Part shown: positions 1 to 64,000 of the stretch, one piece after another
Layout: each line of letters opens with the position of its first letter
How positions within the stretch are numbered: the first letter of the stretch is position 1
Source of the DNA: TPA_inf: Saccharomyces
Lineage: Eukaryota
Assembly (NCBI GenBank): GCA_000146045.2
Contig: BK006936.2
Coordinates: forward strand, 64,001-128,000
Direction of reading: 5' to 3'
DNA: 64,000 nucleotides
The notes under the pieces: model-generated
What the model saw: the letters and a program-made list of their open reading frames with translations, nothing else
Told to the model about the DNA's origin: nothing
The model's database searches: none
Position numbers and translations under genes: made by a program

Positions 1-1
1 C

Positions 2-2818
2 ATTACTGATGATGGGGAGTACAATGACGGCTGGTATTATGGGCGCAATTTGAGAACCAAAGAGGAAGGTTTATACCCAGCGGTATTTACCAAAAGAATA
101 GCAATAGAAAAACCAGAGAACCTGCACAAATCACCAACCCAAGAGAGTGGAAATTCTGGTGTTAAATATGGAAATTTAAATGATTCTGCGAGTAACATAG
201 GTAAAGTCTCCTCGCATCAACAGGAGAACAGATATACATCATTGAAAAGTACAATGAGCGATATAGACAAAGCCTTGGAAGAGCTAAGAAGTGGTTCAGT
301 TGAACAAGAGGTATCAAAATCGCCCACACGCGTGCCCGAAGTTAGCACTCCACAGTTGCAAGATGAACAGACTTTGATTCAAGAAAAAACCAGAAATGAG
401 GAAAACACGACACATGACTCGTTATTTTCTAGCACAGCGGATTTAAACTTAAGTTCTGAATCTTTGAAGAATATAAGTAAGTCAAATATATCAACAAAAT
501 CCCTAGAACCGAGTTCGGAATCAGTTCGTCAATTAGATTTGAAAATGGCTAAAAGTTGGAGCCCAGAAGAGGTTACTGATTACTTTAGCTTGGTTGGATT
601 TGATCAATCCACTTGCAATAAATTCAAAGAGCATCAAGTCTCCGGAAAAATACTACTGGAATTAGAACTGGAACACCTAAAAGAATTGGAAATAAATTCT
701 TTTGGTATAAGATTTCAGATATTCAAAGAAATAAGGAACATCAAGTCTGCAATTGATTCGTCGTCAAATAAACTGGACGCCGACTACTCTACCTTTGCTT
801 TTGAAAACCAAGCTGCCCAACTAATGCCTGCAGCCACTGTAAATAGAGACGAAATCCAACAACAAATTTCCTCCAAGTGTAACAAGTTGTCAAGTGAAAG
901 CTCTGATAGAAAATCATCTTCGGTCACCACAGAATTGCAAAGACCAAGCTCGGTTGTTGTTAATCCCAATTTTAAACTTCACGACCCAGCTGAGCAGATC
1001 CTAGATATGACAGAAGTTCCTAATTTGTTTGCTGATAAAGATATTTTCGAATCACCGGGAAGGGCTCCAAAACCACCATCATATCCAAGTCCAGTTCAAC
1101 CTCCACAATCGCCCTCTTTTAATAACAGGTACACAAATAATAACGCAAGGTTTCCTCCTCAAACAACATATCCACCTAAAAACAAGAACCCAACCGTTTA
1201 TTCAAATGGGCTAATTCCAAATTCTTCGACATCTTCCGATAATTCAACGGGCAAGTTCAAATTCCCTGCCATGAATGGTCATGACTCGAACTCTAGGAAA
1301 ACAACACTGACATCTGCTACTATACCTTCTATTAACACGGTTAACACAGATGAATCTCTACCCGCAATTTCAAATATATCTTCAAATGCTACATCTCATC
1401 ATCCGAACAGAAATTCCGTTGTTTACAATAACCATAAGAGGACGGAATCCGGAAGCTCATTTGTTGATTTGTTCAACAGGATTTCAATGCTATCGCCAGT
1501 CAAGTCAAGTTTCGACGAAGAAGAAACGAAACAACCTTCAAAAGCTAGCAGAGCAGTTTTTGACTCAGCACGCAGAAAGTCGTCTTACGGACATTCAAGA
1601 GATGCCTCACTTTCTGAAATGAAAAAGCATAGGAGAAACTCTTCTATATTATCTTTTTTTTCTTCAAAAAGTCAGTCTAATCCAACGTCACCAACCAAAC
1701 AAACTTTCACTATCGATCCCGCAAAGATGACTTCCCATTCTCGTTCTCAGTCGAATTCCTATTCGCATGCAAGATCACAATCTTACTCCCATAGTAGAAA
1801 ACACTCGTTAGTTACCAGCCCCTTGAAAACTTCTTTAAGCCCTATAAATTCCAAATCCAATATTGCTTTAGCGCATAGCGAAACTCCTACTAGTAGTAAT
1901 AATAAGGAGGCAGTATCACAACCAAGTGAAGGGAAGCACAAGCACAAGCACAAGCACAAGAGCAAGCACAAACACAAGAACAGTAGCTCCAAAGATGGCT
2001 CTTCCGAAGAAAAAAGCAAAAAGAAATTATTTAGTAGCACCAAAGAATCATTTGTAGGAAGCAAGGAATTCAAAAGATCTCCCAGTGAACTTACCCAAAA
2101 ATCTACCAAATCGATACTTCCCAGGTCGAATGCTAAAAAGCAACAAACATCTGCTTTTACCGAAGGTATACGCTCTATCACAGCAAAGGAATCTATGCAA
2201 ACTGCGGACTGTTCAGGCTGGATGAGCAAAAAAGGTACCGGTGCTATGGGGACTTGGAAACAACGGTTTTTCACACTTCATGGAACAAGGCTTTCTTATT
2301 TTACGAATACCAATGATGAGAAGGAGCGTGGCCTGATAGATATAACGGCACATAGGGTCTTACCTGCCAGTGATGATGATAGGCTCATTTCCTTATACGC
2401 TGCGAGCTTAGGAAAAGGAAAATACTGTTTCAAATTGGTCCCTCCGCAACCGGGGTCCAAAAAGGGGCTAACCTTTACAGAACCTCGCGTTCACTATTTT
2501 GCAGTTGAGAATAAATCTGAAATGAAGGCATGGCTGTCAGCCATAATAAAGGCCACTATTGATATTGATACAAGCGTCCCTGTCATTAGTTCATATGCCA
2601 CACCAACGATACCTCTAAGCAAGGCACAGACGCTATTGGAAGAAGCTAGGTTACAAACCCAGTTAAGAGATGCTGAAGAGGAAGAGGGAAGAGATCAATT
2701 TGGATGGGATGACACCCAAAATAAAAGAAATTCTAATTATCCAATCGAACAAGATCAATTTGAGACCAGCGATTACCTGGAAAGTTCAGCATTTGAATAC
2801 CCTGGTGGCAGACTTTGA
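2..2818 (+). CDS. BOI1: BOI1, polarity and bud-emergence protein. 5'-truncated; the reading frame is open from the window edge. The SH3 end, SAM domain and C-terminal PH domain are visible.
   Basis: The frame translates from base 2 (ITDDGEYNDGWYYGRNL...), so the ORF track's M at position 50 is a TTG. SAM domain (WSPEEVTDYFSLVGF...), HKHKHK repeat and C-terminal PH domain (GWMSKKGTGAMGTWKQRFFTLHG) are present. The neighbour is CDC27, which fixes this as YBL085W rather than BOI2. Confidence 0.9.
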   Translation: MTDDGEYNDGWYYGRNLRTKEEGLYPAVFTKRIAIEKPENLHKSPTQESGNSGVKYGNLNDSASNIGKVSSHQQENRYTSLKSTMSDIDKALEELRSGSVEQEVSKSPTRVPEVSTPQLQDEQTLIQEKTRNEENTTHDSLFSSTADLNLSSESLKNISKSNISTKSLEPSSESVRQLDLKMAKSWSPEEVTDYFSLVGFDQSTCNKFKEHQVSGKILLELELEHLKELEINSFGIRFQIFKEIRNIKSAIDSSSNKLDADYSTFAFENQAAQLMPAATVNRDEIQQQISSKCNKLSSESSDRKSSSVTTELQRPSSVVVNPNFKLHDPAEQILDMTEVPNLFADKDIFESPGRAPKPPSYPSPVQPPQSPSFNNRYTNNNARFPPQTTYPPKNKNPTVYSNGLIPNSSTSSDNSTGKFKFPAMNGHDSNSRKTTLTSATIPSINTVNTDESLPAISNISSNATSHHPNRNSVVYNNHKRTESGSSFVDLFNRISMLSPVKSSFDEEETKQPSKASRAVFDSARRKSSYGHSRDASLSEMKKHRRNSSILSFFSSKSQSNPTSPTKQTFTIDPAKMTSHSRSQSNSYSHARSQSYSHSRKHSLVTSPLKTSLSPINSKSNIALAHSETPTSSNNKEAVSQPSEGKHKHKHKHKSKHKHKNSSSKDGSSEEKSKKKLFSSTKESFVGSKEFKRSPSELTQKSTKSILPRSNAKKQQTSAFTEGIRSITAKESMQTADCSGWMSKKGTGAMGTWKQRFFTLHGTRLSYFTNTNDEKERGLIDITAHRVLPASDDDRLISLYAASLGKGKYCFKLVPPQPGSKKGLTFTEPRVHYFAVENKSEMKAWLSAIIKATIDIDTSVPVISSYATPTIPLSKAQTLLEEARLQTQLRDAEEEEGRDQFGWDDTQNKRNSNYPIEQDQFETSDYLESSAFEYPGGRL
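1934..1978 (+). repeat. Hexanucleotide (CACAAG)n repeat encoding (HK)n in BOI1
   Basis: The sequence aagcacaagcacaagcacaagcacaagagcaagcacaaacacaag encodes HKHKHKHKSKHKHK. Confidence 0.85.
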
Positions 2819-3168
2819 GAACTGCAATCATTAGTTACTTCTTGACCAACTTAAACACCTTAATAATTAATATTTAATAGAACATAATATAGTGATATAA
2901 AGTATATAAAAATAAAAAGTTTACGAATTAATACAATCAAATTAGACACTGATACTATCAAGAAGTACATCGCAGGAACCGCAGACATGATGTCCTCTTC
3001 TTTCAAATTACTGGATATATATATTATTATTATTGTTACCATTAACGTTATTATTATTAACTATTACTATTACATTAACTTAAAAATAAATATGAAACAA
3101 CGAAGAACAAAAAGAATTATGAAAACATTTAACATGTTTCAATTTGTTATGTTTTGGCCAACCTGCGT

Positions 3169-4280
3169 TTATTCTTGCATATGACATTTTTGTAATTCAT
3201 CGATGATAACTTGGTTACCCTTTGGATCCAAATTCATAGCAACAGTTAGCTCCTTGATTGCATCTTTTTTCCTCCCAACTATTCTATATGTTTGACCCAG
3301 CAAATAATGGGCTGTGGCATCATCAGGAACGAGTTTCACCAATTCTTCAAAAGTTTGCAAAGCAACATTATATCTTGTCATGGAATAGAGCAACTGGCCC
3401 ATCTTATATTTGGATAGCGAGGAAGTCGGTTGCAAATGACATGCTAGTTCATAATATTGTAGAGCCTTTTCCTTATAGCCCAGCTTTTCTAAAGAACCAC
3501 CGCAACAACAGATTAACACAACATTGACGGGATTAATTGACCTTGCCTTTTCAAAATATAACAACGCTTCTTCATATTGACCTAATTTCATAGCGCTCGT
3601 ACCCAATCCGTAATATGCATTGTAATGCTGAGGATCACAAGCTAGCGCCTTTCTATAGCATGTCTTGGCAGAATCCGAAGAATCGTTGGAAGAATGTTCA
3701 TGACCTTGCAAAGTATACGCGTATGCAAAATTTGGGTCTAACTGAGTAGCTTTTTCGAAGGCTTTTATTGCGGCATCATGATCCTTTTGCAATGATAGCA
3801 AATTACCTATACAACACCATGTTTCGGGCTTATTAGGCATTGTATCCATTAGCCCATTTGCCAAATTTGAAGATTTAACCTTGTCATGCAAATGCCACAG
3901 CAAAGTAGAAAAAATTTCCATATCTTTTACCCTTGCCGGTTGTAGGTCTTTCAATCTATTGAAATACTTTAAGGACATATCATAATTAATGATCTCAAAA
4001 TGAAGTTTTCCTAATTGCACTAGACACCATGGCATTGTGTCTTTAATATGAGATGGGATTTGAGACTCGAACAGTCTTATTGCCTTGAACGAATTGTATT
4101 GTGATGACGACCTTAATATTAAAGCGAAATTATACATGATTTCAGGCAGCGTAATTGAATAATCACTCGTTAGTATTGAGTTACTGATTATTAAAGACCT
4201 TGGATTTTTCTTGGAAGTTGTTAACCTTCCTGTTGAGGAATATAGGTTTCTTGGAGTTTTGAAAGTTGTTTTATTTATAA

Positions 4281-4347
<67 letters not shown>

Positions 4348-5445
4348 GTTATTTTGGTGGTTCCTATCGTTATTTAACAGTTTCGATGGAGGAGTCGTTA
4401 AAAGTTTGTTTCTGTTATAAACTTTGGCCAACGAGCTTATTGTAGGCTGTTTGGAGGATGGAGACACTAAGTTCATGGAAATGTTATTTGGTAGCGCAGA
4501 AGACGTCTTACTGTTGATTGCAGGGTTTTTAGGAGTTTGAGTATTTTTGTTCTGGCAGGTCCTTATTGATGTGTTCGCTTGTTGCTGCTGTGACCTTGAG
4601 AAATGCTGAATGGAAGAAAAAGAAGATGCCGATGTAGAAGGGGGAGAATTAGACGACTGAAACAGTGTATTAACATTATTATTGATATTATTATTGCCGT
4701 TTTTGTTTGTTTTTGAATATAAGCTAGGTTGTGAACGAGGTTCGAAATGCGATAGTGATGTAGACGGAAACGATGAAGCTGCATTATTATTATGACTATT
4801 ACTTTTTTTCCCTGCAATGTCGAAAAAAACCCTCTTGAGATCCACGGTAGCTCTCATTTTACAAATCGCTTCGTAAGATTCCCAAAGGTAAGGATTAATG
4901 GCTAATGCTTCAGAATGATAAAATGCTCCCTCCTTAGAATGGTCCAGTTTCATATAAAGATTGCCTAACAGGCAATTCAAAGTGGCCAAATCGGGAATAT
5001 GGACGAGATTAGAATTCAACACCATATTTATGCGCGTATTACTGCTGTTCGAAGAAAATACATTTATTATTGAGAGAAGAGTGAGGATAGCTTCGTTAAC
5101 TCCCTGCGAAAGCTGTAAAGCACAACGCCCGAATATGTAAGCGATACCAAGATGATACTCCTTGAATTCTTTGGATATCTGGAACGCAGTGTGGTAGCTT
5201 TTATTCAGAAACAGCGAAAGTGCATATAAATATACCGCATCGGACCAGTAAACACTTGATTTATCGAGAATGGAGCATTCAGCATAGAGCAGTTCGGCCA
5301 AAAACTCTGCGGTACTGTAGTTCAACTGCTGAATAGCCTGCTGAATGCAGTCCTGAAGCTGTATGATGGTGCTCAAAGCTTGATCATCAAAGCTGGGGAT
5401 TCCTCTCGAGAGGGTGAACGGTGCTAACTCAGGATTTACCGCCAT
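3169..5445 (-). CDS. CDC27: CDC27, TPR-repeat subunit of the anaphase-promoting complex
   Basis: 758 aa, matching CDC27. It has multiple C-terminal TPR repeats and an internal poly-Asn run of about 27 residues. The ATG is confirmed at 5445..5443 on the minus strand. Confidence 0.93.
4283..4350. repeat. Near-perfect (ATT)n trinucleotide microsatellite of about 21 units. It encodes the poly-Asn tract of CDC27 as AAT on the coding strand.
   Basis: An uninterrupted attattatt... run sits in the sequence. The CDC27 translation shows about 27 consecutive Asn residues. Confidence 0.9.
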
Positions 5446-5712
5446 GCTATTTTTATTATGTATCCTGCACGAAAAGTTCGTGTCGATTTATGAATAGATA
5501 TGCAGTCACCAAAACAGAGTCTAAAACTCTCACAGCTAGGTATGGTTTTTTGATAAACTTTTCTGTGGCACCTTTGCTTGCACTTTGATCCTTTTGGTTT
5601 ACTTTCAGCCTGTTCCATCCTTTTGATCAAAAAAAAAAAGGAAAATCAAGCGCGGGTAATAACGGCACCATTAAATACTAGTAGTACTATATAGATGGTA
5701 TAAAGAAATGAT

Positions 5713-7166
<1,454 letters not shown>

Positions 7167-7865
7167 CTATGATACTGTTTTCACTCCCAACTAGTGTACT
7201 GCGTTGTTCTTTAAGTTCGATAGCGAAATTTCTTTAGCTTGTTTACAGCACCCAGCAACCGCACACAGAATGTGACGGCAAATGCATTTTACATGGAAGG
7301 CTATCTACAAAACAGCAATAAAGAGTCATGTAAGATTGGGAAATCTCTAATGTGACATTCCATACTTGTTGCAACAATTTTGGGATGCTTCTGCGTCGTA
7401 CGACCCTGTATTTACCTTCTCTAGCTCATCGCTTCCCAGGGTCCACGTTAATTTTTCAATTTTTTCTTGCGTGTCGAAGATTCAGGTCTCGAGAAATTTG
7501 TCAAAAATTTTTCACTAGATATTAAGAACTATATACATCGAATAAGATGCCAGCACAGAAGAGATAGGCAATCAGTTTAGATACTACAGACACTATCCAA
7601 TAGTGCAAAGCAAAAGCAGCATAGAAAAAAGAGAATCCCGTTTCCAGCTTTTTCTCTTTTTCCCATTCGTTTTTCCTGATCTTTTTTTCTGCATCGTGGC
7701 ACCTAGAACAAGAGGTACCTTCCATCCTTCGCTTAATATTTGATACGACTTTTTTGATTTCCATTATTATTATTTGTTACTATTATTATTTATCATTTGG
7801 GTTTCGGTTTTTTGTAATAATTTTCTTTTTTTTTTTTGGCTCTATTTCACTAAGACATCGTATAT

Positions 7866-8972
7866 ATGCCAGGCCAGATAATCAGCATTCCGTTTTTGTC
7901 GCAGAACGAGGACATGGATAAATACTTGTTGGAGTACCGCAGTTTGAAGCTCCTTCATCAGTCCAGTAATTCCTTCCAGTCTCACAATGCGCCCTCCCAC
8001 CAGTCGAACTACCACCCCCATTACAATCACATGAAATACAACAACACTGGTAGCTATTACTATTACAACAACAACAATAACAGCAGTGTAAACCCACATA
8101 ACCAAGCTGGTCTACAATCCATTAACAGATCTATTCCATCGGCCCCGTACGGGGCTTACAACCAGAACAGAGCTAATGACGTACCATATATGAATACCCA
8201 AAAGAAACACCACAGATTTAGCGCTAACAATAATTTGAACCAGCAAAAATACAAGCAATATCCCCAGTATACGTCCAATCCAATGGTTACTGCACATCTG
8301 AAGCAAACGTACCCTCAACTGTACTACAATAGCAACGTCAATGCTCACAACAACAACAACAACAGCAACAACAACAACAACAACAACAACAACAGCAACA
8401 ACAACAACAATCTTTACAACCAGACGCAGTTCTCCACGAGGTACTTCAACTCGAACTCCTCTCCCTCGTTGACTTCTTCCACTTCTAACTCATCCTCTCC
8501 ATACAACCAAAGCACCTTCGAATACATTTTGCCGTCAACTTCGGCAGCTTCCACAAATTTATCGTCGTCATCATCAAACAACTCTATGCACACCAACCCA
8601 ACCACTGCAACATCGACATCCGCCGATTTAATCAATGATTTACCCGTGGGCCCCACGTCCAGTTCGCTTATCTCGGATCTACATTCTCCACCAACTGTAT
8701 CTTTCCTACCAGCAAGCCAAACCCTGCTCATGTCCTCCACCACATCTAGCTCTATTGGCACCAACATAAACCCACCGCAACATTCACCATCCCCATCGCA
8801 AAGGGAGGATTTTTCGACGGCACCAGTGAACATGTCTTCGTCCGCATCACTCTTGATGAATGATTCTTCTTTAGGATGGGGGTCTAACCACATGAACGTA
8901 TCTTCATCCTCTCAACCAGCATCATCAAGACCCTTTGGCATTTGGAATACTGACATGAGCGTTTGGAGTTGA
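7866..8972 (+). CDS. YBL081W: YBL081W, uncharacterised Asn/Ser-rich low-complexity protein
   Basis: 368 aa with ATG at 7866. It is highly N-, S- and Y-rich with a poly-Asn run encoded by an imperfect (AAC/CAA)n tract. It has a strongly prion-like composition. Confidence 0.8.
   Translation: MPGQIISIPFLSQNEDMDKYLLEYRSLKLLHQSSNSFQSHNAPSHQSNYHPHYNHMKYNNTGSYYYYNNNNNSSVNPHNQAGLQSINRSIPSAPYGAYNQNRANDVPYMNTQKKHHRFSANNNLNQQKYKQYPQYTSNPMVTAHLKQTYPQLYYNSNVNAHNNNNNSNNNNNNNNNSNNNNNLYNQTQFSTRYFNSNSSPSLTSSTSNSSSPYNQSTFEYILPSTSAASTNLSSSSSNNSMHTNPTTATSTSADLINDLPVGPTSSSLISDLHSPPTVSFLPASQTLLMSSTTSSSIGTNINPPQHSPSPSQREDFSTAPVNMSSSASLLMNDSSLGWGSNHMNVSSSSQPASSRPFGIWNTDMSVWS
8346..8411 (+). repeat. Imperfect (CAA/AAC)n tract encoding the poly-Asn run in YBL081W
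   Basis: The sequence cacaacaacaacaacaacagcaacaacaac... encodes NNNNNSNNNNNNNNNSNNNNN. Confidence 0.85.
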
Positions 8973-9069
8973 GATGTTTACGTATATTTTTATGTATATT
9001 ATTATCATTAGTATTACTATTATTGTTATTATTTATGCACGGTTCCTATTTACACGCGGCGTTTATATT

Positions 9070-10695
9070 TTACCATTGAATATTTAAGATCTCTTTGAAT
9101 TTTTTCTCGAATTCGTTTGCCTTTATACGTCCCTGGCTTCGTCTCATTCCTTGTCCAATTAGGAATTTTAAAGAGGACTTCTTTTTACCAGTAACCAGGT
9201 TCCGTATAAAAGTGTCATCTGTGTGCTGTGCAATGACATCATTACAGAGATCCATCAATTCTTGAGGGTCGACCTGATTAATCGCATGCAATTCAAATTT
9301 CTCGATTAGTTTTGAAAAATCTGGAATAGACAAATCTTGGCAGTTACTCTGCTCGAAATTTTCCAATATGTGAAACAGTAACATTTTACCACTAGTTGCG
9401 GATATAACCTCTTCATGCAATAACTTCAAAAACTGGGCGAAAACCGGAGGAGGCAAAATTTCTTTTGCTTTGGCCAATGGAATTTGTAGCTTGTTCAAAT
9501 CTCCCAAGAATTCATGGATTATCCAATTCGTAGGTAATTTCGCGTTACTACGTTCACCAGCAAGCTTGGAAAATTCACGGAAGGTGTCTAAGTAGTACGA
9601 TCTCAACGCCTCATGATTGTACATATCGTTTTGGTTACTATTATAAGTCAGAATCTTGGCGTCCTTCAATGATAATTGATAGGGTTTCTTCATAAGAATT
9701 CTCATTATATCGTCCGGTAATTGGGGCATCAACCCTCTCACACCACTGATAACGTCTGGTGCGAGGTTGATATACGGCAATTCTGGATCAGGCATGTACC
9801 TGTAATCGATCGTGGTTTCTTTGCTTCTCAACTTCACCGTTGATGAGCCTGTCCAGCCCCTTGTTTCTGGCTCCATCAGTGAGCTAGTGTCACCCACAGA
9901 AATCAACTCAACTTGCCGCTGATATTCGTACTTGATTGCATTGATGATGGAACTAGTATTGGGTAAATTCTTCAACTCAACGCGTGCATATTCATTAATT
10001 GAGAGGTTAACGTCCACTCGCATGGCGCCCGTTTCCAGGTCCCCAGAGGAAATGTGCAAATGACGTACCAAATTCTGATATTTTTTAATAAACGCTCTAA
10101 CCTGTTTAATATCACTGAAATCTGGTTTAGTTACCAATTCGATAAGCGGGACGTTCGACCTATTTAAATCAACCAAAGTAATAACGTCTTTATCTGTCTC
10201 TGTATAGTGTGACTTCCCCGTGTCCTGCTCTATCTGCAACTGTAAGATACCGATTTCCTTGGCTGATTCATCGATATCATCCAATTCCTTCGACAGATTG
10301 ATCTTCCCACCCCGAGCAAACGGCCTGTAGTGCTGCGTCAGTTGATAGCCTTGAGGTTGATCTCCATAAAAATAATGCTTCCTATCAAACTGAGATATGC
10401 TATTCACTTGAGAACCCAGTGCCAAGGATAGTTTCATGGCAAACAAGATTGCTTCCAGATTCAAAACCGGCTGCGTTCCCGGTAGAGCTATGTCATAATA
10501 ACTAGTATGATGGTTTGGTGCATCCACTAGAGATGTGGCGCTATTCGTTGATTGTGAAAAAAGCTTGTTTTTGGTGTTCAATTGCGTATGAATCTCCAAT
10601 CCACACTTCAATGCATATTCCGGCCTGAAGGGTGCACCGTGACTATGTATGGCTTTGGTTCTGGCCAAAGAATAAAAACGTGCAAGCCGCAACAT
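9070..10695 (-). CDS. PET112: PET112, mitochondrial GatB subunit of Glu-tRNA(Gln) amidotransferase
   Basis: 541 aa with ATG at 10695. It is a GatB/YqeY-family sequence with an N-terminal mitochondrial presequence (MLRLARFYSLARTK). Confidence 0.9.
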   Translation of the reverse strand: MLRLARFYSLARTKAIHSHGAPFRPEYALKCGLEIHTQLNTKNKLFSQSTNSATSLVDAPNHHTSYYDIALPGTQPVLNLEAILFAMKLSLALGSQVNSISQFDRKHYFYGDQPQGYQLTQHYRPFARGGKINLSKELDDIDESAKEIGILQLQIEQDTGKSHYTETDKDVITLVDLNRSNVPLIELVTKPDFSDIKQVRAFIKKYQNLVRHLHISSGDLETGAMRVDVNLSINEYARVELKNLPNTSSIINAIKYEYQRQVELISVGDTSSLMEPETRGWTGSSTVKLRSKETTIDYRYMPDPELPYINLAPDVISGVRGLMPQLPDDIMRILMKKPYQLSLKDAKILTYNSNQNDMYNHEALRSYYLDTFREFSKLAGERSNAKLPTNWIIHEFLGDLNKLQIPLAKAKEILPPPVFAQFLKLLHEEVISATSGKMLLFHILENFEQSNCQDLSIPDFSKLIEKFELHAINQVDPQELMDLCNDVIAQHTDDTFIRNLVTGKKKSSLKFLIGQGMRRSQGRIKANEFEKKFKEILNIQW

Positions 10696-11258
10696 ATCTA
10701 GTTCCTACTCTGGTCTTTTTGGACAGGAATGCTAACAATAACACTATTACTAGGTGGTACGACTAAGTACATCACGTCAAGCTTATTACTACTATAACTA
10801 CTATTATCATAACAAAAGGGAAAACTAAACCCTATCTAAACAAGGGTTATTTAAATTTTTAACAAGGGCATACAACAAAAAAATAATAAACCTAAAATCA
10901 GAAAGTTAATCTTTCAGGGCTTTTGAAAGTGGAATTAACGTCTCTAGTAAACGAGGATTGTTTCCAATGAGATTCTAAGACCCAAATATCCTCTTCTTTA
11001 CTTTGAAATGTTTGCAATGGACCATGATTATGGATGTGTTCTTTGTGACACGCTTTCAATGTACTCTATATCGTGTTGCACGAAGGATTGTTACTTTATT
11101 TGTAAAAAAAAAAACAATTTTTCGAGATGGGACATTAATATTGTAGAATTCTGAACATATTAGTGAACAGTTCTTTCGGAGAATTACTGGAACCTAGGAT
11201 CTGACAAGCGGACAAAAAAGCAGAGTGCGTTTATTACTTCTCTTTCTAGCGGTTGTTC

Positions 11259-14200
11259 ATGTTTCAAAGTTTTTTCCACAACAATGGGCCCGCTGCTGCC
11301 GGTGAAACGTTTTCAGATAGCAGATCGTACCCTTTAACGAATCATCAAGAAGTACCCAGGAATGGACTGAATGAGTTGGCCTCATCTGCAACCAAGGCGC
11401 AACAACAACCTACACACATATTAAACTCATATCCAATTACCGGGTCCAACCCACTCATGAGGGCAAGCGCAATGGGGGCGACCTCTGGCAGCATCAATCC
11501 TAATATGTCCAACATGAATGAGCACATTCGTGTTTCCGGGATGGGGACTTCTAAGCCCCTGGACTTAGCGGGAAAGTACATTGACCATCTACAACATAAA
11601 GATAGTAACACTCCCGTACTCGACGAACGATCTTATTATAACAGCGGGGTAGATTATAACTTCAGCAGAGAAAAAAACGGCTTAGGAGCGTTTACTCCAT
11701 TTGAAAAGCAAGATGTGTTCAACATTCCGGACGAGATTTTGCATGAATTTTCCACTTCACAGACAAAAACTGATATGGGTATTTTCCCGGAGTTAAATCG
11801 ATGTTGGATAACTATTGATAATAAACTGATACTCTGGAATATTAACAATGACAATGAGTATCAGGTGGTAGATGATATGAAGCATACCATTCAAAAAGTC
11901 GCCTTGGTAAGACCTAAGCCAAACACCTTTGTGCCTGCCGTGAAGCATCTACTTTTGATAAGCACGACAATGGAGCTTTTCATGTTTGCTATTTCCTTAG
12001 ACAAAGCCACCAACGAACTCAGTGTATTCAATACACATCTATCAGTCCCTGTACAAGGCATTGATGTAATAGACATTGTGTCTCATGAAAGATCGGGTAG
12101 AATTTTCTTCGCAGGCCAAGCCAGTGGCCTGAATATCTGGGAGTTGCACTACTCAGGTTCCGATGACTGGTTCAATAGTAAATGTAGTAAGGTCTGTCTG
12201 ACAAAGTCTGCCCTATTAAGTCTTCTACCTACTAACATGTTATCGCAGATTCCAGGTGTTGATTTTATTCAGGCTTTGTTCGAAGATAATTCTAACGGTA
12301 ATGGCGGATTTTCTCAAGAGACCATCACGCAACTAACTATTGACCAACAAAGAGGAATCATCTATTCATTATCCTCCAAATCCACCATTAGAGCATACGT
12401 AATAACAGAAAAATCACTGGAAGGACCCATGTCAATTGAGCCTGCCTACATCAGTAGGATCATAGGTACCACGACGGCAAGGGCAGCACCGATTTTGGGC
12501 CCCAAATACCTAAAAATTGTCAAGATAAGCTCTGTTGCACCAGAAGAAAACAACAATTTGTTTTTAGTTGCTTTAACAGTAGGTGGTGTGCGTTTGTACT
12601 TTAATGGTTCCATGGGCAGATTTAACATCGAAGCTTTGAGGTTAGAATCGATCAAGTTCCCCCCTAGTTCTGTAACTCCTGAAGTCATCCAACAAGAATT
12701 ACTACATCAACAACAGGAACAGGCGAAGAGAAGCTTTCCTTTCTTTTCAAATCTAATGTCTTCCGAACCAGTCCTCTTAAAATTCCAAAAGAAATCATCT
12801 GTATTACTAGAGACTACAAAAGCAAGTACAATTATTTCCCCAGGCATATTTTTTTCCGCTGTGATCAAGTCATCTCAGCAAACTCATCAACAAGAAAAAA
12901 AAGAGAACTCATCTGTTACTGGAACGACCGCTACCGCAGGGTCTAAAACTGTCAAACAACAGCCAGTTACTTTACAACATAAGCTTTTCGTTAGTGTTCC
13001 AGATTATGGTATCTTGAAAACACACGGTAAGTACGTTGAAAATGCCACGTTTTTGGAAACTGCGGGCCCAGTTCAACAAATTATTCCCTTATCGGGGTTG
13101 TTTAATGCAACGACAAAGCCACAAGGATTTGCTAACGAATTTGCGACACAGTACACATCAGAAACTTTAAGGGTAGCAGTTTTGACGAGCACTTCTATCG
13201 AAATTTATAAATATCGTACTCCTGATGAAATTTTTGAGGATCTAATCGATAATCCGCTGCCATTCGTCTTAAATTATGGTGCCGCGGAAGCTTGTTCCAC
13301 TGCATTGTTTGTTACTTGCAAATCAAATAAATCTGAAAAATTAAGATCTAATGCCCTGACTTTTTTAACTATGGGTATTCCTGGCGTTGTTGACATCAAA
13401 CCTGTCTACAACCGTTATTCTGTATCTACAGTATCCTCTTTATTGTCAAAGCCCACTTTATCAACCGCAACAACTAATCTCCAACAATCAATAACTGGCT
13501 TTAGTAAACCCTCCCCTGCAAACAAGGAAGATTTTGACTTAGATGACGTAATATTATCCCCCAGATTTTACGGTATTGCATTATTGATTACCAGACTACT
13601 TCGAGATATTTGGGGGAGACATGTCTTCATGACTTTTACAGATAATAGGGTGACATCCCATGCTTTCATTTCTTCTTCTGATCCAATCACTCCATCTATT
13701 AATAACCTAAAAAGTGATGAAATTTCACAAAATAGGAACATAATATCAAAGGTTTCTATTTCCAAGGATTGTATCGAGTACTATCTATCTTCAATTAACA
13801 TTTTAAATGAATTTTTCATCACTTATGGTGATTCAATTTCCCAAATATCAGCTCCCTACGTATTAGCGAACAATTCTAACGGCAGGGTTATTGATAAAAC
13901 AGAAGAAGTTGCAAACCAAGCGGAAAGTATAGCGATTAATGCGATGATCAAAATGGTACAGTCCATAAAGGAAGGTCTATCATTCTTGAACGTTTTATAC
14001 GAGGAAAGCGAAGTCGAAGGATTCGACAACCAATACCTTGGTTTCAAGGATATAATCAGTTTTGTAAGCTTGGACGTCCAAAAAGATTTAGTCAAACTAG
14101 ATTTTAAAGATTTATTTGCTCCAAATGACAAAACAAAATCATTAATTAGAGAAATTTTATTATCCATCATCAATAGGAATATCACCAAAGGTGCGTCGAT

Positions 14201-15767
14201 AGAGTATACCGCAACAGCTTTACAAGAACGCTGTGGATCATTCTGCTCTGCAAGTGATATATTAGGATTTAGAGCCATTGAACATCTTAGAAGGGCTAAA
14301 GAAATTGGCTTGCGTAACTATGATTCTCTAAACTATCACCTGAAAAATGCTACTGCTTTACTTGAACAAATTGTGGATGATCTTTCTATCGAGAAATTGA
14401 AAGAAGCTGTATCAATGATGCTGAGTGTAAATTATTACCCAAAATCTATTGAATTCTTATTGAATATTGCCAACTCTATGGACAAAGGCAAACTAGCTTG
14501 TCAATATGTGGCAAATGGATTTTTAGAAAATGATGATAGGAAACAATATTACGACAAACGTATCTTAGTTTATGACCTAGTTTTTGATACTTTAATAAAA
14601 GTAGACGAACTTGCCGAAAAAAAACAGTCATCAAAAACTCAAAACCAAATTTCGATATCGAATGACGATGAAGTGAAACTGAGACAAAAAAGTTATGAAG
14701 CCGCCCTAAAATATAACGATAGATTATTCCACTATCATATGTATGATTGGCTTGTGTCTCAGAACAGAGAGGAAAAACTATTAGATATTGAAACTCCATT
14801 CATACTCCCTTATTTAATGGAAAAGGCAGGTAGTTCATTGAAGATATCTAATATACTCTGGGTCTATTATTCAAGAAGATCTAAATTTTTCGAATCTGCT
14901 GAAATTCTTTACCGTTTAGCTACATCGAATTTTGACATCACATTGTTTGAAAGAATTGAGTTTCTTTCACGCGCCAATGGTTTTTGCAACAGTGTGTCAC
15001 CATTAAGCCAGAAACAAAGAATTGTACAATTAGCTAGTAGGATCCAAGATGCATGTGAAGTTGCTGGTATTCAAGGTGATATATTGTCGCTCGTGTATAC
15101 AGACGCAAGAATAGATTCAGCCATTAAAGATGAGCTGATCAAAACTCTAGATGGTAAAATATTGAGCACAAGTGAGCTGTTTAATGATTTTGCTGTACCC
15201 TTAAGTTACCATGAAATTGCCCTATTCATTTTCAAGATAGCAGATTTTAGGGACCATGAAGTAATTATGGCCAAGTGGGATGAGCTATTCCAATCTTTGA
15301 GGATGGAATTTAATAATACCGGAAAGAAAGAAGATTCAATGAACTTCATCAACTTACTGTCTAATGTACTGATTAAAATTGGTAAAAATGTTCAGGATTC
15401 TGAATTCATTTTCCCCATTTTCGAACTCTTTCCCATTGTCTGTAATTTTTTCTACGAAACACTACCTAAGGAACATATTGTATCAGGGTCGATAGTTTCT
15501 ATATTCATAACAGCGGGTGTTTCTTTCAACAAAATGTACTATATTTTAAAAGAACTAATCGAGACATCAGATTCCGATAATTCCGTATTTAATAAAGAAA
15601 TGACCTGGTTAATTCACGAATGGTACAAATCGGACAGGAAATTTAGGGACATTATTTCCTACAACGATATCATTCACTTGAAGGAATACAAAATTGATAA
15701 TGATCCAATTGAAAAGTACGTTAAGAACAGCGGCAATAATTTGGGGATTTGTTTCTACAAAGAATAA
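11259..15767 (+). CDS. NUP170: NUP170, inner-ring nucleoporin
   Basis: 1502 aa from the ATG at 11259 (MFQSFFHNNGPAAAGETF). The ORF-track start at 11253 is a TTG. It has a beta-propeller followed by an alpha-solenoid, as in the Nup155/Nup170 family. Confidence 0.92.
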   Translation: MFQSFFHNNGPAAAGETFSDSRSYPLTNHQEVPRNGLNELASSATKAQQQPTHILNSYPITGSNPLMRASAMGATSGSINPNMSNMNEHIRVSGMGTSKPLDLAGKYIDHLQHKDSNTPVLDERSYYNSGVDYNFSREKNGLGAFTPFEKQDVFNIPDEILHEFSTSQTKTDMGIFPELNRCWITIDNKLILWNINNDNEYQVVDDMKHTIQKVALVRPKPNTFVPAVKHLLLISTTMELFMFAISLDKATNELSVFNTHLSVPVQGIDVIDIVSHERSGRIFFAGQASGLNIWELHYSGSDDWFNSKCSKVCLTKSALLSLLPTNMLSQIPGVDFIQALFEDNSNGNGGFSQETITQLTIDQQRGIIYSLSSKSTIRAYVITEKSLEGPMSIEPAYISRIIGTTTARAAPILGPKYLKIVKISSVAPEENNNLFLVALTVGGVRLYFNGSMGRFNIEALRLESIKFPPSSVTPEVIQQELLHQQQEQAKRSFPFFSNLMSSEPVLLKFQKKSSVLLETTKASTIISPGIFFSAVIKSSQQTHQQEKKENSSVTGTTATAGSKTVKQQPVTLQHKLFVSVPDYGILKTHGKYVENATFLETAGPVQQIIPLSGLFNATTKPQGFANEFATQYTSETLRVAVLTSTSIEIYKYRTPDEIFEDLIDNPLPFVLNYGAAEACSTALFVTCKSNKSEKLRSNALTFLTMGIPGVVDIKPVYNRYSVSTVSSLLSKPTLSTATTNLQQSITGFSKPSPANKEDFDLDDVILSPRFYGIALLITRLLRDIWGRHVFMTFTDNRVTSHAFISSSDPITPSINNLKSDEISQNRNIISKVSISKDCIEYYLSSINILNEFFITYGDSISQISAPYVLANNSNGRVIDKTEEVANQAESIAINAMIKMVQSIKEGLSFLNVLYEESEVEGFDNQYLGFKDIISFVSLDVQKDLVKLDFKDLFAPNDKTKSLIREILLSIINRNITKGASIEYTATALQERCGSFCSASDILGFRAIEHLRRAKEIGLRNYDSLNYHLKNATALLEQIVDDLSIEKLKEAVSMMLSVNYYPKSIEFLLNIANSMDKGKLACQYVANGFLENDDRKQYYDKRILVYDLVFDTLIKVDELAEKKQSSKTQNQISISNDDEVKLRQKSYEAALKYNDRLFHYHMYDWLVSQNREEKLLDIETPFILPYLMEKAGSSLKISNILWVYYSRRSKFFESAEILYRLATSNFDITLFERIEFLSRANGFCNSVSPLSQKQRIVQLASRIQDACEVAGIQGDILSLVYTDARIDSAIKDELIKTLDGKILSTSELFNDFAVPLSYHEIALFIFKIADFRDHEVIMAKWDELFQSLRMEFNNTGKKEDSMNFINLLSNVLIKIGKNVQDSEFIFPIFELFPIVCNFFYETLPKEHIVSGSIVSIFITAGVSFNKMYYILKELIETSDSDNSVFNKEMTWLIHEWYKSDRKFRDIISYNDIIHLKEYKIDNDPIEKYVKNSGNNLGICFYKE

Positions 15768-16377
15768 AAATTCATGTTCGACATATAGATAGCAGGGTAA
15801 TGTACGTGTATATTTTAATGTAATAAAGAGGCCTTACTAGACGGTAAAGTTAAGAATATCGAGTGAACTTTTCCTTAAGATAAAGGTAAATATAGTCGAG
15901 TATTTATTTATTATTCTTTTCCACTATACAGTATTTAAAATTCTGTAAGAAATTGATTCTACATACATAAGACAAACGAACAGGTCAGAGAGAATCAGAT
16001 TTTTGGTTAGCAAGAATACATTTTGGAGAAGAAAGACATTAACTCCACCTTACTGTATCATCTTATTTGCTTTTTCACTCCTTCCTAATATTTTTTTTAT
16101 TTTATTTTGAATTTCTTCCTATTTCTGATGCATTGAACAGATCGTAATCTGTAAGTAAATACCATAACGTGCTCACATTTGTCTCCAAATACTGGTGAAA
16201 TCTTGGCTCCGTTGTGTACAAAACTTCTTAATGAATATATATATATTTTTCCCTTATTTTATCTTTTTTTTTCGAATTTTTTATGTAAACATTCTTATAC
16301 TGGAACAATAGATGGCTAATGAGTCCCTATAATTTCGATTTTAGATGTTAACGCTTCATTTCTTTTCATATAAAAGA

Positions 16378-16731
16378 CTACCTGCCAAATGTATTTTCTC
16401 CTGAGTAAGTGACATACAAAAACCCGTCCTTATCCTTGTGTTCTTGATATATGGCAGACATCAACGCCGCAGTAGGTGGCAAAGTATCATTGACAAAAAT
16501 GAAGATGGCCTTCTCAGGGGGTAGCATAATTCTCTTTCTTATAACATAAACAAATTGCCCTACGGTAAGGTCAGCAGGAACTAGATATTTACGCTTATCA
16601 ATCTCTGGAATATCTGACTTTTCAGCTTTTTCGCAAATCACAGGTATCCTATTCTTGAACCTGTCAGCAATCCTCTCCGACTCCGCCTTCCTTTTTTCAA
16701 ATGGATATTCAGACTTAAATGTAGACTTCAT
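16378..16731 (-). CDS. ATG8: ATG8, ubiquitin-like autophagy protein
   Basis: 117 aa ([25 protein letters not shown]...YSGENTFGR). It has the C-terminal Gly116-Arg117 processing site. Confidence 0.97.
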
Positions 16732-16855
16732 GTCTCTAGTAATTATTTTATTATGATTTTCTCAACTTTACAATTATTAGATTCTCTTATCAATCCCCTC
16801 CTCAACCTTTAATGGTTCCCCTTTTTGTATTTCCATAATTATACCAAATATTTTT

Positions 16856-16866
16856 GCCGCCGCCGA
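16856..16866 (-). promoter_or_regulatory. URS1-like element (TCGGCGGCGGC) about 125 bp upstream of ATG8
   Basis: The plus strand reads GCCGCCGCCGA. The URS1 core TCGGCGGC is intact. From established knowledge, ATG8 is repressed by Ume6 through URS1. Confidence 0.5.
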
Positions 16867-16896
16867 AAATAACCGGCCTCCGGGTGATGATATATC

Positions 16897-17328
16897 ATGT
16901 GCTATGATTTCACGGGTATTATACAACATTATCGGTGGAGACAGTTAGCATTACATGACTCTAACTTAAACGTAAACTTACACATATACATCTATATCAC
17001 TTCGAGTAGAGAAAAATTTGTACGTATTTATATGAGTTGTTTTCATAATTTGAACACTTTTAATTTGAAAATGGTGTCATTAATAGATTGTTCTTCATCA
17101 CCAATTGGGTCTGTCTTTGAGCCGTCATATTTGGCAATGTCGGATCTACAGGTCTTGCTTAACATATCAAAATGTTCTTTGACAATGGCTTCAAAGTCGA
17201 TAGTATCTTTAACTAATTCGTACTCCACTAAAACATCGTCGGTGGCTTCCAAACCACACTTCTTTCTCAATTTTTGGATTCTGTTGACCAGCTCTCTTGC
17301 GAGACCTTCACTCTTTAGTTCAGAGTAA
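16897..17328 (+). CDS. YBL077W: Dubious ORF YBL077W, overlapping the 3' end of ILS1 on the opposite strand
   Basis: 143-aa ATG ORF antisense to ILS1 with no domain. Confidence 0.2.
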   Translation: MCYDFTGIIQHYRWRQLALHDSNLNVNLHIYIYITSSREKFVRIYMSCFHNLNTFNLKMVSLIDCSSSPIGSVFEPSYLAMSDLQVLLNISKCSLTMASKSIVSLTNSYSTKTSSVASKPHFFLNFWILLTSSLARPSLFSSE

Positions 17329-20261
17329 ATATTTGTATCCATGATGATTAACACGTCTTGGTCGGTTCTGGTTTCTTGTCCAGCTTGGACAGCAGATTCT
17401 GGCAAGCCTCTAATAGCATTCAAATCTCCTTTAACCAGTTCAATACCGGCAACCTCCAACTTTCCGCTTTCCAAATATTCCCGTACTTGCTCAGAAGTGA
17501 CTGATGGTAGGGCATCTTTAACCTTCTTTGCGTCTTTTTTCAACTTCTTACCCAATACAGGCCAATCAGCAACTGCTTTATACTCAACACCATATTTTGC
17601 CTCATCGGAGGTGATAACAACATCACGAACATTTAATTCCTCGATAATGTAGTTTTTCAAGGCTTCTACATCCTTCAAGTATGATTCATCACTGTGAAGG
17701 ATGACCAAAGTCTTCAATGGAGTTTTTAAGGAAATAGTTTTCTTTTCACGAATGTTTCTACCCAAATCGATAACGGATTGCATTCTAGAAACTGCAGTTT
17801 CGATGGCCTCGTCAAAGTATTCTTTCTTGACCACTGGGTAAGATAAGAAATGGACTGATCTTCCGTCCTTACCGTATTTTGCTAAGACAGCTTCTGGGAT
17901 GTATTCCTTCAGTCTCAAATAAATGCTTTCTGACAAAAATGGGGTGAATGGAGCCATGGCACGGACAAATGTGAATAAGGCATCGAATAAAGAATTTAAT
18001 GCTTTCAAACAGTCCTCAACACCGTTTTCACCCTTCAAACGACGACGATTAAATCTAATATACCAGTTTGTCAATTCATCAATGAAATTCAAAAGTTTTG
18101 GAACGACAGTGTATAATTTGTACTGACCCATTTCTTCGTGAATGAATTGTACTAGAGATTGCATAGAAGCTAAAATCCATCTGTCCATGACATTATCACT
18201 TTTCACAGAATCATCATATTGGAAGTCGATGTTAGACATCTTTTTCAACAAGGCAATTTGACCGTCCAAAAATTTAAAGGAGTTCCACCATGGTAGTAAG
18301 ACCTTTGAAACAACCTCCTTAACACCCTCTTCTTTGAATTTCAAACTTTCAGCTTTTAAAACAGGTGAGTTTATCAAGTACAATCTTAATGCATCCGCAC
18401 CATATTTGTTCAGAACAATGGATGGATCAGGGTAATTTTTCAAGGATTTAGACATCTTTCTACCATCGGCAGCTAAGACAATACCAGAGACGATGACGTT
18501 CTTGTATGGAACAGAGCCAAATAGATGGGTACCTAAGACAGCTAACGTGTAGAACCAACCTCTTGTTTGATCCAAACCTTCAGAGATGAAATTAGCTGGA
18601 ACTCTTTCGTCAAATTTTTCTGTGTTTTCAAATGGATAATGTTGAGAAGCATAAGGCATAGAACCAGATTCAAACCAACAATCAAAAACTTCTTCAATTC
18701 TCTTTAAGTCACCCTTACCTTGCTTGGATGGAATTGTCAATTTGTCAATGACATCACGATGCAAGTCAGTGATGTTACGCACACCGGTCAATTCTTCCAA
18801 TTCTTTGATAGAACCAACACAGACGACCTCCTCAAAATCGTCTGAAACCCATAAAGGAATTGGAGTACCCCAATATCTATTTCTGGAAACGTTCCAGTCA
18901 CGGGCATTGGCGATCCAGTTGGCGAACCTCTTTTCCTTGATGGTGTTAGGAACCCAGTGAGATTTCATCACAGAATCCAACATTTGAGGGACAATGTTTT
19001 TAACACGAACGAACCAAGCTGGAACAGAACGGTATAACAATGGGGTATCGGATCTCCAACAGAATGGATAGGAATGGCGAATTTGGGATGCCAATAACAA
19101 ATTTCCAGTATTAGTTAAGTACTTAATAATCAACTTATCAGCGTCCTTGACATAAACACCCTCAAAATCAGGAACGTCTTTCGTGAATCTACCAAGGTCA
19201 TCAATGGCGTTAGGTAACACTGAATCTTCGGATATGACGCCGTTCTTCAAACAAGCAGCATTATCCTCTTCACCGAAAGCGGGAGCGTTATGAACAATAC
19301 CAGTACCGGAATCACTAGTAACATAATCATCTGAAATAACTCTAAAAGCTGTTTCATGGAACTGTTCAGCGAAATATGGGAACAATGGTTCATACTTCAA
19401 ACCAACCAAATCAGAACCTTTAATTTTTTCCACAATCTTATATTTTTCATTCTTAGGCTTCTTATACAAGGTTTTAATCAAAGATTCTAATAAGATGAAA
19501 TAACGATCTCTGGTTTCGTCGTAAATCTTTACATATTCGAAATCAGCGTTAACACATAACGACAAATTGGAAGGTAAAGTCCATGGAGTCGTAGTCCATG
19601 CGACCAATTGAGTTTTTTCCTGGCCAATAACATTGAAACCAATGGTCACAGCTGGGTCGTTAACATCTTTATAGTTTTGCTGAGCTTCAAAGTTACTCAA
19701 GGGAGTGGTTAGGCCAGTAGAATAAGGCATAACTTTGAATCCACGGTAAACTTGACCTTTTTCATGAAGTTGCTTGAAAGCCCACCATGTGGACTCCATA
19801 AAGGATGGATACATAGTCTTGTAATCGTTGTCGAAATCAATCCAACGACCCAAACGACCAATAGTTTTTCTCCAATCACTGGCATAAGTCATAACAATGG
19901 ATCTACACTCATTGTTGTAGTTTTCAAGACCATACTTGAAGACGTCATCTTTACCCGTGATACCTAATTTCTTGTCAATGATATGTTCAATTGGAACACC
20001 GTGTGTATCCCAACCGAATCTTCTTTCCACGTGGTGGCCTGTCATGGTAGCGTATCTTGGAACAATATCCTTAATAGTGGAAGCAAGAATATGACCGTAA
20101 TGAGGAGTACCGGTGGCAAATGGAGGCCCATCGAAGAAGGAAAACTCCGGTTTGTCTTTTGTTAATTCTAATGAAGTATGAAAGGCATCTATTTCATCCC
20201 AAAGAGATAGAACTTTTTCTTCCTCCTTTGGAAATGAGAAGTGTGCGTTACTCTCGGACAT
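17043..20261 (-). CDS. ILS1: ILS1, cytoplasmic isoleucyl-tRNA synthetase (class I)
   Basis: 1072 aa. It has the HIGH-type motif PHYGHILAS and KMSKS (KMSKSLKNYPD). The ATG is at 20261. Confidence 0.95.
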   Translation of the reverse strand: MSESNAHFSFPKEEEKVLSLWDEIDAFHTSLELTKDKPEFSFFDGPPFATGTPHYGHILASTIKDIVPRYATMTGHHVERRFGWDTHGVPIEHIIDKKLGITGKDDVFKYGLENYNNECRSIVMTYASDWRKTIGRLGRWIDFDNDYKTMYPSFMESTWWAFKQLHEKGQVYRGFKVMPYSTGLTTPLSNFEAQQNYKDVNDPAVTIGFNVIGQEKTQLVAWTTTPWTLPSNLSLCVNADFEYVKIYDETRDRYFILLESLIKTLYKKPKNEKYKIVEKIKGSDLVGLKYEPLFPYFAEQFHETAFRVISDDYVTSDSGTGIVHNAPAFGEEDNAACLKNGVISEDSVLPNAIDDLGRFTKDVPDFEGVYVKDADKLIIKYLTNTGNLLLASQIRHSYPFCWRSDTPLLYRSVPAWFVRVKNIVPQMLDSVMKSHWVPNTIKEKRFANWIANARDWNVSRNRYWGTPIPLWVSDDFEEVVCVGSIKELEELTGVRNITDLHRDVIDKLTIPSKQGKGDLKRIEEVFDCWFESGSMPYASQHYPFENTEKFDERVPANFISEGLDQTRGWFYTLAVLGTHLFGSVPYKNVIVSGIVLAADGRKMSKSLKNYPDPSIVLNKYGADALRLYLINSPVLKAESLKFKEEGVKEVVSKVLLPWWNSFKFLDGQIALLKKMSNIDFQYDDSVKSDNVMDRWILASMQSLVQFIHEEMGQYKLYTVVPKLLNFIDELTNWYIRFNRRRLKGENGVEDCLKALNSLFDALFTFVRAMAPFTPFLSESIYLRLKEYIPEAVLAKYGKDGRSVHFLSYPVVKKEYFDEAIETAVSRMQSVIDLGRNIREKKTISLKTPLKTLVILHSDESYLKDVEALKNYIIEELNVRDVVITSDEAKYGVEYKAVADWPVLGKKLKKDAKKVKDALPSVTSEQVREYLESGKLEVAGIELVKGDLNAIRGLPESAVQAGQETRTDQDVLIIMDTNIYSELKSEGLARELVNRIQKLRKKCGLEATDDVLVEYELVKDTIDFEAIVKEHFDMLSKTCRSDIAKYDGSKTDPIGDEEQSINDTIFKLKVFKL

Positions 20262-20357
20262 ATTTCCTTGGTTTTTTGAAGCTTTTGGCTAAAGGTTGTA
20301 GGAAGTCGAGTAACATCACTCTAGTTTAAAGCGCAAAATGATATTTTTCATGCTTAA

Positions 20358-20364
20358 GAGTCAT
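20358..20364 (-). promoter_or_regulatory. Gcn4-type GCRE core (ATGACTC) about 100 bp upstream of ILS1, with an RRPE-like A/T tract at 20395..20417
   Basis: The plus strand reads GAGTCAT at 20358..20364. AAAAAAAAAAAAAATTTTTC lies further upstream. Confidence 0.35.
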
Positions 20365-20498
20365 CATTGTTTCGAGATTTCTTGCGTGCTGCGGAAACAA
20401 AAAAAAAAAAAATTTTTCGTCATCATGGATAGATTACCCGCCATCGTATAAAAGGTTAAACATAAAAAGTAGCTAAATAGAACACTATAGAAGAATAA

Positions 20499-22448
20499 TC
20501 AATCAACCTCTTCCACTGTTGGACCTGTATCTTCTCCACCTCCCGTAGCACCCGAGTTGGGCATGGATCCGGGGAATCCACCGGATTCCCCCGCTCCAGG
20601 ACCTGCGCCGGCACCAGCACCGTAAAATTTCGTCATTATTGGATTGGCAATGCCTTCCAACTCCTTTTGTCTATCCTTATATTCGTCCGTAGAGGCTGCC
20701 TGCGATGCATCTAACCAGTCAATGGTTTCCTGAGACGCTGTTTCTAATCTCTTTGCATCATCTTCACCTACTTTCTCTTTGAAACTTGCTTCGTTTATGG
20801 TATTCTTCAAAGTAAATGCATACGATTCAAGCTGATTCTTAGCCTGAACTCGTTCTGCCTCCCTTTCATCGTCAGCCCTATATTTTTCAGCTTCAGAAAC
20901 CATCCTATCAATATCATCCTTCGAGAGCCTACCTTTATCGTTAGTGATCGTGATTTTGTTACTCTTACCAGTACCCTTTTCCAAAGCAGACACATTAAGA
21001 ATACCATTAGCGTCGATATCAAAGGTAACATCAATTTGAGGCACACCTCTGGGAGCAGGCGGAATGCCACTTAATTCGAATTTACCAAGTAAGTTATTAT
21101 CCTTTGTTCTTGTTCTTTCACCTTCAAAGACTTGAATTAAAACACCAGGTTGATTATCTGCATAGGTAGAGAAGGTTTCCGATTTCTTTGTTGGAATCGT
21201 TGAGTTTCTAGGAATTAGCTTAGTCATTATGCCGCCTGCAGTTTCAATTCCTAGGGACAATGGCGCAACATCCAATAATAGTAAATCTTGTGTCTTTGTT
21301 GATTGATCGCCGGTTAAAATGGCAGCTTGAACGGCTGCACCATAAGCAACAGCCTCATCCGGGTTGATAGAACGATTAGGCTCTTTGCCATTGAAGAAGT
21401 CAGAAACTAATTTCTGAATCTTTGGGATTCTGGTAGATCCACCGACTAACACAATCTCATCAATTTGGGACTTGTCCAGCTTCGAATCTTTAAGAACCTT
21501 TTCTACTGGTTCCAATGTGGATCTGAATAAATCAGCACATAGCTCTTCAAACCTTGCCCTTGTTAACGAAGTGTAGAAATCCATACCTTCAAATAAAGAA
21601 TCGATCTCGATCGAGGTTTGAGATGAGGAAGAAAGCGCTCTCTTAGCTCTTTCTGCCGCAGTTCTCAATCTTCTTAACGATCTTTGATTATTAGAGATGT
21701 CCTTTTTCGTTTTCCTTTTGAATTCAGTGGCTAAATGGTTCACCAACCTATTATCAAAATCTTCACCACCTAAATGAGTGTCTCCTGCGGTAGCCTTAAC
21801 CTCAAAAACACCCTCATCAATTGAAAGTAAAGAGACGTCAAAAGTACCACCACCCAAATCAAAAATCAGGACATTGTGCTCAGCCCTGCCTTTCTTATCC
21901 AAGCCATAAGCAATTGCTGCTGCAGTGGGTTCATTGATAATACGTAAAACGTTCATCCCTGCAATAGTTCCTGCATCCTTAGTGGCTTGTCTTTGAGAAT
22001 CATTGAAATATGCAGGAACAGTTACAACAGCATCATTGACCGTAGTTCCCAAATAGTTCTCAGCAGTTTCCTTCATTTTGCTTAAAACCATGGAAGAAAT
22101 TTCCTCAGGCGTAAATGTTTTCGTTTCACCCTTATATTCTACTTGCACTACAGGTTTACCATCTCTGGATATAACTTTGAAAGGGAAGTGCTTGGCATCT
22201 GTCGTCACTTCAGGATCATCAAATTTACGACCAATTAACCGCTTTGCATCAAAAACTGTATTATGAGGATTGATTGCAGCTTGATTTTTGGCGGCGTCAC
22301 CAATTAATCTTTCGGTGTCTGTGAAAGCCACATACGATGGAGTGGTCCTATTACCTTGATCATTTGCAATTATCTCTACCCTATCATTGGAAAAATGAGC
22401 AACACACGAGTAAGTTGTTCCCAAATCAATACCAACTGCTCTAGACAT
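20499..22448 (-). CDS. SSA3: SSA3, stress-inducible cytosolic Hsp70
   Basis: 649 aa. It has the Hsp70 signature [10 protein letters not shown] and the C-terminal EEVD. The ATG is at 22448. Confidence 0.93.
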
Positions 22449-22611
22449 TTTTCTTTGTAGCGTTTAGTACCTATTCTATCCGTTTAGTGACAAACATTGA
22501 CATACAAGAATGTTTATGCTACCAATTTCAGTCACTTTATATACCCTTCCATTCGTTTCCAATTGTGCAATATGATACATCCCTTAACCATCTTCTGGTC
22601 ACCCTTGTGGC

Positions 22612-22660
22612 TGCTTCTGTAATATTCTATAACTTTCCACAGCGATCCCTAATTAAGGGC
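22612..22660 (-). promoter_or_regulatory. SSA3 upstream HSE-like array overlapping a PDS element (TTAGGGAT)
   Basis: The minus strand reads CCCTTAATTAGGGATCGCTGTGGAAAGTTATAGAATATTACAGAAG. That is a five-unit GAAnnTTAnnGAA-type heat-shock element adjacent to TTAGGGAT, about 165 to 210 bp upstream of the SSA3 ATG. Confidence 0.5.
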
Positions 22661-22721
22661 ACCCATAACCTCCATAGGCATCAAGTCAAATACGTTTGAT
22701 GATAGCGCCGCACGATGATCG

Positions 22722-23789
22722 TTATGGCCTTTGGTAATAGAGACCGCCAACAATGGTAGGGTTGTGCTCATCATCCTCGTCATCCCTTTCTTCATCACTG
22801 ATACCGTAAATAAGAGCGTCGTCTTCATTGTCTTTACCAAGCAATTCTGGATATTTGTTTTCCATTATCTTTTCTGTGTTGTGTAGGGAGTTTTTTTGAA
22901 ATGACGAATACAGACAAATATTCCAAACTCGTTCATTCAACAAGATGTCTGAGTATTGTTCAGGCAATGTCTTTATCTGATAATATAAGATTTCGTCTAA
23001 TTTATCGAGCATATGTTTAGGCACCGTAGCGCTTGAACATATCAGTTCGATCATAGCATGCCATTGCAAACTCGACCCGTAGTTACCAAAAAACATGGCA
23101 TTTAAGAACGCAAACTGCAACTCCCCAAAATAATTACTTGAATTTTTAAAAATTCCTTGTAGCATTACAGTGTTCAAGTAGTAAGACTTGTCTAAAAAAT
23201 CCTCCATTTCATGGCCAGGCCTTATGGCTTCTCTAGATTTGAAGTTTATTACTGTATAGTTTAAAGAATGTGCAGGATCATCTTCATTCTTGGCTTCCAT
23301 TTTAGAACCTGCTTTTTGCAAGCTGGATTTTAGCAGCTCATTTTCTTGAACTGTGGTCATCGAAGAATCTACGTAAGAGAACTGGTTTTCATCTTTCCTT
23401 ACTATCTTTCGGATTTTATCCATCTGCACAAACTCGGTAAGATTGTACCAGGTATCATCTTCGTCAATTTTCGGATAAGAAACCATCATCTGCCGTTCCT
23501 TGAAGTTGTGAACAATATTCTCGAATTTTGCGCCATCCCTTTCTTCCATCATTTTGTAAAGGCCATCTTTAGGATCATACTGAATGTAAAAGTTTCCCAT
23601 TCTACAGTCAAACCAGTAGCCATACCTCATGCTGGAATTATCTGCATGCTGAAAATGAATGACATGAACGTGTCCAATGGGGATGTCCTTGATTCCGTGA
23701 AATGGCTGATTCTCCTTGACATTAAAGGAATACTGATCGATCCCTATAGTTACCTCAATCGGAGCAGATGTAAATGGTACAGTATTCAT
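22722..23789 (-). CDS. AAR2: AAR2, U5 snRNP assembly factor
   Basis: 355 aa (MNTVPFTSAPIEVTIGIDQYSF...). The ATG is at 23789. Confidence 0.9.
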   Translation of the reverse strand: MNTVPFTSAPIEVTIGIDQYSFNVKENQPFHGIKDIPIGHVHVIHFQHADNSSMRYGYWFDCRMGNFYIQYDPKDGLYKMMEERDGAKFENIVHNFKERQMMVSYPKIDEDDTWYNLTEFVQMDKIRKIVRKDENQFSYVDSSMTTVQENELLKSSLQKAGSKMEAKNEDDPAHSLNYTVINFKSREAIRPGHEMEDFLDKSYYLNTVMLQGIFKNSSNYFGELQFAFLNAMFFGNYGSSLQWHAMIELICSSATVPKHMLDKLDEILYYQIKTLPEQYSDILLNERVWNICLYSSFQKNSLHNTEKIMENKYPELLGKDNEDDALIYGISDEERDDEDDEHNPTIVGGLYYQRP

Positions 23790-23957
23790 TGCAGGCTTCC
23801 GATATTTTATTTTTTAGCCCCATGTCCCAGCGATAAGGAGGATCTTTGGTGTCCATTCATCTCATTAAACCCTAAACCATTGAAATATTCGTGTTCGTGC
23901 GTCGCGATTTTTTCCGCTTTCAAGATGTGTCCTTTCTTCATCTCTTGGTTCTTATAA
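23646..23957 (+). CDS. YBL073W: Dubious ORF YBL073W, overlapping the 5' end of AAR2 on the opposite strand
   Basis: 103 aa from the ATG at 23646. The ORF-track start at 23346 is a TTG. It has no domain. Confidence 0.2.
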   Translation: MLKMNDMNVSNGDVLDSVKWLILLDIKGILIDPYSYLNRSRCKWYSIHCRLPIFYFLAPCPSDKEDLWCPFISLNPKPLKYSCSCVAIFSAFKMCPFFISWFL

Positions 23958-24188
23958 AAGGGCGCCGCAAACCCCTCCTAATTACTTTTTCCTTTTCACA
24001 TCCCATGGGTTTTATCTTATACCAAATGTTTACCATTCTGAATCGTATAGCCAACAAGTAACCACAGCTGCAATTGTGAAAAAAATTGATAGGTGTGGTC
24101 ACCCAACTGTTTTTTTCTCTTTTTCTTTTTTTTTTTTTGAAATGGCTAGACGGTGCTTTTGCTGGTAAAAGAAAAACTCTTGTTTCAA

Positions 24189-24280
24189 TTTAACATGATG
24201 AAAAAATATATTAACACAGACCTGTACTGAACTTTTCGAAGTTTTGCAGATAACAATATTGCTTTTTTTCTCTGACTTTA
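24189..24280 (+). ncRNA. SNR56: C/D-box snoRNA, most likely snR56, which guides 18S rRNA Gm1428
   Basis: C box ATGATGA lies at 24195..24201, D' CTGA at 24227..24230 and terminal D box CTGA at 24272..24275. The 12 nt upstream of D' (ACACAGACCTGT) are complementary to the conserved 18S sequence ACAGGUCUGUG. The fifth residue upstream of D' is a C, which would pair with the first G of ACAGG. Exact ends are not determined. Confidence 0.6.
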
Positions 24281-24522
24281 ACTAATCGTTCTTATTTCTG
24301 TATATACTATGACCTTGCAAACCTTGAAATGCAAAATTCGTATTCTCTGCTAAATTGAAAAATTTAGAGCATGAAGTGTGTTTTCCAGCAGACACCGCCT
24401 GTGAAAAAGATGGTAAAATGATATGATAATTAAACACACATAATAATAGCATATATGATATATAAGACTATATGAAGAGATGAGGAGAAGAGAAGAAAAA
24501 ATTGGTAGTATTTTCATTTCAT

Positions 24523-25125
24523 CTATTTCTTAGCAGTCAATCTTCTTAGGTAGAAAGCTAATTCTTCACCTTCCAAGATGTAACCATCACATCTACCGGA
24601 TTGACCTGGTCTGGAAGAGATACAAGCGTATAATCTACCGGCGCTGAATTGAGATTCAACGGAAGATTCGATCTTGGCAGAAGCAGCTCTAGCAGCCCAC
24701 TTTCTTTCAGCGTTCTTGCTCTTGGCAACAGTTTCTTCTTCCTTGACGTTCTTCTTCTTACCCAAGGTTTGACCGTAGTGAGCTTCGAACCATTGTCTGA
24801 ATGGAGTAGCATCAATTTGGACAATGGCAGCCTTGGTCAAAGTGTTAGTTCTAACCAATTCATTGTTGGATGGATGGTAAACAACACCAGCAATTCTGGT
24901 CTTCTTGGAGATACCTTCAGAAGCCCAAGAAAAGTTACCGGTTTCAATTCTTAGAGCTCTGTATTTCTTGTTACCACCTCTAGTTCTAACAGAGTGAATT
25001 CTCTTAGCACCGATCTTGGTGTTGGCTGGTTGACGGCCTAATTCGAACTTTCTCTTCTTTCTGAATTGAGCACGCTTGGCACCGGTAGCGGATCTTTTGT
25101 GACGAGAATCACGAGAAATACCCAT
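24523..25125 (-). CDS. RPS8A: RPS8A, ribosomal protein S8 (eS8)
   Basis: 200 aa ([39 protein letters not shown]...). The ATG is at 25125. Confidence 0.95.
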
Positions 25126-25977
25126 TTTGTAACTGTAATAGAAAATTTAATGACGCTTGTTAGTAAAATAAAGAACGTACAAAAGTTGCGGAATTTTTTT
25201 CTTATCTTGAAATATGCTTTGGTTTCTTTTCATCTCTTCTTGTGAAAAACTCGGCGTTTCATAAGAGGCTTGATTTTTTGGGTACACAAAGGATTCAGTT
25301 TAGTGCACTGCTCCTGTCACAATTTATATCATCCCTTTTAGTTAAGTTTACTTTTTCCACTATCTATTCCATTCAAAGAGAGGTCCTGTAGCATTCAAAA
25401 TAATATGTAGTTCCATTACTCATATGACCATAGCACATACTTTTTGTCCTGGTGTGTTTATAACGTCTTCTTGTGAGTACCAAAAAGCAAATGGCAAGTG
25501 TAATTTCCTATAACTTTAAGATAGGCCTGTAAATAACGTATATGAAACAGTTCCATCCCGTAACACCATGAACACTGCGTAAGAGAAAGCCCTCAAGCTT
25601 TCCCAGCGATGCTCGTGTGTAGGACCGAACATGGAGGGGGGAACTAGGCCCAGCACGGGTTTGGCGAGGCCGCTCTGCTCGCAGCTCAGGATTCTAAAAG
25701 GTTATTCCGCTGAGAAAATCAGAAAATAGGAACTTCTCACGCAATAATTTTAAAGTTGATGAAAAAGGAAAATTTGTAAAAGTGTAAGGGTGTTAAAGAG
25801 GGTGTATGGATGTAAAGTCACAAAAGTTAGAGCAGATGAAAAAGAAATGGGTGGAGACAAATCCGAAAAAGGACCTATATTATCGCTATAAAGAGCTTCT
25901 CATCGCTTTTTTTTTTCAAAGACACATACATACCACGACTGTAAGCACATCATTTGTACAATACATTACCAGCTGAA

Positions 25978-26226
25978 ATGTCAACATATGACGAAATCGA
26001 AATCGAAGATATGACGTTTGAGCCTGAAAATCAAATGTTCACCTATCCTTGTCCCTGTGGAGATAGGTTTCAAATATATCTGGATGACATGTTTGAGGGC
26101 GAAAAAGTTGCTGTTTGTCCCAGCTGCTCACTGATGATCGATGTAGTTTTCGATAAAGAAGACTTGGCTGAGTACTACGAAGAGGCAGGCATCCACCCCC
26201 CTGAGCCTATTGCCGCTGCTGCCTAA
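25978..26226 (+). CDS. KTI11: KTI11/DPH3, CSL-type zinc-finger protein needed for diphthamide and Elongator-dependent tRNA modification
   Basis: 82 aa from the ATG at 25978 (MSTYDEIEIEDMTFEPENQMFTYPCPCGDRF...CPSCSL). The ORF-track start at 25954 is a TTG. Confidence 0.9.
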   Translation: MSTYDEIEIEDMTFEPENQMFTYPCPCGDRFQIYLDDMFEGEKVAVCPSCSLMIDVVFDKEDLAEYYEEAGIHPPEPIAAAA

Positions 26227-26531
26227 AGATGAGAGGCTAGATCGAGAATACAAATAGAAATAAAGAAAGAGCTATATGACTTAGCAACGCAAGCAGAAAA
26301 GAAGGTTTGCTTCTTCGCTGGACTCCGGTTGGAATTACTATTCAAAATTCCAAGTGCACTGATGGAAAACGTTTTGCTCAGGTTGAGCTCTTTTACTGCA
26401 TATAAGGATACTGGGTAGGTGTATATGATTATTTTATACATGATACGTAGGCTAAAATGATTTGGACCCATTAAATCATCTTGTCGCATCTCTTTTCTTT
26501 TTCCTCCATGCTCAGATTTCAATAATATCAT
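26223..26531 (-). CDS. YBL071C: Dubious ORF YBL071C
   Basis: 102 aa from the ATG at 26531. It has no domain. It lies tail-to-tail against KTI11 and overlaps its last 4 bp. Confidence 0.2.
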   Translation of the reverse strand: MILLKSEHGGKRKEMRQDDLMGPNHFSLRIMYKIIIYTYPVSLYAVKELNLSKTFSISALGILNSNSNRSPAKKQTFFSACVAKSYSSFFISICILDLASHL

Positions 26532-26604
26532 CTCAAATGGCTGTGACAAATTTCACCGGAAAGGCGAGGGATTTTTCTGTTGACATTATCAAATTAGCTT
26601 TTTG

Positions 26605-26925
26605 TCAAAATAATGAAAAATAAAGAAAATATATAAAAGTACATATTATAATCAAAGCTAGCTCAGGTATATTCCCACCTTGTCGAGCATTCCGGAAGCT
26701 ACAAATACGACATTGCATACCAAGAGGCAAACGTTGAACAATGGCTAAAGATATTTTGAAGAACCAGGACCCTAAATTGCAAGCGATGATCGTTGAACAC
26801 TCGGCGCCTGCTCCCAAAGAGATACCTATGGACGCTCCTGTTTTGAAAAGAGTCGCTAGACCTTTAAGACATGTAAAGTTCATTCCAATTAAATCGCTGA
26901 TATTCCATACTAAAACAGGGCCCAT
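26605..26925 (-). CDS. YBL070C: Dubious ORF YBL070C, overlapping the AST1 start on the opposite strand
   Basis: 106-aa ATG ORF antisense to the 5' end of AST1. Confidence 0.2.
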   Translation of the reverse strand: MGPVLVWNISDLIGMNFTCLKGLATLFKTGASIGISLGAGAECSTIIACNLGSWFFKISLAIVQRLPLGMQCRICSFRNARQGGNIPELALIIICTFIYFLYFSLF

Positions 26926-28030
26926 GGATTTTTCTTATGAAAAGAAGATCAAGACGCCTATTCCTAAGAACAAAATTGTAGTTCGAGTAAGTAATGTGGG
27001 TTTGAACCCTGTAGATATGAAAATCAGGAACGGCTACACATCGTCGATTTACGGTGAGATCGGCTTGGGGAGAGAGTACAGTGGTGTTATCACTGAGGTA
27101 GGCGAGAACCTAAACTACGCCTGGCACGTGGGTGATGAAGTATACGGTATATACTACCACCCTCATTTGGCCGTGGGATGTTTGCAAAGTTCAATCTTAG
27201 TAGATCCAAAGGTGGACCCAATCCTTTTGAGACCAGAATCGGTTAGCGCCGAAGAAGCTGCAGGCTCCTTATTCTGCCTGGCCACCGGCTATAATATTCT
27301 GAATAAATTATCCAAGAACAAGTATTTGAAGCAAGATTCAAACGTTTTGATTAATGGTGGAACTTCGTCAGTGGGGATGTTTGTCATACAATTATTGAAG
27401 CGTCATTACAAGTTACAGAAAAAACTAGTGATTGTAACGTCTGCAAATGGGCCCCAAGTTTTACAGGAGAAATTTCCTGATCTGGCTGATGAAATGATTT
27501 TCATCGATTACTTAACGTGTAGGGGTAAATCTAGTAAACCACTAAGAAAAATGCTCGAAGAAAAGAAAATTTCTCAGTATGATCCGGTCGAGGATAAGGA
27601 AACTATACTTAACTATAATGAGGGGAAGTTCGATGTTGTACTCGATTTTGTCGGTGGTTACGATATTTTGAGTCATTCTAGTTCATTGATTCACGGCGGT
27701 GGTGCGTACGTAACCACTGTAGGTGATTACGTTGCCAATTATAAAGAAGACATTTTCGATTCATGGGATAACCCAAGTGCCAATGCAAGAAAAATGTTCG
27801 GGTCTATTATCTGGTCATATAACTACACACATTACTATTTTGATCCGAATGCAAAGACGGCTTCCGCCAATAATGATTGGATTGAGCAATGTGGCGACTT
27901 TTTGAAGAACGGTACTGTAAAATGTGTCGTCGACAAAGTTTATGACTGGAAAGACCATAAAGAAGCATTTTCTTATATGGCCACTCAACGTGCCCAAGGA
28001 AAGTTAATCATGAACGTCGAAAAATTCTAG
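26741..28030 (+). CDS. AST1: AST1, MDR-family (quinone oxidoreductase-like) protein involved in Pma1 delivery to the plasma membrane
   Basis: 429 aa with ATG at 26741. It has a zinc-independent medium-chain dehydrogenase/reductase fold with a GxGxxG-like NINGGTSSVG motif. Confidence 0.85.
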   Translation: MAKDILKNQDPKLQAMIVEHSAPAPKEIPMDAPVLKRVARPLRHVKFIPIKSLIFHTKTGPMDFSYEKKIKTPIPKNKIVVRVSNVGLNPVDMKIRNGYTSSIYGEIGLGREYSGVITEVGENLNYAWHVGDEVYGIYYHPHLAVGCLQSSILVDPKVDPILLRPESVSAEEAAGSLFCLATGYNILNKLSKNKYLKQDSNVLINGGTSSVGMFVIQLLKRHYKLQKKLVIVTSANGPQVLQEKFPDLADEMIFIDYLTCRGKSSKPLRKMLEEKKISQYDPVEDKETILNYNEGKFDVVLDFVGGYDILSHSSSLIHGGGAYVTTVGDYVANYKEDIFDSWDNPSANARKMFGSIIWSYNYTHYYFDPNAKTASANNDWIEQCGDFLKNGTVKCVVDKVYDWKDHKEAFSYMATQRAQGKLIMNVEKF

Positions 28031-28413
28031 ATACCCACTTACATTTACAATATGTTTTATTTTTAAACTTAATGAACTTCATAATTTAATGCTTAATATT
28101 TTCCCCCTCCCACCTTCTCCTGGCGTTCTCTGTACGTACATAACCATTTATTTTAATATATAATCAAATATTGTAACAATTGAAGCAGATGAGTCTCGCT
28201 CCTTAGTTAAGCACGTGCCGATGATATCAATTGGATTTGTTAGCAAATCAGCCTTGCTGCTCGATTCTCTGCTTTTTTTTTACTTCTCGGTCATTGAAAA
28301 ATCCTGACGAAAATATTTCAAGGTCCTATATGGTCATCGACCTTGAGCATGTGGTAGACTACATAATGCACATAGACTCTCAGCTTCAACTCCACAAGGC
28401 TTCTCCAGCAAAA

Positions 28414-29394
28414 ATGAATTCAGAGTCTCGAGAAGATATGGCTATAAATAGTATCAAATTGCTAGCGGGAAACTCCCATCCTGATTTGGCTGAACAAATA
28501 TCGAAAAAGTTAGGTATTCCACTTTCCAAAGTTGGTGTGTACCAGTATTCTAATAAAGAAACCTCTGTCACCATAGGTGAGAGCCTTCGCGACGAAGATG
28601 TGTATATTATCCAAACTGGAATAGGTGAACAAGAAATTAATGATTTCTTGATGGAATTATTAATTTTAATTCATGCTTGCAAAATTGCATCTGCAAGAAA
28701 GATCACTACTGTAATACCCAATTTTCCATATGCAAGACAAGACAAGAAAGATAAATCCCGGGCGCCCATTACCGCAAAGTTGGTTGCCAATTTATTGCAA
28801 ACTGCTGGTGCTGATCATGTCATCACAATGGATCTCCATGCCTCCCAAATTCAAGGGTTTTTCCATATCCCGGTTGACAACCTATATGCAGAACCAAGTG
28901 TTTTAAATTATATTAGAACGAAAACAGATTTCGACAATGCTATTTTGGTGTCGCCTGATGCAGGTGGTGCTAAGAGAGTAGCTGCTTTGGCTGACAAGTT
29001 AGATTTAAATTTTGCTTTGATTCACAAAGAGAGGCAAAAAGCTAACGAGGTTTCAAAAATGGTGCTTGTTGGTGATGTTACCAATAAATCATGTTTATTA
29101 GTTGATGATATGGCGGATACTTGTGGTACGTTGGTAAAAGCTTGTGATACGTTGATGGAGCATGGTGCCAAAGAAGTTATAGCTATTGTTACACACGGTA
29201 TTTTCTCCGGTTCAGCAAGAGAAAAGCTAAGAAATAGTAGATTGTCTAGAATTGTTTGCACAAATACCGTTCCGGTAGATTTGGATTTACCTATTGCTGA
29301 CCAGATCGATATTAGTCCCACGTTCGCTGAAGCTATAAGAAGACTACACAATGGTGAATCCGTGTCATATTTGTTCACCCATGCTCCAGTATAG
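28414..29394 (+). CDS. PRS4: PRS4, phosphoribosyl-pyrophosphate synthetase
   Basis: 326 aa from the ATG at 28414 ([29 protein letters not shown]). The PRPP-binding loop is [12 protein letters not shown]. The upstream part of the ORF-track ORF is a non-ATG extension. Confidence 0.9.
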
Positions 29395-29638
29395 GACAAT
29401 TTTTTATTCTTAGATTCCTGATTGCTTGCATGCCTAAATACTTCATAATTGTATTAGTTTAAAAGAAAACCTTTTACTGAGACAAAACTATAAATTTAAG
29501 AAAAAGGTTCCGGAGCCGGTTTAAAAAAAGAAGATTAAAGATATTATATTTATGTAAGAATTAAATTAATACTGTCAGAGAAAAAATAGTTTTAAAGGAG
29601 ACGGTGAACCTTTACCTTCCTTGATATGCAAATATTTT

Positions 29639-31882
29639 TCAGCTTTTCCTAAAACTAAACATTCTCGACTTTTTTTTAGAAGACTTTATGGGTGTGTTAG
29701 AAACAAAGCTGTCGTCTATAGCAGTATCCAAATCGTCTGCTATAGGCAGCTCTTCCTTTTTCTTTTGACCACTATTGCAAGTTCTTAGCCAATCATCGTA
29801 CTTGATTAGATTGTCTATATTATCATCTTGTTCTTTTGCCATATTTTCACGATCATTCTTTTCAACAGCGTTTGAATACATCGCTTTATAAAACAAAACA
29901 TATGCTGTTGCCATATTTGGAGATTCACCTGTGAATTCTAACACTGTTTCCTCTTTAACTGCCTCTACCGTTTCGTCATCAAATAACAACCAGCCAAACT
30001 TTTCATGTTTACATAGGGAAACATAATGGCCGTGTTGTGGCCCACCGCCCATATGAACGACAATCCCAGCCAATTCATACTTTTGACAAACCTTAGAATT
30101 TATTGAAGAGCAAACATTTAGCGTCAGAGGATAGTGAATGTTATTAAAAAGCTTAATATTACAGTTTTGTTTCTCAGAATACTTGAATCTTTTCAAGTGT
30201 AATGTTAAAGTATCAGGCAATTGCTTCAAACCAACTAATCTCTCTGCCTCCTGTAAACCGCAACATTCGTCACAATAAAACTTGTTTGAGCCATTTAGCA
30301 TTTCTCGCTGGTGATAACTTTTCAAAATTTCCTGTATATCTGTTTCCTCATCTCCCTGAACTTCTATGGGGAAATCCAAAAATGGCTCATCCCTAGATGT
30401 AATGTTATCGCACGTCAGACATTTTATTTGATTCGTTAAAGTGCCTTGAAACAAGTCACTGATGAAATTTTTACTCTTACTCGGTTCGCTATCGCTGTTG
30501 ATATCACTGGCTGCTATTTTTTTATTCTCACGTTCTATATATTCACTCAACTCGTTTAATAAGAAATTGAAAAATTCGTGAGCATCCTGATGCATAGTAG
30601 TATTAAATAATACATTTTCTCTTTTGAGAACATCAACAAAAGAGCTAGGCGATACAACACCAGTTAAATACGTATTCTCAGTTATGCATTCAAAGATATC
30701 TCTCAAACTGGAATACAAAGTAGCCTTATCTGAGCCGTTTAAGCTATGGTCAATATTGAGCACTGGCCCACGAATAAGTGCGGATTTCTTTCTATGTTCT
30801 GGGGATATTTGAGAAGAGGAACTAGATCTTCTAGTATCTTTTTTATCAAGTGGAGTGGATAAGCTGCTATTACTTTCTCCTTTCAAGTCCAGGTTATTAC
30901 TATTACTGCTACCTCTTGAAGGATTTTCATAATTGAGAACTCTGCCAACAATTATTTTACGCGGAACATCCGGAGGTCTATCTGTGACGTTCTCGAAACT
31001 CAATCTGCTCGGAGCACCAGGCTCATTAGGTGTTTCGACTATCAATGGAGGTGCGTCTTGAGGACGAGAAGAGGGTTTTCCAGTGGTTAATATAGCAGGA
31101 CTTCCTTCCTTTTTATTATTGTCTTGTACATGTTTCGCGCTAAAACTTTTAAAAAATTTACTCTTCTTCTCTGAAGGCCCAGCTGTATTTGAATTTACAG
31201 AATTTACAGGGGTAGGCTTTCCATCATCAACAGATTGAGGTTTAGGGTTAGGCAAATGTCCATTGGTACCAGCAATGCTTTTCTCAAAACTTGCTTCGGT
31301 AAATATTCTTGGTTTCTTACCTCTCATTTCTTTCTTTCTTGGTTGATCAGATTCTCTTGATTTTTTTGGAAATTGCAATATATTTTCACGTAATGAGGAC
31401 AGATTATAGAGACATTGAAGAACTGAGTTACAGTAACATGTATTGCCAAAATTTTCGTATCCAAAAACTTTGTTGGAGCCGTCTCCATAGGGCATTGAGT
31501 CGGACACCTTCATAGCTAATATGGGTGCCTCGGGCCCTTGCGTGATAATGCCTCCGTATGCGTTTATAGCCTTTGCGTTTGAAATATAAAATATCCCATC
31601 CTGGCTGTAATTACTGCCTTGATTGCACGTTTCAGAAGAATAGTCTAGTCCGGAAGAAATCTGCAAATTATTGTCTTCATTCAAAAAAGTTTCCTTGGTA
31701 TCCAAATTAGAGACAAACAATGAGCTAGAGGGATTATCGGATGATTCGCTATAACAGAGTTCATCATTTATATCGTGGTTTACAGGCTTAAAGTCAACCT
31801 TTTCTACTTCTTCTGTAATGGTATCATTAACAGCCTTTTTCTTCTTCCCAGACTTACTTATAGTTAGCCATCTTCTGATCAT
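29639..31882 (-). CDS. UBP13: UBP13, ubiquitin-specific protease
   Basis: 747 aa. The USP Cys box is GNTCYCNSVLQCL and the His box is GHYVSLC. The ATG is at 31882. Confidence 0.88.
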   Translation of the reverse strand: MIRRWLTISKSGKKKKAVNDTITEEVEKVDFKPVNHDINDELCYSESSDNPSSSLFVSNLDTKETFLNEDNNLQISSGLDYSSETCNQGSNYSQDGIFYISNAKAINAYGGIITQGPEAPILAMKVSDSMPYGDGSNKVFGYENFGNTCYCNSVLQCLYNLSSLRENILQFPKKSRESDQPRKKEMRGKKPRIFTEASFEKSIAGTNGHLPNPKPQSVDDGKPTPVNSVNSNTAGPSEKKSKFFKSFSAKHVQDNNKKEGSPAILTTGKPSSRPQDAPPLIVETPNEPGAPSRLSFENVTDRPPDVPRKIIVGRVLNYENPSRGSSNSNNLDLKGESNSSLSTPLDKKDTRRSSSSSQISPEHRKKSALIRGPVLNIDHSLNGSDKATLYSSLRDIFECITENTYLTGVVSPSSFVDVLKRENVLFNTTMHQDAHEFFNFLLNELSEYIERENKKIAASDINSDSEPSKSKNFISDLFQGTLTNQIKCLTCDNITSRDEPFLDFPIEVQGDEETDIQEILKSYHQREMLNGSNKFYCDECCGLQEAERLVGLKQLPDTLTLHLKRFKYSEKQNCNIKLFNNIHYPLTLNVCSSINSKVCQKYELAGIVVHMGGGPQHGHYVSLCKHEKFGWLLFDDETVEAVKEETVLEFTGESPNMATAYVLFYKAMYSNAVEKNDRENMAKEQDDNIDNLIKYDDWLRTCNSGQKKKEELPIADDLDTAIDDSFVSNTPIKSSKKKSRMFSFRKS

Positions 31883-32668
31883 GATTGCGCCCTTCTTGCG
31901 TGGGTTTAGTATGTTAATGAAAGTACTGGATCCTTACTAAAGCCGAATTTGGCCCCTTCAACAAATAAAGCTTGATGAGTTGAACAGTCAAAGGGTAAGA
32001 TCTGGTATAGGCAATAATAATATTATCCAAATGGAAAAAAAAAAAATGAACAGGTGAAAAAAAATCAATTTGAAAACCAAAGAAAAACTCTATTGATTCC
32101 TTTGCTGTTGTCGACCTTCTTTCACACAATAGTTCAATTACGTTCTTTGGGTTCTTTATCTTTATAGTTATCTTGCCTCATCTCTATGTTCAACACTTTC
32201 GGATCGATGTATTTTTCAGCCTTCCGCTAAAATTGACGACCGTCTCCAAACGAATAGGGATAAAGAAGCAAGGACTGAGCGTTGGAGAAAAAAAAAAAGT
32301 TACCGGAATGGGAATAGATAGATACCTATAAGAAGCGTTATCGTTACTCATGAATTTTGGTAAATGCACACGGATAAATGCATGATATATAAAATATTAA
32401 TAAGAATAAAATAAATAGGTAGTGAATAAATATTCTACTTTGGTGTGGTCATCATTTTACAAAGGAGGGAGGTCGTGATAACAAACTGATAAATAATCCT
32501 TAAGTTGATCCATTCTTGAATATTGTTACATTGGAAATAATCCGAAAAAGAATATGTATAAATAAAAGGACTCGAAGTCCTATGTAGCCGTCTTTGCAAA
32601 TTTTCTTTAATAAATTAGCAGAAAACAAGGGTAATAATATTTCTTAGAATATTAGAAGAATATAGGCG

Positions 32669-35600
32669 TTAAAAACCTTGTTCCATGTTCATATCGAACC
32701 AACCAAAAAAGTCATCATTACTGGAGTTGCCTTCAATCCAGCCTGCACTTTGTTGCTGAAAAAAATCCGTTAGTTTGTTTCCAGGAGTCTTCACGTTGTT
32801 TTCATTATCGATGGTTTGGAAGTTAGAAGAAGTTACAGTGTTAGTGCCCGTAGAAAATCGTTGGTTCGTTTTGTTGCTATTGATATCATTACTTTTGGAA
32901 AACAAGCTCAGAGGTGGATATGCCGTGCTTTTAGAGGAGCCGGGGTCGGAAACGACGGAATGCAAATCTGTCATATTATTTGACTTCGAAGCAATCGGTG
33001 TACGTGAATGGGACATACTACTTTGTGATCTTCCAATCGCGTTGGCGTTGCTGAATTGATTATTATAATTCATGGTGACATTTTGTAAATTACTGTGCTC
33101 CCTTGGAATAGGGTGGTCTATTCCCAATGTAACATTATTAGATAAGTTGCCAACGGGGTGGTTCCTTAACCCTGGAACGGACGCAGGAAAATGATTAACG
33201 GGAGTGCTTACTGATCTTTTCATGGAGAGATCAGGAATTACACTAGGTCCGTTACTATAATAGTCTACCTTAGTACTTTGTGGATTGTTATTCGAAGCGG
33301 GGACAGAAGCCACTGGATAAATTGAATTAGAGGGAATTGATATGTCATTAGACGCATCCAATAACGTCCTATTATTATTATAATCGTTACTATTCGAGGT
33401 ATTAGCGAATAAACTTTGAAATTTTACGCTGCCTGTTTCCCCGAGCATGGAAAGAGGTATCCCGTTAATCTCCATTATAGAACCGTCAGAATCTCCGTTA
33501 TTTGTCTTGGCTAGCTTTTCTGCCTGCTTTAAGGCATTCTTAGTAGGAACTAAAGTGGTAACAGTGGTTCCACTTGGTGTTGTTTTTGTTACAGTTTCAA
33601 AGTCATCTCTGGAGATATGGTTATATAGTGGCAATGGATATAGTTTTCTGTCCGTTATGCCACCCGTAGACGAAGTGCCATTGTAGATACCATTTGAGGA
33701 AAATTTTCTTTTCTTAGCGGCTTTCTCTAAGGCTTGCTTGTTATATTCGGGATCCATTTCCCTTCTTCTCGCCTCGTGAACACACCAAACCAAATCATAG
33801 AATAGAGACCCTGTTAAATGTGATCTCATCCTAGAAATAATACCGTCTTCTTCCACAAAAACTTCTGGATGCATGATCAGTACGAAGTTCAGTTTTTCTA
33901 ACATACTTGCAGTTCTCGAAATATCATTCTCAACACTAGTGGCCCACGCAGTTAACTGATTTCTATAAAGTCTATGGATAGTGACCACGGATTGCCTTGC
34001 TGAATCAAAATATTTGTCAGGAAGTAAAGGAGTCAACTGCAATTTAAAGAGAATCAGTGCAGAAAATGTAGCAGCTTGTCTAATATAAATAGGCAGTTCA
34101 ATTAATTGGTGTGTTTCTAAAAGATTATTCAATAGAGTGACAATTTTAGTAGCTGTTAGATAGGCCTCTGTGACATATGGAATTTGATCGGTAGGAGGTG
34201 TTTCGGGTAGGAATGCAAAACAACAGACAGTTAATTTAACATAAAGAAAATAAATGTTGACAGTATCGTCACTCTGGAAATTTAAAGTTTTTGCTAATAA
34301 ATCTAACTCTTTTCCCAAGATGGACAGTGTCTCAGCACGATACTTTGGTTCCAATAAACCATCAGGACTGGAAGTGGAAGAACCAATGATATGAGACAAT
34401 TTTGCTTGGAAATTCGCCAGGCTGAGCAATCTTCTAAAACTGCCCGGTAGTTTGTATTTACTTTCAACGTGCGGCTCGTCTTTCTTGTTCCTTTTATCAT
34501 TGTTGTTATTGTCAATACTGTCATTGTTATCTTCTTCTGATTCTTCGTCACCACAGGATAAGGCTTTTTCTAATAAATAGTCTGTCTGTGAAGTTGGTGG
34601 CAAACCAAGGATACTCGCCCAACAAAGTTCGGCAAAAAATATTCCCAGCCAAGTCCTAGTTCTCCACTTTTCTGCATTTGGCATTGATGTTTGAGTTCTT
34701 GTGAATTCAGAAATGAATTCACCTCTGTGCAAACCTAATTGATAAGACAGTGACTTTGCTAATCCTACAAAACGGTAAGAACAATCATCTAGGACTTTTT
34801 GGTTAGGCAAAGGCCAAATGCACAATATTAACAAAGCTTGCGAAATATGTGTGGATCTAGGTGTTCTTATCCAGCAGGTCTCTATGGCAAGTTGCTTGAT
34901 CAAAGAGCTTAGCTTGCAATACATCGTCGGTTCAGGATCAGACAGACATGCCGTCAACATCACGGTCCAGAAAAGCAACTGAGATTGGGAGTATAATTCG
35001 GTGGCGTTATTGGAATACATAATAGGAAAATACGGCAGATACCTAGTCACGAAAATATGGTGTAATCTATTCGCTTTTTCAATGGAAATACTAATATCGC
35101 CCAGTACAAACTCATCTACATTTGCATGCGGCGAAGGCAATAATGGCATAGTCGTGGTGGTGGCTACTACCGGCGTCTTCGTCCTATCTGCATTGTTATT
35201 TGTTGCTACGTGGCTTGTTGCTGCAAATGGTGGTTGATTTGTTGTCGTTGTAACGGTGGTCGACGTAGTATGAGGGGAATATGTTTTTTGAATTGGAGAG
35301 AAGGGGCCGTTCGGAGTGTTACCTGCAGAGTTGTTCTTATAAAAAGCCATTTGCAAAGCAGGAGGTAAAGATTCTTTTGAATTATTAGGCAATGCTGAGT
35401 CATTTAGCAGCGGGGGCAGCTTATTTGGCTCTGTTGCAACCAAGCCTTTCGAATCTTGCGCTAAAGAAGATGCGCGCAACGTCATGTGAGAAGATGCTTC
35501 ATTATTTGCTTTAAATTTATTCGTATTGCTGCCCTGATTTGCTTGTAAGAGTTGGGGTTCCCTGGACAAATAAGTTTGAACTGAAACCTTAGAATCTCGT

Positions 35601-36115
35601 TGAGCCGCGGAAGAAGTTGGAGAACCTGAGGAAGGAGAAGAATCTGGGTTAGGGATAATAGTACCCGGAGTTGGAGTTGGATGCAGATTGAGCTTATTCA
35701 AAAGGCTATTGCCCATGGGAATCTGTTGTAAAAGATGAACGAAAACGCTGTCATTGGCCAGAAGAGTATCGAGTTTAGATTTGATTTCATCCACATCTTG
35801 TCTCAGTAGTTGCAACTGTGAGCCCTTCTTAGGCCTGAATTGAGGATTGATTTCACAGTGGAGACCAATTTTTTCGCATCTGGAGCAAGGATGAGGGAAA
35901 TTTTGACTAGCATCGCATTTGATTTTGTGCTGTCTACAATGTGTACATGAGGTAACTGGTCTATGGTTGATTTGATGACTGTCATCATGGTGAGATATTC
36001 GTTGTTTCTTACTTGGGAACTGGTGCTGTTGCAACTGTTGCTGCTCCGGTTGTCTTTTCATGTGAGCAGAACTAAAATCTTGGTCTTGGTCAGAATCTCG
36101 ATTATCCTTCACCAT
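32669..36115 (-). CDS. SEF1: SEF1, putative Zn2Cys6 transcription factor
   Basis: 1148 aa from the ATG at 36115. The ORF-track start at 36142 is a TTG. The Zn2Cys6 cluster is CTHCRQHKIKCDASQNFPHPCSRCEKIGLHC, followed by a fungal transcription-factor middle homology region. Confidence 0.85.
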   Translation of the reverse strand: MVKDNRDSDQDQDFSSAHMKRQPEQQQLQQHQFPSKKQRISHHDDSHQINHRPVTSCTHCRQHKIKCDASQNFPHPCSRCEKIGLHCEINPQFRPKKGSQLQLLRQDVDEIKSKLDTLLANDSVFVHLLQQIPMGNSLLNKLNLHPTPTPGTIIPNPDSSPSSGSPTSSAAQRDSKVSVQTYLSREPQLLQANQGSNTNKFKANNEASSHMTLRASSLAQDSKGLVATEPNKLPPLLNDSALPNNSKESLPPALQMAFYKNNSAGNTPNGPFSPIQKTYSPHTTSTTVTTTTNQPPFAATSHVATNNNADRTKTPVVATTTTMPLLPSPHANVDEFVLGDISISIEKANRLHHIFVTRYLPYFPIMYSNNATELYSQSQLLFWTVMLTACLSDPEPTMYCKLSSLIKQLAIETCWIRTPRSTHISQALLILCIWPLPNQKVLDDCSYRFVGLAKSLSYQLGLHRGEFISEFTRTQTSMPNAEKWRTRTWLGIFFAELCWASILGLPPTSQTDYLLEKALSCGDEESEEDNNDSIDNNNNDKRNKKDEPHVESKYKLPGSFRRLLSLANFQAKLSHIIGSSTSSPDGLLEPKYRAETLSILGKELDLLAKTLNFQSDDTVNIYFLYVKLTVCCFAFLPETPPTDQIPYVTEAYLTATKIVTLLNNLLETHQLIELPIYIRQAATFSALILFKLQLTPLLPDKYFDSARQSVVTIHRLYRNQLTAWATSVENDISRTASMLEKLNFVLIMHPEVFVEEDGIISRMRSHLTGSLFYDLVWCVHEARRREMDPEYNKQALEKAAKKRKFSSNGIYNGTSSTGGITDRKLYPLPLYNHISRDDFETVTKTTPSGTTVTTLVPTKNALKQAEKLAKTNNGDSDGSIMEINGIPLSMLGETGSVKFQSLFANTSNSNDYNNNRTLLDASNDISIPSNSIYPVASVPASNNNPQSTKVDYYSNGPSVIPDLSMKRSVSTPVNHFPASVPGLRNHPVGNLSNNVTLGIDHPIPREHSNLQNVTMNYNNQFSNANAIGRSQSSMSHSRTPIASKSNNMTDLHSVVSDPGSSKSTAYPPLSLFSKSNDINSNKTNQRFSTGTNTVTSSNFQTIDNENNVKTPGNKLTDFFQQQSAGWIEGNSSNDDFFGWFDMNMEQGF

Positions 36116-36307
36116 GACGAGAATGCGTATACGCAGAGCCAATATAATCTGTATACGGGACCTTTGACATTAAGGTTTCTGCAGAGAGTTTATTACATGC
36201 ATTTTCATATATATATTTTTAACGCCATTCCTTTACGGTATGTAAAGAAAAATGATCCAATGAGCGGCCCTTCGTACGAGATGAGATATAATAAGAATGA
36301 AAGATAG
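35963..36307 (+). CDS. YBL065W: Dubious ORF YBL065W, overlapping the SEF1 5' end on the opposite strand
   Basis: 114-aa ATG ORF antisense to SEF1 with no domain. Confidence 0.2.
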   Translation: MVDLMTVIMVRYSLFLTWELVLLQLLLLRLSFHVSRTKILVLVRISIILHHDENAYTQSQYNLYTGPLTLRFLQRVYYMHFHIYIFNAIPLRYVKKNDPMSGPSYEMRYNKNER

Positions 36308-36370
36308 ATAAAAGTTTTAGTTAGAGATACTTCATATACCTGTATATAGTAAAGTCGTTTATTTCAAAGC

Positions 36371-37156
36371 TTATTTCGACTTGGTGAATCTTAAATAGGG
36401 TTTAATTTCATTAAATTGACCAAATTTAGCCTTCGCCTCATCATTGGAGACAGAGGGAGGAATAATGACATCGTCAGCTGGCTGCCAATTAATTGGAGTT
36501 ACTACGCCCTCCTTGTCAGTCAATTGCAAGGCGTCGATTACCCTTAACACTTCAGAAGTGTTTCTTCCGACGGTGGAAGGGTAGGTAAAAATCAGTCTAA
36601 TCTTCTTCTTGGGATCGATGACGAAAACAGACCTCACGGTCTTCAGTGACCCATCATTGATATTTTTGAATCCTTCGGCATCTACCATATCATATAGGAA
36701 TGCCACGTTTCTAAAAGTGTCACCAATTATTGGGAAACCAACATTTTTAACCTTTGCTATTTCCTTGATGTCTTGAATCCATTTTTCGTGGGACTCAACA
36801 TCTTCCACTGAAAGCCCGATCAATTTAACATTTCTCTTGTCGAATTCCGGCTTCAATTTGGCGAATGCGCTGACTTCGGTGGTGCAGACAGGGGTGAAAT
36901 CTGCTGGGTGAGAAAACAAGACCCCCCAAGAGTCGCCCAAGTAGTCGTAAAAATTGATTTTACCAACCGTTGTGTCAGCATCAAAGTTAGGAGCATCAGA
37001 GTTTATTCTTAGTCTTGGTTGATCACTTTGTTTGAATTGTTTGCACAGAATAGGTGCTGTGGCAAATGTTTTAATCGTCTGTGATTGCAAGTGAGCCTGC
37101 TTAGGAAGGGTCCATGCCGTCCTCTTTAATTGAGCGCTACAAATTCTACTAAACAT
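36371..37156 (-). CDS. PRX1: PRX1, mitochondrial 1-Cys peroxiredoxin
   Basis: 261 aa with ATG at 37156. It has an N-terminal presequence (MFSRICSAQLKRTAWTLPK) and the peroxiredoxin active site FTPVCTTE. Confidence 0.92.
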   Translation of the reverse strand: MFSRICSAQLKRTAWTLPKQAHLQSQTIKTFATAPILCKQFKQSDQPRLRINSDAPNFDADTTVGKINFYDYLGDSWGVLFSHPADFTPVCTTEVSAFAKLKPEFDKRNVKLIGLSVEDVESHEKWIQDIKEIAKVKNVGFPIIGDTFRNVAFLYDMVDAEGFKNINDGSLKTVRSVFVIDPKKKIRLIFTYPSTVGRNTSEVLRVIDALQLTDKEGVVTPINWQPADDVIIPPSVSNDEAKAKFGQFNEIKPYLRFTKSK

Positions 37157-37351
37157 CCTTTGCTTCCTGCTTCTTTGAAATTTATCTCATCCTACTGCGA
37201 GAATCTAGAAGCACAATTTTCTATATCTCTCCTTCTCTCTTTATATACCAATAGCAGCAACATCCGGCCCCTTGTTTCTTTACGTAATTAAAAATCTCCG
37301 GGGCTAGCTTTTGCCGGGGAACCCATCCCGAAAAAATTGCAAAAAAAAAAA

Positions 37352-37361
37352 TAGCCGCCGA
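37352..37361 (-). promoter_or_regulatory. Perfect URS1 (Ume6 site, TCGGCGGCTA) in the PRX1-KIP1 divergent intergenic region
   Basis: The plus strand reads TAGCCGCCGA. The site is the first copy of a 12-bp direct repeat, AAAAATAGCCGC, at 37346..37357 and 37390..37401. Confidence 0.5.
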
Positions 37362-37773
37362 CCGTTGGTCGCTATTCACGGAATGATAGAAAAATAGCCG
37401 CGCTGCTCGTCCTGGGTGACCTTTTGTATATTGTATAAAGATAAACATAGTGCTATCAGGAATATCTTTATATACACACGCATACTGAATGTGGTTGAAG
37501 TTCAAAAAATATCACAAACGTTAAGAAGTTTTACTGGTAAACATATAGACATAGTGGAGCGCTTGCTCGAGGTCAAATGCAGACGGATACGAGAGCGCGG
37601 GAGGGAAACCGGAGAAGGTCAATATGCCCATAATTCTTCTTCTTTGAGGTTGGCAATTATATATTGTATCTGAATTAGGCAAATAGAAAAGAGACCTTAC
37701 CATTAGCGCCATCGTAGAGTCCCATTTCACCTTTTCTTAGTTCTTTATATATGTCTGCGTATGGCCCACATAT

Positions 37774-37790
37774 GCGCGCACAGTGCGCGC
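37774..37790. repeat. Perfect 17-bp GC-only palindrome, GCGCGCAC-A-GTGCGCGC, about 100 bp upstream of KIP1
   Basis: The arms at 37774..37781 and 37783..37790 are exact reverse complements. The element carries two inverted CGCGC motifs. Confidence 0.9.
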
Positions 37791-37885
37791 CACCCTCTAA
37801 GAACGATAAACATAAAATAAACACATAAACAATCAACGACAGTTCGCGCTTCCCTCACTAAATATGGCGAGATAGTTAAACAATC

Positions 37886-40800
37886 ATGGCTCGTTCTTCC
37901 TTGCCCAACCGCCGCACCGCCCAGTTCGAAGCGAACAAGAGGAGGACCATTGCACATGCTCCATCTCCAAGTCTTTCAAATGGGATGCACACTCTAACGC
38001 CGCCCACCTGTAACAATGGTGCTGCCACTTCAGACTCCAATATACATGTATATGTAAGGTGCAGATCGCGTAATAAGCGAGAAATAGAGGAAAAAAGTAG
38101 TGTAGTTATATCTACACTAGGCCCACAAGGGAAAGAAATCATTCTGTCCAACGGTTCTCACCAATCGTATTCGTCCTCGAAGAAAACTTACCAATTTGAT
38201 CAGGTGTTCGGCGCAGAATCTGACCAGGAAACAGTGTTTAATGCCACTGCAAAAAACTACATTAAGGAAATGTTGCACGGGTACAATTGTACAATATTTG
38301 CATACGGTCAAACGGGAACAGGTAAAACCTACACTATGTCTGGCGATATAAATATTCTCGGTGATGTGCAATCTACCGATAATCTATTATTAGGAGAGCA
38401 TGCAGGTATCATACCACGGGTTCTGGTCGATTTGTTTAAAGAATTGAGCTCCTTAAATAAAGAGTACTCCGTAAAAATATCCTTTTTAGAGTTGTACAAT
38501 GAAAATTTGAAAGATCTGCTCTCTGATAGTGAGGACGATGATCCTGCAGTCAACGATCCCAAGAGGCAGATTCGTATTTTTGACAATAACAACAATAATT
38601 CATCCATCATGGTCAAGGGGATGCAGGAAATCTTTATTAACTCTGCACACGAAGGCTTGAATTTGCTAATGCAGGGTTCGTTAAAAAGGAAAGTGGCCGC
38701 TACTAAATGCAACGATCTTTCATCAAGGTCTCACACCGTCTTTACAATCACAACAAACATAGTTGAGCAAGATAGCAAAGACCATGGACAAAACAAAAAT
38801 TTTGTTAAAATTGGCAAATTGAATTTGGTGGATTTGGCAGGCAGTGAAAACATCAACAGATCGGGTGCGGAGAATAAAAGGGCTCAAGAAGCTGGCCTAA
38901 TAAACAAATCGCTGCTAACACTAGGCCGTGTTATCAACGCACTCGTTGATCATTCTAACCATATACCTTACAGAGAATCTAAGCTAACAAGATTGCTACA
39001 AGACTCTTTAGGTGGTATGACGAAAACATGCATTATCGCAACTATATCACCTGCGAAAATATCCATGGAAGAGACTGCAAGTACGCTAGAATATGCAACG
39101 AGAGCCAAATCAATTAAGAATACTCCACAAGTAAATCAGTCTTTATCGAAGGATACATGTCTCAAAGACTACATTCAAGAGATTGAAAAATTAAGAAATG
39201 ATTTGAAAAATTCAAGAAACAAACAAGGTATATTTATAACTCAAGATCAGTTGGACCTTTACGAGAGCAATTCTATCTTGATTGATGAGCAAAATCTAAA
39301 AATACATAACCTGCGAGAACAAATTAAAAAATTCAAAGAAAACTACCTGAACCAATTAGATATCAATAATCTTTTACAGTCTGAAAAGGAAAAACTAATT
39401 GCCATAATACAGAATTTTAATGTCGATTTTTCTAACTTTTACTCGGAAATCCAAAAAATTCACCATACTAATCTCGAACTAATGAATGAAGTCATACAAC
39501 AGAGAGATTTTTCACTAGAAAATTCTCAAAAACAGTATAATACGAACCAGAACATGCAATTAAAAATCTCTCAACAAGTTTTACAGACTTTGAACACTTT
39601 ACAGGGCTCTTTAAATAATTATAACTCTAAATGTTCCGAAGTTATCAAAGGCGTCACCGAAGAACTAACCAGGAACGTAAATACCCATAAGGCGAAACAC
39701 GATTCTACTCTCAAATCGTTATTAAACATTACTACTAACTTATTGATGAATCAGATGAACGAACTGGTGCGTAGTATTTCGACTTCATTGGAAATATTTC
39801 AGAGTGATTCTACTTCTCACTATCGTAAAGATTTGAATGAAATCTACCAATCACATCAACAATTTCTAAAAAATTTACAAAACGATATTAAAAGCTGTCT
39901 TGATTCGATAGGCAGTTCAATTCTAACTTCCATAAACGAAATATCGCAAAATTGCACCACTAACTTGAATAGTATGAATGTTTTAATAGAAAACCAGCAG
40001 TCAGGATCATCGAAATTAATTAAAGAGCAAGATTTAGAAATAAAAAAACTGAAAAACGATCTGATCAATGAGCGCAGGATTTCTAACCAATTCAACCAAC
40101 AGTTGGCTGAAATGAAGCGATATTTTCAGGATCACGTTTCCAGGACGCGTAGTGAATTCCACGACGAACTTAACAAATGTATCGATAACCTAAAAGATAA
40201 ACAATCTAAGTTGGATCAAGATATCTGGCAGAAGACGGCCTCTATTTTCAACGAAACAGATATCGTAGTTAATAAAATTCATTCCGACTCAATAGCATCC
40301 CTCGCTCATAATGCTGAAAACACTTTGAAAACGGTTTCTCAGAACAATGAAAGCTTTACTAACGATTTAATCAGTCTATCACGCGGAATGAACATGGACA
40401 TATCCTCCAAACTGAGAAGTTTGCCCATCAATGAATTTTTAAACAAGATATCACAAACCATTTGTGAAACCTGTGGCGATGATAACACAATCGCATCAAA
40501 TCCAGTATTGACCTCTATTAAAAAATTTCAAAATATAATTTGTTCAGACATTGCCCTAACAAATGAGAAGATCATGTCATTAATAGATGAAATACAATCA
40601 CAAATTGAAACCATATCTAATGAAAACAATATCAATTTGATTGCAATAAATGAAAATTTTAATTCTTTGTGCAATTTTATATTAACTGATTACGATGAGA
40701 ATATTATGCAAATCTCAAAAACACAAGATGAGGTGCTTTCTGAACATTGCGAGAAGCTACAATCACTGAAAATACTGGGTATGGACATTTTCACTGCTCA

Positions 40801-41221
40801 CAGCATAGAAAAACCCCTTCATGAGCATACAAGACCTGAAGCGTCAGTAATCAAGGCTTTACCCTTATTGGATTATCCAAAACAATTTCAGATTTATAGG
40901 GATGCTGAAAATAAGAGCAAAGACGACACATCTAATTCTCGTACTTGTATACCAAACTTGTCAACTAATGAAAATTTTCCTCTTTCACAATTCAGTCCAA
41001 AAACCCCAGTGCCAGTGCCTGATCAACCTCTACCAAAAGTTCTTATACCGAAAAGCATAAACTCGGCCAAGTCCAATAGATCAAAGACCTTACCAAATAC
41101 AGAGGGTACTGGACGAGAATCGCAGAACAATTTGAAGAGAAGATTTACCACCGAGCCAATATTGAAGGGAGAAGAAACTGAAAATAATGACATACTGCAA
41201 AATAAAAAACTTCATCAATAA
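37886..41221 (+). CDS. KIP1: KIP1, kinesin-5 (BimC-family) motor
   Basis: 1111 aa with ATG at 37886. The motor-domain P-loop is GQTGTGKTYTM, followed by SSRSH and LNLVDLAGSE. Confidence 0.93.
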   Translation: MARSSLPNRRTAQFEANKRRTIAHAPSPSLSNGMHTLTPPTCNNGAATSDSNIHVYVRCRSRNKREIEEKSSVVISTLGPQGKEIILSNGSHQSYSSSKKTYQFDQVFGAESDQETVFNATAKNYIKEMLHGYNCTIFAYGQTGTGKTYTMSGDINILGDVQSTDNLLLGEHAGIIPRVLVDLFKELSSLNKEYSVKISFLELYNENLKDLLSDSEDDDPAVNDPKRQIRIFDNNNNNSSIMVKGMQEIFINSAHEGLNLLMQGSLKRKVAATKCNDLSSRSHTVFTITTNIVEQDSKDHGQNKNFVKIGKLNLVDLAGSENINRSGAENKRAQEAGLINKSLLTLGRVINALVDHSNHIPYRESKLTRLLQDSLGGMTKTCIIATISPAKISMEETASTLEYATRAKSIKNTPQVNQSLSKDTCLKDYIQEIEKLRNDLKNSRNKQGIFITQDQLDLYESNSILIDEQNLKIHNLREQIKKFKENYLNQLDINNLLQSEKEKLIAIIQNFNVDFSNFYSEIQKIHHTNLELMNEVIQQRDFSLENSQKQYNTNQNMQLKISQQVLQTLNTLQGSLNNYNSKCSEVIKGVTEELTRNVNTHKAKHDSTLKSLLNITTNLLMNQMNELVRSISTSLEIFQSDSTSHYRKDLNEIYQSHQQFLKNLQNDIKSCLDSIGSSILTSINEISQNCTTNLNSMNVLIENQQSGSSKLIKEQDLEIKKLKNDLINERRISNQFNQQLAEMKRYFQDHVSRTRSEFHDELNKCIDNLKDKQSKLDQDIWQKTASIFNETDIVVNKIHSDSIASLAHNAENTLKTVSQNNESFTNDLISLSRGMNMDISSKLRSLPINEFLNKISQTICETCGDDNTIASNPVLTSIKKFQNIICSDIALTNEKIMSLIDEIQSQIETISNENNINLIAINENFNSLCNFILTDYDENIMQISKTQDEVLSEHCEKLQSLKILGMDIFTAHSIEKPLHEHTRPEASVIKALPLLDYPKQFQIYRDAENKSKDDTSNSRTCIPNLSTNENFPLSQFSPKTPVPVPDQPLPKVLIPKSINSAKSNRSKTLPNTEGTGRESQNNLKRRFTTEPILKGEETENNDILQNKKLHQ

Positions 41222-41307
41222 GGGGATATAGCCATTGTAAAATATTTGTATCACTATATGCATTGAGTGTAAACTGTTGCACCTATAAAGAATGAAAACA
41301 ATCTAGT

Positions 41308-41688
41308 ATGTGTACTTACATAATTACACAGTCTTTTTTTTTTTTACCTTGTTTATCCTTCTTGTTCTTCAAGCTTGTAGGTTTTTTTGACTCAGTTTTT
41401 ACTGCAGGAAAATCTTTACGAATCATGTTTGAACTGCCCATATTTGATAAACTAACTTCTTGCTTTGCTGCCATCGACTGCTCAGCAACTTCCCTTGACA
41501 TTCCCTTTGCTGAGGAAGAACTTTTCCTGATGCTTGTATCAGAACCCGTTTTAATACCATTTCTATTCGTGTTTGAATTCATGTTAATTTGCAAACCTTG
41601 TGGCTCACGATCACGTTTTGGATTTCCAGTAAAGAATGTTTCAGATTTTGAAGAAACTCTTGAATTTGACCCTACGTTACTTGTTTGA
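41308..41688 (+). CDS. YBL062W: Dubious ORF YBL062W, overlapping the 3' end of SKT5 on the opposite strand
   Basis: 126-aa ATG ORF antisense to SKT5. Confidence 0.2.
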   Translation: MCTYIITQSFFFLPCLSFLFFKLVGFFDSVFTAGKSLRIMFELPIFDKLTSCFAAIDCSATSLDIPFAEEELFLMLVSEPVLIPFLFVFEFMLICKPCGSRSRFGFPVKNVSDFEETLEFDPTLLV

Positions 41689-43406
41689 CTGTCCACAGTA
41701 GAGAATAAATTCAAAGTACTGATACTTTTATTTTTTTTATGCTGTTTTTTACCAATGCTGGCTAGTCCACCGTCCCTTGAGCGTAGCTTATTAATCGCCC
41801 TCTTGTCCTCGTTCCCTGCAGCTTTCTCGTACCATTTCCATGCGTATTCCATGTTACGATCACAGCCCTTGCCATGCTCATAGAAGTAGCCCAGAGTGAA
41901 TTGGGCCTTTGGCAAACCAGCATTAGCTGCACGCAAGGCCCATTGAAAAGCCTCATTTTCATCTTTTTCAAAAGCAGGTTCTGCTCCCAGTAAGTACCAT
42001 GCACATAAACCTAACATTGCCACAGAATCGCCTTTTAACGCTGCCTGCGTATAATAGTGTACAGAAAGTGATGTATCCTGCCCTACTGTATCATTACCTG
42101 TTTCATAAATCTGTGCCAACAAAGTTGCTGAAGGAACATGCCCTAAACTTGCTGCTTGAATATATAGTTCCATTGCATACTTTTCATCCGGAATGACAAC
42201 ATCTAAGAACCCTTCATGATAAATCTTAGCCAATTCGTATGGTGCTGCGGCCGTCAACTCATTAGCTCTTGCTGCAGCCCTTGATAACCATTTTACCCCA
42301 TTTAATTTAGTATTAACGTCGGTTGGAAGACCCATTCTGCCGTAGAATGAATAAAGTCCCAATTTATACATTGCTGAGGGATGATTCCTGCTAGCCGCAA
42401 ACTTTAAAAAATTGACTGACTTACGAGAATCTCTTGTTGTTCCTAGTCCTTCTTCTAAGCAATGCGATGCTCTGTAAGCACTTTCTATATGACCATGCTT
42501 TGCAGCTGCTTGAAATAAGACAAATGCTTCTTTATTTTCAATCTTCCCAAATGCTCCGGATGAGTAGCCGTCCGCTAATAAGTATTGGGCATCTGAATAA
42601 CCCTTTATGCTCAGTTTCTTCAAATAACTTTGCGCTTCTTTCAAAAACTGAAGTTTTAAGTCAGATTGGCTGACATTTCCTTCCTTGTCACTATCTTGAA
42701 CAAGAGCATTGGAAGATTCAATAGTCAGTGCGGTTTGTAACATATATTGCGCATACTGGAATAACACTTCAGGATCTTTAGATTTTTTAACGTTTTGTCT
42801 ATACATTTCTATTGTTTTTAGCCTTGGAACTAAGGAAGTATTATTTTTACCACCCAAATATCGACTGATCATCTGATGTGACAAATCTGCTACAGATTCA
42901 TTAGTAGCCGTTAATTGGGTATCACTGCTACCATTCAACAGGTACATGTGAGACAAATCTACAGAACGAGTTCTTTTCTTTATTTGCTCCTTCGTAAGAG
43001 ATGTACTCGAATTTGTCTGTCTTAATGCTCCCGGTGACGGAGAATTTGTAGGAGTACTTCCCAAAGAACTTAAGGAAGTATTATTTGAATTATTAAGATG
43101 AAGCTGTGGGGGTGGGACTGGAACGAAATCTTCCTCTTGACTATTGCCTATATCGTTTGATAGTAGAGGTACTGACGCAGCTCTAAGATGCTCATTGATA
43201 AGCGGTTGGTTTGCCGACCGCTTAGGAAGGTCTGCGGTACTGAAGTCTTCATTGTCCCTGTTTTCCCTATTCTCTTTATTATCTGAAAAATCTTGACCTA
43301 CCTTCAACGAACTGTTTTGAAACTGTAGGCCCCTGTTATCAAAATTTATATGCTGTGATTGCATTAAATGCTTCTTATATGGATGTACCTGCGGTGAACT
43401 TGCCAT
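41316..43406 (-). CDS. SKT5: SKT5 (CHS4), activator of chitin synthase III
   Basis: 696 aa with ATG at 43406. It has tandem Sel1-like repeats. It ends in the C-terminal CaaX box CVIM (...KKKKDCVIM), implying prenylation. Confidence 0.92.
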   Translation of the reverse strand: MASSPQVHPYKKHLMQSQHINFDNRGLQFQNSSLKVGQDFSDNKENRENRDNEDFSTADLPKRSANQPLINEHLRAASVPLLSNDIGNSQEEDFVPVPPPQLHLNNSNNTSLSSLGSTPTNSPSPGALRQTNSSTSLTKEQIKKRTRSVDLSHMYLLNGSSDTQLTATNESVADLSHQMISRYLGGKNNTSLVPRLKTIEMYRQNVKKSKDPEVLFQYAQYMLQTALTIESSNALVQDSDKEGNVSQSDLKLQFLKEAQSYLKKLSIKGYSDAQYLLADGYSSGAFGKIENKEAFVLFQAAAKHGHIESAYRASHCLEEGLGTTRDSRKSVNFLKFAASRNHPSAMYKLGLYSFYGRMGLPTDVNTKLNGVKWLSRAAARANELTAAAPYELAKIYHEGFLDVVIPDEKYAMELYIQAASLGHVPSATLLAQIYETGNDTVGQDTSLSVHYYTQAALKGDSVAMLGLCAWYLLGAEPAFEKDENEAFQWALRAANAGLPKAQFTLGYFYEHGKGCDRNMEYAWKWYEKAAGNEDKRAINKLRSRDGGLASIGKKQHKKNKSISTLNLFSTVDSQTSNVGSNSRVSSKSETFFTGNPKRDREPQGLQINMNSNTNRNGIKTGSDTSIRKSSSSAKGMSREVAEQSMAAKQEVSLSNMGSSNMIRKDFPAVKTESKKPTSLKNKKDKQGKKKKDCVIM

Positions 43407-43931
43407 TTTTTATCCTTTTATTTTAACTTTATCACCAAAAAAGACGAGAACCTGGTAGTATACAATGGAAGGCTTATTAACAGCAAGTCTAAAGTCAAGT
43501 GCCAACACCTAGTTTGTCTCTACTCTTAAATCTTACATCATCCTCGAGAGGGTCTGCAGAAAGAATTTTTCGTTCTTTTTTTAGCAAGTCAAAACGCGAA
43601 GTGAAACGTGGGAAAATATAACGATGACCTTTCTTAAAACATGCATGAAGACTCGTGAAAGTCATATGTACATATGTCGTATAGATTTGCAGATAGTTGC
43701 AACAAATAATTAGCGATTAGTTATGGCCTATACATGGCAGCTAAGTGCGATGGCATGTTCAAATGTATTATATTAAATCAAATGAACTTAAAATGCGATG
43801 TTTGGGTGCAAAATATCTATAGATGATAGAGACGGTTCATTGATCTTACGGATCAACTTTGAGATCAGTAAGGCTGACTAGATGGTACAATTTTGTGCAG
43901 TCAATGGACTATTAAGGGATCGCAAAGAGGT

Positions 43932-45995
43932 ATGTGCGCCAGTTTAAACGAGGTAAAAAAGAATGACACCTATGGGGTCTCACAAAAGGGCTACAATGAC
44001 AATTTCAGTGAAAGTGAGGGCGTCCTTCATGGTAGTAAGTCGATGCCCACTAGCATGAAAAATATGCTACAGTCTCCCACGATGGTCAACATGTGTGATA
44101 TTTTACAAAACAAGGAAGCTGCTAATGACGAAAAACCTGTGATACCTACTACGGATACCGCCACTGCGGGGACTGGTACTGAAGATATTAGCTCCACTCA
44201 ATCCGAGGAAACTGATCAGAATAGTCATCTTATTGCCTCAGAGATCTTGGAAGGCACTTTCAAAGATGTATCTTACAAGGAATATGCAAATTTCTTGGGA
44301 AACGATAACAATAATCAAGTCTTGACTGAGTTTGTAAAGTTATTGAGTCCTTTGCCGTCGTCACTATTAGAAACGCTTTTCAATTTATCGAAAAGTATAT
44401 ATTTCATTGCAGAAGCGCAAAATATCGACCGGATACTAGAGTGCTTGAGCATAGAATGGATAGCTTGCCACCCGAACACACATTGGAAGTCAGGCTATAA
44501 GTCATGTCATATAGTCTTATTTTCCCTGTTGATCCTTAATTCGGATTTGCACAACAACTTTCAAGTTGACCATAAAAAGATTAAGTTTTCCATGGTTGCA
44601 TTTATCAACAATACACTGAGGGCACTAAGAGAGGAAAATGAATACGAAGAATTGAAAATATACTCCCGCGAACATTTGATCATCGAAGAACTTTCCGAAT
44701 ACTATAAAACGTTAAATGAAACGCCTTTACCGTTATGCACAGAATCTAGAACATCAATAAATATATCAGATAACCAATCTTCCTTGAAAAGGTTCTCTAC
44801 TCTAGGATCACGGGAATTTAGTACATCAAATTTACGTAGTGTTAACTCTAATTCTACTACACTATATTCAAGAGATGGTCAAGTATCTGTACGAGAAATG
44901 AGCGCAAAATCAAATAAAAACTTTCACAATAATCACCCCATGGATGCACTCTACCTTAAAGAGTCTTTTGATGACGGTTTAATTACCGAAAACGGCTCCA
45001 GTTGGTTCATGGACGATTTAATTCTTATAAGCAAGAAATCTTTACCACGTAAATATTCTAAAAGAGACAAAGATCAAGTGGCGGCACCAAAAATGACCTC
45101 TAAGAGAAACAAATCGTTCTTCGGATGGCTAAAACCATCTAAAACGACTACACTTATTGAGCACACATCTAGAAGGACTTCTTTATCGTATTTGAATAAG
45201 GATTCTGAATGGGAGAGGGTGAAAATACAGGTCAAGGAGGGCAGAATTTTTATTTTCAAAATTAAACCAGATGTTAAGGATATCATCCAATCAAGTGAAA
45301 CAGACAGTGCTACCATCGACTATTTCAAAGATATCAGTAGCTCTTATTTTGCTTACTCACTGCTTGAAGCTGAAGCACATGTCGTGCAAGATAATATAAT
45401 TATAGGTAGTGGAGCAATGAAATCAAATGTGTGTAACAAAAACACCAAGAGGAAAAGTGGCAACTTTACCGTTAGTTTTCCAGAGAATATCAACGGACCA
45501 AAGCTTGTTCTGGAGTTCCAGACGAGAAGTGTTGAAGAAGCCCACAAGTTTATGGACTGTATCAACTTCTGGGCAGGTAGGATTTCTCCAGTTCCTTTAA
45601 CACAATTCGAAGCCGTATCTAACGCAGAATATGGATGGAGTGACAAGATCTTGACAGAGCACGCTTCCCTCAATCTTAAAAATATTGTTGTAAGTGAATG
45701 GAAGCCACTATTGGGGCTAGAGCTACTATACGAAGATGCGAAAGATGTAGAGATGGTCGAACTAAAAGAAAGGCTAAAGGAATTGATGAACTTCACCAGA
45801 CAGCTTGGTATATGGATAGATAAACATAACGAAATAAAGGATAAGCTGGTCGAAATTTGGAGCTTTGACGATAACTATTTTGAAGCAGTCATGAATAATT
45901 GGAATTCGAGATATTTGTATATGAATAATCAATATAAGAAACGACTGAGCTACTTGAAAGCTTTGCAAAAAGCCATGGGTTCTGTTCAGTTCTAA
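43932..45995 (+). CDS. YEL1: YEL1, Sec7-domain guanine-nucleotide exchange factor for Arf3
   Basis: 687 aa from the ATG at 43932 (MCASLNEVKKND...). The ORF-track start at 43893 is a TTG. The Sec7-like region (SIEWIACHPNTHWKSG) is present. Confidence 0.85.
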   Translation: MCASLNEVKKNDTYGVSQKGYNDNFSESEGVLHGSKSMPTSMKNMLQSPTMVNMCDILQNKEAANDEKPVIPTTDTATAGTGTEDISSTQSEETDQNSHLIASEILEGTFKDVSYKEYANFLGNDNNNQVLTEFVKLLSPLPSSLLETLFNLSKSIYFIAEAQNIDRILECLSIEWIACHPNTHWKSGYKSCHIVLFSLLILNSDLHNNFQVDHKKIKFSMVAFINNTLRALREENEYEELKIYSREHLIIEELSEYYKTLNETPLPLCTESRTSINISDNQSSLKRFSTLGSREFSTSNLRSVNSNSTTLYSRDGQVSVREMSAKSNKNFHNNHPMDALYLKESFDDGLITENGSSWFMDDLILISKKSLPRKYSKRDKDQVAAPKMTSKRNKSFFGWLKPSKTTTLIEHTSRRTSLSYLNKDSEWERVKIQVKEGRIFIFKIKPDVKDIIQSSETDSATIDYFKDISSSYFAYSLLEAEAHVVQDNIIIGSGAMKSNVCNKNTKRKSGNFTVSFPENINGPKLVLEFQTRSVEEAHKFMDCINFWAGRISPVPLTQFEAVSNAEYGWSDKILTEHASLNLKNIVVSEWKPLLGLELLYEDAKDVEMVELKERLKELMNFTRQLGIWIDKHNEIKDKLVEIWSFDDNYFEAVMNNWNSRYLYMNNQYKKRLSYLKALQKAMGSVQF

Positions 45996-46124
45996 GTATA
46001 TTTAAAGATATAAATATAAAGACTGCGCTGAAGAAATATAAACTTGAAAACTGTACTCTGCCTTTTATTTACAAGGGATATTGAGATGATTTGTGTGAAT
46101 GAAGTAGCGACAGAAAAAAAGCTT

Positions 46125-46539
46125 TTATTTCGAGTTCGCATCATTGTCACTTTCCTGCTTTTTCTTGGCGTACTGTCTATCTAAGATAGTCTTTAATATA
46201 GCGTCCTCGCCATATTCTTCTTCCTCAATTTTCTTCCATCTCTTTTCTACATCAGCTCTCTTTATTCTACTTTCAATGACAGCACGTTTCTTGTTATTCA
46301 AACTTGCCTCCTTGAGACACTTGTTCAAAGCATCCTTTTCGTTGTTACAAAGGCCAAATATTCTCTTGTAATATTCCTTTTGATGGCATTTATCGAGTGC
46401 ATTGATGAAGTCCAAACAGGCTAAAATGAAGAAGGGGAGAATACAATGTTAGTAAGTCGGAGCACAGAAAAAGGCAAATATATGAAGTAAAATCTGGATA
46501 CTTACAATGAAAACGTTCAGCTTCTAACTGTGGATGCAT
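46125..46539 (-). CDS. CMC2: CMC2, twin Cx9C protein of the mitochondrial intermembrane space. Spliced: exon 1 is 46539..46506 and exon 2 is 46420..46125 on the minus strand.
   Basis: Exon 1 (ATG CAT CCA CAG TTA GAA GCT GAA CGT TTT CAT T) encodes MHPQLEAERFH plus 1 nt. The donor is GTAAGT, the branch TACTAAC is on the minus strand at 46453..46447 and the acceptor is TTTTAG. The spliced product is 109 aa with two Cx9C pairs (C-LDFINALDK-C and C-NNEKDALNK-C). The ORF track shows only exon 2. Confidence 0.88.
46421..46505 (-). other. CMC2: Intron of CMC2 (85 nt)
   Basis: GTAAGT donor, TACTAAC branch and TAG acceptor. Splicing restores the reading frame. Confidence 0.85.
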
Positions 46540-46593
46540 GTTGTAGTACTTGTCTTATCTTGCTTTTGTTCAACTGCACTTGTAAATCAGTGA

Positions 46594-47244
46594 ATGTTAT
46601 TGGACGCGCAGCGATTTTTTAATAGGTCTTTCTCTATTAATGTAATATGCGAATTGAAACATAATGTAAACACAAGAAGAAAATTCGAAATAAAGGACTG
46701 GCCAACAATAATGTTAGTGAGCAGAAACGACAAGCCCAAAATCAGTAGTGAGGAAGTCACACATTTTATAGACGACTATAAAAAGAGGAGGAAAACTCAG
46801 ATGACACGATTCTTCGGAATCACTATTTTTACACTTATAACATGTAGAATTGCCATGAAGAAAATGATAACTGCAAAAGGTATGCATAGGCAATAACTTC
46901 GGCCTCATACTCAAAGAACACGTTTACTAACATAACTTATTTACATAGTGCCATTGAACACTTTTCAAGCAAACTACGCCAGCCGGACGCAGACAATAAC
47001 ACACACACAAAAGAGTCTTGCAGGTTCTCTTTTAGCGGCAACGGGCATGACACTAGGTATATTTGGTATGGGCATCACAGGGACATGTTGGAGCTGGGAT
47101 GTTTCATCATTTCAGGAACTAAAGCAACGTCTGGAAAGGCGTGCCAACAACGAATTTGTAGTGACAAACATGCCTCTGGATAAAAGAAGCCAGCAAGTAG
47201 TGGACAGCTTAGTTAAGACACACAATTCATCTCTTTGTAAATAG
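46594..47244 (+). CDS. YBL059W: YBL059W (I recall this being named IAI11), a small mitochondrial membrane protein. Spliced: exon 1 is 46594..46879 and exon 2 is 46949..47244.
   Basis: The ATG at 46594 is preceded by an in-frame TGA. The donor is GTATGC at 46880, the branch TACTAAC is at 46925..46931 and the acceptor is the AG at 46947..46948. Splicing joins ...MKKMITAK-V-PLNTFQANYASRTQ... into a 193-aa product. A hydrophobic segment (SLAGSLLAATGMTLGIFGMGITG) lies in exon 2. Confidence 0.8.
46880..46948 (+). other. YBL059W: Intron of YBL059W (69 nt) with a non-consensus GUAUGC 5' splice site
   Basis: GTATGC donor, canonical TACTAAC branch 17 nt upstream of the AG, and a frame-restoring junction. 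Confidence 0.75.
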
Positions 47245-47436
47245 TGTTATACCATAGTAGTAGTTTCAATAATATATTCCACTACTTATATGTGTTACCC
47301 GCATTAGAACTCTTATTGGTGGCGAAAATCGATGGCAATAAAGAACGGAAGGGGTTTAATAGTTGTATGCTTAACATATTTCGATTTAAATATATAAGAA
47401 ACGTCGGTAGCACAACAATTAACTCATTATTTAGGT

Positions 47437-48708
47437 ATGGCGGAAATACCTGATGAAACCATCCAGCAGTTCATGGCATTGACCAATGTGTCGCATAACA
47501 TAGCCGTTCAATATCTCTCTGAATTTGGAGATTTAAATGAAGCACTAAATTCCTATTATGCTTCTCAAACGGATGACCAAAAGGATAGAAGAGAGGAAGC
47601 ACATTGGAACAGACAGCAGGAGAAGGCCCTCAAGCAAGAAGCCTTCTCCACCAACTCTTCGAATAAAGCCATAAATACGGAGCACGTTGGTGGGTTATGT
47701 CCAAAACCAGGATCCTCACAAGGTAGCAACGAGTACTTGAAAAGGAAAGGTTCTACCTCTCCTGAACCAACCAAGGGTAGTAGCCGCTCTGGAAGTGGTA
47801 ACAACTCCAGGTTTATGAGCTTTTCGGATATGGTAAGAGGTCAAGCTGATGATGACGATGAAGATCAACCGAGAAATACTTTTGCTGGTGGTGAAACATC
47901 CGGCTTAGAGGTTACAGATCCTTCAGATCCTAATTCATTACTGAAGGATTTGCTGGAAAAAGCGAGAAGGGGTGGTCAAATGGGCGCTGAAAACGGATTC
48001 CGTGATGACGAAGACCATGAAATGGGTGCCAATAGGTTTACTGGAAGAGGTTTTAGATTAGGGTCAACCATCGACGCAGCAGATGAAGTCGTAGAAGACA
48101 ACACTTCACAATCACAACGTAGACCAGAAAAAGTCACAAGAGAAATTACATTTTGGAAGGAAGGTTTTCAAGTGGCCGATGGTCCGCTTTATCGCTATGA
48201 TGATCCTGCGAACAGTTTCTATTTGAGCGAGTTAAATCAAGGGAGGGCTCCATTAAAGCTCTTAGATGTGCAATTTGGACAAGAAGTTGAAGTTAATGTA
48301 TATAAAAAATTAGATGAGTCTTATAAAGCTCCGACGAGAAAACTGGGCGGTTTTTCAGGCCAGGGCCAAAGACTAGGATCTCCTATCCCGGGTGAATCGT
48401 CACCTGCGGAGGTTCCAAAGAATGAGACACCCGCTGCTCAGGAACAACCCATGCCGGACAATGAGCCAAAACAAGGCGACACCTCCATCCAAATTAGATA
48501 CGCAAATGGCAAAAGAGAAGTTTTGCACTGCAATTCCACAGATACAGTAAAGTTTTTGTATGAGCATGTGACATCAAATGCGAACACTGACCCATCGAGG
48601 AATTTCACCTTGAATTATGCCTTTCCTATCAAACCAATAAGCAACGATGAGACAACATTGAAGGACGCTGATCTGCTGAACTCCGTTGTCGTGCAAAGAT
48701 GGGCATGA
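47437..48708 (+). CDS. SHP1: SHP1, UBX-domain Cdc48 cofactor (p47 homologue)
   Basis: 423 aa with ATG at 47437. It has an N-terminal UBA-like region, a central SEP domain and a C-terminal UBX domain (IQIRYANGKREVLHCNSTDTV). Confidence 0.9.
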   Translation: MAEIPDETIQQFMALTNVSHNIAVQYLSEFGDLNEALNSYYASQTDDQKDRREEAHWNRQQEKALKQEAFSTNSSNKAINTEHVGGLCPKPGSSQGSNEYLKRKGSTSPEPTKGSSRSGSGNNSRFMSFSDMVRGQADDDDEDQPRNTFAGGETSGLEVTDPSDPNSLLKDLLEKARRGGQMGAENGFRDDEDHEMGANRFTGRGFRLGSTIDAADEVVEDNTSQSQRRPEKVTREITFWKEGFQVADGPLYRYDDPANSFYLSELNQGRAPLKLLDVQFGQEVEVNVYKKLDESYKAPTRKLGGFSGQGQRLGSPIPGESSPAEVPKNETPAAQEQPMPDNEPKQGDTSIQIRYANGKREVLHCNSTDTVKFLYEHVTSNANTDPSRNFTLNYAFPIKPISNDETTLKDADLLNSVVVQRWA

Positions 48709-48800
48709 GCATAAATATACAAAAACAGAAACGGGAAAAGACTTCAACTTAATATATAAATGCACGTATATCTATACCCGTAGTATATATCATTTGTACC

Positions 48801-49427
48801 TCAATACAATTTCAAATCACCTGTTATTTGATCCAATACTGCTTTTGGAGCAGGTCCTAAACCCAATACGGTGGCACTTCCCGCAGCAATCTGTGTTCTA
48901 CCAGCATCATGAATAACTGCTGCATTCACCCCAAGTGATATAGCCTTCGCATACAACTCGTCCATTGTAAACTTATCTGGACATTTCAACGTTATTTTAG
49001 CCTGTCCAGCATTTAGCCATCTTTGTGTCATAATTGGGTTGTATGAAGCACGCGCGGGGTTTGTAGCAATATGTCTAAAACATGACAATGCTGCGTGACA
49101 GCATTGTGCCGCTATTTTGCCCTTTGTCATGCCAAGATCTTGACGAATCACCAATGCCATCCTAACTTCTCCAGGTATATCATTCAATGAAGTGGACTCA
49201 ATATCTTCGTCCTCATCGCTCTCATCTTCGCTTTCACTTTCCTCCTCATCAGTGTCATTGTGTAGCTTTCCTTCCTTCATTTCTTTAGAACGCAGTAAAG
49301 TAGCTGAGGATTTCTTAGTTGATGATGCGTTCGACGTACCCAACTGGTAACCCACGGCAAAGGAGATTGCGGTGAAAGTAGCCCATAAAGCTATGGTGTA
49401 ATTCGAAGAAACTGTCATCTTTTCCAT
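48801..49427 (-). CDS. PTH2: PTH2, peptidyl-tRNA hydrolase 2 (mitochondrial outer membrane)
   Basis: 208 aa with ATG at 49427. It has an N-terminal transmembrane anchor and a C-terminal PTH2 domain (MALVIRQDLGMTKGKIAAQCCHAAL). Confidence 0.9.
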   Translation of the reverse strand: MEKMTVSSNYTIALWATFTAISFAVGYQLGTSNASSTKKSSATLLRSKEMKEGKLHNDTDEEESESEDESDEDEDIESTSLNDIPGEVRMALVIRQDLGMTKGKIAAQCCHAALSCFRHIATNPARASYNPIMTQRWLNAGQAKITLKCPDKFTMDELYAKAISLGVNAAVIHDAGRTQIAAGSATVLGLGPAPKAVLDQITGDLKLY

Positions 49428-49761
49428 TAAAAAGACGTTATCATGTTACTCCGCTGTCAACAAGTAATATAGCAAGAAACAATTAGCTCTTATGCTTAAG
49501 AGCTTCTAGAAGAGTAGTAATAACCTTTAAACATTATTTTCGTCAGGCGTGATATCAGCGAGTTGAAGAAAAAACAACATGGGTTGTCCCTCAAGAGAAT
49601 AAACTCAAAGGAGTAAAAGGTGTTTAGAGCTTGTTGGCTCGATTGTTGCCACCGGAAGGCCCCTTTCTGTTTTTAGACTATATTCATTTTACTTTTTGAA
49701 GTTTCTATTATAGGCAGACGAAGAAGGCCAAGAAGACAAATCGAAGAAAGAGAGAGATAAC

Positions 49762-51168
49762 ATGGGTCAAATATTGTCCAATCCAATTATCGACAAAGAG
49801 CATCATTCTGGTACGGACTGTTTGACAGCGTTTGGACTATGTGCCATGCAAGGCTGGCGTATGTCCATGGAAGATGCCCATATTGTTGAGCCGAACCTTT
49901 TGGCTGAGTCTGACGAGGAACATCTCGCATTTTATGGTATATTTGACGGTCATGGTGGTTCTTCTGTAGCGGAGTTTTGTGGCTCTAAAATGATATCTAT
50001 ACTGAAAAAACAGGAGAGCTTCAAGAGCGGTATGTTAGAGCAGTGCTTAATAGATACCTTTTTAGCTACAGATGTTGAGTTGTTGAAAGATGAAAAATTA
50101 AAAGATGACCATAGTGGTTGTACAGCAACTGTGATATTGGTATCTCAATTGAAAAAGCTACTAATTTGCGCCAATTCCGGTGATAGTAGAACAGTTCTAT
50201 CTACTGGTGGTAATAGTAAAGCAATGTCATTTGATCATAAGCCCACATTGTTAAGTGAAAAATCTCGTATTGTAGCTGCTGATGGTTTTGTTGAGATGGA
50301 CCGTGTTAATGGAAATTTAGCGTTATCAAGAGCCATAGGTGATTTTGAATTCAAATCTAACACAAAATTGGGACCTCATGAGCAAGTCGTTACATGTGTT
50401 CCTGATATCATTTGTCACAATTTGAATTATGATGAGGATGAATTTGTTATTTTAGCATGTGATGGTATTTGGGATTGTTTAACTTCTCAAGAGTGTGTTG
50501 ACTTGGTTCACTACGGTATAAGTCAAGGTAATATGACGTTGAGCGACATTTCATCTAGAATCGTAGATGTTTGTTGTTCACCCACAACTGAAGGCTCAGG
50601 AATTGGCTGTGATAATATGAGTATTTCCATTGTTGCTTTACTAAAGGAAAATGAATCTGAGTCACAATGGTTTGAGCGTATGAGATCAAAAAATTACAAT
50701 ATCCAAACGTCTTTTGTCCAAAGAAGGAAAAGTATTTTTGATTTCCATGATTTTTCGGATGATGATAACGAAGTGTTCGCAATAACCACCAAAAAATTAC
50801 AAGACCGCTTGAATCGTAGTAAAGATAATGACGACATGGAAATTGATGATCTTGATACCGAATTAGGCAGCAGTGCTACTCCCTCAAAGTTATCAGGTGA
50901 GGATAGAACTGGCCCTATTGACTTGTTTTCGTTGGAGGCTCTATTAGAAGCCGGGATTCAAATAAGGCAGAGGCCCAGCTCCGACAGTGACGGCAACACT
51001 TCTTATTTCCATGGTGCTTCTTTATCAGATATGTTGGCATCTTTAAGCAATGCGGCTGCAGGAGAAACAGAACCTAATGATGCTGATGATAACGATGATA
51101 ACGACGGCGAAGAAAACGGCAAGAATGAAAATGCGAAGAAGGGTTCCAAGATTGAAGAAATTGAATAA
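49762..51168 (+). CDS. PTC3: PTC3, type 2C protein phosphatase
   Basis: 468 aa with ATG at 49762. It has the PP2C motifs [10 protein letters not shown] and LACDGIWD and an acidic C-terminal tail. Confidence 0.92.
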
Positions 51169-51572
51169 TAAATATTGTCGAACCGTACTTTGCAACGAAA
51201 GAGTAGTCAAACTTTGTTATCTTTATTTGTTATTCCTCTTCTGCCGATGGATTGTTTTTTACTGGATCATCTTTGCGGCCCATATTGAGGAGATGGTGAA
51301 ATTCATAAAAATCATTACGAGAGAATGATAAATTGTAACAGAATTTATAAATCCTATTCATATAGATACATCTGTTTTTCCTTACTCTGTTTTTATTTTG
51401 TTGGTAACCTTTGAATCCTTTTTGATGAAAAAAATAGAAAAAAAAAAAAAAAAAAAATGAAAGCAATATCGACTGTATGTATATGCGCACCATAATTTTC
51501 CTATTAATAGTTTAAGCATAATTAGTGTACTTACTAAAAATAATGTAACTTTGCTCTTTGCACCAATAGATG

Positions 51573-52829
51573 TTACTCTCCAAATATCTTACAGGTCGTC
51601 TTCCACGTGGTATCTATCAAAGTAGCCAGATCCACGTCCTTGACTTCCGATACGACAATTGCTACTTGTTCCATATTACAAGGCTCATTACGGCCCTTGA
51701 CCATGTAAAGTTCTTCTGCATTCAACTTGTCAGCGAGCTTATTTTTCTTAACGGACTTGAATGCAGGGTATTCGAAATCCCTAACCTCCTGGTATTTGGC
51801 TAAGTACTGGAAAGATGCATGCGTTCTTTTAATCTCACACCACGGAGCATCTGTCTCTAATAACAACCTTTCTGTTGGTATTTGCTTTACAACAGCTAGA
51901 TTTTCCTCGGTTCTCAACGAGCAACCGTTTACTCCTATGAAGATGTTGGGTGATAAGTTCAGTAATTTCTGCAAATCTATCGCAGAACCAGTGAATGAAT
52001 GGACCACTAGTTTTCTATCTGGATGAAATTTGTAAAACCCGCTAGACGACGATGCACCTAACTTTTGTAGCTGAAAGGTATCCCTCTCATCAGTGAACCC
52101 GGCAATAAATCTTTCCAATATTTGAACAAAATCGTCACATGCGCTTCTCATATGCAGAAACAATGGATAGCTGCTGAGTTTATCGTTCAAACAACTTATT
52201 TTCAGTTGCTCTTCAAAAAAAACCTTTTGCATCTCTTTAGAACTATAGTGAAATCTGTCGTAGTCCAACCCGATCTCACCAATTGACCTGAAACTTGTAT
52301 CATGAGGTTTTGCTTGCTGATTCATCAAATCATAAAGCTCTTTCAGTTTACCCTGTGCAAAAGATGGATTACTAATAACTTTAGCATATAGAGACTCATT
52401 ATATGCTTCATCCATGGAAGGGTTATCAATAGAAGCGCTAGCCTTGTCCCCTTGACTAGCATCCGCAAACTCGTTAACGCAACATGGGTGAACACCTATT
52501 GTGTGATACAGCTTTAACGGGCTAAGATCTTTGACGCTGCTTACCAACTCAATGGCACTTTGAGACTCCGCTATGGATGATCCTGTAACAAGGGCATTTT
52601 TCACGTGCCTCTGAGCAGCACGCTCTAATAATTTTACATAATCTGCTGGATGGTACTGCTTACCATTGTAAATACCGTGAAACATAGGATCTGTCAGATT
52701 CAATCCAATATCATAGTATTTCAGCGGAGAATCCGTGGCAGTTGATGTCATGCTATAATATTGTGTCAAAATTGGTTTCCAGAGCCTAGAACAACTTTTG
52801 TTCGAGGATTTCAATAAGATGCCCCACAT
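51573..52829 (-). CDS. YBL055C: YBL055C, TatD-family Mg-dependent 3'-5' exonuclease/endonuclease
   Basis: 418 aa from the ATG at 52829 (MWGILLKSSNKS...). The ORF-track start at 52856 is a TTG. It has the TatD-type metal-dependent hydrolase fold. Confidence 0.85.
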   Translation of the reverse strand: MWGILLKSSNKSCSRLWKPILTQYYSMTSTATDSPLKYYDIGLNLTDPMFHGIYNGKQYHPADYVKLLERAAQRHVKNALVTGSSIAESQSAIELVSSVKDLSPLKLYHTIGVHPCCVNEFADASQGDKASASIDNPSMDEAYNESLYAKVISNPSFAQGKLKELYDLMNQQAKPHDTSFRSIGEIGLDYDRFHYSSKEMQKVFFEEQLKISCLNDKLSSYPLFLHMRSACDDFVQILERFIAGFTDERDTFQLQKLGASSSSGFYKFHPDRKLVVHSFTGSAIDLQKLLNLSPNIFIGVNGCSLRTEENLAVVKQIPTERLLLETDAPWCEIKRTHASFQYLAKYQEVRDFEYPAFKSVKKNKLADKLNAEELYMVKGRNEPCNMEQVAIVVSEVKDVDLATLIDTTWKTTCKIFGE

Positions 52830-53290
52830 ATAACTATAACAGTACTGGCGCCTCAAAAAAATGCCTTGGCAGCGAAAGTGTCCACCTTTAGTTGTCCATT
52901 GCTACCAGGACATCACCACTGGGCCCTTCCAGCATGCTGGAAAGATTGTTCTTAGAAGAGTGCTGTTCTAAGTAACCCGGCGTTAGTAGGGGCTAAGCCT
53001 TCTAGAAGGCCGGAAAAGGCTCAGAAATGCCTGCAGTGCAAAGCTTTTCAGGAACGTTACTAGCGCAAGTCTTCTGGCTGCTGTTTAGCAACCTCTTTGC
53101 AGGTATTTCGCAGCGGGATTTCGCAGGTGTCTTGCCTAGCGTATCAACACTTAGTAGCAGTTAGGTTCTAAAGTTAAACTCCACTTCCGTTCTTCTTCGA
53201 GTTCCTTTTTGAGCGGTTTGGCCTATCTTGTCTCATCATCTTGTTAGTGTGCGACGTTATCTGTGGGTGAGAGAGGCTATTTTTGGTCCG

Positions 53291-53380
53291 GTGAAAAAAA
53301 AATTTTTTCTCTGCTGAGAGCTGAAATTTGAAAATTGAGATGAGATGCGATGCGATGAGATGCGAGACCAATGCGATGAG
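53291..53380 (+). promoter_or_regulatory. RRPE (AAAAATTTT) plus two PAC motifs (GCGATGAG) in the TOD6 upstream region
   Basis: GTGAAAAAAAAATTTTTTC lies at 53291..53310. GCGATGAG occurs at 53352..53359 and 53373..53380, embedded in GATGAG/GCGATG-rich sequence. These are 210 to 300 bp upstream of the TOD6 ATG. Confidence 0.6.
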
Positions 53381-53588
53381 ACACTTTTCTACTTCCTTAC
53401 ACAGAAGTCGTGTATAGTTTTTGTACGTTGATATTAATAAAGGCTTTTCATATCATTTTGTTTTCAGGTAAACAAATCTGGCAAATCTCCACTGCTTGAG
53501 TCATTAAAACTACTCACTCAAGAAGGCATATACACGACAGTGGGTAGAGAAAAGAATATATCACTGTTCTTATTGAAGTTCCCTCGCG

Positions 53589-55166
53589 ATGACGTTGCCG
53601 AAACTCAGTAGCGTTTCTGTTTCATCAGGACATGTTAGTGCCAACTCACATGGTTTCTCAATACTAAGCAAACACCCTCACCCAAATAATCTTGTCCATT
53701 CCCACTCACTTTCTCACACAAATGCGAAGAGCCACCTGCCTATCAGTAGCACTAGCACTAAAGAGAACAGCACGAACAAGGAGGAGGCGGAATCACTCAA
53801 AAAAAACAACCCCTCTTCTTGGGACCCTAGTGATGATATCAAGCTCCGCCACCTGAAAGAGATCAAGAACTTGGGCTGGAAGGAGATTGCACATCATTTC
53901 CCAAATAGAACTCCTAACGCTTGTCAATTCAGATGGAGGAGACTGAAATCAGGCAACTTAAAGTCTAACAAGACCGCAGTTATTGACATCAATAAGCTAT
54001 TCGGCGTGTATGCGACTGGTGATGCTACCCCATCCGCGGGTACTCCGTCTGCGGAAGAAGCCGTAAAAGAGGAAGCTGTTGAGGATGAAGATATTACTGC
54101 AGGTTCTAGTGCTATCGAGGATTCTCCACCGGATTTCAAGCCATTAGTTAAGCCTAAATACATGGACAGAAAACTGATAACTCAAAGATCTACATCAACA
54201 TTTTCGGACCATGAGCCACAACACACGAAACCAAGGAAACTGTTTGTTAAGCCAAGGTCCTTCTCTCATTCTATAACAACCAACACGCCTAATGTAAAGA
54301 CTGCTCAGCAGACAAATCTAAGCCTTTATAACACTACTTCAGCAAAGACAAATAAAGCTGTTAATTCCAATGATTATGAGAATATTGGTCTTGTGCCTAA
54401 AATTATTATCAGGTCTAGAAGGAACTCCTTTATTCCTTCAACTCAAATCCCTCATTCAACGACGAAGACTAGGAAAAACTCGCATTCCGTAATTTCTTCT
54501 AGAAGATCATCTTTTAACATGATGCATTCAAGAAGATCATCCTTCAACTCTCACGCTCCTACGGAGCCTATTTCTAGAAGAGCTTCCTTGGTAGTTAGCC
54601 CGTATATGTCACCCAGAAGGTTATCTACATCGCAATCCGTTCATTATCATCCACAGCACCAATACTATCTTAACCCCATAGCGTCTCCCAACTGCAAGAC
54701 AGACCACGCAAATGACAAAATCACGCACACGAGGACTTTCTTAGATATGCAAAAATTCGCTAATAAACACCCGTGGTCTAGAGAAGATGATGAAGTGCTA
54801 CTTAACAATACGAAGGACAAACAAAACCATTTGTCGCCGCTAGAAATTTCTATTGTTCTGCCTAATAATAGATCCGAGTTGGAAATCCAACAAAGAATGG
54901 ATTATTTAAAGAGAAAAGGACGTGTAAGTGGTTTTCATACAAATGAAGGATGCAAAGACGAGGAGGAGGAGGATGACATTGACCCACTGCACAAGGAGAA
55001 TGGCATTAACACGCCATCGCAGCAATCGCAAAATTACGGTATGTTAGAGGCTAAACATGATAATCCAAAGTCTAGTGAGCTTTCTTCTATGACCAGCGCA
55101 AATGACATACGCAATGAGCAAGATGAACTTCCAGGTATAAATTCTATCTTTAAAAATATATTTTAA
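53589..55166 (+). CDS. TOD6: TOD6, Myb-like PAC-motif-binding repressor of ribosome-biogenesis genes
   Basis: 525 aa with ATG at 53589. The single Myb/SANT repeat is WDPSDDIKLRHLKEIKNLGWKEIAHHFPNRTPNACQFRWRRL. Confidence 0.9.
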   Translation: MTLPKLSSVSVSSGHVSANSHGFSILSKHPHPNNLVHSHSLSHTNAKSHLPISSTSTKENSTNKEEAESLKKNNPSSWDPSDDIKLRHLKEIKNLGWKEIAHHFPNRTPNACQFRWRRLKSGNLKSNKTAVIDINKLFGVYATGDATPSAGTPSAEEAVKEEAVEDEDITAGSSAIEDSPPDFKPLVKPKYMDRKLITQRSTSTFSDHEPQHTKPRKLFVKPRSFSHSITTNTPNVKTAQQTNLSLYNTTSAKTNKAVNSNDYENIGLVPKIIIRSRRNSFIPSTQIPHSTTKTRKNSHSVISSRRSSFNMMHSRRSSFNSHAPTEPISRRASLVVSPYMSPRRLSTSQSVHYHPQHQYYLNPIASPNCKTDHANDKITHTRTFLDMQKFANKHPWSREDDEVLLNNTKDKQNHLSPLEISIVLPNNRSELEIQQRMDYLKRKGRVSGFHTNEGCKDEEEEDDIDPLHKENGINTPSQQSQNYGMLEAKHDNPKSSELSSMTSANDIRNEQDELPGINSIFKNIF

Positions 55167-55334
55167 GCTAAGAGACGAATTTAGTTTGTTTTGACTATTC
55201 GTTTAATGAGTACAAATTAATCGCACCCACACATGTACACACACACATATATATCTTTATATATACACATAAAATTTATTCGTAGGAGAATTCTGTAATA
55301 CTATTGACTACAAGGGTTCTTATTGCTATTAATA

Positions 55335-55709
55335 ATGTTACATGTATATGCTTATATCCAATATATACCCATCGCCGCTTATTCTTCGTCATCCTCTATT
55401 AGAGTTATTTTTCTTCTTTTTCTGACTCTCTCCTTCCTTATGTGGCTTTCTATATCGTTTTCATCCTGCTCTTGTCCTTTTCTCTTCCCATCCTCATCAT
55501 CATCACTGTCTTCTTCATATGTGTCTTCCTCCTCATCATTTTCTTCTGATATTTGCTCATCCTCAATGTCATCATCAAGGGTAAAGTCTTCGTCTTCGTC
55601 TTCATCTTCTTTGGCGTTTTCACCTACATATAATTCAGTATCTACATCGTTTTCTACTTCATCCTGCTCTAAACTTGATATTCCAGTATCGTTTCTCCTA
55701 GCTGCATGA
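55335..55709 (+). CDS. YBL053W: Dubious ORF YBL053W, overlapping the SAS3 3' end on the opposite strand
   Basis: 124 aa from the ATG at 55335. It is Ser-rich low complexity, antisense to the acidic tail of SAS3. Confidence 0.2.
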
Positions 55710-57874
55710 TTTCCAAGTGGTGTTTCGGAGTTTTTAATAGTGAAGCAGAGCTCCCAATGAGTTTCTGTACTAAATTTTGATCTTGGTATCCCTTTGCGAT
55801 CATGGATGCTTTCCAGCACTCTTTTTTCCGCTTGATAGATTAATCTATCATTATTTGTGTTCTTATAATCACACATATACTCTGTTAAGGAGGAAACAGT
55901 GTCTTCAAAAAAATCAGTAGCAGGTACTTCCGGTTCTATGATATTGTTTACATGAAGCTTGGATGTTTTGTGCTCACTACTTCTTCTTCTTCTTCTTCTG
56001 CGTTTATTATGTGCTCTACTGTTGTTATAGTTTTCTATATGTGTGTTATTCGAAATTACCGGAGCCATAGTTTCATTTGTAAGAGCTTCGTCCGCTAATG
56101 CGGTGGGTTCTAAGTTCATCATCCCATTTATACCAAATGACGGCCCTAATATAATAGGTTCCCACAATAGTTTGTCATATTTGACGCGAGGATAGTTTTT
56201 TGAGCTCCAAGTTTTGTAAATATTTTCAATCCTGTTCCAAGAATCGATTTTAATAATATAGTTGAAATCATCCAAACTGGATAATGAGCGTGTTTTATGG
56301 CGATACAAAACTTGAAGTTGTTCCAATCCAAACACAACGTCTGTTGGTATCATTCCTGTTAGTTTAGCGATATCGTTTAGGCTAACCTGCTGAAAAGTAT
56401 CTTCATTTTTATTATTTGATCGACGTCTAGCACTGTCTCTTAATTTTAATAGCACTTCAGCACATTTTATCTTCCAAAACGTTCTGTAAGTCAATAATCC
56501 TAAATCCGACAATGGTTTTTCAGGAGTTCCAAATTTTGACTCCTTTCTGGATAATAAATATGAAAATTCCATCAAAAACTGACCATATCCTTTCCTCTGG
56601 TATATGGGTAGAGTTAAAATACAACTTAGGTTATAGTCATTGGAGTTGAATTTTTCCTTGGAGAAATAGCCTACGAAATGGAATTTGGCTGCGTTTTGAT
56701 AGGGATGGTTCTCTGTATCCTCTCTCTCCGTTAGAATATAGAATATAAACGGTTCAACATCGTAATACAAAGTCTTAGAATTGATAAAACATTTTGCCAA
56801 CAGGCAAAGATTTTGACAATACAAGACATTCTCCCGCCCATCAATTTCCCAAACAGACAGCTTACCGTCGCGATAAATTTCATTTCCGGGGGGCTTAAAA
56901 GTTAGACACTTTAGTTGGTGTCTATAAAAAGTATATCGAGAAGTCATATATTTTAGGCAGAACTCACATATAAAAACCATTTTATTTTGGTTGATGTGTT
57001 CCGGAAAAGGAGATGTATACCAAGGTTTAATTTCATAATTTCGAAGAACAATGTATTCTATCTGGGAAAACCACACTTTATTTTTGATTCTTGGTACTTT
57101 CCCTTTCCTTTTTTTCCTATCTTCGTTTTCTTGATCGGTTTCATTATGATTGCAAAGTGATACGTTACCATTAATGTACGTTGCAGACTTAGAGTTTTCT
57201 AAAAATGTAAGAAACTTTATTTTATCTTCCCAGGTGGGTAAAGTTCTTTTTGTACTGAAATCTTTCATTTTTTTTATTGTTCCGCCGTATGGTACGTACC
57301 ATTGCCAAGAATCGTTATCCCTGAATGGCGTATTATCAGAAGAATATGGGTACTCCATGTTTTCGGTTGCTAGATCCCATGTTTGCTTTAACCTGTTAAC
57401 TCTTCTTTGAAACCCGATTAGAGGACCGGATGATGTTATATTTTTGTTAACTAAAGGTGCTATGACTGAAGATTTAGATATTAGTCTTTCAAAATTGAAA
57501 AATTTGATAGAATCATACTTAATTCTAACCTTCAACTCCTCGCTGACTTCAATATTAGGTTCAATAATGGGGAAACTTACTGCTCCCATCTTATTGTCCC
57601 TATTAACGATATTTTGAGAAGAATTTTCTGACGCAAGTTTGGACTGCTGGGAAATCAACCCTTTTTTTATTTTATTAAGGCCTTTATCAGACCGAACACT
57701 TCCTCTTATTCGATGTGATATACTGGCATCGGAGTTGAATAGTCGTCTTGTAGTTCTATGTCCATTTGTATCGCTTCTGACAAATTGAGAATGTATCAGA
57801 TCATCGATCTCTAAGTTTTTCAATAATGCATTTTTTTTGGGTTTTGGCGATTCGTCGTTTGCTGTTAATGACAT
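55379..57874 (-). CDS. SAS3: SAS3, MYST-family histone acetyltransferase (NuA3 catalytic subunit)
   Basis: 831 aa from the ATG at 57874 ([18 protein letters not shown]). It has the MYST C2HC zinc finger ([21 protein letters not shown]), the acetyl-CoA motif [16 protein letters not shown] and an acidic D/E C-terminal tail. Confidence 0.92.
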
Positions 57875-58752
57875 TATCTGCAAATTATACGGAGACTAAT
57901 TAATGAAGAAGGAAGAAGAGAGAGGGCGGTATGAATAACACCTATGAGAAAAGAATAGCAATGCTTTTCCTTTTTTACCTTTTATATTCGTTCTTTCTTC
58001 TTTTGCCTCTTTTAATATGCTTTGTTTCTGTGCTATTTTCCCGACTCTTTATTTCAAACAATGAAGCCCCCAATTAATCAAGAACCACCAAAATAGCATG
58101 TCAGTTGAACACTCAACGACTAAAAAAACGAATAATTTCTTGTTCAATTGGCCTGAACGTTTGACTATGAAACTTTCTGCTCTTCTCTGATCATTGTAAA
58201 CAAAGAAATGTCAATAAATTATTGTTACCCGACTTTCTATATACTACAAATACCGCCAATGATGCAGTGAGCAAGATATCAATTAATGCAAAAACAATAT
58301 CGAGTAAGGTAGAAACATCTCTGTGATTAAACATCGTACATATAAATACCATATATAAAAGTATGTGGGAAAAGAACGTTCAAAAAAAAAAAGTAAGTAG
58401 TAGGTTAAAAATAAAATCTCAAAAGAGGGAAAAAAAAAAAAGAGGGATAATTTTGGCTTGATTACATTGCGTTACTTAAAGTAGCCTCATCATTCATTCA
58501 TTATCATCGTTTCATCGACATTAGGTGACGTTTCTCAGTAAAAATTAACTTCATCATGATCATTAATTTCATATTCATATTCGGTTATTTTTTTTTTTTT
58601 TTATATTTTTTTTCAATGGTGTTTTTGATGGTTTTTATTATATATATATATTTTTTTATCTTTTATCTTGTGTAAGCACCCCTCATTACTTGTATCGTGC
58701 GATATACAAATACCAAACAAACTCTATAATCATAGAATAATGGAAGTATATA

Positions 58753-60759
58753 TTACCATAGATTCTTCTTGTTTTGGTTTTGTAAATCCAGTCCGCTTAA
58801 AGAACGATTCAAGCCCTGTTCCAAGCCATCATCTAGTCCAGAGTGACTCAAAGATTTATAGATCAAGTCGGCACTATTCAAATTGTGTGCGGACAACATG
58901 GACTCATCGTGATAAGACTGATATGAGAAATTAGAATGTACTGAGCCATTTGTGTGCTGTGGAAGCAGTTGGGACTGTGAGTTTGCTGAAGATGGGCCGT
59001 TAAGGTTGTACAACTGCTGGGAAGACAATGAAGCATTTTGGTATGCCACTGGTACCCGTTGTTGAGTTTGGGACTGTGCTGGTGGTTGCGCTTGGGATAG
59101 GGTTTGGCTGTTGATTGGGATTTGTGAATTTGGAGGTGAAATTTGAGAATTTCTCAGTAAGGGATTAACGGAATTGATTTGATAATGGTTGGCAGAATAA
59201 CCGGATGGAATTCTTGAGGATGGTGTTAAAGTAGCTTGTTGTCTTAAAAAAGATTGTTGTTGTTGCGCAGCTGACTGAACATTTTGCTGTGTTTGTGGTT
59301 GAGGTTGTTGCGGTTGGTCTGCGGAATTGTATTGAGAACTATGGTGTATGTTCATTTTAGGTGAGGTTAGTGTTGGTTGCATGGAGAATTGTCCCTGTGA
59401 AGAAATTTTTGGTGTTGAGCTGGCGCTATTGTTATTAATGATGACATTGTTACCGTTACCGTTATTACTGTTAATAGTATTGCTGTTGGAAGAATTGTTA
59501 ACGGCCTGATTGCTAATACTATTCGCTGCAGCTGCTGCATGGGCCTGTAACAAACTTGTATAAGATTGTGACCTATTCATGGAGCCGCCAGTGGAGTTTG
59601 GCTGCAAAGGATGAGCAGATGTCATTTGACCTTGTTGTTGCAAATGAGATTGTAAATTAGCATGATCCAGAATCTTTCTTCTGATAATAATAAATCTTGG
59701 ATCATATACTTCTACTAGCCCTAAGTACGAGCACAAAACATTGATAATTCTCTTGTGGGAAGCGGATATACCCATGGGATAAGCCAACTCGTAATAATAC
59801 TTTTCTCTATCCTTAAATAACAATAATTGGGAATAAATTTCCAAAGTGTCAGGGTCATTGAAGTCCAGTTGTTGGGGTGGGAGAGGCAAAGTGGAAGTTG
59901 ATGGTAAAGGCGCATAAAATCTCTCAGTGGACATCTGGGCTTGATTATTAACGTTTGTTTGGTACAACGATGAAGAAGTATGTTGGGCAGAAAGTGAAGG
60001 TTGGTTCAGAATGATGTTACCACTATTGTTGTTATTAGAACTGTTATTGTTAATGGTATTATTCATTGGACTGTTCATCATGCTATTAGCATTAATGCCG
60101 TTCATTAGAGTCGAGAATAATTGATTGTTAGAAGTATTATTGTTTCCGCTTCCACTCATTTTAGATAAAGAATCCAAAGAAAGATTAGATGACGATCTGT
60201 GTTGTTCTTCTAATTGTCCTCTTTTCTCTCTCTTCTCCCTCTCGATTCTTTCTCTTTCAGCTTGGGGAAGCATTTTTTTATATTCCACTTTCAATTTCCT
60301 CCCGCTGATTTCCTTTCCATTCAAAGAAGTTATCACTTGAGTAGTTTCTTCAGGAGTGGTGAAATTCGCAAAGGCTAGTCCTCTGAAAATACCGTTATCA
60401 AAGTGGTAATTGAAGGCATAAGGAAGGGGAAGATCCATTTCTTCAATAATGTCTAACAATTGCTCTTTTTTAATAGCAAACGGAATGTTTTTAATAACAA
60501 TAGCATTTGGGATAACATCATCGTCCAAAGCACCATTGGTGGGGGCATTATTCAAATTTGTAGAAGAAACGTTTTGTTCGGCATTTTTTGCAGAGTTCTC
60601 ACCAGTTTCCGTTTGCACACCGTTTTCTTTGTCAATTGCATCTCTAGTTTCGATAGATTGCTGATTTGTTTCCTGGTCATTAGTCTCCGTATTTATATTA
60701 TTATCCTGAGCATCATTGATGGCTGCAGGAGGAGCATTCTCAAAAGAACTGGTCTCCAT
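58753..60759 (-). CDS. PIN4: PIN4, RRM protein with Q/N-rich prion-like regions
   Basis: 668 aa with ATG at 60759. The RRM is IVIKNIPFAIKKEQLLDIIEEMDLPLPYAFNYHFDNGIFRGLAFANF. It has long N/Q/S-rich tracts. Confidence 0.9.
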   Translation of the reverse strand: METSSFENAPPAAINDAQDNNINTETNDQETNQQSIETRDAIDKENGVQTETGENSAKNAEQNVSSTNLNNAPTNGALDDDVIPNAIVIKNIPFAIKKEQLLDIIEEMDLPLPYAFNYHFDNGIFRGLAFANFTTPEETTQVITSLNGKEISGRKLKVEYKKMLPQAERERIEREKREKRGQLEEQHRSSSNLSLDSLSKMSGSGNNNTSNNQLFSTLMNGINANSMMNSPMNNTINNNSSNNNNSGNIILNQPSLSAQHTSSSLYQTNVNNQAQMSTERFYAPLPSTSTLPLPPQQLDFNDPDTLEIYSQLLLFKDREKYYYELAYPMGISASHKRIINVLCSYLGLVEVYDPRFIIIRRKILDHANLQSHLQQQGQMTSAHPLQPNSTGGSMNRSQSYTSLLQAHAAAAANSISNQAVNNSSNSNTINSNNGNGNNVIINNNSASSTPKISSQGQFSMQPTLTSPKMNIHHSSQYNSADQPQQPQPQTQQNVQSAAQQQQSFLRQQATLTPSSRIPSGYSANHYQINSVNPLLRNSQISPPNSQIPINSQTLSQAQPPAQSQTQQRVPVAYQNASLSSQQLYNLNGPSSANSQSQLLPQHTNGSVHSNFSYQSYHDESMLSAHNLNSADLIYKSLSHSGLDDGLEQGLNRSLSGLDLQNQNKKNLW

Positions 60760-61124
60760 TTCTTATTGTTGTTGAACACGCTTTCCCTAGTCTGTAGCCT
60801 GCCTCTATGAGTACTATATCACACTTCTTCTTGCGCTAATCTCCAAAGACCTGCTGGTAATCTCAGCTGAAAGGCTGCCTTTAATTGTTATTCTTTTCCA
60901 GGAAAAAATCGCAAAGTTGCAGCATCCGTGTTTCGTGACATCATTGAAGGTTACCCTAATCTATTACCTCGGATTAACTTGAATTAATAAGGACACACAG
61001 GTATAGGGAAGGTAAAGTTGAAGTAATGATAAGAAGTGGGCAGCACCGAAGCAGTTTATCTGAACTAACTTCTGTACGACTCGAGAATATAGTAAGAACA
61101 CCATCATTAACCTGAAAGTTAAAA

Positions 61125-62119
61125 ATGTCAGACCCTGTAGAGTTATTGAAAAGAGTATGTAGTAGGGAAATATATCAAAGGAACAAAATGAAAGCTATGT
61201 GATTCCGTAATTTACGAAGGCAAATTACTAACATTGAAATACGGGAATTGATATTTCCCGTTGTGTTAAGGCTGAGAAGAAGGGTGTTCCTTCATCGGGT
61301 TTCATGAAATTGTTTAGCGGTTCTGATTCATACAAGTTTGAGGAGGCTGCTGATCTTTGTGTCCAAGCAGCCACCATTTACCGTCTAAGAAAAGAGTTAA
61401 ACTTGGCAGGAGACTCGTTTTTGAAAGCTGCTGACTATCAGAAAAAGGCTGGTAATGAAGACGAAGCAGGAAATACCTACGTAGAGGCTTATAAATGCTT
61501 TAAAAGCGGTGGAAACTCTGTGAACGCCGTGGATTCATTAGAAAATGCTATTCAAATTTTTACTCATAGGGGGCAGTTCCGGAGAGGTGCTAATTTCAAG
61601 TTTGAGCTTGGAGAAATTCTAGAAAATGATTTGCATGACTATGCAAAAGCTATAGATTGCTATGAGCTCGCTGGTGAGTGGTATGCCCAAGACCAGTCGG
61701 TAGCATTATCGAATAAGTGTTTTATCAAATGCGCAGATCTAAAGGCTCTTGACGGTCAATATATTGAAGCAAGTGATATATATTCGAAGTTGATCAAGAG
61801 CAGCATGGGCAATAGATTGAGCCAATGGAGTTTGAAGGATTACTTCCTAAAAAAAGGGCTTTGTCAGCTAGCTGCTACTGATGCAGTCGCTGCTGCAAGA
61901 ACTTTACAAGAGGGTCAAAGTGAAGATCCGAATTTTGCGGATTCAAGGGAGTCAAATTTCTTGAAAAGTTTAATCGATGCTGTTAATGAAGGTGATAGCG
62001 AGCAGCTAAGCGAACACTGTAAGGAGTTTGACAATTTTATGAGACTAGATAAATGGAAAATTACCATTTTGAATAAAATTAAGGAGTCCATCCAGCAACA
62101 AGAAGATGATTTGTTATGA
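61125..62119 (+). CDS. SEC17: SEC17, alpha-SNAP. Spliced: exon 1 is 61125..61154 and exon 2 is 61271..62119.
   Basis: Exon 1 encodes [10 protein letters not shown]. The donor is GTATGT at 61155, the branch TACTAAC is at 61226..61232 and the acceptor is the AG at 61269..61270. Exon 2 begins [17 protein letters not shown]. The total is 292 aa. The ORF track shows only the part from the internal Met at 61304. Confidence 0.93.
61155..61270 (+). other. SEC17: Intron of SEC17 (116 nt)
   Basis: Consensus GTATGT, TACTAAC and AG signals. Splicing restores the reading frame. Confidence 0.92.
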
Positions 62120-62827
62120 ACGGCATATACTTACGCGCACATACATATATACATATATATTATAAATGTAACACTTGTTTTACCCGAAACGGCGAAGTAA
62201 TTGTGTACCGCCGTGCACCTTTTCCTCGAGATAAACATATAGCGATGACTTAGAGAACAAAGTAGTATTAGTATCATATACTTCCAACGTTAATCAAGCG
62301 CAATAAACCTTTGTTCGTGTGTTTCAAAGTTATTGCAAGAGCGAAGTTGAAGCCATCTTTTCACGAGAAGTTAGCTGTGGTTCGAGTCTGTCGCACGCCG
62401 TGTAATGTAAGGATCTTCCCTTAGCTTTTCTGATCCGGAGCCCTTGAGGGATATTACGCATCGCGTATCTTCATACGATTACTGTACTTTGCTGACTTGC
62501 ATTCTTGATATTGGGCTATAGTTGGCACTTCGCTCGTTTCTTTTCTTTCGTTATATAACGTAACCTTTTTTTTTTTAACTTCCTTATCCTGCCCCTTATC
62601 ACTCTGAACCCCATAGATAAACAAAGACAGAACTCTGTCCTACTTTATCTATTACTAAACTCAACACATTACAGCCCAATATTATAAATACGTTCTTCTT
62701 CGTTACAAGAATAGGCGAGGTTGTACGAACTGCAAACTAGCTGCAAATTAATTGTAACACTTAAGTGGAGAGCAGAGAGTAGCAGCACTGAAGGAAAAGG
62801 GAGAAGCTTATCTTACTGTAGAAGAAA

Positions 62828-63244
62828 ATGGGATTGCGTTACTCCATATATATTGAAAATCCGTTATCTTCCCCATCATCATCGTATAAATCAATAAACG
62901 ACCCGTTATTCCACTCTCAGCATCGATCGCAAAAAAACGTGAGCTTCATCACCTACGGTTGTAGACATTGCAAGACACATCTTTCCAGTTCCTTCCAGAT
63001 TATTTCTAGAGATTATAGGGGTAGGACCGGAACTGCTTATTTAATGAACAAAGTTGTTAATGTCGTTGAAGGAAAGGTCGAGCAACGAAGAATGTTGACT
63101 GGCGACTACTTAGTCTGTGATATTCTTTGTCATTGGTGCAAGAGGAACGTAGGTTGGAAATACTTGCAGAGCAGCAATGATGATCAGCAGTATAAGGAAG
63201 GAAAGTTTATCTTAGAGCTGAAAAACATTTGTAAATGTACTTGA
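62828..63244 (+). CDS. MOH1: MOH1, yippee-like zinc-binding protein
   Basis: 138 aa with ATG at 62828. It has two CxxC pairs (CRHCKTH and [12 protein letters not shown]), typical of the yippee/Mis18 fold. Confidence 0.85.
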
Positions 63245-63298
63245 TGTCTTCCTTTGTCTGCTATCTAGCACCTCTCGTCTTTTAGTGCTTTTTAGCGT

Positions 63299-63610
63299 AT
63301 GATTCTTTTTAAGAATCTGGTCTTTCTTCCTTCTATTTTGATTGGGTATATTTCTATTCGTGTTTCATTACTGGTCTGGGTTAATTGGGTTTTGGTTTGG
63401 TCCAGTTGTTTTCAAGTAGCCTTTATTTTTTCATTGTGGTATTTTATCTTATCGATTTATACTTTTTTTTATTCAAAGAAAATTAAACAGATAATCTCTT
63501 ATGAGCCTAGCTACTTTGTTTTTTCTTACAGGGCCATTGACTTATGCCCTGAACGAGTCTTACTTTACTTTTTTTGTATTTTCAATAATGTCGTGTTTCC
63601 CATGTTGTAA
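63299..63610 (+). CDS. YBL048W: Dubious ORF YBL048W (I recall this being named RRT1)
   Basis: 103-aa ATG ORF, hydrophobic and low complexity, with no domain. Confidence 0.2.
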   Translation: MILFKNLVFLPSILIGYISIRVSLLVWVNWVLVWSSCFQVAFIFSLWYFILSIYTFFYSKKIKQIISYEPSYFVFSYRAIDLCPERVLLYFFCIFNNVVFPML

Positions 63611-63894
63611 TACGCCCAAAGATTATGTGGTAGAGCTTTTTTTTTTTTTGGTTAGTGTATTTACCAAACTGGGATGATTTTCAAAACTTATGAAGCAGTT
63701 TCAATACATAACTGTCTAACGTAAAAATTTTATAAAATGGAAAAATAGATGATGATAACTATAACAATTTTAAAGTACAACATATTCTACTTTTAGAATA
63801 ATTCACAATATACAAGGACGATCCTGGAAAAGGGTAAATATGATTCAGCTTCGAGGAAGAAGTACAAAAAGAAGACGAAATGGTCCATTACAGA

Positions 63895-64000
63895 CTAAGC
63901 ACTATCCAACAAAAAGTTAGTGGCGGCTTCTAGATCCCAGTTGCACTTTTCCAAGGCATTGTGCGCTTCTTCTTCAGTAAATCCCATGCCACTTAACTCC
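63895..64000 (-). CDS. EDE1: EDE1, endocytic scaffold. Only the C-terminal UBA domain is in the window.
   Basis: The minus strand reads ...ELSGMGFTEEEAHNALEKCNWDLEAATNFLLDSA* with the stop (TAG) at 63897..63895. The ORF continues beyond the window end. Confidence 0.8.
   Translation of the reverse strand, partial: ELSGMGFTEEEAHNALEKCNWDLEAATNFLLDSA

Follow-up and report, generated by a model that had tools for sequence, protein, structure and literature searches.

The window (the whole 64-kb stretch of DNA analysed here) contains a small non-coding element on the plus strand, located in the gap between two protein-coding genes of the minus strand, AAR2 and RPS8. When 4227 Rfam families were scanned against the window, only one of them reached its gathering threshold, namely RF01188 (snR56), whose covariance model matched the plus strand at 24191–24277 with 78.3 bits (gathering score 54, E = 5.2e-09) and over its full length, from model position 1 to 84 of 84. 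No tRNA gene was found in the whole 64-kb window. The element is divergent from AAR2 (YBL074C) and convergent with RPS8A (YBL072C), and the features of the locus are as follows.

22722–23789, minus strand: AAR2, 355 aa, with Pfam domains AAR2 PF05282 and PF20981.
23868–23875, plus strand: AACCCTAA, putative Tbf1-type site in the promoter from which AAR2 and SNR56 diverge; the CCCTAAA motif (23870–23876) does not vary among four Saccharomyces species.
23953–23960, plus strand: TATAAAAG, likely TATA box of the SNR56 precursor; its core and the bases around it are shared by four Saccharomyces species.
24078–24117, plus strand: hairpin of the 5' leader for processing by Rnt1p (RNase III); 18 stem positions, 15 of them paired, and a UGGU tetraloop at 24096–24099.
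24191–24277, plus strand: snR56 box C/D snoRNA; extent of the mature region according to the Rfam RF01188 match.
24195–24201, plus strand: C box AUGAUGA; UGAUGA is invariant in 10 species.
24215–24225, plus strand: methylation guide CACAGACCUGU; 11 Watson–Crick pairs with 18S 1425–1435.
24227–24230, plus strand: D' box CUGA (perfect), invariant in 10 species.
24229–24244, plus strand: putative short hairpin of the D'–C' spacer, GAACUU-UUCG-AAGUUU, from fold prediction.
24245–24250, plus strand: C' box UGCAGA (degenerate, two positions off UGAUGA), invariant in 10 species.
24257–24265, plus strand: accessory element UAUUGCUUU, complementary (G-U included) to 18S 1416–1424.
24272–24275, plus strand: D box CUGA, conserved in 10 species.
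24523–25125, minus strand: RPS8, 200 aa, with Pfam domain Ribosomal_S8e PF01201.

A sequence-only reading of this DNA had called a C/D-box snoRNA in the AAR2–RPS8A gap, and the call is borne out by the Rfam match together with the flanking genes. It had placed the element at 24189–24280; the locus is right, although the RNA matched by Rfam is slightly narrower at both ends. The annotated gene is probably 88 nt long and begins at window position 24190. The three motifs on which the call was built are all present, with ATGATGA at 24195–24201, an internal CTGA at 24227–24230 and a terminal CTGA at 24272–24275, the whole spanning 81 nt. Boxes alone, however, prove nothing. On its own, the pattern ATGATGA-N15-35-CTGA-N30-60-CTGA is found a single time in the window (0.21 expected), and at least one occurrence turns up in 20 of 100 shuffled sequences, which is within chance expectation. 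Of the window's 452 CTGA sites, three are directly preceded by an 11-nt perfect complement of rDNA, where about 1.2 would be expected, and the whole RNA folds no better than its shuffled counterparts (z = -0.7), as is usual for C/D snoRNAs.

These observations are what one would look for if box-like motifs and a short rRNA complement had come together by chance in an AT-rich intergenic spacer that yields no functional RNA. That explanation is already refuted by the Rfam match and by cross-species conservation, and we regard its residual probability as negligible. The covariance model, at an E-value of 5e-9, is matched over its full length; nine other species have the same boxes and guide at the syntenic site, with flanks that are not conserved; and published deletion and processing data exist for SNR56. 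Moreover, the two other CTGA sites that carry an 11-nt rDNA complement, at 52205 and 47926 on the minus strand, have no C box within 110 nt and are therefore chance matches. The significance of the SNR56 call thus comes from the combination of features scored by the covariance model and from the conservation in nine other species.

For this comparison, orthologous loci from ten other Saccharomycetaceae species were reached via their Aar2 homologues. The gene order RPS8–AAR2–HSP70 is kept in nine of the ten; in E. gossypii only RPS8–AAR2 is shared, with different genes downstream of AAR2. A match of the snR56 model above its gathering score (57–80 bits), located in the RPS8–AAR2 gap and in the same orientation, was likewise obtained in nine of the ten species, these being S. 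paradoxus, S. kudriavzevii, S. uvarum, N. dairenensis, L. thermotolerans, E. gossypii, K. lactis, Z. rouxii and T. globosa. In V. polyspora, a search confined to the locus returned no snR56 in the 156-nt RPS8–AAR2 gap (L013:3844-4001) even at E <= 1, and snR56 of this species must lie elsewhere or have been lost. We aligned the S. cerevisiae snoRNA with the nine matches. In this ten-species alignment UGAUGA, ACAGACCTGTACTGA (the guide together with the D' box), the TGCAGA of the C' box and the D box are invariant, and the flanks and the D'–C' spacer diverge.

The flanking Aar2 protein is 100% identical to S. cerevisiae Aar2, and the 87-nt snoRNA sequence is the same in all four S. cerevisiae strain contigs compared. 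These two identities show the window to be S. cerevisiae DNA and the element to be SNR56 in the AAR2–RPS8A gap. We therefore identify the element at 24191–24277 of the plus strand as SNR56, the S. cerevisiae gene for the box C/D snoRNA snR56, with a probability of about 98%; none of the evidence contradicts this identification.

To define the target, we used an independent copy of the 18S sequence, which was retrieved by exact-pattern search of metagenome contigs and delimited with Rfam RF01960 (L015:3001-4800), giving exactly 1800 nt. The complement of the guide is unique in this 18S sequence, and the guide duplex has an energy of -20.3 kcal/mol. Counting back from D', the fifth nucleotide is C24222; it pairs with G1428, the G of ACAGG that comes first, exactly as the sequence-only reading had it. 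The same reading had described 12 nt antisense to a conserved 18S segment; the complementarity holds, but its length is 11 contiguous Watson–Crick pairs (positions 2–12 upstream of D'), because at position 1 A24226 is opposite A1424. Within the guide, ACAGACCTGTA is invariant in 10 species. A box C/D methylation guide is expected to have an antisense stretch of at least 10 nt that ends next to D or D' and a target opposite the fifth position, and the element has this arrangement at D'.

That the target G is methylated as Gm1428, also part of the original claim, agrees with published work. snR56 has been assigned to Gm1428, and the snr56-delta strain loses exactly one Gm, corresponding to one fifth of the Gm of 18S rRNA (PMC4344503). 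In an independent report, Gm1428 is ~100% modified and is lost in snr56-delta (PMC5199042). The residue lies in helix 34, in the decoding centre, with human Gm1490 and A. thaliana Gm1431 as its counterparts, and its loss slightly raises -1 frameshifting, by about 1.2-fold (PMC2794176). The name snR56 therefore stands, on the strength of the full-length RF01188 match, the assignment of G1428 by the +5 rule, the position in the AAR2–RPS8 gap and the published deletions.

We also weighed whether the RNA could be a box C/D snoRNA of a different family, or could have a different or additional methylation target, for example via the guide slot of the D box. In a fungal snoRNAome study, snR52 and snR56 share a clan in which targets have switched (PMC5824354), and the slot upstream of D does hold a conserved element. 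Rfam, however, keeps the best family per clan, which here is snR56. As to a second target, a search of 18S and of the 3.8 kb of rDNA downstream of it (up to the last ~400 nt of 25S) gave no Watson–Crick complement longer than 7 nt to the sequence immediately upstream of D. The UUGC core of the conserved element is not adjacent to the D box, lying 8–11 nt from it, and it matches 18S beside G1428, giving no new site. Lastly, snr56-delta removes one Gm only (PMC4344503). A different family or target is consequently very improbable, and we retain the identification as SNR56, with its D' guide directed at G1428.

The accessory element UAUUGCUUU can form a helix of 9 bp with 18S 1416–1424, immediately 5' of the guide target, and no other site on 18S gives the accessory region a better duplex. 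Guide and accessory element together cover 20 consecutive 18S nucleotides, 1416–1435. A UUGC core is present between C' and D in 10 of 10 species, and is followed by C in the six outside Saccharomyces. Van Nues et al. 2011 (PMC3116282) name snR56 among 11 yeast C/D snoRNAs that make extra base pairs, whose unused guide slot likewise holds a conserved element, set apart from the D box and complementary to the rRNA that immediately flanks the methylation site; to this the present alignment adds that the core is found in every species compared. From the complementarity and conservation seen here, and by analogy with the function proposed in that study, the accessory pairing probably stabilises the interaction between snR56 and 18S. 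An extension of the same proposal would be that snR56 could hold or chaperone the helix 34 segment (1416–1435) of the decoding centre during 40S assembly, beyond its role in methylation, an idea that we put forward as speculative and unlikely. A separate stretch, UGAACUUUU (24228–24236, comprising the D' box and the 5' arm of the spacer), can pair, G-U included, with 18S 1408–1416, which borders the accessory target. As the spacer sequence varies from species to species, this pairing is probably a chance one.

Inside the snoRNA, a D'–C' spacer hairpin is predicted in eight of the ten species, its sequence differing between lineages. The hairpins are weak in each species, with 1.6–16% of shuffles folding at least as well, and none is predicted in L. 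thermotolerans or Z. rouxii. These fold predictions are no more than suggestive. When RNAalifold was applied to the ten snoRNAs, an invariant CUGUA/UGCAG helix was its sole result; the spacer hairpin escaped it because the variable spacer is misaligned by MAFFT. The CUGUA/UGCAG helix pairs the 3' end of the guide (24222–24226) with part of the C' box (24245–24249); since all ten sequences are identical at these positions, the pairing is beyond the reach of covariation. The sequence-only reading had added the caveat that a clear terminal stem is missing, and rightly so, as no convincing one was found: S. cerevisiae can form at most 4 bp (UUAA/UUAA), which S. paradoxus lacks. From the alignment, read by eye, 5-bp terminal stems are possible in L. 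thermotolerans and Z. rouxii. A terminal stem is absent from many yeast C/D snoRNAs.

Upstream of the snoRNA, three elements are common to the four Saccharomyces species: CCCTAAA, the TATA box and a 20-nt block around GGTGTGGTCACCCAACT, the last of which forms the top of the extended hairpin at 24078–24117. CCCTAAA belongs to the putative Tbf1-type site, and Tbf1 is described as a main factor at snoRNA promoters in a passage of PMC4138321 that cites Preti 2010. The likely TATA box is located ~70 nt upstream of a segment, chrII 88021–88158, that is raised in rnt1-delta. Downstream of this box, the precursor would start at around 24000–24030. A scan for bacterial promoters and terminators was uninformative for this yeast locus. 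In the 3' flank we found one UCUU, two CUUG and one GUAA as Nrd1/Nab3 motifs, too few for a terminator to be placed.

Rnt1p substrates are NGNN-capped stem-loops that are cut about 14–16 bp from the loop. Judged by its sequence, the predicted 5'-leader hairpin at 24078–24117 is such an NGNN-capped stem-loop. Its fold is predicted in each of the four Saccharomyces species (z -1.8 to -3.4), with a UGGC loop in S. kudriavzevii. With the strands in register, 82% of cells are paired, compared to 44–69% when the partner is slid; covariation did not exceed the shuffle control with four close species, which are too few for it, and the register control alone favours the structure.

The hairpin was found independently, before it was matched with a published substrate. 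The 50 nt at 24073–24122 of the window are identical to the snR56 Rnt1p substrate listed in S1 Table of Gagnon et al. 2015 (PMC4334505), where it is assigned to class G2 (NGNN loop) and credited to Ghazal et al. 2005. The snR56 signal is given as ‘G2’ in that table but as ‘BHNN’ among the sequenced cleavage products of the same paper. The product itself was sequenced at chrII 88081–88115, within the segment 88021–88158 that rises in rnt1-delta (PMC4334505). An offset of 64000 between chromosome and window, which we infer because it makes the product symmetric about the loop, would place the product at window positions 24081–24115. Its two arms beside the loop would then measure 15 and 16 nt, which is what Rnt1p cleavage should give. 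This offset also fits the SGD coordinates of AAR2 and RPS8A. Grzechnik et al. 2018 (PMC5934358) further place SNR56 among the uncapped C/D snoRNAs, report a NET-seq signal where Rnt1 cleaves, and find less methylation in rnt1-delta at the position guided by snR56. The supplements of PMC13183374 have no SNR56 entry.

In five of the six yeasts outside Saccharomyces, an AGNN-capped hairpin precedes the C box by 42–81 nt, and Z. rouxii has a weaker AGNN-capped hairpin 32 nt upstream. The mode of processing therefore looks conserved, but its sequence does not. The only AGNN loop candidate in the S. cerevisiae leader, AGAC at 24148, was rejected: it has a poor stem, and reads AAAC in S. paradoxus and GAAC in S. 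kudriavzevii. The true leader signal of S. cerevisiae is the UGGU loop, not an AGNN loop.

Two other properties of the leader were noted. A T-rich tract at 24111–24139, just 3' of the Rnt1p hairpin, is ~20 nt longer than in S. paradoxus, S. kudriavzevii and S. uvarum, and varies by one T between S. cerevisiae strain contigs. In the minimum-energy fold of the leader (z = -2.9), a long-range helix of ~16 bp (24006–24025/24163–24182) encloses both the Rnt1p hairpin and the T-tract; on reading by eye it is not obviously kept in S. paradoxus.

We propose that SNR56 is expressed and acts as follows. Pol II would transcribe the gene alone, divergently from AAR2, into a precursor that carries a 5' leader, as the conserved TATA box and published data indicate. 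Rnt1p, following the published cleavage, would cut the leader on both sides of the UGGU-capped hairpin at 24078–24117, after which 5'–3' exonucleases would trim the RNA back until they meet the snoRNP, a few nucleotides short of the C box, as in the established pathway. The C/D and C'/D' box pairs would then assemble Snu13, Nop56, Nop58 and the methyltransferase Nop1, as is known for the family. For a stable RNA of about 90 nt bound by these four proteins, the evidence is indirect and comes from the published deletion, NET-seq and cleavage-product data on SNR56. The guide upstream of D' would pair with 18S 1425–1435 in helix 34, and G1428, which by the computed geometry is opposite the fifth nucleotide from D', would be 2'-O-methylated on its ribose, in line with the published dependence of this modification on snR56. 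The slot upstream of the D box would serve no methylation target, and its element UAUUGCUUU would pair instead with the adjoining 18S 1416–1424.

The gene, its target, the Rnt1p processing signal and the accessory pairing have all been published before, and nothing here is new. The value of the analysis is as a check on the scan: a reading of raw sequence recognised a real non-coding gene that is invisible to the ORF track, and named its target correctly. Compared with S. cerevisiae SNR56 and RF01188, the element agrees in the model match, the order and spacing of the boxes, the G1428 guide, the AAR2–RPS8A locus and the Rnt1p leader hairpin, and no difference was found.

Beyond the yeasts, human U25 (SNORD25) and plant snoR19 belong to the same Rfam clan as snR56, CL00049. 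They are its functional equivalents, in that a D' guide acts on the same universally conserved ACAGGUCUGUG and on the homologous G of helix 34. Human U25 is intron-encoded. A homologue table lists U25 and snoR19 for snR56, and the Neurospora homologues are reported to be intron-encoded (PMC2780460). The comparison of U25 and snoR19 with snR56 covers the boxes and the guide. The yeast snR56 gene, unlike the intron-encoded human U25 and Neurospora homologues, is an independent Pol II unit with a 5' leader processed by Rnt1p.

Follow-up and report, generated by a model that had tools for sequence, protein, structure and literature searches.

A probably misannotated IAI11 start codon and the compact divergent promoter shared by CMC2 and IAI11 in Saccharomyces cerevisiae

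The genes CMC2 (YBL059C-A) and IAI11 (YBL059W) of Saccharomyces cerevisiae are highly likely to be a divergent pair served by one short shared promoter, in which the 54-bp spacing of the annotated start codons is an artefact of longest-ORF annotation and IAI11 is translated from Met40 to give a protein of 154 residues. The corrected spacing is 171 bp from ATG to ATG and ~108 bp between the transcription start sites (TSSs). The misannotated start and the TSS positions are already known from the literature, and the gene pair is ordinary as biology; the value of the correction is one of bookkeeping for those who work on these two genes. The case also shows that a longest-ORF start call can produce an apparently extreme intergenic distance.

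Organization of the locus

The window is the whole stretch of 64,000 nucleotides of chromosome II (chrII) of S. cerevisiae S288C that was analysed, numbered as the chrII coordinate minus 64000. The published chrII tables (CMC2 110539..110125, YBL059W ORF end 111244, SHP1 111437..112708) correspond exactly to the window after this subtraction. The local gene order is YEL1 (+), CMC2 (−), IAI11 (+) and SHP1 (+).

CMC2 occupies positions 46125..46539 of the minus strand and begins with the ATG at 46539. Its splice signals and translation give a twin-Cx9C protein of 109 amino acids, encoded by a 34-nt exon 1 (46539..46506) and by exon 2 (46420..46125), which are separated by an intron (46505..46421) with the signals GTAAGT, TACTAAC and TAG. 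The Pfam domain Cmc1 matches residues 1–68 (E = 1e-19) and begins at the very first residue, while the start region GGATGCATG is invariant in all six Saccharomyces species compared. Cmc2 is a Cmc1-family factor of cytochrome oxidase biogenesis and assembly.

IAI11 is annotated on the plus strand with exon 1 at 46594..46879, an intron at 46880..46948 and exon 2 at 46949..47244. The resulting 193-residue product is that of the S288C reference entry “Iai11p [S. cerevisiae S288C]”, and the annotated ATG at 46594 is immediately preceded by an in-frame TGA.

The sequence-only reading of this DNA had placed the two start codons 54 bp apart, head-to-head, and as a description of the annotation this distance is exact. 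The 54-bp segment itself (46540..46593) comprises the CMC2 leader and 24 bp of upstream promoter DNA, and is only part of the intergenic region. The mitochondrial nature of both proteins, claimed in the same reading, agrees with the literature and, for CMC2, with the Cmc1 match. That both introns are 5′-proximal holds loosely: the CMC2 intron fits, beginning 35 nt past the ATG, and the IAI11 intron begins 287 nt past the annotated ATG, or 170 nt past Met40. The use of ATG 46594 as a start codon is not confirmed, as the IAI11 TSS at 46677 lies downstream of it and neither the ATG nor its frame is conserved.

Transcript 5′ ends

In the tables of Malabat 2015 (eLife, PMC4434318), the YBL059W ORF starts at chrII 110711, which is Met40 (46711 in the window), and its mRNA extends over chrII 110677–111405, with the 5′ end at 46677. 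The mRNA coordinates of that study come, according to its methods, from Pelechano 2013, and the ORF starts were corrected after the Park 2014 list of misannotated start codons; from the corrected coordinate we infer that YBL059W is on this list. The TSS cluster classed as “mRNA” for YBL059W covers chrII 110656–110747 (46656–46747, plus strand), with read counts of 205, 240, 167 and 221 for the four strains (PMC4434318), the TSS data being those of glucose-grown cells. The leader from the major 5′ end of IAI11 to Met40 is 34 nt long, A-rich and free of ATG. The CMC2 mRNA, placed at chrII 110569–109961 in the same tables, has its major 5′ end at 46569 and an A-rich leader of 30 nt (46540..46569, minus strand; ACAAAAGCAAGATAAGACAAGTACTACAAC), likewise without an ATG. 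Because Met40 is the first AUG that an IAI11 mRNA beginning near 46677 contains, the protein made from the gene is most likely the one of 154 aa.

Among the 206 wild-type IAI11 reads in the Malabat read classes, 175 have Met40 as the first AUG, 26 start inside the ORF and 5 (~2%) carry an upstream AUG. For CMC2, the first AUG is the gene’s own start in 1262 of the 1320 wild-type reads, with 57 reads starting inside the ORF and a single one carrying an upstream AUG. Three short uORFs are located at 46640..46669 on the plus strand (ATG-TAA at 46640, MRIET-stop at 46647 and ATG-TAA at 46664), all of them 5′ of the main IAI11 TSS. No further upstream ATG follows that at 46664 on the IAI11 strand, and the CMC2 strand has a single one, at 46662. 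From these positions and the read classes it follows that the main CMC2 mRNAs start at 46661 or lower and the main IAI11 mRNAs above 46664; the main transcripts of the two genes diverge without overlap. The sequence-only reading had held that start sites far outside the 54 bp, along with uncorrelated expression, would speak against it, and for the start sites the outcome is divided: the IAI11 TSS is outside, 83 nt into the annotated ORF, and the CMC2 TSS is inside.

These data bear directly on the reading in which the annotation is right, with a 193-aa Iai11 made from ATG 46594 on transcripts initiated within the 54-bp gap or in CMC2 itself. Such transcripts might be seen in the short RNA-seq contigs that carry the full spliced 193-aa ORF (34 index blocks, longest contig below 10 kb). 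However, at most 5 of the 206 wild-type reads could include ATG 46594, and from chrII 110323 to 110656 the Malabat 2015 tables (PMC4434318) are free of plus-strand TSS clusters. Together with the comparative evidence given below, this makes the 193-aa product extremely unlikely.

A related reading accepts Met40 as the main start and supposes a minor or condition-specific upstream TSS, used for example in respiration, which adds a young extension of 39 residues specific to S. cerevisiae. Upstream-starting reads do exist at a minor level, the region is covered by RNA-derived contigs, although these assemblies are strand-blind, and yeast genes commonly switch between core promoters from one condition to another (Lu & Lin 2019, CAGE). 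The upstream-AUG reads, however, are NMD-sensitive, with 5 in the wild type and 14 in upf1-delta (p = 1.7e-4), a pattern that points to the ATG-TAA mini-uORFs at 46640 and 46664 and away from productive translation of a long ORF. This second isoform is considered very unlikely.

In S. uvarum, the contigs L003 and L004 (Logan ERR3994174 and ERR3994164) must be RNA-derived, since the CMC2 and IAI11 introns are precisely removed from them. L003 spans YEL1-CMC2-IAI11 and L004 spans CMC2-IAI11-SHP1-PTH2, both continuously across the gaps, showing that low-level transcription covers all intergenic gaps of the neighbourhood in this species. Taking these gap-spanning contigs as proof of overlapping mRNAs was rejected, because unstranded assemblies merge minor isoforms of both strands.

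The next plus-strand cluster upstream of that of IAI11 is antisense inside CMC2, at 46284–46323 (chrII 110284–110323). It is cryptic and very weak, with 0, 0, 1 and 9 reads across the strain columns of the Malabat upf1/rrp6 (NAM7_RRP6) table.

Conservation of the IAI11 start codon

In the six-species DNA alignment, S. uvarum and S. eubayanus have GAG where S. cerevisiae has the ATG at 46594. Frame analysis shows that S. kudriavzevii keeps the ATG and meets a stop after 8 codons, that the S. mikatae frame stops after 16 codons, and that the S. paradoxus ATG begins an ORF of 39 codons that is out of frame with Met40 and has its TAA overlapping the Met40 ATG. The annotated orthologues contain 154 (S. 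paradoxus), 156 (S. mikatae), 164 (S. kudriavzevii) and 157 (S. uvarum) residues.

The first ATG present in all species is that of Met40, at 46711 in S. cerevisiae. Its distance from the CMC2 ATG is 171, 172, 177, 161, 168 and 168 nt in the six species, and the length differences are not multiples of three. The stretch from Met40 to the intron, on the other hand, is exactly 168 nt long in six of six species, without indels, and its substitutions show a third-position bias, with 4, 5 and 16 changes in the first, second and third codon positions against S. paradoxus and 8, 4 and 27 against S. uvarum. From S. cerevisiae to S. paradoxus, the “extension” changes at 7 of 84 nt and the coding exon at 25 of 168 nt, and this greater similarity of the extension fits conserved regulatory DNA better than it fits a coding region.

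When 1.84 billion representative proteins are searched exhaustively with phmmer, 41 matches result, and none of those from outside S. cerevisiae extends to query residues below 34. The typical family members, 120–160 aa in length, align from query residues ~39–60. The contexts of the two candidate start codons differ as well, with A at −3 for Met40 and T at −3, a poor Kozak context, for ATG 46594.

Within S. cerevisiae, neither S288C nor any of the 14 protein variants found closes the frame that begins at 46594. This is what the annotated 193-aa product would call for, and the intact frame also suits a young, species-specific second isoform. Moreover, residues 1–39 are net basic (7 Lys and Arg versus 4 Asp and Glu) and could pass for a targeting signal. 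Against the 193-aa product stand the loss of the ATG or of the frame in all five sister species, the absence of the extension from every homologue and the poor start context. In addition, Iai11 has two transmembrane domains with both termini in the intermembrane space (preprint), for which a cleavable matrix presequence is not expected. As for a second isoform, residues 1–39 show no sign of constraint, with variant sites among strains at 5 of 39 positions versus 10 of 154 in the rest of the protein (p = 0.19). The ten S. cerevisiae genomes that were compared had been selected for an identical protein, and are uninformative on polymorphism.

The preferred reading is the one in which IAI11 starts at Met40. 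Translation very probably does not begin at the ATG at 46594, and the 39 codons that the annotation gives YBL059W as its N-terminus (46594..46710, plus strand), open in frame only in S. cerevisiae, are most likely non-coding promoter and leader DNA. The probable corrected coding region extends over 46711..47244 of the plus strand, with exon 1 running from the Met40 ATG at 46711 to 46879, the intron at 46880..46948 and exon 2 at 46949..47244, and encodes 154 aa.

One further S. cerevisiae-like protein, P0036 (84 aa), is a variant of the exon-1 product with a frameshift after codon 64. Its source is a strain in which IAI11 is disrupted, or else the frameshift is a sequencing error.

Origin of the misplaced start

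IAI11 resembles other yeast genes with an internal TSS and a misannotated start, such as ECM1 (YAL059W). Its dominant 5′ end is 83 nt 3′ of the annotated ATG, an in-frame ATG in good context follows 34 nt past the TSS, and the N-terminal extension is absent or unconserved in the orthologues of five of five sister species. Nothing essential distinguishes it from these genes, except that the spurious 117 nt overlie a promoter shared with a divergent neighbour, as a result of which the intergenic region looks impossibly short. Park 2014 (SMORE-seq) describes 150 genes with a dominant TSS 3′ of the annotated ATG, backed by conservation and ribosome footprints, and Lu & Lin 2019 describes the correction of 122 yeast start codons.

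The reference annotation takes the first ATG of the longest open frame, at 46594, directly after the in-frame stop. When the 171 nt upstream of Met40 are shuffled, an in-frame, ATG-started extension of any length arises in 21% of the shuffles, one of at least 20 codons in 4.2% and one of at least 39 codons in 0.7%. At these rates, tens to hundreds of spurious extensions are expected in a genome of 6000 genes, which is of the same order as the 122–150 reported misannotated starts.

The shared promoter

Two divergent stable transcripts start within one NDR-sized interval, at 46569 (−) and 46677 (+). The ~107 bp between the two TSSs have a GC content of 33% and would form a single nucleosome-depleted region (NDR), in which two oppositely oriented pre-initiation complexes could assemble, each core promoter being located over or beside the start site of the other gene. 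Such a geometry would permit common upstream control yet unequal output, and the output of CMC2 is indeed ~4–7 fold above that of IAI11.

The center of this interval contains a block at 46599..46620, made of a minus-strand CCAAT (46599–46603), the sequence ACGCGC (46604–46609) and a run of six T (T6, 46615–46620). ACGCGC is the sole run of at least five bases that is invariant in the six species within the non-coding part, whereas CCAAT is present in three of the six only (S. cerevisiae, S. paradoxus and S. uvarum). A conserved CCAAT box would be expected of a respiratory promoter under HAP2/3/4/5 control, for which the present one is at most a candidate site. A motif scan of 46500–46760 found no TATA box and no Abf1, Reb1 or Hap1 site, and no Rfam RNA family was found in 45900–47500. 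Yeast NDRs are typically determined by CGCGC (Rsc3/RSC) motifs and poly(dA:dT) tracts. By their sequence, ACGCGC and T6 are candidates for a nucleosome-depleting element of the RSC/Rsc3 plus poly(dA:dT) type.

The groups of Xu and of Neil reportedly described, in 2009, single-NDR bidirectional promoters that serve divergent gene pairs of S. cerevisiae. The CMC2/IAI11 promoter is like them in its AT-rich region with closely spaced TSSs, its central conserved GC motif and poly-T, and its asymmetric output; it differs in being shorter, and the NDR is here deduced from sequence. In a recent survey (NAR 2025, PMC12159744) of 749 single-NDR yeast bidirectional promoters, the medians are 342 bp for promoter length, compared with 171 bp here, and 143 bp for the NDR. 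The other divergent ORF pairs in the 64-kb window are roughly 330–1600 bp apart. The spacing of CMC2 and IAI11 is compact, yet within what one NDR accommodates, while a promoter of 54 bp would exceed that.

The sequence-only reading had called for either an extremely compact bidirectional promoter or overlapping 5′ ends. A short, shared, divergent control region stands, and neither the 54 bp as the promoter nor an overlap of the main mRNAs does. The arrangement had further been described as unusually tight even for yeast, a view that has to be given up, as both the ATG-to-ATG and the TSS-to-TSS distances are within the range of single-NDR bidirectional promoters. CMC2 and IAI11 have an ordinary compact yeast bidirectional promoter.

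Regulatory meaning of the pairing

Co-regulation of CMC2 and IAI11 is plausible, because each product has a link to the biogenesis of cytochrome c oxidase. Iai11 is a member of the Aim11–Mtc3–Iai11–Gep7 inner-membrane complex, which two recent preprints link to cytochrome c oxidase assembly and carrier biogenesis. In the eight samples of one paired series, which have almost no dynamic range, the expression of the two genes correlates with r = 0.60 (p = 0.12). In the supplements of the Higdon et al. preprint, YBL059W appears in expression tables only.

It is possible, though on balance unlikely, that the proximity has no regulatory meaning and reflects inherited synteny of genes with independent core promoters and independent regulation. 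The difference in output is compatible with this, and pronounced asymmetry of output is described for yeast bidirectional promoters in the literature (NAR 2025, PMC12159744). In tda1-delta cells, IAI11 is reported as changed and CMC2 is not listed. Nor is the spacing conserved beyond Saccharomyces, where it amounts to 255, 256 and 559 bp. On the other side, the TSSs are closer to each other than the width of the median NDR, and upstream elements must therefore be physically shared. The head-to-head orientation has moreover survived the whole-genome duplication and is present in a locus of unduplicated order, and both products are connected with cytochrome c oxidase assembly.

Age of the gene pair

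A Cmc1-family gene is head-to-head with an AIM11-family gene in the six Saccharomyces species, and the same pairing is found in two distant post-duplication yeasts, in GCA_000236905.1 with a gap of 256 bp and in GCA_000150035.1 with a gap of 255 bp. From their accession series, these assemblies are presumably those of Tetrapisispora phaffii and Vanderwaltozyma polyspora, respectively. In GCA_050947655.1, the genes are in the unduplicated order PUP3–CMC2–AIM11–TSC11, with 559 bp between CMC2 and AIM11. PUP3 and TSC11 also flank the AIM11 copy in the sister loci of AIM11 type, from which CMC2 is missing. As the unduplicated order has the pairing and the AIM11-type sister loci are without CMC2, the pairing is older than the whole-genome duplication. 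Judged from the locus pairs L018/L019, L021/L022 and L023/L024, CMC2 was kept beside the IAI11-type copy after the duplication and lost beside the AIM11-type copy. YEL1-like genes adjoin either copy in these loci, depending on the species.

CMC2 and IAI11 are similar in this respect to other conserved fungal divergent pairs, since their families stay head-to-head across lineages, but gene order is widely preserved among yeasts, and the spacing ranges between 161 and 559 bp. That the two form an ancient unit held by selection, because a shared promoter co-regulates two factors of cytochrome c oxidase and inner-membrane biogenesis, is a doubtful proposal with a modest chance of being correct.

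Consequences for work on Iai11

Iai11 is probably 39 residues too long in the reference proteome and in the models derived from it. This affects the AlphaFold models of the Aim11-Gep7-Iai11-Mtc3 complex (2026 preprint), mass estimates, predictions of targeting signals and the placement of N-terminal tags.

The iai11-delta allele of the knockout collection, in which the annotated ORF is deleted, was used in the 2025 Aim11 preprint. This standard deletion (46594–47244) would remove everything beyond −54 of CMC2, including the ACGCGC/T6 block. It may consequently alter CMC2 expression and add to the oxidase phenotype ascribed to Iai11. As the deletion takes the CMC2 promoter, an effect on the neighbouring gene should be excluded for this allele. 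AIM11 overexpression rescues iai11-delta (preprint), which argues that an effect through CMC2 is not the main cause of the phenotype.

Introns of the two genes

The IAI11 intron (46880–46948) has the non-consensus 5′ splice site GTATGC, which is kept in five of the six Saccharomyces species and is replaced by GTATGT in S. mikatae. In file 2 of Malabat, the RNA read count of YBL059W is 1227 in the first, presumably wild-type, column and 2110, 3955 and 3391 in the others. IAI11 is also one of nine genes changed in the Luc7 N-terminal deletion. The splice site, the read counts and the Luc7 result suggest that IAI11 is spliced inefficiently, with decay of the pre-mRNA.

The 5′ splice site of CMC2 (46500–46505) is GTAAGT in S. 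cerevisiae, S. paradoxus and S. mikatae, and the consensus GTATGT in S. kudriavzevii, S. uvarum and S. eubayanus as well as in two distant yeasts. The 34-nt first exon of CMC2 is conserved throughout the Saccharomyces species and in the two distant yeasts compared.

Follow-up and report, generated by a model that had tools for sequence, protein, structure and literature searches.

Why does the gene for a repressor of ribosome-biogenesis (RiBi) genes carry, in its own promoter, the motif that the repressor recognises? When TORC1/Sch9/PKA activity goes down in yeast, the factors Dot6, Tod6 and Stb3 recruit the Rpd3L deacetylase, with PAC bound by Dot6/Tod6 and RRPE by Stb3 (PMC5416754). The sequence read by Dot6 and Tod6 is PAC/GATGAG (PMC5416754, PMC13084002), and the two proteins set the strength and duration of the RiBi shut-down when nutrients or TORC1/PKA signalling fall. 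In the stretch of Saccharomyces cerevisiae DNA analysed here (64 kb, hereafter the window), the plus-strand ORF at 53589..55166 encodes a Myb-like PAC-binding repressor of 525 aa with PF00249 and PF13921. We identify it as TOD6 (YBL054W) by its 99% identity to protein cluster P0001 and by orthologues named YBL054W/Tod6p by their sources. It shares a spacer of 759 bp with a divergent gene, YBL055C (51573..52829, minus strand), which encodes a TatD-family nuclease of 418 aa (PF01026; orthologous neighbours are also of 418 aa).

A sequence-only reading of this locus had reported two exact PAC octamers and an RRPE upstream of TOD6, and an exact motif search recovered all of them where they had been placed. 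PAC site 1 (GCGATGAG, 53352-53359, plus strand) stands 237 bp 5' of the TOD6 ATG, and its extended 10-mer (GCGATGAGAT, 53352..53361) agrees at 10/10 positions with GCGATGAGMT, the 10-mer consensus used for scoring, as in PMC5416754. PAC site 2 is the same octamer on the same strand, 21 bp further on (53373-53380, 216 bp 5' of the ATG), and its extended form (GCGATGAGAC, 53373..53382) agrees at 9/10. The RRPE core 9-mer AAAAATTTT (53298-53306) lies 291 bp 5' of the ATG and ~46 bp 5' of PAC 1, and reads on both strands because it is palindromic; the extended RRPE 11-mer TGAAAAWTTTY has no exact match in the promoter. Enclosing the RRPE is an A9T6 tract (53294..53308), also a poly(dA:dT) element and a candidate site for the activator Sfp1 and the repressor Stb3. 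Together the PAC and RRPE motifs span 209-298 bp 5' of the ATG (53589), and a search for upstream ORFs found no ATG between PAC 2 and the TOD6 start codon.

The interval leading up to PAC 1 is also rich in related sequences. The plus-strand element TGAAATTTGAAAATTGAGATGAG (53322..53344) is made up of TGAAA(A)TT repeats, RRPE-like in character, and the PAC-like octamer that they run into, GAGATGAG at 53337, which matches PAC at 7/8 positions, has its GATGAG core at 53339-53344 and is adjoined by the RRPE-like TGAAAATTG. A (GMGAT)n pentanucleotide array on the plus strand (53336..53365) is the source of the overlapping PAC and PAC-like sites: TRF resolves it as GMGAT x5 with a 5-bp period (53336-53362), and in a repeat search of the promoter 53336-53365 came out as a 15-nt tandem, together with two copies of the 11-mer ATGCGATGAGA, spaced 21 bp apart. 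These results bear out the earlier description of the stretch as rich in GATGAG and GCGATG. The recognition motif of Tod6 stands in the promoter of Tod6's own gene, and that promoter has PAC as RiBi promoters do, in the form of two exact octamers.

The PAC sites upstream of TOD6 lie far beyond chance expectation. The window has five copies of the octamer where 0.90 would be expected, a count reached in none of 100 shuffles, and for an intergenic region of 759 bp the window rate corresponds to lambda ~0.011 and a probability of ~6e-5 for two or more sites. By itself the RRPE 9-mer shows no enrichment (8 in the window, 7.6 expected); its significance derives from its placement 5' of PAC and from the homologous position that it keeps in six Saccharomyces species.

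Those species (S. cerevisiae, S. paradoxus, S. mikatae, S. kudriavzevii, S. arboricola and S. eubayanus) were compared in an alignment of the whole TOD6/YBL055C intergenic region, in which 34% of the columns are invariant. TGAAAATTGAGATGAG, TGCGATGCGATGAG, AAGCCTTCTAGAAG and TGCGATGAGACA are the four invariant runs of greatest length, and three of them are PAC-bearing blocks if the PAC-like block is included: TGAAAATTGAGATGAG (53329-53344), the single longest, covers the PAC-like block, TGCGATGCGATGAG (53346-53359) contains PAC 1 and TGCGATGAGACA (53372-53383) contains PAC 2. Two PAC octamers are present in every one of the six TOD6 promoters, spaced 21, 21, 21, 10, 20 and 21 bp apart, and outside S. 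cerevisiae they lie 175-238 bp from the TOD6 ATG; the RRPE 9-mer is found 5' of PAC in 6/6. Within the A9T6 tract the variation falls in the T-run, the A-run being invariant. The (GMGAT)n array is nearly invariant despite being repetitive, amid flanks with only ~10-30% invariant columns. Just 3' of PAC 2, a further conserved plus-strand block beginning CTTTTCTACTTCC (53384..53410), with the invariant run TTTCTACTT at 53386-53394, is possibly the core promoter. This pattern of conservation shows the PAC and RRPE sites to be, on alignment evidence, under strong purifying selection in Saccharomyces.

Comparison with other genera shows, at the level of motif content and synteny, that PAC octamers accompany the TOD6-syntenic gene across the Saccharomycetaceae. 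Three are found upstream of it in K. naganishii (377-682 bp from the TOD6 ATG, in a spacer of 1.5 kb where TOD6 is closer to them than the TatD gene), two in N. glabratus (at -144 and -99) and one in M. servazzii (at -120). Among pre-duplication species, the promoter in T. globosa has two octamers and an RRPE, and the orthologue in L. thermotolerans has one at -133, present even though the TatD gene is not adjacent. K. africana has GATGAG cores only, on the TOD6 side of a 1.3-kb spacer, and no full octamer. In other genera PAC upstream of the TOD6 orthologue is borne on the minus strand. Against this background, the flanking DNA of the assembly-derived loci (L001-L012), 73.5 kb in all, contains not one PAC octamer. 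The octamer is likewise absent from all 11 metagenomic loci of more distant yeasts, resembling CTG-clade and Hanseniaspora/Saccharomycodes species as judged by nearest protein, each extending 700 bp or more 5' of a start codon that was assigned mechanically, which makes this a soft negative. We therefore confine the claim of a PAC loop to the Saccharomycetaceae and have dropped any suggestion that it is universal; the loop appears to be missing in more distant budding yeasts.

Much of this wiring is already in print, the link from Sfp1 to TOD6 since 2018-2019 and the GATGAG sites since 2026. Sfp1 is reported to bind and control TOD6, which belongs to an Sfp1-dependent 'RiBi-like' group, and the site of Sfp1 is the RRPE-like motif gAAAATTTTc (Albert et al., bioRxiv 10.1101/420794). 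Three GATGAG 5' of TOD6 were noted by Kocik et al. (EMBO J 2026, PMC13084002), who raised the possibility of direct repression by Dot6/Tod6. In the same study TOD6 was strongly repressed alongside RiBi genes in several stresses and fell in the Dot6-dependent, GATGAG-enriched Cluster d. YBL054W also falls in a bicluster in which ribosome-biogenesis genes are enriched (PMC2396181). Our literature search returned no relevant explicit statement of TOD6 'autoregulation' and, with the main ChIP studies outside its coverage, no report of Dot6, Tod6 or Stb3 occupancy or of PAC mutation at the TOD6 promoter; the Dot6 ChIP in PMC2659770 covered YDL063C, MRD1 and YTM1 only, and TOD6 mRNA cannot be read from the published tod6 deletion strains.

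We consider it probable that 53294-53383 constitutes a RiBi-type regulatory module, made up of an RRPE/poly(dA:dT) element and, 30-80 bp 3' of it, two perfect PAC sites clustered with a PAC-like one, in the order and orientation RRPE, PAC, gene, which makes TOD6 a growth-coupled gene subject to negative auto- and cross-regulation. It is likely that Sfp1 activates TOD6 via the RRPE, and likely that Dot6/Tod6 and Stb3 repress it in stress. During growth, Sfp1 would drive TOD6 with the rest of the RiBi regulon while the Tod6 protein is phosphorylated and inactive, so that a latent repressor would be stocked in proportion to RiBi output. Once the cell is stressed or starved, Dot6 (and Tod6) in dephosphorylated form would fill the PAC cluster and Stb3 the RRPE, turning TOD6 off together with its targets. 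The half-life of Dot6/Tod6 is ~30 min (PMC6687784), and since Tod6 is short-lived and degraded on nutrient limitation, auto- and cross-repression would make the Tod6 arm self-limiting, with sustained repression carried by DOT6, maintained by Msn2/4. The proposal of auto- or cross-regulation in the sequence-only reading thus gains support from conservation, from the way in which PAC tracks TOD6, from the published co-repression with RiBi genes and from the status of TOD6 as an Sfp1 target.

The two halves of that proposal are not equally placed. Under NaCl stress it is Dot6, not Tod6, that is dominant, nuclear entry of Tod6 being weak and its contribution small (PMC13084002), so cross-regulation by Dot6 is better supported than strict self-repression. 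From the arrangement of its promoter, Tod6 probably does shut off its own gene under stress, and self-repression in the strict sense may belong to certain conditions, TORC1 inhibition for example.

It might be argued that the PAC/RRPE cluster, though conserved for a function, mainly serves growth activation and nucleosome exclusion, through Sfp1 and poly(dA:dT), rather than a Dot6/Tod6 switch; some PAC-dependent activator could then also be involved, with Dot6/Tod6 binding having little effect on TOD6 output. The reported binding and control of TOD6 by Sfp1 would fit such an arrangement, as would the position of the RRPE within the A9T6 tract. In addition, at NSR1 the dot6 tod6 phenotype was not recovered when consensus PAC/RRPE sites were mutated (PMC6547411), so the presence of these motifs is no guarantee of an effect, and for C. 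albicans, one of the more distant budding yeasts, a preprint (bioRxiv 10.1101/401778) presents Dot6 as activating ribosome biogenesis. Steady-state TOD6 mRNA is also similar in glycerol and glucose, differing less than 2-fold (PMC6687784), from which it follows that the PAC/RRPE module may act mainly in transitions. Activation alone nevertheless sits poorly with the strong stress repression of TOD6 with RiBi genes and its clustering with Dot6-dependent, GATGAG-enriched genes, and the strongest conservation lies in the PAC octamers, not in the A/T tract. We therefore regard this explanation as unlikely.

A second possibility, that the module is not specific to TOD6 but serves YBL055C or the pair, is suggested by the single intergenic region common to the two and by the ability of PAC to work in either orientation, seen here in the minus-strand PAC of other genera. 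Yet the PAC sites are 523-551 bp from the YBL055C ATG, against 216-237 bp from that of TOD6, and the YBL055C-proximal half has conserved blocks of its own, namely an HSE-like palindrome (52995-53008) and, ~600 bp upstream, a Reb1 consensus in five species (S. cerevisiae has no exact match). The PACs of K. naganishii and the GATGAG cores of K. africana are on the TOD6 side, and in Lachancea PAC is kept at the TOD6 orthologue with no TatD gene adjacent. The earlier doubt that this nuclease gene is the relevant target is thus upheld, and we judge such a role for the module very improbable. Finally, that the PAC matches are a functionless by-product of a slippage-made (GMGAT)n microsatellite is scarcely credible and effectively refuted by conservation: the 5-bp and 15-bp periodic array found by TRF and the repeat search does lie exactly here, and GCGATGAG does form at GCGAT|GAGAT junctions, but the array is near-invariant in six species amid diverged flanks, PAC 2 lies outside it, in five other genera the orthologue is preceded by unrelated, non-repetitive octamers, and the 73.5 kb of flanking DNA holds none.

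Other features of the spacer were also considered. The 9-bp direct repeat ATTTCGCAG noted in the sequence-only reading is present where described (53105-53113 and 53118-53126), as part of a 13-bp tandem duplication, GG[T/G]ATTTCGCAG x2, on the plus strand (53102..53126, repeat search), and is weakly unusual, with two copies against 0.57 expected and 9/100 shuffles reaching two. The duplication is lineage-specific, confined in the six-species alignment to S. cerevisiae and S. paradoxus; a 13-column gap removes one copy in S. kudriavzevii, S. mikatae, S. arboricola and S. eubayanus. We reject it as a regulatory element because four of the six species lack one of the copies; the repeat, not being conserved, is on this comparison probably non-functional and without bearing on the TOD6 finding. 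A hidden RNA gene was likewise rejected, an Rfam scan of 52700-53700 giving one chance-level match (E = 0.91; score 15 bits, gathering threshold 70). A 10-nt perfect inverted repeat (53407-53416 / 53529-53538), entertained as a 5'-leader structure, was dropped as unconserved in the alignment.

The most informative comparison within the genome is with DOT6, the twin paralogue, which also encodes a PAC-binding repressor. Unlike that of TOD6, its promoter has neither PAC octamer nor RRPE in S. cerevisiae (L033), S. paradoxus (L006) or S. eubayanus (L012); it bears instead STRE (CCCCT) elements, together with a single CGATGAG, conserved in these three species on the minus strand at ~-50. Msn2/4 are reported to bind and maintain DOT6 in stress. 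The TOD6 and DOT6 loci are ohnologous, with a PP2C gene 5' of both (PTC3 and PTC2); the order PP2C, TatD, TOD6, SAS3 of Saccharomyces is that of the single-copy locus of Torulaspora globosa, and the DOT6 locus reads PP2C, DOT6, Sec61-beta. Judged from the two pre-duplication species sampled, TOD6 is the copy that kept the ancestral PAC elements and DOT6 the copy that lost them. Measured against the C. albicans orthologue, expression is conserved for YBL054W and divergent for YER088C (Tirosh and Barkai 2007, PMC1895995). It is quite possible, if still tentative, that PAC feedback on this gene arose in pre-WGD Saccharomycetaceae and that the duplicates then formed a two-repressor relay, TOD6 keeping the RRPE/Sfp1 input and helically phased PACs, and DOT6 retaining one PAC core near -50 and coming under Msn2/4 (STRE) control. 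Tod6 would then be the growth-stocked, self-extinguishing arm, and Dot6 the stress-maintained arm that also represses its twin.

The comparative result, deep conservation with retention in TOD6 and loss in DOT6, is incremental and gives an evolutionary frame for the published expression asymmetry. If Tod6 is indeed transcribed within the regulon that it represses, the latent repressor would track growth rate and repression would limit itself, which would help to explain both the transient, pulse-like repression of RiBi genes in stress and the differing roles of Dot6 and Tod6.

Compared with canonical RiBi promoters such as those of NSR1, DBP7, MRD1 and YTM1 (PMC5416754, PMC2659770), the TOD6 promoter has the same order of RRPE, then PAC, then gene, and shares multiple PACs, sensu stricto conservation and stress repression with the regulon. 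It differs in geometry, its PACs lying further from the ATG than the 75-125 bp of RiBi promoters (PMC5416754), where PAC is usually ~50-100 bp from the transcription start site, and further from the RRPE than the usual ~25 bp; the PACs of M. servazzii, L. thermotolerans and N. glabratus are in or near the usual range. A GRF site (Abf1, Reb1, Tbf1 or Rap1) is found in ~80% of RiBi promoters and is not obligatory; in a consensus scan, which covered the GRFs in six species, none was near the TOD6 RRPE, and neither were TATA, Cbf1 or other sites. The products of RiBi promoters are ribosome-assembly factors, whereas that of TOD6 is a repressor that itself reads PAC, and for this reason membership of TOD6 in the RiBi regulon would close a feedback loop. 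The regulatory feedback links that Albert et al. (bioRxiv 10.1101/420794) describe, in which Sfp1 controls TOD6 and MRS6, concern the same gene and the same promoter, and the palindrome gAAAATTTTc matches the tract at 53294-53308. These authors proposed that Sfp1 control of TOD6 readies the cell for rapid shut-down; they treated the activator input, and the PAC sites and TOD6 self-repression are not discussed there.

In the network motif of negative autoregulation, a transcription factor represses its own promoter. As far as its sequence reveals, TOD6 resembles that motif in having several conserved copies of the repressor's site in the repressor's own promoter. Unlike simple negative autoregulation, the activity of Tod6 is gated post-translationally by TORC1/Sch9/PKA, so that the loop would close only under stress; and since the paralogue Dot6 shares the PAC site, the circuit would be of a mixed kind, both auto- and cross-regulatory.

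The locus, on the left arm of S. cerevisiae chromosome II, comprises ORFs for a PP2C phosphatase (49762-51168, + strand), a TatD-family protein of 418 aa (51573-52829, - strand), a Myb-domain protein of 525 aa (53589-55166, + strand; PF00249, PF13921) and a MYST acetyltransferase (55379-57883, - strand). The domains of the neighbours (PF00481, PF01026 and PF01853, respectively) recur in every orthologous locus, and the 525-aa product, whose orthologues are named YBL054W/Tod6p at source, shares 99% identity with a large S. cerevisiae protein cluster. Together with protein identity, these domains and names therefore confirm the assignment to PTC3, YBL055C, TOD6 and SAS3 made in the sequence-only reading. 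That reading had also described two PAC octamers, one RRPE and two copies of a 9-bp repeat between YBL055C and TOD6, all of which we re-found exactly where claimed. Both PAC octamers (GCGATGAG) lie on the TOD6 strand, PAC 1 at 53352-53359 (-237 from the ATG at 53589) and PAC 2 at 53373-53380 (-216); against the 10-mer consensus GCGATGAGMT given by Bosio et al. (PMC5416754), PAC 1 agrees at every position and PAC 2 at 9/10. The RRPE (AAAAATTTT, 53298-53306, -291) sits inside a palindromic A9T6 tract, and 15 bp upstream of PAC 1 lies a third octamer, GAGATGAG, which is PAC-like and has its GATGAG core at 53339. A 5-bp-period array, GMGAT x5 (53336-53362), contains the PAC-like octamer and PAC 1, with PAC 2 outside it, and the 11-mer ATGCGATGAGA occurs again 21 bp away. 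The window holds 5 PAC octamers against 0.90 expected, a number reached in 0/100 shuffles, and the Poisson probability of two in one 759-bp spacer, scaled from the window rate, is ~6e-5; the RRPE 9-mer alone is not enriched across the window (8 versus 7.6 expected).

Alignment of the YBL055C-TOD6 spacers of S. cerevisiae, S. paradoxus, S. kudriavzevii, S. mikatae, S. arboricola and S. eubayanus left only 34% of S. cerevisiae positions invariant (7-30% over long stretches), as against 70-97% in the segment 53310-53400. The top four invariant runs by length include TGAAAATTGAGATGAG (53329-53344), TGCGATGCGATGAG (53346-53359), which holds PAC 1, and TGCGATGAGACA (53372-53383), which holds PAC 2; the other, AAGCCTTCTAGAAG (52995-53008), is a separate element on the YBL055C side. 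All six species carry two PAC octamers, the third GATGAG core and AAAAATTTT at homologous positions, which delineates a conserved putative module, RRPE, PAC-like, PAC, PAC, proximal to TOD6. The start-to-start spacing of the PAC octamers is 21, 21, 21, 10, 20 and 21 bp, the only length changes within the cluster being an 11-bp deletion (S. mikatae) and a 1-bp deletion (S. arboricola). All these spacings are near whole helical turns, which is suggestive of a possible helical-phase constraint, from just two independent events. The 9-bp repeat (ATTTCGCAG, starts at 53105 and 53118) is a 13-bp tandem duplication of which one copy is absent in 4/6 species, and arose in the S. cerevisiae/S. paradoxus lineage. 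A further conserved block, C.GTTTAG.AACC (53081-53093, GTTTAG invariant), lies mid-spacer and matched none of the scanned factor consensuses. The TOD6 start codon itself falls within a 7/8 PAC match (GCGATGAC, 53585-53592), of which CGATGAC is kept in 5/6 species; this is probably a coincidence.

Beyond Saccharomyces, TOD6-syntenic genes, with TatD upstream and SAS3 downstream, carry three PAC octamers in Kazachstania (Huiozyma) naganishii, two in Nakaseomyces glabratus (-144, -99) and one in Monosporozyma servazzii (-120). That of Kazachstania africana has no octamer and three GATGAG cores (one CGATGAG) at -302 to -276, and a further two GATGAG cores at other points of the spacer. The N. glabratus protein labelled 'DOT6' at source (P0097, from metagenome contig ERZ1036435 NODE-89, L017) is encoded between the TatD gene and SAS3, and is therefore the TOD6-side copy by synteny, not the DOT6-side one. 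Among pre-duplication orthologues, that of Torulaspora globosa (gene order PP2C, TatD, gene, SAS3) has two PAC octamers and a consensus RRPE, and that of Lachancea thermotolerans has one PAC octamer at -133 and no adjacent TatD gene; PAC is therefore older than the whole-genome duplication. No PAC octamer occurred in 73.5 kb of flanking DNA of the assembly-derived loci (L001-L012). Its presence upstream of the orthologues, that of L. thermotolerans included, and absence from the flanks thus indicate that PAC accompanies the TOD6-type gene, not TatD. PAC upstream of a DOT6/TOD6-family gene looks specific to Saccharomycetaceae, because 11 metagenomic loci of more distant budding yeasts (nearest named proteins in the Clavispora/Diutina and Saccharomycodes groups) lacked a PAC octamer within 800 bp upstream, a soft negative given that start codons were assigned mechanically.

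The module appears to be ancestral in Saccharomycetaceae and to have been lost from the paralogue DOT6. Whereas the TOD6 promoter has both PAC and RRPE, that of DOT6 in S. cerevisiae (L033), S. paradoxus (L006) and S. eubayanus (L012) has CCCCT elements, no PAC octamer and no AAAATTTT. One conserved minus-strand CGATGAG (...CTCATCGAA...) is found -47 to -55 from the DOT6 ATG in the three species (L033, -55 from the ATG at 1187; L006, 2446-2452; L012, 2454-2460), and could be the 'repressive feature' proposed to be counteracted by Msn2/4 at DOT6 (PMC13084002). This cis asymmetry matches published expression classes, in which, with C. albicans orf19.2545 as the reference, YBL054W is the 'conserved' copy (expression conservation 0.78) and YER088C the 'divergent' one (-0.25; Tirosh and Barkai, PMC1895995), and the Gasch laboratory's report that DOT6, not TOD6, is bound and maintained by Msn2/4 (PMC13084002).

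PAC is bound by Dot6/Tod6 and RRPE by Stb3, with recruitment of Rpd3L and with TORC1/Sch9/PKA as antagonists (PMC5416754, PMC6547411). YBL054W has been placed in a bicluster enriched for ribosome-biogenesis (RiBi) genes (PMC2396181). Kocik et al. (EMBO J 2026, PMC13084002) count three GATGAG sequences upstream of TOD6, find the gene strongly repressed along with RiBi genes in several stresses and within a Dot6-dependent cluster, and suggest that Dot6/Tod6 may repress it directly. Albert et al. (bioRxiv 10.1101/420794) describe TOD6 as a novel target, bound and controlled by Sfp1, mention 'possible feedback mechanisms', and find in Sfp1 ChEC sites the RRPE-like palindrome gAAAATTTTc. Published work thus has Sfp1 as an activator of TOD6. 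Our literature search, which covered sources other than the primary Dot6/Tod6 ChIP papers, yielded no report of direct factor binding at the TOD6 promoter or of mutated sites there; the one Dot6 ChIP study among these sources tested other promoters (PMC2659770). In the most serious alternative, the module would be chiefly an activating and nucleosome-excluding element, with Dot6/Tod6 binding of little effect on TOD6. That it serves the divergent neighbour YBL055C instead is unlikely, since it lies too far from that gene, the YBL055C side has conserved elements of its own, and PAC is kept where TatD is not adjacent. A functionless microsatellite is ruled out by conservation of the array and by non-repetitive PAC sites in other genera.

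The conserved module, TOD6 mRNA that follows the RiBi regulon and a published suggestion of Dot6/Tod6 targeting (PMC13084002) support the auto- or cross-regulation proposed in the sequence-only reading, which is thus already in print as a suggestion and known in substance. In growing cells, TOD6 would be co-transcribed with its future targets and Tod6 kept inactive by phosphorylation; under stress, Dot6 (and Tod6, depending on condition) would occupy the PAC cluster and Stb3 the RRPE, silencing TOD6 along with the regulon. Dot6 and Tod6 build up in glucose and have a half-life of ~30 min after its loss (PMC6687784), and both are degraded when nutrients are limiting (PMC8924686). Because Tod6 is unstable, Tod6-dependent repression would be short-lived, while Dot6, sustained by Msn2/4, would persist. 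Cross-regulation by Dot6 is the better-supported half of the proposal, because in NaCl-stressed cells Dot6 is the dominant factor and Tod6 hardly changes its localisation (PMC13084002). To the published suggestion our analysis adds modest depth: the invariant PAC blocks, retention at TOD6 and loss at DOT6, a pre-duplication origin and a possible constraint on helical phase.

On the YBL055C side, AAGCCTTCTAGAAG (context 52989-53030), ~170 bp upstream of the YBL055C ATG, is a perfect TTCTAGAA palindrome resembling a heat-shock element and invariant in 6/6 Saccharomyces, with a second TTCAGGAA at ~53047 in 4/6 species; it could be an HSF-type factor site controlling YBL055C. The five other Saccharomyces (L001-L005) also have a minus-strand Reb1 consensus (GTTACCCG or ATTACCCG) homologous to 52968-52980, ~590-620 bp upstream of TOD6 and ~140 bp from YBL055C. 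S. cerevisiae has TAAGTAAC at this position, the remaining 7/8 match (GTAACCCG) being on the opposite strand only.

Elsewhere in the window, an exact PAC octamer (25899-25906, - strand) lies ~75 bp upstream of a short Kti11/Dph3-like ORF (MSTYDEIEIEDMTF..., ATG ~25978), a distance canonical for a RiBi-type promoter. Between ORFs 5751-7163 (-) and 7866-8972 (+), a PAC (7425-7432) and a perfect RRPE (TGAAAAATTTT, ~7502-7512), both on the minus strand, occur together with a second, RRPE-like tract (~7450-7466). The RRPE-then-PAC order points toward the minus-strand gene, which by position we take to be ALG3, and 7425-7512 is a putative RiBi-like module beside genes not usually placed in that regulon. 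The PAC octamer and two GATGAG cores at 49212-49250 (-) lie on the sense strand within a 208-aa ORF (48801-49427), by position assumed to be PTH2, and are probably a coding-sequence coincidence of acidic or Met-containing codons.

Compared with textbook RiBi promoters, the TOD6 PAC sites lie ~100 bp farther from the ATG than usual (PMC5416754), the RRPE does not match the extended consensus exactly, and it has no adjoining Abf1, Reb1, Tbf1 or Rap1 consensus in a scan of the six spacers. Steady-state TOD6 mRNA is reported to be similar in glycerol and glucose (PMC6687784). These misfits do not contradict function, and suggest that the module is important mainly during transitions.
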